30,844 nt of DNA from the IMG/VR virus record IMGVR_UViG_3300022752_000039; one strand, written 5' to 3'. Position numbers and translations under genes: made by a program. Below the pieces are notes generated by a model that searched no databases, was not told where the DNA came from, and was given only the letters and a program-made list of their open reading frames with translations. This stretch comes from an uncultured virus (IMG/VR IMGVR_UViG_3300022752_000039) (Duplodnaviria > Heunggongvirae > Uroviricota > Caudoviricetes). The number at the start of each line of letters is the position of its first letter. Position 1 is the first letter of the stretch. This document shows, piece after piece, positions 1 to 30,844 of this stretch.

Positions 1-2
1 AT

Positions 3-191
3 AATGATGGTGCTGGACAGAAGGCATCAGAAGAGATGCGTGGTCATGCTCGTAAGTATGGAATTGAACTTTCTTACTTTAACTACACAGGCATTGATGT
101 AAAAGATGTAGGTGACATGATTGAGAGCGACATACATAAGAGCATCGAGTCAGCACGAGACATGATCTACGGTAAAGCGGCATACCTATGA
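3..191 (+). CDS. DNA primase, C-terminal end of Toprim domain (partial, runs off the window)
   Basis: Manual translation from position 3: NDGAGQKASEEMR...KDVGDM...YL*. This matches the Toprim (D)NDxAG...KD pattern and lies upstream of the helicase. Confidence 0.75.
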   Translation, partial: NDGAGQKASEEMRGHARKYGIELSYFNYTGIDVKDVGDMIESDIHKSIESARDMIYGKAAYL

Positions 192-361
192 TGGACTTAA
201 GAGATAAAGATCGCCCCCTACATGTTTGTATCTGCGGATCAAGACTATGGAAAGTACAAGCAATGTTTGAGGACGGAGAGATTTCTCTGTACATGCTAGA
301 TATGGAGTGCGCCCTATGTGGAACTCTAGCAACTGCGCCAACTGCAATAGATAACCAATGA
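188..361 (+). CDS. small Zn-binding hypothetical protein (57 aa)
   Basis: Manual translation MMDLRDKDRPLHVCICGSRLW...MECALCGTLATAPTAIDNQ (CxCG and CxxCG). ATGA overlaps with both neighbours. Absent from the ORF track. Confidence 0.75.
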   Translation: MMDLRDKDRPLHVCICGSRLWKVQAMFEDGEISLYMLDMECALCGTLATAPTAIDNQ

Positions 362-1914
362 CATTTACAGGAACTCTCAAGCCCTACCAGGTAGAGGCTG
401 TAGATCGCATGGTAGAGCGCAAGAAGATGCTTGTAGCCTACGAGATGGGTCTAGGTAAGACCTGCATGACTATCGCATCGGTTGAGAAGTTAAAAGACAA
501 CGGTTTAATTACAAGGCCAGTATTAGTCATCGCCCTCTCAAGTCTGAAGTATCAGTGGCAGAAAGAGATACAGAAGTTCTCTGACTCCACCACCACGGTG
601 ATCGATGGCTCTAAGACAGTACGTACAAAACGTTGGGAAGAACGTACAGATTACGTCATCTGCAACTACGAGACTGTTGTAGGAGATTGGGATCTAATCA
701 AGGATCAGGAGTGGGGAGCCATTGTCTGTGATGAAGCCACAGCAATCAAAGGATTTAAATCAAAAAGATCAAAGGCTGTCAAGAAACTATCTGCAAGTGT
801 ACCAATTAGGTTTGCATTAACAGGAACACCTATTGAGAATGGCAGACCAGAAGAGGTCTACAGCATAATGCAGTTTGTAGACTCAACTCTCCTAGGTCGA
901 TTTGATTTGTTTGATCAGACGTTTATTGTTCGCAATCACTTCGGTGGAGTACAACGCTATCGCAACCTACAGTTGTTTCACGATAAGATGAAGAGTTCCT
1001 CCGTTCGAAAGGTTCAGACAGATGCAGACGTTGCTCCATATCTTCCAGACACTATTCATCGTGACCCTATGTTTATTGCCTTTGATAAGAAGAGTTCGTC
1101 GCTTTATAACTTCATTGCAGATGAATTAAGCAACGAACTCTTTGAAGCACAGCAGTTGCTAGGTGCTAACTTCTCTCTGATGGCCCACTATGGACATGAC
1201 AGCAAACCTGGAAGTCCTGTAGATCAGTTGCGTGGATCAATCATGTCTAAGATTACTGCTCTTCGTATGCTGTGTGATGATCCAAACCTTTTGCATAAGA
1301 GCGCAGATAAATTTGATGAGCATCTTGGAGAAGGAAGTGCGTATGTAAACAGTTTAAAGACAAGAGACTTACTAGATGGGGTAACAAAGACCCCAAAGTT
1401 AGATGCACTAAAGACTTATGTAAACGATCATCTAGACACCGATCCAGAGGCAAAGGTAGTTATCTTTACTTCTTGGGTAGGAATGTTAGAAAGTATTCAA
1501 GAAGCAGTGGGTGGCACTCTGTATACGGGTTACATGAACGCTAAGGAGAAGGAAGCAAGCAAGACCAAGTTCCTAACAGACCCAGAGTGCCGTGTGTTTA
1601 TATCTTCCGATGCTGGTGGCTATGGTGTAGATTTGCCCATCGCTAACCTACTGGTCAATTACGATCTGCCATGGAGTGCAGGACTTGCCGTCCAACGCAA
1701 TGGTCGAATCAAGAGAGCCTCTAGTCGTTGGCCTAGTATTACTATTCAAGACATGTTGATTGCCGATTCGATAGAAGAACGACAACATGATATGCTCCAG
1801 CAGAAGAACGCAGTAGCAGATGCGGTTATCGATGGTCAGGGCATTAACGCAAAAGGCGGCGTCGACCTCACCGTTGGAAGTTTGATAGGGTTCCTACAGA
1901 AAGCAAGACCATAG
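358..1914 (+). CDS. SNF2/SF2 helicase
   Basis: Motif I YEMGLGKT, motif II CDEA, motif III ALTGTPIEN, motif V AGGYGVDL, motif VI QRNGRIKR. Confidence 0.93.
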   Translation: MTFTGTLKPYQVEAVDRMVERKKMLVAYEMGLGKTCMTIASVEKLKDNGLITRPVLVIALSSLKYQWQKEIQKFSDSTTTVIDGSKTVRTKRWEERTDYVICNYETVVGDWDLIKDQEWGAIVCDEATAIKGFKSKRSKAVKKLSASVPIRFALTGTPIENGRPEEVYSIMQFVDSTLLGRFDLFDQTFIVRNHFGGVQRYRNLQLFHDKMKSSSVRKVQTDADVAPYLPDTIHRDPMFIAFDKKSSSLYNFIADELSNELFEAQQLLGANFSLMAHYGHDSKPGSPVDQLRGSIMSKITALRMLCDDPNLLHKSADKFDEHLGEGSAYVNSLKTRDLLDGVTKTPKLDALKTYVNDHLDTDPEAKVVIFTSWVGMLESIQEAVGGTLYTGYMNAKEKEASKTKFLTDPECRVFISSDAGGYGVDLPIANLLVNYDLPWSAGLAVQRNGRIKRASSRWPSITIQDMLIADSIEERQHDMLQQKNAVADAVIDGQGINAKGGVDLTVGSLIGFLQKARP

Positions 1915-1922
1915 GGGGAAAC

Positions 1923-2357
1923 ATGGCAAGAGTAAAAGCAACAGAAACAAGAGAAGAAGATCCACTGATTAAAGATGCAAGAGAATACTCCTTCTTAAAA
2001 CAACAGATTGATTTTCTTGAGAAGCAACAGAAGGAAGTACGTGAGCGTTTATTTACCCAGTTAGATGAACTGGGTGAAGTAGACGACAAGGGAAATGTCA
2101 TTATTGAATTACCTGAAGAGGTAAATGGATTTGGTGCTGTCGTAAAGCAGCGTCGTGTATCACGTAAGATCGATGAACTTGTTGCAGATGAAATCATTAC
2201 TGAAAAAGGAATGGAAGAGCAACTGTACAAGACCATCCGTGTTGTAGATGAAGATGCGTTAATGGCTGCTCTTTACAACGATGAACTTACAGAAGCAGAG
2301 ATCGATCTAATGTATCCACAGAAAATTGTGTGGGCGTTAGTAATGAATAAGCGATAA
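1923..2357 (+). CDS. hypothetical protein with N-terminal coiled coil (loosely Gam/Gp157-like)
   Basis: GGGGGA RBS; 144-aa ORF inside the replication operon. The family resemblance is weak. Confidence 0.7.
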   Translation: MARVKATETREEDPLIKDAREYSFLKQQIDFLEKQQKEVRERLFTQLDELGEVDDKGNVIIELPEEVNGFGAVVKQRRVSRKIDELVADEIITEKGMEEQLYKTIRVVDEDALMAALYNDELTEAEIDLMYPQKIVWALVMNKR

Positions 2358-2360
2358 CGC

Positions 2361-2837
2361 ATGGCAGGACTACGAGGACAAGATGAGATAGAGGCAGCAT
2401 TTGCTGACCTTGAATACGTTCCTGGCTCAAAGAAGAAACGCCGTGACCTAGATCCAAAAGTTTCTCGTCGTAAAAGCGGTGAGAGTAATGGTTGGGATGC
2501 AAACCCAGTCATTAAAACATTAGGTGGAGTAGAGACAGAGGTGTTCACAATCGGTGCGTTAGCACTTGCATTGGAGAAGACGATTGTCACTATTCGCTTA
2601 TGGGAACGCAAGGGATACATTCCTCGTGCTCCATACCGTCTTCGGTCTAAGACACTAAAAGGTGAGAAGACTGGAGGCAACCGAGTTTATACTCGTGCAC
2701 TCATAGAATCTTCGATTGAGGAATTCAATCGTAGAGGATTACTAGGTTCTGCTCGTGTAGAGTGGAGCCAACACGAAGACCTAACAGATGCTTTAGTAAA
2801 GCGCTGGAAGGAAATCACATCCACCGAGAGCCGCTAG
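2361..2837 (+). CDS. MerR-like helix-turn-helix DNA-binding protein
   Basis: FTIGALALALEKTIVTIRLWERKGYIP...GNRVYT matches the MerR winged-HTH pattern. Confidence 0.8.
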   Translation: MAGLRGQDEIEAAFADLEYVPGSKKKRRDLDPKVSRRKSGESNGWDANPVIKTLGGVETEVFTIGALALALEKTIVTIRLWERKGYIPRAPYRLRSKTLKGEKTGGNRVYTRALIESSIEEFNRRGLLGSARVEWSQHEDLTDALVKRWKEITSTESR

Positions 2838-2860
2838 GCCTCATTACCAGAAAGAAACAA

Positions 2861-3508
2861 ATGCCCATTACAAAGCCACAGGTAGATGCAGATGCATACC
2901 TCGACGAGGACAGCGAAACTGCAACACCAAAAGTAGGAACAACCGTACAAGAAGGATGGGATGCAATCGATGCTCTCGTCTCAAAGTCAGAGGGAGACTT
3001 CCCAACTGACTTCCGTTTCTCCGAAGAACCACAACTTGTGAAGTTCCTCGAAGATCGACCATTTGCTTCATACGAACAACACTGGATTGAACGCCCTAAG
3101 GGTAAGAAGTCCTTTGTTTGCTTGGGAGATAACTGCCCACTATGCGATGTACTAGGTGATAAGCCTCGTGGAAAGTTCGCATTCAATGTCCTTGTTCTCA
3201 GTGGTGAGACACAAGGCGTTCAAATTCTTACAGCACCACCATCACTTGCTCGCCAGATTAAGAAGGCACATGATGATGAGCGCAAAGGACCTCTTGATAA
3301 AGAGTTCTGGGAAATTTCTCGACTAGGTATGGGCCCAACTACGCAGTATACCCTCAACTTCGTTCGTGGCCGAGATCTAGCAGAGGAATGGAAGTTAAGC
3401 AGTGACGCTGTTAATGAACTTGTAGCAGCCGCTGTTCCGTTCACAGCAGAAGTAATTAGGGAGACCCCTCGCTCCGAAATGCTTGAGGTTGCTCGCTCTG
3501 TAGCGTAA
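2861..3508 (+). CDS. single-stranded DNA-binding protein (gp32-like, Zn-binding)
   Basis: QHWI...SFVCLGDNCPLCD, KFAFNV and GMGPTTQY resemble phage gp32-type SSBs. Start moved to ATG 2861 after the upstream stop. Confidence 0.72.
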   Translation: MPITKPQVDADAYLDEDSETATPKVGTTVQEGWDAIDALVSKSEGDFPTDFRFSEEPQLVKFLEDRPFASYEQHWIERPKGKKSFVCLGDNCPLCDVLGDKPRGKFAFNVLVLSGETQGVQILTAPPSLARQIKKAHDDERKGPLDKEFWEISRLGMGPTTQYTLNFVRGRDLAEEWKLSSDAVNELVAAAVPFTAEVIRETPRSEMLEVARSVA

Positions 3509-3520
3509 CTGTTCTTCCAA

Positions 3521-3560
3521 GAGAAGGGGTCTGTTTATTTCCGTTTTCAGGCCCCTTCTC
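3521..3560 (+). terminator. GC-rich hairpin between SSB and polymerase (terminator or processing stem)
   Basis: GAGAAGGGGTCTG pairs with CAGGCCCCTTCTC (13 bp, one G-U) around a 14-nt loop. No clear U-tract. Confidence 0.55.
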
Positions 3561-3580
3561 ACTATAAAGATTGAGGGATC

Positions 3581-5584
3581 ATGAATATCATTACAACAAA
3601 AGAACAACTAAAGGACCTTGTTGAGTTCTACTCCAAGGTAGATGCTTTCGCCTTCGATGTGGAAACAGTTGGAGAAAATAGAATCCAACCTGTAGTCAAC
3701 GATGTGATGTGGATTTCCTTAGCAACAGATGGTCGCACTGATGTTATACCGATGGGTCATCCTAATGGTGAGTTCCTTCGATGGGATAAAGAGTTACTAC
3801 TTAGTGGTCAACGCAAACTTGCTGCAGGTAAAGAGTTAAAAGATGCAGACTACTCAAAGAACGAAGCCAAGTGGACTCCAGTATTTGATGCACCACCAGC
3901 ACAACTTCTTCCAGGAGATGTATTTAAAGCCTTAAAGCCTTTGTTCTTTAGTGACAAGTTAAAGATTGGTCACAACGTTAAGTTTGATTTAAAATCAATT
4001 GCAAAGTATTTCCGTGGAGAAGTTCCTAAGAAGCCATTCTTTGACACGATGATGGCTTCATTCATTATCGATAACAGAAACAAGAACATGTTAGGACTTG
4101 CTGCCTGTGCAGAGCGAACACTGAAGATCAAAGTGGAAAAAGGTATTGGAGCAATGGTTGAGGTTCACTCCTTCAGCGATGTTGCTTACTACTCAGGGTT
4201 TGACTCAGAGGTAACGTGGAAGTTGTACAAGGCCTTAGAACCTAAGTTAGAAGGAAGCCTTAAGCGTGTATGGGCACTAGAGATGGATGTAGTTGCAGCC
4301 TTATGCGACATGGAACTATCAGGGGCCAACATCGACGTTAAAGAACTTACCTTGTTGAAGGCACGTCTTGAGAAGGACATCGATCTTGCACGAGCAAAGG
4401 CGTGGAAGTTAACAGGCAAACCATTCTCCATGAACTCCGTTAAAGAGAAGCAAGAGTTACTGTTCTCACCTAAAGAAGAGGGTGGTCGAGGTATTCGTCC
4501 TAACCTTCGTATCCGTATTGCACTCACTACAAAAGGTCAAGAGGTTGCTGCAAGTAACCCAGAGGCATTGAACATCCGTCACTACTCAGTGTCTTCTGAT
4601 GCATTGGAGTTTTACCGCAAGAAAGATGAACTTGTAGATGCAATTCTTGAGTATCAAGACCTTAATAAATTGATGACCACCTATGTAATGCCATACCTAG
4701 GTGGGGAGATTACTCGTACCACTATGGGCAAAGAGAAGATTGTTGACAAGAAGAGCCTCATGATTAACGGCAAGGTACATACGAACTTTAAAGCGCATGG
4801 AGCAGAGACAGGACGTTTCTCCAGTAGTGATCCTAATCTACAGAACATCCCTAGTAGTGGAGAGTACGGAAAACTTATTCGTAACTTGTTCATTGCACCA
4901 CCTGGGTACAAGTTAGTTGTTGCAGATTATTCACAGATTGAACCACGCATCATTGCAGCCTTCTCAGGTGATCCAATTATGGTAGAGAACTACAGAACTG
5001 GTGGAGATATCTACACAACTATTGGTGACACCATGAAGGTAGATCGTAAGGCTGGAAAGGTATTGGTTCTATCGATTGCTTACGGCGTTGGACCAGAGAA
5101 GATTGCACAGAGCATCGGTTGTTCTGTAACAGATGCTAAAGATTTGTTAGCGCGATTTGAGGCGCAGTTTCATGACATTTCTAAGTACAAAGCAAAAGTA
5201 ATTCGACAGGCAACTGGGAAGGCCCCTATACCATATGTGGAAACCATCTTTGGCCGTCGTCGTTATATCCCAGAGTTAAAGAGTCAAGACAGAGGACTAA
5301 AGTCACGAGCAGATCGTCAGGCATTTAATACAGTAATTCAAGGATCTGCTGCAGATTTAATGAAATTAGCCATTGTTAGAGCACATTCTTGTTTTACTGA
5401 TGAACCAGATGTGAATGTCGTGTTGACTATCCACGATGAATTAGTTACCGTTGCTCGTGAAGATCTAGCAGAAGAGACGGCAGAAGCAATCCGTGTGTCG
5501 ATGGAAGGTATTCACCTACCAGAGATTACAGTTCCTCTTATTGCTGATGTAAAAATTGTAAACAAGTGGGGAGAAGCAAAGTGA
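3581..5584 (+). CDS. polA: DNA polymerase family A (3'-5' exonuclease plus polymerase, no 5'-3' exonuclease)
   Basis: ExoI FDVET, ExoII HNVKFD, ExoIII YSGFD, TGRFSSSDPNLQNIP, motif A ADYSQIEPR, motif B RKAGKVLVLSIAYG, motif C IHDEL. Confidence 0.96.
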   Translation: MNIITTKEQLKDLVEFYSKVDAFAFDVETVGENRIQPVVNDVMWISLATDGRTDVIPMGHPNGEFLRWDKELLLSGQRKLAAGKELKDADYSKNEAKWTPVFDAPPAQLLPGDVFKALKPLFFSDKLKIGHNVKFDLKSIAKYFRGEVPKKPFFDTMMASFIIDNRNKNMLGLAACAERTLKIKVEKGIGAMVEVHSFSDVAYYSGFDSEVTWKLYKALEPKLEGSLKRVWALEMDVVAALCDMELSGANIDVKELTLLKARLEKDIDLARAKAWKLTGKPFSMNSVKEKQELLFSPKEEGGRGIRPNLRIRIALTTKGQEVAASNPEALNIRHYSVSSDALEFYRKKDELVDAILEYQDLNKLMTTYVMPYLGGEITRTTMGKEKIVDKKSLMINGKVHTNFKAHGAETGRFSSSDPNLQNIPSSGEYGKLIRNLFIAPPGYKLVVADYSQIEPRIIAAFSGDPIMVENYRTGGDIYTTIGDTMKVDRKAGKVLVLSIAYGVGPEKIAQSIGCSVTDAKDLLARFEAQFHDISKYKAKVIRQATGKAPIPYVETIFGRRRYIPELKSQDRGLKSRADRQAFNTVIQGSAADLMKLAIVRAHSCFTDEPDVNVVLTIHDELVTVAREDLAEETAEAIRVSMEGIHLPEITVPLIADVKIVNKWGEAK

Positions 5585-5979
5585 GTAATGCAGACTGGTG
5601 GGCAAAGCAGTTAGGTGCACAACCACAGGCGCCACAACAACAAGTCCCTGTAGCAGCACCTCGTCCTGTAAATAATCCAATGCCACCCTCGCAACAACCG
5701 ATGACTCAGTTTCAACCTGTGCAACCACAACAACCTGCATCACGAGCACAGAGTGCATCACAGACAGCATCATGCCCAGAGTGTGGTGGAACTAACTACA
5801 TGTCTGTTCAAAATGCTGCACCACGCTGCTATGACTGTGGTTACCCAATCAGTCAATCAGGAAGTCGTTACGGATCATTAACTGGAGCAAAAGTTGAAGG
5901 TAGTGCAAAAAGTGCTATTGGTAATGATGTGCAAAGCAACTGGAACCCGCAAGGGATTATTGGGAGAATTGACGGATGA
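5581..5979 (+). CDS. hypothetical protein: Pro/Gln-rich linker plus C4 Zn ribbon
   Basis: GTGA overlap with the polA stop; CPECGG...CYDCGY; overlaps the recA start. Confidence 0.75.
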   Translation: MSNADWWAKQLGAQPQAPQQQVPVAAPRPVNNPMPPSQQPMTQFQPVQPQQPASRAQSASQTASCPECGGTNYMSVQNAAPRCYDCGYPISQSGSRYGSLTGAKVEGSAKSAIGNDVQSNWNPQGIIGRIDG

Positions 5980-7022
5980 ATGATGAAGCACGAAAGATTG
6001 TTGCAACCCTTAACAAAAAGTTTGGCAATAATGTGGTGGTTATTGCGTCTGATATTCGGTCTGATCTTATTCCTCGTATTACAAGTGGGTCTACTACTCT
6101 TGACTATGTTCTTGGTGGTGGTTTCCCAGGTAACCAGTGGAATGAACTTATTGGTGAACCGTCTCACGGTAAGACGGCAGTTGCGCTCAAAACAATCGCA
6201 GCAAACCAAGCACTAAAAGAAGACCACACAACAGTCTGGGTTGCTGCAGAACAATGGGTTCCAGAGTACGCAGAGATGTGTGGAGTAGACACCAGCAAAG
6301 TAATTGTTATTGAGACAAACATTATGGAAGAGGCTTACCAAGCCGTCATAGAGTTCGCAGAATCAAAGTCGGTAGATGCCATTGTTATTGACTCCCTTCC
6401 TGCCCTTTCACCAGCACCCGAAATGGAAAAGGACATGAATGAAATGACTGTTGGAAGAGGAGCACTCTTAACTAACAAGTTCTTTCGTGTAGTTGGTTCT
6501 GCAATCAAGCGCAGTCTGGTTGAGGATGAACGTTCAGTGCTCGGTCTCATAATCAACCAGTACCGCATGAAAATCGGTGTAATGCATGGAGATCCTCGTA
6601 CCACTCCTGGTGGAGAAGGAAAAAATTACGCATTCTTTACTCGTTGCGAGATTCGCAGAGATGAGTGGATTGAAGTTGGACCTAGCGGTAATAAGAATCG
6701 TGTAGGTCAACGCATCAAGGTTCGCACATTAAAAAACAAGACTGCACCACCACAGCGTGTTGCATACTTTGATTTCTATTTTGCTGATGGCGGAGATTGC
6801 CCAGCAGGTGAATATGACTTTGCAAAAGAAGTTGCATCTCTTGCAGTAGTCAAGGAGATTATCCAACGAAAGGGCGGATGGTATTACTTCGGCGAAAGAA
6901 AGTGGCAAGGTATTGATCCAGTAATTGCAAGTATTCGTGAAGAAGTGGATCTAAAAGAACAGATTCAAAAGTTAGTGTTTGAAACATCAGATCTACCAAT
7001 GGCGGAGGACAGCGATGACTAA
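5976..7022 (+). CDS. recA: RecA/UvsX recombinase
   Basis: TSGSTTLDYVLGGG, Walker A GEPSHGKT, Walker B IVIDS, INQYRMKIGVMHGDPRTTPGG, KNKTAPP. Confidence 0.95.
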   Translation: MNDEARKIVATLNKKFGNNVVVIASDIRSDLIPRITSGSTTLDYVLGGGFPGNQWNELIGEPSHGKTAVALKTIAANQALKEDHTTVWVAAEQWVPEYAEMCGVDTSKVIVIETNIMEEAYQAVIEFAESKSVDAIVIDSLPALSPAPEMEKDMNEMTVGRGALLTNKFFRVVGSAIKRSLVEDERSVLGLIINQYRMKIGVMHGDPRTTPGGEGKNYAFFTRCEIRRDEWIEVGPSGNKNRVGQRIKVRTLKNKTAPPQRVAYFDFYFADGGDCPAGEYDFAKEVASLAVVKEIIQRKGGWYYFGERKWQGIDPVIASIREEVDLKEQIQKLVFETSDLPMAEDSDD

Positions 7023-7257
7023 GAAGTTTGTAGTTAATGACGAAGAGTGGGCACAGGTACTAGAGAAGGGCGTAGAGGATTACACCGACATGCTCTTTGA
7101 AGCGGTCTGGGATGGTACTGAGGATGTAATTCCTGAGACTCTTTCGGGAGAACCGTTCTGTGGTTGCGGTGCCTGCTTCTGGAGAGAAGCATTGTTTTTC
7201 CTTGTACCACGATTGATCGAAGGTTATGAGGAAGGCAAAATAGAACTTGAAGACTGA
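7015..7257 (+). CDS. hypothetical acidic protein with CGCxxC motif
   Basis: GGAGG RBS at 7004-7008 before ATG 7015; SGEPFCGCGACFWRE. Confidence 0.7.
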   Translation: MTKKFVVNDEEWAQVLEKGVEDYTDMLFEAVWDGTEDVIPETLSGEPFCGCGACFWREALFFLVPRLIEGYEEGKIELED

Positions 7258-7573
7258 AGGTCAGAAGCAATCCCAGAAGCATGAGAAGAGACTCGCTAAG
7301 AAAGTTGGTGGGTCTACTAACGCTGCGTCTGGAGCCTTCTGGTCTCGCAAAGGTGATGTACGTTCAACTGATCTATTGATTGAACACAAGTGGACAGGCA
7401 AGAAAACTAAAACCATTAAATCAGACGAATTAAAGAAGATAACTACTGAAGCAATCCTTGATGGAAGAATGCCAGTGTTTGGCCTTCATCTTGATGGAGT
7501 GAACTACGTGATACTTCTTGAAGACGACTTCCTAGAAATGAGAGAGACCCTAGACAACCATGGAAGACTTTGA
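7247..7573 (+). CDS. PD-(D/E)xK nuclease, Hjc-type Holliday junction resolvase-like
   Basis: HEKRLAK...SGA...KGDV...LIEHK catalytic E...D...ExK pattern in a 108-aa protein. Confidence 0.75.
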   Translation: MKTEGQKQSQKHEKRLAKKVGGSTNAASGAFWSRKGDVRSTDLLIEHKWTGKKTKTIKSDELKKITTEAILDGRMPVFGLHLDGVNYVILLEDDFLEMRETLDNHGRL

Positions 7574-7901
7574 TGAACCAGAGTACGCATGGAGATACCA
7601 AGCAAGATGCTCAGGTCAAGACACAGATATCTTCTACCCTCCTCGTGACAAGGAGCAGTACAAAGAAATTGCTAACAGGGCAAAAGCATTCTGTTTTGGT
7701 GAAACAGGAAAGAACCCTTGTCCAGTACGAGCAGAGTGTCTATGGGATGCAGTTCGACGAGACGAGCCTCATGGTATCTGGGGAGGACTCAGCCACCGAG
7801 AACGAAACGCCCTCATGCGAAAGTGGCAAAAACTTAAGAAGACTAAGAAGACAACACAGACCCTAGAAGAATTTATTTTCAGCATAGACAAGGACTACTA
7901 A
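7560..7901 (+). CDS. whiB: WhiB-family Fe-S transcription factor
   Basis: ARC...DIFYP...AKAFC...CPVRAECL...HGIWGGLSHRER (four Cys plus GxWGG turn). Confidence 0.93.
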   Translation: MEDFDEPEYAWRYQARCSGQDTDIFYPPRDKEQYKEIANRAKAFCFGETGKNPCPVRAECLWDAVRRDEPHGIWGGLSHRERNALMRKWQKLKKTKKTTQTLEEFIFSIDKDY

Positions 7902-8746
7902 TGCCTTCCAAAACAGATTTCCAGAAGTATCTAGATACTAAGAAGACAGATACTCGTCTTACTGGTCACATCGAACGTCACCTCATTAAAAAGGCACCAG
8001 GAGATCGAAGCACCACAGTGCTTCACCCTTCTGAAATGATCAAGGCTGACTTCTGTCATCGTTACTCGTACTACCTACTTACTGGCGGTAAGAAGATGGA
8101 GAAGAATCCAGGACTGACACTGCAGAATATCTTTGATGAAGGTCACTTCATCCATGAGAAGTGGCAGAACCGCGTCTATGAGATGGGAAATCTCTGGGGA
8201 GATTTTAAGTGTGTTAACTGTAAGAAGATTACCTCTGGGTTGTCACCTGCAGAGTGTCAGCATTGCAAGTGCGCCACACTACGATACGACGAAGTCAAGA
8301 TGCTTGATCCAGAGTTACGTATTGCAGGACATACTGATGGATGGGTCAAAGGTCTGGGTGATGATTTCCTTATCGAGATCAAGTCTATTGGTGAAGGAAC
8401 ATTGCGCTTTGAAGCACCTGATCTTCTCTACGATGCAGATGGCGATTTGAACAAGGCATGGAAAAACATTCGTCGCCCATTTAGAAATCACCTCTTGCAG
8501 GGACAGATGTATCTGGAGTTGTCTCGTCGTATGTTTGGCGACAAAGCACCTAAAGAAATTGTGTTCTTGTATGAATTGAAATCAAATCAAGCGTACAAAG
8601 AGTTCACAATCAAGGCTGACTACGAAGTTGTAGATAGGATCTTCTTCAAAGCAGAGAAGATTATTAAGGCAGTTGAGGCTGGAGTAATGCCTCTATGTAA
8701 CGTAAGCGAGGACGGTTGCAAACAGTGCAACCAGATTGAGGAATAA
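7901..8746 (+). CDS. Cas4-like PD-(D/E)xK exonuclease with Zn-ribbon insertion
   Basis: HPSE...CHR, GHFIHEKWQ, GHTDG...IEIKS, QGQMY, C-terminal C..CKQC; internal CVNC/CQHC pair. Confidence 0.82.
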   Translation: MPSKTDFQKYLDTKKTDTRLTGHIERHLIKKAPGDRSTTVLHPSEMIKADFCHRYSYYLLTGGKKMEKNPGLTLQNIFDEGHFIHEKWQNRVYEMGNLWGDFKCVNCKKITSGLSPAECQHCKCATLRYDEVKMLDPELRIAGHTDGWVKGLGDDFLIEIKSIGEGTLRFEAPDLLYDADGDLNKAWKNIRRPFRNHLLQGQMYLELSRRMFGDKAPKEIVFLYELKSNQAYKEFTIKADYEVVDRIFFKAEKIIKAVEAGVMPLCNVSEDGCKQCNQIEE

Positions 8747-9234
8747 TGTTAAACCTAGGTGATGGATCAAAGCAGGCTGTTGAAAAGATGAAGGCGCAGA
8801 ACATCAACCTGTGGCCTGAGCAGGACAAGCAGCCACCCATGCCCAAGGACATCTCCCTCTTGGAGAGCGATGAACTCAGCGCCTTGTTTACACGCCTGAC
8901 AGCCTGGTCTAACTTTGTAGCGGGACAGTTAGCCGCATCACAGGTAGACGAGAAGGTGCTGGAAAAACGCCGAGACATGCTTGAGGCAAAGTTGCTGATT
9001 ATGAAAGACACCAGTAAGGTTAAGGGTGAACGGGTGACCATGATGAAGGCTCAGGTTCTGGCTGATCCAGATTTCATAGACGTTGAGGAACGTTATATGA
9101 ATGCCTATGCTTACCGCAAGATGTTAGAGGTTGTGTACAACAACTTTGAGCGTGATGTGGCGCTGGTATCTAGAGAAATCACTCGTCGAACTAATGACGT
9201 ACGAACGGGACGAAAGGATAAGTTCAACACATGA
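8746..9234 (+). CDS. helical protein, possible UvsY-like recombination mediator
   Basis: Long helices around MKAQVLADPDF, reminiscent of the T4 UvsY 'VLSADKD' segment; located in the recA operon. Confidence 0.45.
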   Translation: MLNLGDGSKQAVEKMKAQNINLWPEQDKQPPMPKDISLLESDELSALFTRLTAWSNFVAGQLAASQVDEKVLEKRRDMLEAKLLIMKDTSKVKGERVTMMKAQVLADPDFIDVEERYMNAYAYRKMLEVVYNNFERDVALVSREITRRTNDVRTGRKDKFNT

Positions 9235-10130
9235 AAAAATTACTTACACTACTTGTATCAATTATGGTACTTGGTACCACGGCGGTACCAGTACACGCAA
9301 ACACACCACCAGCAGTTGTCGTTATTGACACTGGCACTAACACATCTCTATTTAAGGACAGCATTTCATATGAAGTCTGTCTATTGACATCTTTTAAATG
9401 TCCAAATGGGCAAATGACGATGGAGGGAACTGGCGCTGCCAACATTCCAGTCTCAACAAATAAAGCCCTTAACCATGGAACACAGATGGTCTCCTTGGTT
9501 CTTCGCTTTAACCCAACAGCAAAAATTATTCCTATTCGTATCGTAGGAATTTCTCCATCAGGTACACCAGGTTTCTACTCAATGGATGATGTGCAGAATG
9601 CACTCAATTGGGTTGTTGCTAATCGAGTCAAACACAACATTGCAGTTGTTAGCCTTGCACAAGGCGCAGTATTTCCAGGGTGTAAAGTCCCAGAAGGAAT
9701 GGCAGCAAACATTGCAACGCTTAAGGCAGCACATGTTCCACTGATCACTGCAGTTGGTAACGACAAGAATCGCACGAACGTATTTTCACCAGCATGCTTG
9801 TCTGACACAGTCTCCGTTGGAGCAACAGATAATCCATGGTCAGGTTCACAACCTATTGAGTACGATCCAAATGCATCTCCATACATTGCTCGTTACAGCA
9901 ACGGCGCACAGGGACAGACTGATTTCTTTTTAAACGGTCGCTGGAATGCAATGCAATTAGATGGAACAACTAAGTTTACTACTGGTACCTCAGGTGCAAC
10001 AGCAGCATTTGCTGGTTGGTGGTTACTGAATAGAAAAGAAACTTTTGACGCTACGTTCAATGCATTAATGGCAACAACTGTTGATGCTAAGAACGAGTTC
10101 CAGACAGGGAAGTATGTCCGACTCCCATAA
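9231..10130 (+). CDS. secreted S8 (subtilisin-like) serine protease
   Basis: Signal peptide MKKLLTLLVSIMVLG...VHA; catalytic Asp VVIDTG, His HGTQM, oxyanion AVGN, Ser GTSGAT. Confidence 0.9.
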   Translation: MKKLLTLLVSIMVLGTTAVPVHANTPPAVVVIDTGTNTSLFKDSISYEVCLLTSFKCPNGQMTMEGTGAANIPVSTNKALNHGTQMVSLVLRFNPTAKIIPIRIVGISPSGTPGFYSMDDVQNALNWVVANRVKHNIAVVSLAQGAVFPGCKVPEGMAANIATLKAAHVPLITAVGNDKNRTNVFSPACLSDTVSVGATDNPWSGSQPIEYDPNASPYIARYSNGAQGQTDFFLNGRWNAMQLDGTTKFTTGTSGATAAFAGWWLLNRKETFDATFNALMATTVDAKNEFQTGKYVRLP

Positions 10131-10410
10131 GCCAACTGTGCTTGAAGAAGCGCAGAATTTAATCACTGGGGATCGTAACTACACTTACGATCATCCTCTT
10201 GATAACTTCAACCGAATTAAAAAGGGTTGGGAAGTTATCTTCGGTATTGATATTACTGAAGAACAAGTGGGACTAGCGATGGCTTGGGTAAAGATTGCAC
10301 GAGAGACATACATGCACAAGAGAGATAACTTGACGGACGGGGCAGGTTATCTTGGGACCATTGAGATGGTCATAGATGAAAGAAACCTCCGTGCCAACAA
10401 AACTGTTTGA
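10114..10410 (+). CDS. DUF6378-like phage protein (all-alpha nucleotide pyrophosphatase-like)
   Basis: VLEEAQNLITGDRNYTYDHPLDNFNRI...W...VGLAMAWVKIAR...KRDNLTDGAGY. Start moved to ATG 10114. Confidence 0.75.
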   Translation: MSDSHKPTVLEEAQNLITGDRNYTYDHPLDNFNRIKKGWEVIFGIDITEEQVGLAMAWVKIARETYMHKRDNLTDGAGYLGTIEMVIDERNLRANKTV

Positions 10411-10978
10411 TGGCGGTTTAACAGATGAGCAAGCCCTCGTTGCGGTTGGTATTGACCAATCGTTAACGGGGTTTGCTTTGTCTGCAGTAAGTATTGCAGA
10501 ACCAGAAAAACACATCACATGGGTATACAAGTCTCCGTATTTTGGTATTGAACGGCTTGTAGATATTCGTCAGTGGTTGATAGATACCCTTGACTATGTG
10601 TCTGAAAATCACGGCATCATAGACATTGCTATGGAAGGATCAGTCCTTGCTAGTCACTCAGCCCTAGTCCTTGGGGAGTTGGCTGCGGTAGTTAAGATGG
10701 CACTCTACGATTATTTTGGCGAAGATGAGACGGGTCGTTACCCACTGAAAGTTCCGCCAATGACATTGAAGAAGTATGCCTCAGGTAAAGGAAACGCCAA
10801 AAAGCAAGAGATGTTGATGCAAATATACAAGAGGTGGGGCATAGAGTTCAATGATGACAACGCCGCAGATGCCTACGCTCTAGGAAGGCTTGCTGGAAAA
10901 ACTGCGATTGATGAAATCGAGAAGGCAGTAGCCAAACAAATTGAAGACCCTAAATACCGAGACCAAGCAAGACTTTAG
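10391..10978 (+). CDS. ruvC: RuvC-like Holliday junction resolvase
   Basis: VGIDQSLTGFA, IAMEG, PPMTLKKYASGKGNAKKQEM, DDNAADAYAL. Start uncertain (10376 ATG or 10391 GTG). Confidence 0.88.
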   Translation: MPTKLFDGGLTDEQALVAVGIDQSLTGFALSAVSIAEPEKHITWVYKSPYFGIERLVDIRQWLIDTLDYVSENHGIIDIAMEGSVLASHSALVLGELAAVVKMALYDYFGEDETGRYPLKVPPMTLKKYASGKGNAKKQEMLMQIYKRWGIEFNDDNAADAYALGRLAGKTAIDEIEKAVAKQIEDPKYRDQARL

Positions 10979-11032
10979 CCTTACCCTTTGGTTAGGAGCG
11001 GCACACTAATTCGAACCAAAGGACTAATAACT

Positions 11033-11326
11033 GTGACAGAATCAATTTCACCTATTTCTGCTGACGAACCGTTCCTACGTGTCAGCGCCTCTTCAAACCC
11101 TCAGAGTGTTGCCTCAGCAATTGCTCACGCAATTTACGACAAGAAGGAAGTAAAACTCCGTGCTGTTGGTGCAGGAGCGGTAAATCAGGCAGTTAAAGCA
11201 ATCGCAATCGCCAGAGGCTATGTAGCCCCACGAGGTATGGATCTATCCTGTATTCCAGGATTTACCACTATTGAATCTCGTGACGGTGAGATCAGCGCCA
11301 TCGTGTTTGCTATTACAGCCAACTAA
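11033..11326 (+). CDS. spoVS: SpoVS-family (Alba-like fold) nucleic-acid-binding protein
   Basis: LRVSASSNPQSVASAIA...RAVGAGAVNQAVKAIAIARGYVAPRGMDLSCIPGF is the SpoVS signature. AAAGGA RBS before GTG 11033. Confidence 0.92.
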   Translation: MTESISPISADEPFLRVSASSNPQSVASAIAHAIYDKKEVKLRAVGAGAVNQAVKAIAIARGYVAPRGMDLSCIPGFTTIESRDGEISAIVFAITAN

Positions 11327-11363
11327 AACAGACGTATCCTTGGAACAAGACTAAGGAGTCAAC

Positions 11364-11780
11364 ATGGCCAATTGGACAGATATGGGTCACGCAATGCGTC
11401 GTCGCATGGGCGCACCTTCAAACCATCATGAATCGGTAGGTAAGAGAATGAAAAACAACCTAACACCAGAGCAAATTGTGGCAACAGGTGCACGAGCCTA
11501 CATGGGTAGCGCAGCAGGTGGCTTTACTGCACCAAGTGCAACACCAGTTGCTGGAAAGTTAATGCCAAAGAAGAACACACAGGCTGGCGATCCAACAATC
11601 ATGAACAAGGCAAATCGTCAGAACCTTGAGTACAAGGGTGCACAGCACCGCATCACTGCAAAGATGCCTGCTCCAATTAACAGCGAAGCAGGAGCAACAA
11701 TGGCAAATGCACGAGTCATTCCTTCAGTTATGGGAAGACAAGCACCTAACTTTAACAGCGGCGTAGATAGCACCTACTAA
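11364..11780 (+). CDS. hypothetical low-complexity protein
   Basis: AAGGAG RBS; 138 aa, Ala/Met/Asn-rich. Confidence 0.75.
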   Translation: MANWTDMGHAMRRRMGAPSNHHESVGKRMKNNLTPEQIVATGARAYMGSAAGGFTAPSATPVAGKLMPKKNTQAGDPTIMNKANRQNLEYKGAQHRITAKMPAPINSEAGATMANARVIPSVMGRQAPNFNSGVDSTY

Positions 11781-11782
11781 TT

Positions 11783-12028
11783 ATGAGTGACTCACTATCA
11801 TCGAGTCAGTTCAAGGCTGTACAACCAGATATGACACCTCCGCTGTCATTAAGTAAATCAACAACTGGAAGTGCAGCGCAGGCAACTGCATGGCGTAATC
11901 AATCAATTGGTAAGGGTGGACCTTTGGCGTACTCATCTAAGACTAGAGGAACAACCTTTAGTTGGGATGACACTGCAGCGGGTCCTTCTCTTCCTCAATC
12001 TGATAAAGGTGCAGGTAGAAACGAATGA
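11783..12028 (+). CDS. hypothetical protein (N-terminal LSSSQF)
   Basis: Tightly packed in the operon; 81 aa. Confidence 0.7.
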   Translation: MSDSLSSSQFKAVQPDMTPPLSLSKSTTGSAAQATAWRNQSIGKGGPLAYSSKTRGTTFSWDDTAAGPSLPQSDKGAGRNE

Positions 12029-12537
12029 GCAGAAAGCGTTCTGTAATTCGATCTGAAAAGTTAACTCGACCTGAGGGTGTTCACCCTGCGTTGAGTGCGG
12101 TCGAGTTTGCAGCACGCACAAATGCTAAGCCAGTAAGTGATCGTGGTCTCACGATGAATGTCCGTACTGGAGTTACTACCGATGAGCAACCAGCAGTTGG
12201 ATATGCAGTAGGTGGAGAACGTGATGTACAGGGTCGCCGTATTAACACACAAAAAGTTAGTACAGGAAGTAAAGACCCTAAAATTAGCGCCAATGAAGTT
12301 TCTAAGTTTTCAGAAAAAGTACGCATGGGAACTAAAGATAAGAATGTAAATATTGGTTCATGGGTAGATCCAGAAAAACCAAAGAGTGGTGTTCAACTAG
12401 ATGCCTCTCGCGTCTACACCAGTAAGAAAGAAGCCACAAAGAAGATGGAAGAACGTAAGGAAGACGCTATGTACAACGTCCAGACTTATGAGAACGTTCC
12501 TAACACTAAGAAAAAGCCACGAGAGAAGAATCGATAA
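12025..12537 (+). CDS. hypothetical phage protein (GxW-D...LD-S motif)
   Basis: ATGA overlap; GLTMNVRTG...GYAVG...IGSWVD...VQLDASRV. Confidence 0.75.
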   Translation: MSRKRSVIRSEKLTRPEGVHPALSAVEFAARTNAKPVSDRGLTMNVRTGVTTDEQPAVGYAVGGERDVQGRRINTQKVSTGSKDPKISANEVSKFSEKVRMGTKDKNVNIGSWVDPEKPKSGVQLDASRVYTSKKEATKKMEERKEDAMYNVQTYENVPNTKKKPREKNR

Positions 12538-13070
12538 TGGCTGGCGGATACAATAACTTTTCACCATCGCAGAACTGGCAATCGCTAGGTGGCGGTGGTC
12601 TTGCTGGATACAATAACCAAGGTGGTGCAGGTACTCCTGTAGCCCGTGACACCATGGATTCACTCCGTATTGGTGTTGGAAGAGTTCCATCTGCGGAATA
12701 CCCAGATGGTTACCTTGGTACTATCCGCTCACGTCGTGATGACCGTTTGTTGGATAGCATCAAGAACCGTGTTAACCAGAAGTCATATCAGCGTGGTGTA
12801 CACAAAGGTGAGCGCATTGAGCCATCTATGTACTACTGGCCTGAAGAATTTAATCCTGACATGGGTCTAGCCCGTCAGATGAAAGCAACGCTAGTTAACC
12901 GAGATGGCGCAGTGTCATACATGATTCCTCGTAGCGCACCACAGACTCATCTTACTCCTGCTCCTCACCTCGTTAACGATGGTAAAGCAAACACACAGGC
13001 TAATCAGCCAGGAGAGATCAATGCACGTCGTCAGGCAATGCTTGCTTATTTAAGACCAACGTGGAACTAA
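12537..13070 (+). CDS. hypothetical phage protein
   Basis: TAATG coupling; contains EYPDGYLGTIRSRRDDRLLD...YQRGVHKGERI. Confidence 0.8.
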   Translation: MAGGYNNFSPSQNWQSLGGGGLAGYNNQGGAGTPVARDTMDSLRIGVGRVPSAEYPDGYLGTIRSRRDDRLLDSIKNRVNQKSYQRGVHKGERIEPSMYYWPEEFNPDMGLARQMKATLVNRDGAVSYMIPRSAPQTHLTPAPHLVNDGKANTQANQPGEINARRQAMLAYLRPTWN

Positions 13071-13071
13071 C

Positions 13072-13746
13072 ATGGCTAAATTTGGTGTTGACCCACACGG
13101 CCGCTGGGATAAGAACCTAGCAGAGTCTCAATTCAAGGGACATGTTGAAAACATTATTGGTAAGTATCGTCAAGCATCCCCAGACTTTGTAAAGGGTGGA
13201 CACGAGTGGTACAGCAAAGCACACGACGAAGCACTTCGTGTTGGACAGGGTGATCCACGCAAGGGCGCAGGAATTATCGCTGCGTTATCTCCGTTAAGTA
13301 GTTGGGAAAAAAACGTTGCACAATCACATGAACTAGTAAAAACAGGAAATGTAGCGAGTGTACTTCTTCCAGCAAACGTAGAGAAGGCTCGTAGAATTCA
13401 TCAAGGAGAAGATCCTGAAAAGGTTCTTGGTGGACATAAAGTTACAAACTTCTTCCATAACATTCATGATCCAAGTAATCCAACACCAGTAACAATTGAT
13501 CGTCATGCTTATGACATTGCGATGGGTCATCCTTTTGTAGGAGCAGGTGGCGGAAAAGCACAACGCAACATTACACAAGGGCCAAGTGGTCACACTCCAA
13601 TGTCAGAAGATCTTGGCCTTAGTTCAATGGGTCGCTACAAGCACTTCGTACATGCCTACCAGCATGCTGCTGGTGAGTTAGAGATTCCGCTTGCTCATCA
13701 AGTACAAGCAACTACATGGGTTCAACACAGAGGGGCAATCGGATGA
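13072..13746 (+). CDS. phage protein with HhH-GPD DNA-glycosylase-like features
   Basis: GIIAALSP...W..N, GHKVTNFFHNI, VTIDRHA, QVQATTW. The ORF is solid; the function is inferred. Confidence 0.55.
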   Translation: MAKFGVDPHGRWDKNLAESQFKGHVENIIGKYRQASPDFVKGGHEWYSKAHDEALRVGQGDPRKGAGIIAALSPLSSWEKNVAQSHELVKTGNVASVLLPANVEKARRIHQGEDPEKVLGGHKVTNFFHNIHDPSNPTPVTIDRHAYDIAMGHPFVGAGGGKAQRNITQGPSGHTPMSEDLGLSSMGRYKHFVHAYQHAAGELEIPLAHQVQATTWVQHRGAIG

Positions 13747-14102
13747 CACAACACGTAGACGGAGTGTATGACTACACCAAGCCTTGGCGTGCACCGATTA
13801 AACCTGATCAGGTAGCAAAGCGTTATCAGTACAACGGCCCATGGTCAACGAATGCAGAACGACTAACATCACAGGCTCTCATGGTAATGAACATTCCTGG
13901 AGCAGATATTCAGGCTATGGTTCGCCCACCATTGCCACAGATCCAACTCTTTCCAGAACGTTATGGATACGAGAGAAAACAACCAGGAATTGATGACATT
14001 GTAACCGTAGATCGAAACTATACTGAACCTCGTATCTCTTGGTTCTCTGGTGGAGTGGCTGGTTACCAAGCAGCAGAACGTAACGGATTGGGGACCAACT
14101 AA
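13743..14102 (+). CDS. hypothetical protein
   Basis: ATGA overlap at 13743; coupled to the next gene by TAATG. Confidence 0.75.
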   Translation: MTQHVDGVYDYTKPWRAPIKPDQVAKRYQYNGPWSTNAERLTSQALMVMNIPGADIQAMVRPPLPQIQLFPERYGYERKQPGIDDIVTVDRNYTEPRISWFSGGVAGYQAAERNGLGTN

Positions 14103-14299
14103 TGGATGGTGACGGCATGCTATCGATGGAGTTGCAGGCTCGTCAGATTGCTGAAAACGCAACCCGTTACAACGGATCTGCTCCATGTCCAACCTGTGGA
14201 GTAATCATGAACCCTGTAGAATTTATGGCAAACAGAGGTCATTGCCTCTCTTGCGTAACACAACGCAATGCTCAACGAGTGAAAGGTAAGATGGCATGA
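14102..14299 (+). CDS. small C4 Zn-finger protein
   Basis: CPTCG...CLSC. Confidence 0.72.
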   Translation: MDGDGMLSMELQARQIAENATRYNGSAPCPTCGVIMNPVEFMANRGHCLSCVTQRNAQRVKGKMA

Positions 14300-14547
14300 T
14301 TTTTAATGACCGTCGTAAAGGGAATGGAGCGCTTAAAGCGGCTTTAGGTAAAAGCCTTGCACCTAAAGGTTACAAACCAGATACAGCAGGTCGTGTAGCC
14401 GTTCATGAAGAAGCAGCACGTGCTATGAAAAACCCAGGAACTACTCGTAAAGAATCTTACGATGCTGCTGTGGTTACACCGTTACGAAACGATATAAATG
14501 AAGGAAAATGGGCAAATCAAGGAAATTCAACAAGGAAGAGACAATAA
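14296..14547 (+). CDS. small basic protein with N-terminal FNDRRK
   Basis: ATGA overlap; MIFNDRRKG. Confidence 0.72.
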   Translation: MIFNDRRKGNGALKAALGKSLAPKGYKPDTAGRVAVHEEAARAMKNPGTTRKESYDAAVVTPLRNDINEGKWANQGNSTRKRQ

Positions 14548-14548
14548 C

Positions 14549-14749
14549 ATGACAGTTAACTCATCACGTTCAATGAACGCAGGATTAGAAGAAGGCGCAA
14601 CAGATGGCAAGTACCGCAAAGTTCGCCCAGATACAGAGGTAGGAACTGAGTCATCAGCAACTATCGCTAACCGCCAGTCACTACACCCATTCTATGGCTA
14701 TGGATTTGCAACATCTGAGTATCCAAACAAGGTAAACCCAGGTAAGTAA
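14549..14749 (+). CDS. small hypothetical protein
   Basis: ATG 14549 just after the upstream stop; MTVNSSRSMNAGLEEGATDGKYRKVRPD. Confidence 0.72.
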   Translation: MTVNSSRSMNAGLEEGATDGKYRKVRPDTEVGTESSATIANRQSLHPFYGYGFATSEYPNKVNPGK

Positions 14750-14751
14750 TC

Positions 14752-14946
14752 ATGGAATTTAACGACCGCAGAAAGAACCCTCACACTCCTCTATCTAAGA
14801 GTGCGATGAAGACTTGGGAAAATGAAACCGTTACAGGTAGAGACAACCCAAAATGGAAATGTGAAAGTTGCGGTAACAAAGGTGCACAGGATTATGCGGG
14901 TCAAGGGCGTGTTTGTGAATCTTGTGCTTCAAGTTTGGGATTCTAA
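14752..14946 (+). CDS. small C4 Zn-finger protein with N-terminal FNDRRK
   Basis: MEFNDRRKN...CESC...CESC. Confidence 0.72.
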   Translation: MEFNDRRKNPHTPLSKSAMKTWENETVTGRDNPKWKCESCGNKGAQDYAGQGRVCESCASSLGF

Positions 14947-14948
14947 AC

Positions 14949-15260
14949 ATGGGAACAGCAATTGGAGTACCAGACCCTGGTGAGTTTGAGCGTAAACAAC
15001 CTCACAACTTGTTTAATGATCGTCGCATAGGCGGTAAGTCAAAAAACCGTGCGATAGGAGAATCAGTTTCTAAGCGTAAAGTAAACTTTTACGATGCCAA
15101 TGAAGATTTTAGCCACAGTGCAGATGTACGTTGGTTAAGTCCCAAAGGATATCGATCAGGTCGTCCCCATGGCTCAGAGTTAAAGAAGCACATGAAACCT
15201 ATGGGTGGATGGGCATTGCCAGAGTACGACAACAATCCAAACGCACCTAAGGATAAATAA
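14949..15260 (+). CDS. small basic protein containing FNDRR
   Basis: ATG 14949 just after the upstream stop; ...HNLFNDRRIGG... Confidence 0.7.
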   Translation: MGTAIGVPDPGEFERKQPHNLFNDRRIGGKSKNRAIGESVSKRKVNFYDANEDFSHSADVRWLSPKGYRSGRPHGSELKKHMKPMGGWALPEYDNNPNAPKDK

Positions 15261-15295
15261 TCTGTTAGGATAATCGGACTACTACAAGGAGCACA

Positions 15296-15844
15296 ATGAG
15301 TAACGTACCAATTCTGGGTGAAAAACCTAAAGACCAAGAGCCGATGTTTCGGTTGCTCTACTGTCTTGTTTGCCAGACCTTAGACGAATTGCCACCATAC
15401 GATGGTGAGCCAGAGTTAGACCATCTCCTTGCTGTTGCATGTGAGAATCACGTATTCCCTTCAGGAGATCCACACAAAGGTAAGTTATTTGTGTTGCCAC
15501 TTCGTGCATGGGCACACAACGAATCAAAACGAGAGATCATCAGCCAGATTAAGGGCGGTGGATCAATGGGTCTAGCAGCAATTGATGAGACCTTCTACGA
15601 TTCACGTTCTACTTTCTTAGAAGATGCTATGTCGTGCTATCAACGTCATAATAAACCAAAAGACGGTTGCCCAGATTGGCACGATAGCAACCTCATGCTT
15701 ATCCCAAAGACCGAAAAAGATCGTATCAAAGAAGGTATGGGTAAGTATAAAGACACCCCAGGTCAAAAGACCTATCTCTGTGATTTTTGTCCAGTAGCGA
15801 TCGGTGTTGCAGAGCGCAAACAAAAACTGTTAGGAATGAAATAA
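15296..15844 (+). CDS. Cys/His-rich hypothetical protein (probable metal binding)
   Basis: AAGGAG RBS; CLVC, H...H, CYQRH...C, CDFC. Confidence 0.78.
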   Translation: MSNVPILGEKPKDQEPMFRLLYCLVCQTLDELPPYDGEPELDHLLAVACENHVFPSGDPHKGKLFVLPLRAWAHNESKREIISQIKGGGSMGLAAIDETFYDSRSTFLEDAMSCYQRHNKPKDGCPDWHDSNLMLIPKTEKDRIKEGMGKYKDTPGQKTYLCDFCPVAIGVAERKQKLLGMK

Positions 15845-16119
15845 TGGAAGAAGATAAGATTCAAGCAGGTTTCAGCGTAGTCATCAATGAAGATGGGACA
15901 CTGTCTACTCATGTGTTTCCTGCCAGCGATACAGTCGCACGACAAGCAACTACTTATGACATCTTTGGATGTTGCAAGGAGTTAGTCAATGACATTGAGT
16001 CACAACTGTTGGCTGACCGTGTCTCTAAGGCTGTCCTTGCTAAGTTAATGCCACCAACAGCAGAAGAAGTTGCAAAAGTACGCATTGCTGAGGCTTTAGC
16101 AAACCGCCAAGCAGAATAA
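15844..16119 (+). CDS. hypothetical protein
   Basis: TAATG coupling at 15844; 91 aa. Confidence 0.72.
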   Translation: MEEDKIQAGFSVVINEDGTLSTHVFPASDTVARQATTYDIFGCCKELVNDIESQLLADRVSKAVLAKLMPPTAEEVAKVRIAEALANRQAE

Positions 16120-16124
16120 GCACC

Positions 16125-16139
16125 TAAACTAAGGGTATG
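16125..16139 (+). promoter_or_regulatory. putative -10 element driving a leaderless transcript of the nucleotidyltransferase gene
   Basis: TAAACT at 16125-16130, 6 nt before ATG 16137, with only a weak SD. This is the usual actinobacterial leaderless geometry. Confidence 0.4.
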
Positions 16140-17075
16140 AATCGCCCTGATGGATTAGACCGCTATGTTGGACCTGTATCCATACAGGCTCTACCGACAT
16201 CGTACTTCTCTCAACCAGAAGATACTCTAGACCCTGAACTGTTCTCTGGAACAATGCTCAAGGGCTGGGTTCGTAATGGGCTTCTTCAAGAGTTATTTGG
16301 TTTCCTCAACGAGACCTATCGTCATCCTGATCTATGGACACATGTATGGCTTGCAGGTTCTGCAGTCTCTTACCAGTGGTCTGCTGCTCGTGAGCCAGGA
16401 GACTTAGATGTCTTAATCGGCGTTGACTATATCCAATTCCGTAAGGCTCATCCAGAATACAACGGACTTGGCGATACAGAGATCAGCAAGATGCTCAACG
16501 AAGATTTCCGTGAGCACTTACAGCCAGATACAAAAGACTGGAATGGATTTGAAGTAACTTTCTATGTCAATCCTGGCGCTACAGACATCCGTACAATCAA
16601 TCCTTATGCTGCCTACGATCTAACTCATAATGACTGGACAGTCTTTCCAGAGAAGCAGTCTGCACCACTTAACCCTATGGGCGAAGCCGCAGCACAACGT
16701 GATTTAAAGAGCGCTTCTGATGTAGTAATGCGATATTCACAAGCCTTGACAGATCTAAAAGGCGCAACAAATGATCCAGCACGTCGTAACGCAGAGTTCC
16801 GAGTACAACAGTTATTAATGCATGGATCTATGTTATTTGAAGACATACATCACAGTCGTCGTTATGCTTTCAGCCCTAGTGGTGGTGGGTATGCTGATGT
16901 GTACAACTACCGCTGGCAAGCAGGTAAGAAATATGGAACAGTACCAGCGCTTCGACAGATGCACGATTACTGGAAAGAGTACAAGAACAAACAAGCAGAA
17001 GAGACGTACGGAATTGATCTACCAGATACACAAACGCTAATCAGGAGAGCAGCAACGTACAAGACACCGCAATAA
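16137..17075 (+). CDS. Pol-beta superfamily nucleotidyltransferase
   Basis: hLAGS...GDLDV motif plus a third acidic residue in FEVTFYV. Confidence 0.8.
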   Translation: MNRPDGLDRYVGPVSIQALPTSYFSQPEDTLDPELFSGTMLKGWVRNGLLQELFGFLNETYRHPDLWTHVWLAGSAVSYQWSAAREPGDLDVLIGVDYIQFRKAHPEYNGLGDTEISKMLNEDFREHLQPDTKDWNGFEVTFYVNPGATDIRTINPYAAYDLTHNDWTVFPEKQSAPLNPMGEAAAQRDLKSASDVVMRYSQALTDLKGATNDPARRNAEFRVQQLLMHGSMLFEDIHHSRRYAFSPSGGGYADVYNYRWQAGKKYGTVPALRQMHDYWKEYKNKQAEETYGIDLPDTQTLIRRAATYKTPQ

Positions 17076-17101
17076 AGTTCTAACAATTATTTGGAGTATA
17101 A

Positions 17102-17590
17102 ATGAATGTAATGTTGTCCCTTGATGGAGTATTGAGTTCAGACTCAGGCGATCCAATCAGAGCAGGAGTAATGCTCTACTATGCTTTAAACATCAATAAC
17201 CGAGTGGCTATCAGAACCTCTCGTAAGAAAGAAGATGCAGAGCACTGGCTTAACTCCCACGGAATCATCAACTACGATGACCTGATTGATTACTCGTACC
17301 ATTTAGAAGGCGAAGACTTAAAGAAACGCCAGTTTATTCTGAGCCGTTCTCGTGCTCCTATTGAGATGTATGTGGACGCTGATCCTTCTATGTGTTCATG
17401 GGTCTTTGAAGAGCAAGGTATTCCTGCCATTATGTTTATGAACCCAGGCTATTTGGCTGTGGAGCGTCGCCCTGATGCACCTAAGAAGGTTCGTCAATGG
17501 TCTGATATTGAAAACTCAATAACCAGAGTCAACCTTGCTAAATCTAAAGAAGCAGCCAACCCCAAGGAACTAGAGTTCTGGGATGACTAA
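17102..17590 (+). CDS. HAD-superfamily-like protein with degenerate motif I
   Basis: MNVMLSLDGVL (DxDG with first D replaced by S), motif II IRTSR, motif IV MYVDAD. Confidence 0.6.
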   Translation: MNVMLSLDGVLSSDSGDPIRAGVMLYYALNINNRVAIRTSRKKEDAEHWLNSHGIINYDDLIDYSYHLEGEDLKKRQFILSRSRAPIEMYVDADPSMCSWVFEEQGIPAIMFMNPGYLAVERRPDAPKKVRQWSDIENSITRVNLAKSKEAANPKELEFWDD

Positions 17591-19088
17591 ACTTATCTTC
17601 TCAGGGGTTGAGGTTGGTTCTAACCGCACCCTGCTAGAAGGCATGAAGGTTGAGTCGATGGGACTCAACTTTTGGGGTCTTCGCAAGCGTGGTCTTCCAA
17701 AGACTAAGATCTGGCTTATAAGCGAGCACTTTGATCCAGAGACCAAGGTCTACATCGAATCAGGGGCGTCACAGGCTGACAAGGCTGGGCTATCTCGTGA
17801 GGAACTAATTGACTTGGCCGCTGACTACCAGGAGTTTCTTGTAAACAATGCAGATCGTGCTGAAGGATTCCTTGAGTTTGACTCACAAATACTCGGCCTT
17901 GAATGGATAGAAGCGCAGCGTCCCTTCTTCAGTAACGACCCTAAACTATGGGTCATCTGGCATGAAGAGTATGGACAGAGTAAGTTGGCAGAGATGTCAA
18001 AAAAGTTCCACAATGTGGCTATACCTCATGACGAGATCGAATCAGTAACTAACTTGGCCGCCGTAACAAGGACTTACTCCAACCAGTTCAAAGTCAACTA
18101 CCACGCCCTCGGATGTGCCAAACCAGACAACCTAAGATCCATACCATTTGTCACAGCCAGCACATTGTCATGGCTATCGCCCATGCGTAGAGGTGAGACG
18201 ATCATCTGGGATGGGGCACGCTTGGTGCGTTACCCGAAGAAGATGAAGGATCAGGCACGACCTCGCTACAAGAACATTGTGGAGAAGGCTGGGCTAGACT
18301 ATTCAGAGTTTGTTAAAGATAGTACCCTTGAAGCAACTAGAGTTGCTGTCTGGTCATACAAGAAACTAGAGGAATCCATGGACAAGAAGACCCCCAACTT
18401 CCACATCATTGATGGTGGTAAAGACACTAACTTATCTGATAATAGCGATGAGTTCATGACGGGGTTGATGGGATTAGATCTGTCCGCTTCTGATAACAGT
18501 GGAGCAGAAGGGAGGAAAGTGGAGCGTAGTGGATCAGTAGAAAGAGCCCCTGAAGAGATGACAAACTTGCCTGTCTTTGGATTCAAAATGAAGACAATAG
18601 TCGAAACTGATGATGATGGCAAAGACATTCTCATGGATGTTCCTGTTGTTCAAACACAGCAGACCTCCCTTCGCCAATGCGATACATGCTTTGTTGCATC
18701 TAACTGCCCAGCGTTCAAACCGCAAAATACATGTGCATTTAATCTTCCAGTAGAGGTAAAGACTAAAGATCAACTCAAGTCACTACTGACTGCAATTATC
18801 GAAATGCAGGGGCAGAGAGTTGCTTTTATGCGATTTGCAGAGGAAATGAATGGTGGATACGCAGATCCAAATCTGTCCCAAGAGATCGATCGTCTTCTAA
18901 AATTAGTGGGCAATGTCAATGAGATGGATCAGAACAAGGAGTTCATTCAGATCACTGCAAGCCGTCAATCTTCTGGTGGAGTGCTCTCTGCAATCTTTGG
19001 AGATCGCGCTCAGGCACTCAAAGAGTTCCCTAATCCAATCCGTGAAGAGACTGTCACTAAGATTATCTCTGAAGCAATAGAAGATTAA
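17583..19088 (+). CDS. TGT/DpdA-like (queuine tRNA-ribosyltransferase fold) domain, degenerate, fused to a 4-Cys plus helical C-terminal domain
   Basis: VYIESGA (cf. DSGA), VIWH, YHALG, PFVTASTLSW...RRG (cf. SvDSxSW..G); CDTCFVASNC...C at the C-terminus. Confidence 0.6.
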   Translation: MTKLIFSGVEVGSNRTLLEGMKVESMGLNFWGLRKRGLPKTKIWLISEHFDPETKVYIESGASQADKAGLSREELIDLAADYQEFLVNNADRAEGFLEFDSQILGLEWIEAQRPFFSNDPKLWVIWHEEYGQSKLAEMSKKFHNVAIPHDEIESVTNLAAVTRTYSNQFKVNYHALGCAKPDNLRSIPFVTASTLSWLSPMRRGETIIWDGARLVRYPKKMKDQARPRYKNIVEKAGLDYSEFVKDSTLEATRVAVWSYKKLEESMDKKTPNFHIIDGGKDTNLSDNSDEFMTGLMGLDLSASDNSGAEGRKVERSGSVERAPEEMTNLPVFGFKMKTIVETDDDGKDILMDVPVVQTQQTSLRQCDTCFVASNCPAFKPQNTCAFNLPVEVKTKDQLKSLLTAIIEMQGQRVAFMRFAEEMNGGYADPNLSQEIDRLLKLVGNVNEMDQNKEFIQITASRQSSGGVLSAIFGDRAQALKEFPNPIREETVTKIISEAIED

Positions 19089-19259
19089 CTTATCTGATAA
19101 CAGCAGTTAACAGGGTGTAAAACATATCTCACCCGTAGTTGACCATTTTCTTTTGGCGAGAGTACTTCGCAAAGTTAACAGATGCATGATAGGTTTCCAA
19201 GCGCAATACTAAGCAACCCACAGAGGGGTATTTAGACATTTATAGAAATGGTAGGGGTT

Positions 19260-21284
19260 ATGACAACATTATCTTTCAAACTGACTGAGGACTTCATCGG
19301 ACCTTATCGCCCAAAGAAGGCGCCGTTTGGTTATCAAGATGCAGCAGGTAACTCGGTTGGAGAGATAACTTTTTTACGTACCTATTCTCGCCTCAAGGCA
19401 GATGGTACGAAAGAGACGTGGGTCGATGTATGTGAACGTGTGATTAACGGCATGTACTCATTGCAGAAGGATCACGCAAAGACGAACCGCTTGCCATGGT
19501 CAGATGCAAAGGCAGCAGCCTCAGCCAAAGAGGCATTCGATCGCTTATGGAACTTGAAGTGGACACCGCCTGGAAGAGGTCTATGGGTTATGGGAACTCC
19601 AATCGTCAATGAGCAACGCAACTCAGCAGCACTACAGAATTGCGCCTTCGTTTCAACTGGATCGATGATAAAGACAGATCCAGCAAAACCATTTGCATTT
19701 CTTATGGAGGCATCAATGCTCGGAGTGGGCGTTGGTTTTGATGATAAGGGAGCAGATAAGGAGTTCAACATCTATGCACCACAAGGAGATTACACCTATG
19801 ACATCCCAGACACACGAGAGGGTTGGGTCGAAGCAACAGCCGCCCTCATCAATGCCTACCTCAAGCCAGATACAAAGGCTCCAACATTTAATTACGAAGC
19901 GATCCGTCCAGCGGGTGAACCAATCCGCACCTTCGGTGGAACCGCAGCAGGAGCAGATCCTCTAATCAAACTGCACCAGTACATCTGTGAACTATTCAAG
20001 GGTCGTGCTGGTCAGAAGTTAACTCGTCGTGACATCGCAGACATTGGAAACATGATTGGTGTGTGCGTAGTCTCTGGCAACGTCCGTCGCTCTGCAGAAC
20101 TACTTATTGGTCGCATTGAAGATGAAGAGTTTCTAAACCTAAAGAACTACGAGAAGTATCCAGAGCGTATGACGCATGGCTGGATGTCGAACAACTCTGT
20201 GGCTGTCAATGTAGGAGATAACCTCGATGGAATCATCGAAGGTATTGCTCGCAACGGAGAGCCAGGAGTTATTTGGATGGACATCTCCAAGCAATACGGT
20301 CGCCTTGCAGATCCAATCAACAACAAGGACTGGCGTATTGCAGGGTACAACCCATGTGCTGAGCAGTCACTAGAGTCATACGAGTGCTGCACATTGGTAG
20401 AGACTTACTTGAATCGCCACACAGATCTTGAAGATTTCAAGCGCACATTGAAGTTCGCTTACCTCTATGCAAAGACTGTGACATTGCTTCCAACTCACTG
20501 GGAAGAAACCAATGCGATCATGCAGCGCAATCGCCGTATCGGTACATCAGTCTCAGGTGTTGCAAACTTTGCAGACACTAAGGGACTCCCAGTCCTGCGT
20601 CAGTGGATGGATGAAGGCTACAAGGTCATCAAGTCATATGACACCAACTACTCAGAGTGGCTTGGTATCCGTGAGTCAATCAAGATGACAACAGTCAAGC
20701 CATCAGGAACAGTAAGTATCTTGGCTGGAGAATCTCCAGGAGTTCACTGGACTGTAGGTGGTCAGTACTTCAATCGTGCTATCCGCTTCTCAAACAACGA
20801 CCCAATGCTTCCACTGTTCAAACTTGCTAACTACAGAGTAGAGCCAGCAAGTGAGTCTCCTGATACGACTTCGGTTGTCTTCTTCCCTATCAAGTCAGAG
20901 GCTAAGCGAAGTGAGAAGGATGTAAGTATTTACGAGAAGATGGCACTTGCTGCCACTGCTCAACGCTACTGGTCAGACAACTCTGTCTCTGTAACAATCT
21001 CATTTGATCCAGAAAAGGAAGCCTCGGCTATTGGTACGGCTTTGCATATGTACGATGGTCAACTAAAGACTGTCTCATTCTTGCCTAGTGGTAACCATGT
21101 ATATCCTCAAATGCCTTACACACAGATCACTGAGAAGGAATACGAAGAGCAAGGCGTAATGCAACTCTTCCCTATTGACTTCTCTGGTGTCTATGCAGGA
21201 ATGGCTGCTGATGCTATTGGTGAGGCTTACTGCACAACTGATGCTTGCGAAGTCAAACTGATTACTGACAACCAACCTAAGTAA
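19260..21284 (+). CDS. nrdJ: class II (adenosylcobalamin-dependent) ribonucleotide reductase, monomeric RTPR type
   Basis: RTYSR, PPGRGLW, LQNCAF, GVGVGFD, GNVRRSA, NPCAEQ, TVKPSGTVS, C-terminal CTTDAC. No beta-subunit gene nearby. Confidence 0.95.
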   Translation: MTTLSFKLTEDFIGPYRPKKAPFGYQDAAGNSVGEITFLRTYSRLKADGTKETWVDVCERVINGMYSLQKDHAKTNRLPWSDAKAAASAKEAFDRLWNLKWTPPGRGLWVMGTPIVNEQRNSAALQNCAFVSTGSMIKTDPAKPFAFLMEASMLGVGVGFDDKGADKEFNIYAPQGDYTYDIPDTREGWVEATAALINAYLKPDTKAPTFNYEAIRPAGEPIRTFGGTAAGADPLIKLHQYICELFKGRAGQKLTRRDIADIGNMIGVCVVSGNVRRSAELLIGRIEDEEFLNLKNYEKYPERMTHGWMSNNSVAVNVGDNLDGIIEGIARNGEPGVIWMDISKQYGRLADPINNKDWRIAGYNPCAEQSLESYECCTLVETYLNRHTDLEDFKRTLKFAYLYAKTVTLLPTHWEETNAIMQRNRRIGTSVSGVANFADTKGLPVLRQWMDEGYKVIKSYDTNYSEWLGIRESIKMTTVKPSGTVSILAGESPGVHWTVGGQYFNRAIRFSNNDPMLPLFKLANYRVEPASESPDTTSVVFFPIKSEAKRSEKDVSIYEKMALAATAQRYWSDNSVSVTISFDPEKEASAIGTALHMYDGQLKTVSFLPSGNHVYPQMPYTQITEKEYEEQGVMQLFPIDFSGVYAGMAADAIGEAYCTTDACEVKLITDNQPK

Positions 21285-21285
21285 T

Positions 21286-21798
21286 TTAGCAGTCGCACTC
21301 TTCTCCTGATTGCAAGATGCCTTCACCATGGCACTTGTAACATGCTTCTGGTATGGCTTCTGATATGGCTTCTGGTATTGCTTCGTCTTCTAGTATGGCT
21401 TTGCATTCAAGACCCTTGTGCCTCTTTAAAACTTGTTCGCAATAATATTTGTCTTGCATTCTTTTAGAGTTTGTTTCTGTGATGATGGTGTGGCTATCCA
21501 TTAGTAAATTGCAGTAAGGGCAAGGCAACACAATGTTCTTGCTCTTTAAGTTCTCGCCGTATGTCTGCCATCTCCAACCCAACTGCACTAATTTGCGCCA
21601 AAAGAGTTCTTCTATTTCAGTATCAGTAAGATACTTATCAGAACGCCACGGCTTATCAGTAAATGGCAGTTCGGGTTGAGTCCACTCGTCCTTCTGGTGT
21701 TGCTTTGGGAATTGCTCTTGCTTCTGGTATGGCTTCTGGTATGGCTTTGCTTTGCTATGACTTATTGACTGCCAGTCCTGCATACCGCCACTTGCCAT
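21286..21798 (-). CDS. hypothetical protein with Cys pairs and short repeats
   Basis: GGGGAG RBS; CPYC, CYKC...CDC; KPYQ and AIPE repeats. Confidence 0.65.
   Translation of the reverse strand: MASGGMQDWQSISHSKAKPYQKPYQKQEQFPKQHQKDEWTQPELPFTDKPWRSDKYLTDTEIEELFWRKLVQLGWRWQTYGENLKSKNIVLPCPYCNLLMDSHTIITETNSKRMQDKYYCEQVLKRHKGLECKAILEDEAIPEAISEAIPEACYKCHGEGILQSGEECDC
21344..21401. repeat. tandem 12-bp repeats GCTTCTGGTATG (3 copies plus 1 degenerate)
   Basis: gcttctggtatg gcttctgatatg gcttctggtatt gcttcgt cttctagtatggctt. Confidence 0.9.
21720..21748. repeat. two further copies of GCTTCTGGTATG
   Basis: gcttctggtatg gcttctggtatg gcttt. Confidence 0.9.
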
Positions 21799-21853
21799 GT
21801 GCTCCCCTAACTAACTAACTCACCTGGCTGCCAGGTAGAGTTACTTCGAAGAT

Positions 21854-21878
21854 AGCCCCGCCATTTCTGACGGGGCTT
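21854..21878. terminator. hairpin downstream of the transglycosylase gene
   Basis: AGCCCCG / CGGGGCT stem in the intergenic gap. Confidence 0.6.
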
Positions 21879-21888
21879 CTCCTATTGC

Positions 21889-22470
21889 TTACTCTGTTAT
21901 TCCTAGTGCTTTCGCTTTCGCTTTTGCTAGGGCTTTTGCATGTGCTTCAGGGAACTGTGCTAACCACTTTTTTACTACAGGATTGTGGACACCTTTCCAT
22001 GATCTCCAGTCTTTGCCTTTTGCGCTCATGAAGTAAGCGATCTTGGCGTTCACCACAGGATTCAACAGTTGAGCGTTGTACTCTAAATTGAACTTTTCCC
22101 TGCGATCTTGTCCCAATGAGTCAACCATGTTGACTTGGAACAACCCGAATGAGTTATCCCCTGTCTTGCGATTGCCGTTGTGGGAGAGAGGGTTTCCATG
22201 TGACTCTTTCATAGCGATTGCCCACGCATAGCGTAAGGCTTGTCCTTTGAAGCCAACTGCGCTAAGCAGATCGACTAACTGTGTCTGAGTTAGTTTGTCT
22301 GCATTCTCGTACTTGGCTAGGGCTCGCTCTTGGTATTGCTTCTGCATGATCTGTGCTTCGGCTTGCGTAGGGCTAAAGGCTGGTGGCAATACCACTAGCC
22401 CACTACCAACGAACATCGCCGTAAATAGCGATCCGAATACGATCTTGCCTCTTCTTGTTAGATTCATCAT
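21889..22470 (-). CDS. membrane-anchored or secreted lysozyme-like lytic transglycosylase (SLT-type)
   Basis: N-terminal hydrophobic segment; AIAMKES (catalytic Glu), SFGLFQVN, LLNPVVNAKIAY, DWRSW. Confidence 0.85.
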   Translation of the reverse strand: MMNLTRRGKIVFGSLFTAMFVGSGLVVLPPAFSPTQAEAQIMQKQYQERALAKYENADKLTQTQLVDLLSAVGFKGQALRYAWAIAMKESHGNPLSHNGNRKTGDNSFGLFQVNMVDSLGQDRREKFNLEYNAQLLNPVVNAKIAYFMSAKGKDWRSWKGVHNPVVKKWLAQFPEAHAKALAKAKAKALGITE

Positions 22471-23732
22471 CACTCCAAAAAGTCATTGACACTTTCTGAT
22501 GCCTTTGACTGGTTGTGACGAAGGCGATGTAGGTATCGCTCTGTCGTCTTTATCGACTGATGCCCTAAGCGTTCCTTGACCTCATGCACATCTACTCCGC
22601 TTTTTAGAAGTTGAGTAGCGTTAGCGTGCCTTAGATCATGGGTTCTAGGACTCCAACCGATGCCTGACTTGGCTATTGCCTTGTTCCATGTAGTTCTCCA
22701 TACATCTCGTGGTAGGTGACTCGTATGGTCGATGAACCTCTGTTGCTTTTGGTATGGCTTTGTCTTTTGCCTGTGCTTTCGCACCGACTCTCTACAAGCC
22801 TCGCATCGGCAACGCCCATGTGTATAGGCGTACAGAGTTCCATGCTGGAACAGTTTTCCGTCTTTGGCGAATGGTCGCTTAGACATTTCTCCACGAGAAG
22901 CCTCTAGTTTACCTGTTGTTAAGATGATCGTTCTTGGAAACAACAGGTCATCTTTTGATAGGGCTTTTGCTATGACATAACCCTGAATCTCTTGTAGTAG
23001 GGCTTTGCTTAACATAAGGCTTCGCTTATGACCCGACTTTGTGGCTTCTACGACTAGAAACCTGCTGGTATGGCTTGACCCTAGATCGCTGACTCGCCTT
23101 TGGACATAGACTTCCCCTGTCCTCAGGTTGATGTCCTTGACCCTGATCTCGGTTGCTTCCCCGAATCGGCAACCTGATGCGACTAAGAATCGGGCGAATA
23201 ACTGCGCCCCTTCGGTCGGTAGATGCTGAATAATCGCTTTAAACTCTTCGGGTTCTACAACATTTGAGATGTCCGAATACTTCGCCTTAATACGAATCCC
23301 ATGAGTAGGGTTCTGAGTTAATTCTCCTGTATCGACTAACTGGGAGAAGGCAGACCCTAGTGATGCCTTGATCTGATTGAGGGTGGCTGAACCGACTCCT
23401 TCTGATCTCAGGGCTTGAAGTAACTTTTGAATGGTACGGGTATCGATCGAAGTTACTTTGCGATCTCCAAGAGTTGGAATCACATAGCGGTCAATGACTG
23501 ATCGATAGCCCTTGCGAGTGATCGGCATGAGATCGGCGGTGGGAAGCCATGAATCGATGTAGGTCGATAGGGTAAATACAGCCCTAGAAGGCTCGCTGCC
23601 ACCCGATGCCTCTGCTTTTGAGGCGTGGTACATGGCATCGATCTCCGAGCCCCATGTACCTGCTGAGAGGCGTTTACCGCCCTTTCGGTAATAGCCTGTA
23701 AACCTATCCCCACGCTTTACGACATAAGCCAT
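22470..23732 (-). CDS. int: tyrosine recombinase/integrase
   Basis: SGCRFGEA (Arg), TKSG (Lys), HDLRH, LGHQSIKTTERY (His, Tyr); N-terminal arm-binding and core-binding regions; AAGGGG RBS. Confidence 0.95.
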   Translation of the reverse strand: MAYVVKRGDRFTGYYRKGGKRLSAGTWGSEIDAMYHASKAEASGGSEPSRAVFTLSTYIDSWLPTADLMPITRKGYRSVIDRYVIPTLGDRKVTSIDTRTIQKLLQALRSEGVGSATLNQIKASLGSAFSQLVDTGELTQNPTHGIRIKAKYSDISNVVEPEEFKAIIQHLPTEGAQLFARFLVASGCRFGEATEIRVKDINLRTGEVYVQRRVSDLGSSHTSRFLVVEATKSGHKRSLMLSKALLQEIQGYVIAKALSKDDLLFPRTIILTTGKLEASRGEMSKRPFAKDGKLFQHGTLYAYTHGRCRCEACRESVRKHRQKTKPYQKQQRFIDHTSHLPRDVWRTTWNKAIAKSGIGWSPRTHDLRHANATQLLKSGVDVHEVKERLGHQSIKTTERYLHRLRHNQSKASESVNDFLE

Positions 23733-23747
23733 GATCTTCCCCCTTCA

Positions 23748-23780
23748 TGTTACTGCTGAGTAATGTTACTGGTGAGTAAC
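23748..23780. promoter_or_regulatory. tandem 16-bp operator-like repeats upstream of int
   Basis: TGTTACTGCTGAGTAA then TGTTACTGGTGAGTAA(C); each contains the dyad TTAC-N6-GTAA. Confidence 0.65.
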
Positions 23781-23788
23781 TTCGAATG

Positions 23789-23825
23789 CAAAAAATAGCC
23801 CCTAGCCCGATCAGGGGCTAGGGGC
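23789..23825 (-). terminator. Rho-independent terminator for the - strand small-gene operon
   Basis: GCCCCTAGCCC / GGGCTAGGGGC stem followed on the - strand by TATTTTTT. Confidence 0.8.
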
Positions 23826-23904
23826 AATAGTGACTGTGGGCTTAGGGAATCTGCTTATGTGCGCTTGAAGTAACTCTCAGATCGCCCCAGATCAGGGCTA
23901 AGAG

Positions 23905-24060
23905 TTAGTTGACGATCTCACTATCCCATTCGGTGTCGTGAGCGATCTGCGGTACTGCTTCGGATAGCCATAGTTCACCGAGTTGATTCGCTTGATCTTC
24001 GGAATCGCATTCGACTTCGATTGATCGTGTCCATACAAAAGTTACTTTGTAGGTACTCAT
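23905..24060 (-). CDS. small acidic hypothetical protein (51 aa)
   Basis: Manual translation MSTYKVTFVWTRSIEVECDSEDQANQLGELWLSE...; ATGA overlap with the upstream gene. Confidence 0.7.
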   Translation of the reverse strand: MSTYKVTFVWTRSIEVECDSEDQANQLGELWLSEAVPQIAHDTEWDSEIVN

Positions 24061-24284
24061 GGATAGAGAATCTCTTCCCAATCCAAATCATCGAGATTGT
24101 AGAGATCAGTTGGCAGAACCTTCCAGCGATCATCGATCGCAATAAAGTCCTCACCAATAAACCAATCAACATCAACGCCCCACTCACCAATAAATACTTT
24201 GGCGGTGTAAACATTTCCGTTCATTGGAAACTCAATAACATGATCTGTTGCTGAGGTTTGACTACTGATTACATTTGCAACCAT
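24057..24284 (-). CDS. small acidic hypothetical protein
   Basis: GGAG RBS; abuts its neighbours. Confidence 0.72.
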   Translation of the reverse strand: MVANVISSQTSATDHVIEFPMNGNVYTAKVFIGEWGVDVDWFIGEDFIAIDDRWKVLPTDLYNLDDLDWEEILYP

Positions 24285-24476
24285 TTATTTCTCCGTTTCT
24301 ATTTGTGTTATTCGATAAGAGTTCCACTTATCGATTGTTTCTTGCTTCCATAGTGGTCGATTGCCGATCATGTGATCGGGTTCGGGAAGGGTGTTGCGCT
24401 TTCGATAGGTATAGATCGTGTCGATCTTTAGCCCTGTTTGTTGTGCGATGTCGGTAGTAGTGAGCCAATCCTTCAA
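24285..24476 (-). CDS. AlpA/excisionase-like HTH protein
   Basis: WLTTTDIAQQTGLKIDTIYTYRKRNTLPEPD...RPLWKQETIDKW. Confidence 0.82.
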   Translation of the reverse strand: MKDWLTTTDIAQQTGLKIDTIYTYRKRNTLPEPDHMIGNRPLWKQETIDKWNSYRITQIETEK

Positions 24477-24682
24477 TTCGATTCACCAGTTTCTTGTTGA
24501 TCTTCATCGATAATCACCTCACTAATCGTGTTCTGAATACATTCATCGATCACTTCCCACAGATTATCGTCAGAAGTAATCCACTCTCTGATCTTTAGCC
24601 ATTCATCATCAGTAAGCACTCTCCTCACTAATTGATTTGCTTCTTCACGAGTAAATAGCACTATGTCATTTGGATTCATCAT
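24473..24682 (-). CDS. hypothetical protein
   Basis: GGAG RBS; operon packing. Confidence 0.7.
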   Translation of the reverse strand: MMNPNDIVLFTREEANQLVRRVLTDDEWLKIREWITSDDNLWEVIDECIQNTISEVIIDEDQQETGESN

Positions 24683-24805
24683 TTAGTTATCTCCATTGAT
24701 CTCGTTGTCGTAATCGATGATGATTACTTCGATGTCATTAGGGCAACGAGTTACTTCTGCAACGCCACCATTGACTTCGATTACTACCTGATTCTTTGTG
24801 TACAT
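24683..24805 (-). CDS. micro-protein (40 aa)
   Basis: Manual translation MYTKNQVVIEVNGGVAEVTRCPNDIEVIIIDYDNEINGDN; GGGGAG RBS; fills the gap exactly. Confidence 0.7.
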   Translation of the reverse strand: MYTKNQVVIEVNGGVAEVTRCPNDIEVIIIDYDNEINGDN

Positions 24806-24807
24806 AA

Positions 24808-25083
24808 TTAATACTCCCCCACTACTGATACATACTGCTTGTATTTTCGATTCTCTCTACGGCGTAGTAGGGCTCTGTCGTGATCTGTTAGACCGCCGAA
24901 GATTCCATACTGCACACCATTGTCTAGTGCGAATGAGAGACATTTATTCTTTGTGATCTCAGGACATTGATTGCATACTGCTTTGGCTCGCTGAATCTTT
25001 TCGTACTCTGTCGGGTCAGGAAAGAATAACTCAGGGTCAACACCTGCTGACTGACATGGTGCATTGATGATCTCAATCTTCAT
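24808..25083 (-). CDS. whiB: second WhiB-family transcription factor
   Basis: APC...DPELFFP...AKAVCNQC...KCLSFAL...YGIFGGLTDHDR. Confidence 0.92.
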   Translation of the reverse strand: MKIEIINAPCQSAGVDPELFFPDPTEYEKIQRAKAVCNQCPEITKNKCLSFALDNGVQYGIFGGLTDHDRALLRRRENRKYKQYVSVVGEY

Positions 25084-25414
25084 CGTTACTCCGATCTCTG
25101 TATTGGTCAGGGTTTTCGATCACATACTTCATAAACGAATCCATGACACTCGTTAAGTCCTCAGGGTCTAACTCTGCATACTTCAAGAGAATCTCGATCA
25201 TGTGCAGGAATCCCCAAATCAACATCTCAGGTTCGATCTCTTGATCTTCCATGATTGAGTTCAGGTGTTCATTGGCTAGGTACTCCTTGATCTCCTGAGG
25301 CAGACTGTCTTTGCGATCAGAATCTACTTTGAATCCGCGAACGATCTTTAGAAACTCGTTAGCGATCGTGATCGACTTAATCAGATCAGTTTGGTGTGAT
25401 GATAGTTCACTCAT
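25073..25414 (-). CDS. hypothetical acidic protein
   Basis: AAAGGAG RBS; 113 aa. Confidence 0.75.
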   Translation of the reverse strand: MSELSSHQTDLIKSITIANEFLKIVRGFKVDSDRKDSLPQEIKEYLANEHLNSIMEDQEIEPEMLIWGFLHMIEILLKYAELDPEDLTSVMDSFMKYVIENPDQYRDRSNDED

Positions 25415-25499
25415 TTATTTCTCCTTTGCATTCGTGGACAGTTTCGTACTCAACCCATTCCAAGCAGTCATTACATTTAGTTTGTGGAATTGATGTCAT
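25407..25499 (-). CDS. micro Zn-finger protein (30 aa)
   Basis: Manual translation MTSIPQTKCNDCLEWVEYETVHECKGEINE (CxxC...HxC); AAGGAG RBS. Confidence 0.6.
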   Translation of the reverse strand: MTSIPQTKCNDCLEWVEYETVHECKGEINE

Positions 25500-25510
25500 T
25501 TAGTTTCTCC

Positions 25511-25684
25511 TTAATTGTAAGTGTGTCCGACTTTGAATCGGTTCATGTATTTACTTTCTATTCTTCTAATCAGTACACGATTTGTGTTAAATCGATCAGC
25601 AACGCTCTGCAACGATTCGCCATTGAATCGTGCAACAAGGATTGCATTTACTTCTTCTAGTGTGAATGGGTGTGGTGTATCCAT
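25511..25684 (-). CDS. small HTH protein, sigma-70 region-4-like (57 aa)
   Basis: Manual translation MDTPHPFTLEEVNAILVARFNGESLQSVADRFNTNRVLIRRIESKY...; GAGAGGA RBS. Confidence 0.68.
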   Translation of the reverse strand: MDTPHPFTLEEVNAILVARFNGESLQSVADRFNTNRVLIRRIESKYMNRFKVGHTYN

Positions 25685-25714
25685 GTTGTAATCCTCTCTA
25701 GGTTAATTAAATAG

Positions 25715-25972
25715 TTGATAGAGATCGTCAAGAAGTAGAACGATGTTGTGCGTTGGTCTGAAATCGATCAACGATCTTGCAAGATTTTCATAACACCTTT
25801 TCAGTCTGCCGTAGTCTGCTAGGTGTTGACGATCTCTATCAATAGTGAAATCGAGTAGGGGCAGGTACGACTACGGCAATCATAGAAGCCGATCATGATC
25901 GCCCTTAGCAGGTAAGGAGATAGGGAAATGAATTAACCCTGTCGTTTAACCCTGCGTTGACCCCTACTCGAT
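25715..25972. ncRNA. candidate structured non-coding RNA (two long stems plus loop-loop pairing)
   Basis: Perfect inverted repeats: 25715-25731/25826-25842 (17 bp), 25850-25861/25961-25972 (12 bp), and crossing pair 25807-25816/25869-25878 (10 bp). It fills an ORF-free gap. Confidence 0.62.
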
Positions 25973-25976
25973 AAAG

Positions 25977-26141
25977 TTACTGTGTTGGATTATGAATGCA
26001 GTTAAAGCAGAACCACAGTATCTTTTGACTACCTAGTTCTTCGAAGTATTTACCTGATGAAGTAAGTTCGTTATTCCCGCAATCATCACAATTAGTTAGT
26101 TCGTGGGCTTCTACCCTACGAACGATCTGTGCGTATCCCAT
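25977..26141 (-). CDS. small C4 Zn-ribbon protein (54 aa)
   Basis: Manual translation MGYAQIVRR...CDDCG...WFCFNC; AGGAG RBS. Confidence 0.72.
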   Translation of the reverse strand: MGYAQIVRRVEAHELTNCDDCGNNELTSSGKYFEELGSQKILWFCFNCIHNPTQ

Positions 26142-26151
26142 TGGTTATCTC

Positions 26152-26301
26152 CTATCTTCCCTGCGAACAAGGTTCACAGATTAAGTATCCGTCTTTTGGA
26201 TACATCTCATTGACATCGTGTTGATCGCCACACTCAAAACAATCTCGAATGTGACGATACTTTTGATCTAGCAGTTTTGCTTGTCTAAGCGTTATTGGCA
26301 T
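26152..26301 (-). CDS. small C4 Zn-ribbon protein (49 aa)
   Basis: Manual translation MPITLRQAK...CFECG...ICEPC; AAGGAG RBS. Confidence 0.7.
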   Translation of the reverse strand: MPITLRQAKLLDQKYRHIRDCFECGDQHDVNEMYPKDGYLICEPCSQGR

Positions 26302-26521
26302 CTGAATCTCCTTCACTTAAAGCAGGAACGAAGTCAGCGATTGTGTCGCTGATGTGTCCGATACAGACATCAAGTGCATCTTCACAGACATTGAATGCCT
26401 TATCGAGATCACGATCTTGGAAATCAGTTGAATCCCACCAAGTAATTACTAGTTGTTCACTCATGTCTGTTGCATACATTTTCTCGATCATCTCTATTGC
26501 TTCTTTTGCAGTTGCGATCAT
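26285..26521 (-). CDS. hypothetical acidic protein
   Basis: GGGAG RBS; TAATG coupling. Confidence 0.72.
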   Translation of the reverse strand: MIATAKEAIEMIEKMYATDMSEQLVITWWDSTDFQDRDLDKAFNVCEDALDVCIGHISDTIADFVPALSEGDSDANNA

Positions 26522-26718
26522 TAGTTATCTCCCAAGAATAGTGAGCCGTCAGGTGAAGTTCTAACTACACGAGAATCAAGATTTGCATTGATTAGTGCAG
26601 TTAGTTGGTCAGCAGTTGTGATGCTAGAGATCGCACCAACAAGATACTCAATACCTCTATCGCCCCATTTAGATCGAACAACATCAGCAAGTAGAGTTTC
26701 AAGTTCTGAATCAATCAT
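26521..26718 (-). CDS. hypothetical protein
   Basis: AGGAG RBS; 65 aa. Confidence 0.7.
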   Translation of the reverse strand: MIDSELETLLADVVRSKWGDRGIEYLVGAISSITTADQLTALINANLDSRVVRTSPDGSLFLGDN

Positions 26719-26885
26719 TTGTTTTCTCCTGTCACTTCATCGATCATCTTTGTGCATGAGCCATAGCCCAACCAGTTACCGCCTTCGCCCACATAGCAGA
26801 CATCACGAGTTACATAAGTAAATAGCGATACCAAGATCAATGCAGGAATAATTACAAGAACAATCCAGCCTCTTACTGTTAACAA
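26715..26885 (-). CDS. small single-pass membrane protein (56 aa)
   Basis: TTG start with AAAGGAG RBS; LTVRGWIVLVIIPALILVSLFTYV hydrophobic span, then two Cys. Confidence 0.65.
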   Translation of the reverse strand: MLTVRGWIVLVIIPALILVSLFTYVTRDVCYVGEGGNWLGYGSCTKMIDEVTGENK

Positions 26886-27362
26886 TTAAGCATCTCCTTT
26901 CTCAATAGCCATTCGGTATTTCCATGACTTACTAGCCATGTGTGTACGGATTCTGTGGCACTTACCGCAACGGACATCGCACTTTGCGATCTCAGTTTGT
27001 AATCGCTTGATCGTCATGTTACTTAGCATGAACGCATGAGCGATGTTGTAACGCTTTCGTGCGCCTCTTACATGGTCGAAGTCGAGTGCGAGTACATCTC
27101 TCTCGCCACAATCAACGCAAGGATTAGATTTCAAGTGTTCGTAAATCCATTCCTTAATCTGAATCCTGCGTTTCAAGTGCCACTCGACTTTGTACGCATC
27201 TTCACAAGGAATGCAATACGAAACTACTCCCGATTTAGTTTTTGCAGATCGAAAGTTACTTAGTTCGTACAGGTTGTCACACCGATTGCACGCCTTGATA
27301 CCAATAGCAAGAAAGTTTTCTCGCTCAATAGTTTTAGCAGACTTTCTGCTTTTAGTTGTCAC
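26886..27362 (-). CDS. HNH endonuclease
   Basis: CVDCG...LDFDHV...EIAKCDVRCGKCHRIRT; N-terminal CNRC/CIPC Zn finger. Confidence 0.85.
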   Translation of the reverse strand: MTTKSRKSAKTIERENFLAIGIKACNRCDNLYELSNFRSAKTKSGVVSYCIPCEDAYKVEWHLKRRIQIKEWIYEHLKSNPCVDCGERDVLALDFDHVRGARKRYNIAHAFMLSNMTIKRLQTEIAKCDVRCGKCHRIRTHMASKSWKYRMAIEKGDA

Positions 27363-28063
27363 GCATTCTCCTTTCGGTATAAGCGACTAAGTGGAAGTGT
27401 CTTGTATTTCAGATCATGATGATTAGAGGGAGTTACATAAGCAACAATGAATCGTGAACCAGTTGTGTCAACGATGATGCCCTTACGCAAGCGACCATGA
27501 CCTTGAATGAACACCTGATCGTTAATTACGGCGTTGTATGGATTGAATGCACTCATGTTTGTTGAGTACAGCATCTTCTCATCAGCCATAGCGATCAGTT
27601 GATCTTGAACCGCAACGATCTTTGCTTCAAGATCAATGCGCTTTTTTGCGAGTTTGATCGTTTTCTCGATCTTGTCTGATGAATGACTACCGCAAATAAC
27701 TGCGTGTTCACTATTCCAGTTCAATGGCTTATCTGTGTGTTGTCCGTCAATACGCCAAGCCCATGCAAGAAAGACTGTATTGAATTGAAGATCACCACGA
27801 GATGCGATCTGTGATGCAGGTGCAGAATTAGGAAATGTGTTTCCATTTACATCGAAGATGTCACACCATTGGTGATGAATGCCCTGCACAATGATTGAGT
27901 GACCTTTGTACTCAATCTCTTGATAGGTATTCGGTAACTGCTTTAGTTCAATCACATGATCGAATCTCTTGCTACGCAACCATGTTGAGTAGTGCGTATT
28001 GCCTTGATAGTTTTTGTAGTACTTATCTTGAATCGCTACGAATCGATCTAAGAAGTAACTCAT
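27359..28063 (-). CDS. hypothetical protein
   Basis: 234-aa ORF abutting its neighbours. Confidence 0.75.
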   Translation of the reverse strand: MSYFLDRFVAIQDKYYKNYQGNTHYSTWLRSKRFDHVIELKQLPNTYQEIEYKGHSIIVQGIHHQWCDIFDVNGNTFPNSAPASQIASRGDLQFNTVFLAWAWRIDGQHTDKPLNWNSEHAVICGSHSSDKIEKTIKLAKKRIDLEAKIVAVQDQLIAMADEKMLYSTNMSAFNPYNAVINDQVFIQGHGRLRKGIIVDTTGSRFIVAYVTPSNHHDLKYKTLPLSRLYRKENA

Positions 28064-28681
28064 TTATGCCACCATGTCTCTCGCTTCGAGAACCTTCTCG
28101 ATTAGTGATTGAAGAGTGCGTACATCAATAGTGCAAGCACCGCTTAGTTTGTATTCGCCATTCTCTTGACGGCGATTACGAATCTCGAAGTCGAGTTTGT
28201 CTGCACGACTACCGATGATTGATCGAAGCGATTCTTTGACCGCATCAATAGATCGTTGAGCGTTTGCCTGTTCGATCTTCTCTTGTTGTTCTTTGGCTTC
28301 GCGCTCTGCCTTCCATTGAGCCTCACGAGCCTTCTCTTCTGCCTCTTCTTTAGTCCAGCGAGTTTCAAGAGTTGCGTACTCAGCCACAATGTCCTGCGCT
28401 CTTGCAATCCAATAGATGTCACCTTGTGTGTTACCAGCCCAGTCAGAAGATTTAACAAGATAACCGACTGATCTACTTCCCTTTGGTGCAGAAGTAAATT
28501 GTGCATCATCAGGATTATCTGATCGATACACCTTGTATTCGTACTTCTCTAACGAGATTAACTCTGCGTTAGCAACGGCTCTGCGTTGCACCTTTGCAGG
28601 GTCTTTCTTATCTTGCGATGAGTAATCCCATGAAGGAATAACGCCGTACTTAATACCAATTTGTAGGTCTGCTGATTTCAT
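28064..28681 (-). CDS. hypothetical protein with central coiled coil
   Basis: AAGGAG RBS; EEAEEKAREAQWKAEREAKEQQEK. Confidence 0.78.
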   Translation of the reverse strand: MKSADLQIGIKYGVIPSWDYSSQDKKDPAKVQRRAVANAELISLEKYEYKVYRSDNPDDAQFTSAPKGSRSVGYLVKSSDWAGNTQGDIYWIARAQDIVAEYATLETRWTKEEAEEKAREAQWKAEREAKEQQEKIEQANAQRSIDAVKESLRSIIGSRADKLDFEIRNRRQENGEYKLSGACTIDVRTLQSLIEKVLEARDMVA

Positions 28682-28714
28682 TTACTTATTCTCCTTAGTT
28701 GTAATTGTTTGGGT

Positions 28715-28751
28715 AGTGAGTGGGGCAAGCCAAAAACAAGCCCCACTCACT
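28715..28751 (-). terminator. 12-bp hairpin after the vWA gene
   Basis: AGTGAGTGGGGC / GCCCCACTCACT perfect stem; no strong U-tract. Confidence 0.55.
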
Positions 28752-28812
28752 TATGATCTGCGCCAGCCTTCCACGAATAGCGCATCTCATGCAGTCACCT
28801 AGAGAGTGACAG

Positions 28813-30759
28813 TTAGTTGCTTACGAGACGGCGAGAGATCGCATACTTCACGATTGATTTCGCCATGTAAACAAGATCGAATGGATTACGAATTACAGAA
28901 GCGATCTCGCAATAGTGAGACTTCTGTGCATTTAGTTCTACAGGTTCGGTACTTTCAGGAATGTACGCGAATGCAGTAAGCACACCAGCACGAGCCATGC
29001 GCTTGATTGTTTCGTGATTAGCATCTTGATTGCCCGACCATTCTCCGTCAGTAATTGCGAAGAAGATACGAACAGGCTTCTCAGTTTCAGCAAGCAATTT
29101 AGTTGCGTACTGAATTGCTTGATCTGCTGATGTACCGCCACCAGTACCAGCATCACGAATTGTGTTACCAACACGATCAGTTGCACGATACAGGGTGTTA
29201 GCACGATCATTAAAAGTGATAACAGTTGTATTTGCATTAACACGATCAAGTGCCTTCTTAATTGCGTACATGGCTTTGTATGCACTAGAGGCTTTGTGTC
29301 CTGACATTGAACCTGAGTTGTCTAACAAGATCACGCATTCGATCTCAGTCGCATCTTCACGACCTTCATTCCATTGATCGAATACAGTATCAAGATCATC
29401 ACCACGCAAGTAGCGATGTGCAGACAAGCGACCTTGTGATTCGTATCTATCCCATGCAGGGTCGAACGATGATCTCAGTCGCTCTAACTCACGACCGAAT
29501 GACAACGATGCTTGAAATGTATTTGCATCAGGAACAAGATCATGAAAGCGATCTAACTCAGGCTCTTTTGAATTGTTGGTAGTAAGAGAAGGTAAACCAC
29601 CAATCTGTCGCAAGATGTCATTGATTTCGGTTTCATTAGAATCAAGAATGTTTTCTAATAAATCACTAATCAATGTATCGATTAACTCGCCAGCAGAAGA
29701 ACCAGCAGAATCAGAAGGTTGATGTGAATCAGAATCTTGATCTGAATCTTGATCTGAATCTGCATCATCAAAACCAAAATCAAAATCAATGTCGTTGATG
29801 TCAACATCGATAACAGGTTTTGATTTCAGTTGTTCAGCCAGTTGTGCATCATCTTCTTTGTCGAATTGTTGTGAGCGATCACGATCTTTTTCTTGCTTCT
29901 TTGGTGGTACAGGTCGTGAATTAGCAGACGATTCCAAGCCCTCAGAAGGTCGCTTGCCATGACCGAATGGGTCATTGATACGAACGACTACATCGCCCTC
30001 TTCACCAGCCTCAGCAGGTCGCACAGACCCACCTTCGCCATTACCTGAGCCGTTGCCATTACCTTTTGGAAGTAACTCATTAAATCGCGCAATAAGTTCC
30101 TTTCCTTTTTCAGTATCAGCAGGGAAGAGAAGAGTTCGGTACTCATCGACTACTGAACAGATTTCATTGATCTGATCTTGTTCAGGGTAGGCGTTACGAG
30201 ACTGGGCTCTTAGATCAACAGGCAGGTATCTACGACCACGCAATAACGGATAAGAGTTAGTGAATGCCTCTTTGTTATCAACGAAGTGAATCAAGATCGT
30301 GGCAGTAAACCAATCGATTGTTGACGGATACTTTGATGTAAAGAGAGTTTCGATTCTCTGATCTTCAAGTGCGTTGTATGCCATGAAGTAATTGTTGTCC
30401 TTCACATAGTCAAAGAGTTCTGAACCTTCACGAGATGTGTAGAGAATGTGACTGATCTCGTGAAGATCAAGACCCTTGATACCAGCGATTGATTTAGCAT
30501 CATTGAGATCACCAATGACACGAGAGTTGAAAGTAACAGTTGATGCACCTGACCAAGCAGGTGCTTCCATAGGCGAGTTCTCAACAGTCACAACCACTTT
30601 GCGGAAAGTGAATGCAGAATTAACACGACCGAAGAATTGTGTGAATCGCTCTAGTCGTTGTTTCTTCTCTTCTGCCTTGATTGCTTGTGATCGTAGTGAC
30701 TCACGAGTTTCACCAAGTATGTCGAGTTCCCACTCTTCGATTGCTTCGTCATAGTTCAT
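28813..30759 (-). CDS. HExxH metallopeptidase-like plus vWA domain protein (CobT-like; typical partner of a MoxR AAA+ ATPase)
   Basis: LHEISH...NALEDQRIE; acidic linker; MIDAS DNSGS, GGT, ITDG. GGGGAG RBS before ATG 30759. Confidence 0.85.
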   Translation of the reverse strand: MNYDEAIEEWELDILGETRESLRSQAIKAEEKKQRLERFTQFFGRVNSAFTFRKVVVTVENSPMEAPAWSGASTVTFNSRVIGDLNDAKSIAGIKGLDLHEISHILYTSREGSELFDYVKDNNYFMAYNALEDQRIETLFTSKYPSTIDWFTATILIHFVDNKEAFTNSYPLLRGRRYLPVDLRAQSRNAYPEQDQINEICSVVDEYRTLLFPADTEKGKELIARFNELLPKGNGNGSGNGEGGSVRPAEAGEEGDVVVRINDPFGHGKRPSEGLESSANSRPVPPKKQEKDRDRSQQFDKEDDAQLAEQLKSKPVIDVDINDIDFDFGFDDADSDQDSDQDSDSHQPSDSAGSSAGELIDTLISDLLENILDSNETEINDILRQIGGLPSLTTNNSKEPELDRFHDLVPDANTFQASLSFGRELERLRSSFDPAWDRYESQGRLSAHRYLRGDDLDTVFDQWNEGREDATEIECVILLDNSGSMSGHKASSAYKAMYAIKKALDRVNANTTVITFNDRANTLYRATDRVGNTIRDAGTGGGTSADQAIQYATKLLAETEKPVRIFFAITDGEWSGNQDANHETIKRMARAGVLTAFAYIPESTEPVELNAQKSHYCEIASVIRNPFDLVYMAKSIVKYAISRRLVSN

Positions 30760-30809
30760 TGTTACTCCCCATTGTTTGCATGACGGACATTTACCACAGG
30801 CACACATTG

Positions 30810-30844
30810 TTAAGCCTGATCGTGTTCAGTTGTGATCGCATCAA
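30810..30844 (-). CDS. 3' end of an upstream gene (partial)
   Basis: Open frame ...DAITTEHDQA* ending at 30810. Identity cannot be determined from this window. Confidence 0.4.
   Translation of the reverse strand, partial: DAITTEHDQA

Follow-up and report, generated by a model that had tools for sequence, protein, structure and literature searches.

A covarying RNA family from phages of actinobacteria, with an optional hairpin cassette beside it

Genomic setting of the gap

The window analysed here is the whole 30,844-nt stretch of DNA from an uncultured virus of the Caudoviricetes (IMG/VR record IMGVR_UViG_3300022752_000039), in which a 292-nt gap separates two minus-strand genes, one for a 57-aa helix-turn-helix (HTH) protein and the other for a 54-aa protein with CxxC motifs. 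The gap had been singled out for its lack of coding sequence and, indeed, the ORF list holds none of 40 aa or more from an ATG, GTG or TTG start within it, with stop-to-stop frames reaching at most 55 aa. Its main features, given in coordinates of the window, are as follows.

25511-25684, minus strand: 57-aa HTH gene, with a Shine-Dalgarno sequence, GAGAGGA, at 25692-25698
25712-25714, minus strand: CTA direct repeat, the twin copy at the downstream end of domain A
25715-25842, minus strand: domain A, a 128-nt hairpin cassette with 17-bp terminal inverted repeats (25715-25731 and 25826-25842)
25843-25845, minus strand: CTA direct repeat at the upstream end of domain A
25850-25972, minus strand: domain B, a three-way-junction RNA (P1, P2 with hairpin P2a, P3a, internal loop, P3b), from covariance model R1 and covariation
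25977-26141, minus strand: 54-aa zinc-ribbon-like gene (CxxC...CxxC), with its TAA stop at 25977-25979 and its end 4 nt ahead of P1

The 57-aa HTH product matches Pfam Sigma70_r4 at an E value of 0.0016, short of the curated cut-off, and the 54-aa product has no match in Pfam or PHROG and retrieves hypothetical proteins only from a protein atlas. The minus arm, which also codes for a tyrosine integrase, a WhiB-type regulator, an excisionase-like HTH protein, an HNH endonuclease and a 664-aa VWA protein, marks the phage as temperate and actinobacterial, and is its early or lysogeny arm. Sequencing runs of DNA that contain the stretch derive from freshwater or lake metagenomes, and over the 901 bases compared the window agrees with IMG/VR record G001 at 100% identity. 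BLAST searches against cultured phages returned no match to the window region or to a GC-rich copy of domain B at locus L182, and just a 26-nt match to a Pseudomonas phage (E 0.9) for the copy of domain B in G003.

Folded as RNA, positions 25700-25985 reach -102.2 kcal/mol on the plus strand (z -6.49) and -90.3 kcal/mol on the minus strand (z -6.14), values that none of 200 dinucleotide shuffles equalled in either case. Searches of the region for tRNAs and tmRNAs were negative, a consensus scan placed no promoter-like site within the gap, and no terminator-like site (a GC-rich hairpin followed by a U run) was found across 25685-25976, in agreement with the initial view that the structure is more than a terminator.

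The original prediction described a single structured RNA of twin domains, A and B, each closed by a long stem and joined by a crossing helix. All three of its long pairings are present in the window: the perfect 17-bp stem of 25715-25731 with 25826-25842, nested in a longer pair of 24-nt arms with 88% complementarity; the 12-bp stem of 25850-25861 with 25961-25972; and the 10-bp complement of 25807-25816 with 25869-25878, the latter two being 100% complementary. Weighing the comparative evidence presented below, we consider it probable that the gap holds two independent modules, a conserved RNA (B) and an optional cassette (A), and that the 10-bp complement between them is coincidental. The whole gap would be transcribed within a leftward (minus-strand) early operon of a freshwater actinobacterial phage.

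Domain B belongs to a widespread RNA family

Homologues of B were collected by progressively broader patterns. A 17-mer from the 5′ conserved block of B retrieved 30 IMG/VR stretches, 16 of which were judged homologues by inspection, and a 15-mer from the 3′ block added loci L074 and L141, both confirmed by the model. A pattern spanning the two blocks yielded 67 metagenome stretches, of which covariance model R1 confirmed 62; with all 17 window and viral sources these make up 79 R1 matches. The family thus comprises 79 copies, 61 of them distinct, on viral and metagenome contigs from freshwater, marine and other metagenomes, with a GC content of the distinct sequences ranging from 0.41 to 0.74. 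The window's own copy matches R1 with 157 bits (E 1e-40). Among species genomes, the exact pattern occurs in four, and the model upholds two, an Actinomycetota MAG and Rhodococcus rhodnii; a search under stricter filters of 151 genomes from the class of this MAG gave a single match, the starting genome itself. The MAG carries seven dispersed copies of B, R. rhodnii a single one on its chromosome, and phage records one apiece.

The comparative fold of B consists of the following elements, all read on the minus strand.

25960-25972 with 25850-25862, minus strand: P1, 13 pairs including an invariant U.G
Junction, minus strand: CAAC
25951-25955 with 25908-25912, minus strand: P2, enclosing P2a and the CUCCUUA stretch at 25913-25919
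25937-25940 with 25922-25925, minus strand: hairpin P2a, missing from many distant homologues
25898-25905 with 25863-25871, minus strand: P3a, with a bulged A and conserved G.U pairs
25892-25897 (CAUGAU) opposite 25872-25873 (UA), minus strand: P3 internal loop
25888-25891 with 25874-25877, minus strand: P3b, whose pairs swap CG and GC

In 13 sequences aligned with MAFFT, RNAalifold proposed 29 pairs, nine of them changed on both sides, with the two most conserved blocks of B pairing mutually. Alignment A2, in which the 61 distinct sequences were fitted to model R1, has 97.7% of its cells paired, compared with 77.6% after shuffling and 33-42% with the partners slid, and 20 of 29 pairs are changed on both sides. 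Its covariation score of 0.412 (control, 0.132) was matched by 0 of 500 shuffles. Across these 61 sequences, P1 is 98.6% paired, with both sides changed in 11 of its 13 pairs, and helix 2 of B is 91.8% paired, with both sides changed in all six. The R/Y pair of P3a is AU in eight and GC in five of the 13 sequences, with no exceptions, and GC in 47, AU in 12 and GU in two of the 61.

Two aspects of the procedure bear on these figures: for the metagenome matches, the search pattern itself forces much of the invariance of P3a, and A2 is fitted to the model. The independent support for the fold is the smaller body formed by the 13 MAFFT-aligned sequences and the copies recovered by the model alone. 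Helix P3b, in which the third pair is G-C in some sequences and C-G in others, was added before R1 was built. Mutual information places model pairs in nine of the top ten column pairs. Additional pseudoknot pairs within B, which we considered as a candidate, were rejected, the same measure giving model pairs only and no further paired columns.

Within the fold, P2 forms a short arm and P3 a long one, and conservation is concentrated in the interior of the structure. The base of P3 is near-invariant (AGGGCGRU with AGYCGUACCU, including the conserved G.U pairs and the bulged A), as is the asymmetric internal loop above it (CAUGAY opposite RA or UA), while the arm tips vary in both length and sequence. 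The covariation-supported fold pairs AGGGCGAU with GUCGUACCU, and CGGC with GCCG; the single-sequence minimum-energy fold disagrees with it in the P3 region, where the comparative fold is the better supported of the two. The inner hairpins initially proposed for the gap are present, but part of B pairs otherwise in the comparative fold.

The RNA sense of B is the gene (minus) strand because G-U pairs occupy 208 cells of the alignment in that orientation as against eight A.C cells, around 170 of the 208 tracing to three nearly invariant G.U pairs. The strand had at first been left undecided, with G-U pairs said to favour the plus strand; it is now assigned for B, whereas the stem mismatches of A, scored in the same way, favour now one strand and now the other.

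This bias also bears on whether the region acts as DNA, in the form of an origin, an operator or a cruciform built on its palindromes and GATC sites. Two conserved 12-nt palindromes, one each in B and A, and six GATC sites within 258 nt speak in favour of such a role, which we nonetheless regard as very unlikely: the pairs of B covary with a strong single-strand G-U bias, five of 13 sequences have its palindrome disrupted but still keep the long-range pairing, the gap lacks a promoter-like site, and GATC is common throughout (7.5 per kb), with 5% of equal-sized windows reaching six.

At gathering thresholds, the 4,227 models of Rfam 15 gave no match in the window and, across 18 diverse B loci, the sole matches were tRNAs in L211. 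With E values up to 10, nothing overlapped B in window positions 25400-26300, and two further stretches returned chance-level matches only (E 1.8 or worse). Searches of the literature on phage MITEs and on structured RNAs of actinophages turned up nothing on the element, which does not by itself disprove prior publication. B is a well-supported RNA family of actinobacterial phages that is uncatalogued in Rfam 15; the suggestion of a structured RNA outside the known families therefore holds for B, with its covariation, 61 distinct homologues and lack of an Rfam match, but not for A and B as a unit.

In two metatranscriptome libraries, A and B of relatives are covered by contigs with 85-99% likeness. 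We take this coverage as weak support for transcription since contigs do not reveal the strand, the ends or the level of an RNA and might stem from DNA carry-over. One joint in these contigs skips 25876-25959, with one side of just 20 nt.

The complement between the two domains

The crossing helix of the original prediction involves two segments.

25807-25816, no strand assigned: A side of the complement, part of the inner hairpin Aa loop
25869-25878, no strand assigned: B side of the complement, overlapping the 3′ strand of P3b, the UA of the internal loop and the initial three bases of the 3′ strand of P3a

Within this one sequence the complement is unusual because a match of at least 10 bp arose in just two of 200 shuffles of A. 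Its rarity by chance, together with the fact that A adjoins B in all ten of its copies, is the case for a single ncRNA whose two domains would be fastened to each other through a functional kissing or pseudoknot helix of 10 bp. The wider comparison makes that reading exceedingly improbable. The complement is a full 10 bp in the window and the identical G001, shrinks to 8 bp in two relatives (L048, L235) and to 7 bp in a third (L020), and then falls to background: the longest complement in L023 is 7 bp and in L042, L044, L191, L173 and L174 it is 6 bp, in each case located elsewhere and at the level of shuffles, and in the latter five the loop that bears the A-side 10-mer holds other sequences instead. 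The changes among relatives are one-sided, with no compensation seen. Moreover, the B strand involved is already used by the covariation-supported P3a and P3b, and 51 of the 61 distinct B loci lack A altogether, which leaves the twin-domain architecture unsupported. The complement is best read as chance, a lineage-specific coincidence, or as a very recent feature.

Domain A is an optional cassette

A is set 7 nt behind B, and a further 16 nt separate it from the ribosome-binding site of the HTH gene; it is found beside ten of the 61 distinct B copies, the ten loci giving nine distinct A sequences. Its optional nature is apparent among the ten first relatives, which were fetched through the 54-aa protein and then aligned: all ten have B, six have A, and in the remaining four A is precisely absent and the ribosome-binding site of the HTH gene directly follows B. 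Locus L030 has a B identical to that of the window and no A, and the same HTH protein family occurs with and without the cassette.

The ends of A are similarly well defined. Direct repeats of 3-4 bp match on both sides in nine of the ten copies (CTA in six, CTAA in two and TTT in one), and could measure 3-5 bp depending on where the inverted-repeat arm is taken to end; only L191 has unmatched flanks, CCA and CTA. The sequence of L029 and L210 is that of the predicted empty site. Inverted repeats, direct repeats that differ between lineages, and empty sites are the marks of a MITE-like insertion, and on balance we lean slightly towards such an origin for A.

Of the properties that characterize MITEs, A has the inverted repeats, the target-site duplication and the filled and empty sites, while neither dispersed copies nor a related autonomous element were found. 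Three IMG/VR scans for A return the same eight contigs; a search with model R2 of 270 kb from other loci yields no further copy, and of five phage records four have one copy each and the fifth none; and we found no autonomous element with the ends of A. The MITE that had been named as a possible counter-explanation for the whole gap is partly borne out, for A alone.

As A is known from this one locus, repeated loss or recombinational shuffling of modules fits as well as insertion. A could accordingly be an old, non-mobile accessory hairpin acting in cis on the HTH cistron, repeatedly lost or swapped at module borders. The internal make-up of A is in line with this: its closing stem is 100% paired in the nine sequences, with four of 17 pairs changed on both sides and double changes preserving it; several interior blocks are invariant, even in the strongly diverged L173 and L174, which would be unusual for a decaying MITE; and the copies are mosaic, some with inner hairpin tips swapped wholesale and L191 combining two hairpin types. 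The boundaries argue otherwise, being clean at the inverted repeats, with direct repeats (CTA, CTAA, TTT) that vary by lineage yet match within copies, with the empty site unbroken at both L029 and L210, and with the same HTH protein present whether or not A is, and we hold a non-mobile origin to be rather doubtful.

Whichever way it arose, A would be transcribed between B and the start of the HTH gene, giving a long perfect duplex. Long perfect duplexes are what RNase III sites and transcribed MITEs provide. We suggest tentatively that in the transcript the A duplex may act between B and the HTH cistron as a hairpin for processing or stability, such as an RNase III site.

Domain B follows stop codons

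The position of B relative to its neighbours is more constant than the identity of those neighbours. At 21 of 60 loci the stop codon of the upstream ORF lies exactly 4 nt before P1, and at 47 of 60 it falls between -6 and +13 nt from P1; the preceding ORFs encode unrelated proteins across clades. Homologues of the 54-aa gene account for 18 of the 61 upstream neighbours. The independent cases of exact spacing are few because some 15 of the 21 belong to the window's own clade, where the spacing is in part inherited. In the seven-copy MAG, at least five copies have ahead of them a ribosome-binding site with a CxxC mini-ORF of 24 codons that terminates a few nt short of B, and a GC-rich hairpin follows all seven aligned copies.

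Downstream, the neighbouring gene belongs to the HTH family at 20 of 61 loci, with A present or not, and a ribonucleotide reductase gene in convergent orientation takes its place at 18; several loci are ORF-free for 330 nt. We had considered whether B might regulate the HTH gene in cis, as a leader or riboswitch, in line with the early proposal of a switch for that gene. Since the gene downstream of B varies by clade, with no constant family, a leader for the HTH gene is excluded.

Possible functions of domain B

These properties would fit an autonomous stable RNA domain, in a 3′ UTR or between cistrons, that works through its conserved internal loop and junction, which look like a binding or active site. 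Of the roles that we can envisage, the most likely, and one that we consider quite possible, is that B binds a protein or survives mRNA decay as a small RNA.

The position of B behind stop codons allows bolder proposals. A terminating ribosome would melt P1, and translation of the upstream ORF could therefore gate the folding of B. It is conceivable, though unlikely, that B represents a new class of RNA coupled to translation termination, either as a ribosome-gated fold or as a decay block or self-cleaving element that leaves a stable small RNA, carried by actinobacterial phages in their early operons. A related proposal, likewise unlikely but next in our order after the protein-binding or decay-surviving RNA, is that B cleaves itself or blocks exonucleases and in this way processes or protects a polycistronic transcript right behind the stop codon. 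It would account for the fixed position just past stop codons, the conserved bases of the junction and internal loop alongside variable arm tips, and the occurrence between unrelated genes with several copies in one genome. Ribozyme families in Rfam (hammerhead, twister, pistol, hatchet and others) nevertheless go unmatched at E values up to 10, and the junction strands of B are unlike what we take to be the hammerhead core, which counts against a ribozyme of these families.

We also compared B with the 3′ end of 16S rRNA, which it might mimic (helix 45 and the anti-Shine-Dalgarno sequence), and rejected this candidate, the likeness to the 16S rRNA of G003 being no greater than that of shuffles. 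The best local alignments of four B copies were 9-14 nt long and lay in a different place each; the two best were 11-nt exact matches, equalled by 18 and 23 of 300 shuffles, and the other two copies scored at the shuffle mean.

Finally, two loci raise the prospect that B is a Y-RNA-like partner of the Ro60 (Rsr) protein. L246 and L196 each have, a few hundred bases upstream of B and on the same strand, a Ro60 orthologue that matches TROVE and vWA_Ro60 (E 7.6e-58), and Y RNAs, according to PMC4201824, measure 80-130 nt, are closed by a terminal stem and are encoded close to Ro60. We judge this identity highly improbable. Ro60 adjoins B at only these two of 61 loci, which are related. The TROVE domain was not found in eight B-holding viral records, in the seven-copy MAG or in a search of G003 and G002; five further B-holding records match a Ro-like profile weakly, over the vWA region; and the window's own VWA protein, of 664 aa, carries HExxH but does not match TROVE. 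A Ro-encoding mycobacteriophage with a YrlA match lacks B, and the YrlA model RF02553 does not match B.

Significance and comparison with known systems

If upheld, B is a well-supported addition to the short list of RNA families from actinobacterial phages, and its placement rule offers a concrete handle on the coupling of translation and RNA folding. A is an unusually clean hairpin cassette, gained or lost at one site among otherwise near-identical phages, and as such is useful for asking how hairpin inserts originate in phage genomes. The complement between the two illustrates that a long perfect complement in a single sequence can be chance, even beside real structure.

Among known systems, A invites comparison with bacterial MITEs that fold as RNA hairpins once transcribed, such as the Correia elements of Neisseria and ERIC. 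Like these, it is a non-coding segment of some 130 nt with inverted and direct repeats and with filled and empty sites, and it is situated inside a transcription unit, shortly ahead of a gene; unlike them, it occupies a single locus, has conserved interior blocks and has no autonomous element that we could find. Phage T7 has RNase III processing hairpins between its early genes, and A, and perhaps P1 of B, may by analogy act alike, as long intercistronic duplexes of an early operon. The T7 sites are not mobile cassettes, whereas A is optional and known from sequence.

The exonuclease-resistant RNAs of viral 3′ UTRs have a three-way-junction architecture, and B would resemble these and the small RNAs derived from 3′ UTRs in being a stable fold from just past a stop codon, although it shares no sequence likeness with the viral RNAs and the structural likeness is one of analogy only. 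With the Y RNAs and YrlA (RF02553; PMC4201824), B shares its approximate size range, an end-closing stem and, at two loci, a nearby Ro60 gene. It differs from them in having no RF02553 match and no tRNA-like arms, and in the absence of Ro60 from the window's relatives and the seven-copy MAG.

Closest in kind are the sets of orphan structured RNA motifs that Weinberg et al. (2010, 2017) reportedly obtained by comparative genomics, in part from the intergenic regions of phages and metagenomes. In common with such motifs, B is compact and covarying, combines an invariant junction and loop with variable tips, and is known from sequence alone, mostly from uncultured phages; it is distinguished from them in matching no Rfam 15 model and in adjoining the stop codon of the ORF upstream.

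Palindromes and a short frame in the two domains

Domain A, the optional hairpin cassette, and domain B, the three-way-junction motif, each contain a perfect DNA palindrome, and a very short reading frame also lies inside A:

25775–25786, in A: perfect 12-nt palindrome ATCTTGCAAGAT
25887–25898, in B: perfect 12-nt palindrome CGATCATGATCG
25783–25760 (−), inside A: 7-codon frame MKILQDR plus stop

The central 10 nt of ATCTTGCAAGAT are invariant in all nine A copies. In 5 of 13 relatives, CGATCATGATCG is no longer an intact palindrome, yet its RNA pairing is retained. Six of the nine A sequences in the alignment conserve the MKILQDR frame, among them that of L042 (a contig stretch carrying a B homologue), which has a single synonymous change; the two most diverged A copies retain the seven-codon frame with altered starts, while the copy on a further such stretch, L044, reads through its stop. 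The purine-rich stretch 5′ of the frame sits too near the AUG to have the spacing usual for a ribosome-binding site.

Dispersed copies in a bacterial genome

Seven copies of B are dispersed through one bacterial genome, the Actinomycetota MAG G003 (L253–L256). At least five of them have, on their 5′ side, a strong ribosome-binding site together with a conserved mini-ORF of 24 codons that carries a CxxC motif, and a GC-rich hairpin follows B on its 3′ side in all seven aligned copies. These sets of mini-ORF, B and hairpin look like small self-contained transcription units.

Genes of the window and of related contigs

The Rfam motif freshwater-2 gave a weak match at 25497–25594 (−) in the window (score 23.8 bits, threshold 49.9, E = 0.32), which overlaps the 3′ end of the 57-aa HTH gene and is probably due to chance. 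Two other genes of the window are listed here:

28813–30807 (−): 664-aa protein, CxxC pair at the N terminus, HExxH motif, VWA domain at the C terminus
22470–23732 (−): tyrosine integrase, Pfam catalytic domain matched in two stretches

The 664-aa protein, whose middle is long, acidic and of low complexity, is encoded approximately 3 kb upstream of B and is kept in all five related phage records; it is not a Ro60. Within the integrase, residues 293–339 gave short, HNH-endonuclease-like PHROG matches, as if a small segment had been inserted within the catalytic domain.

On one soil-type contig, a four-tRNA gene array (L211:22–439 (−)) lies approximately 570 nt downstream of B on the same strand. 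Two GC-rich phage contigs carry a true Ro60 orthologue just upstream of B:

L246:7–918, same strand as B: Ro60 orthologue (TROVE + vWA_Ro60)
L196:584–1150, same strand as B: Ro60 orthologue (TROVE + vWA_Ro60)

Their closest annotated kin are Ro-like genes found in Bxz1-type mycobacteriophages, phages without B.
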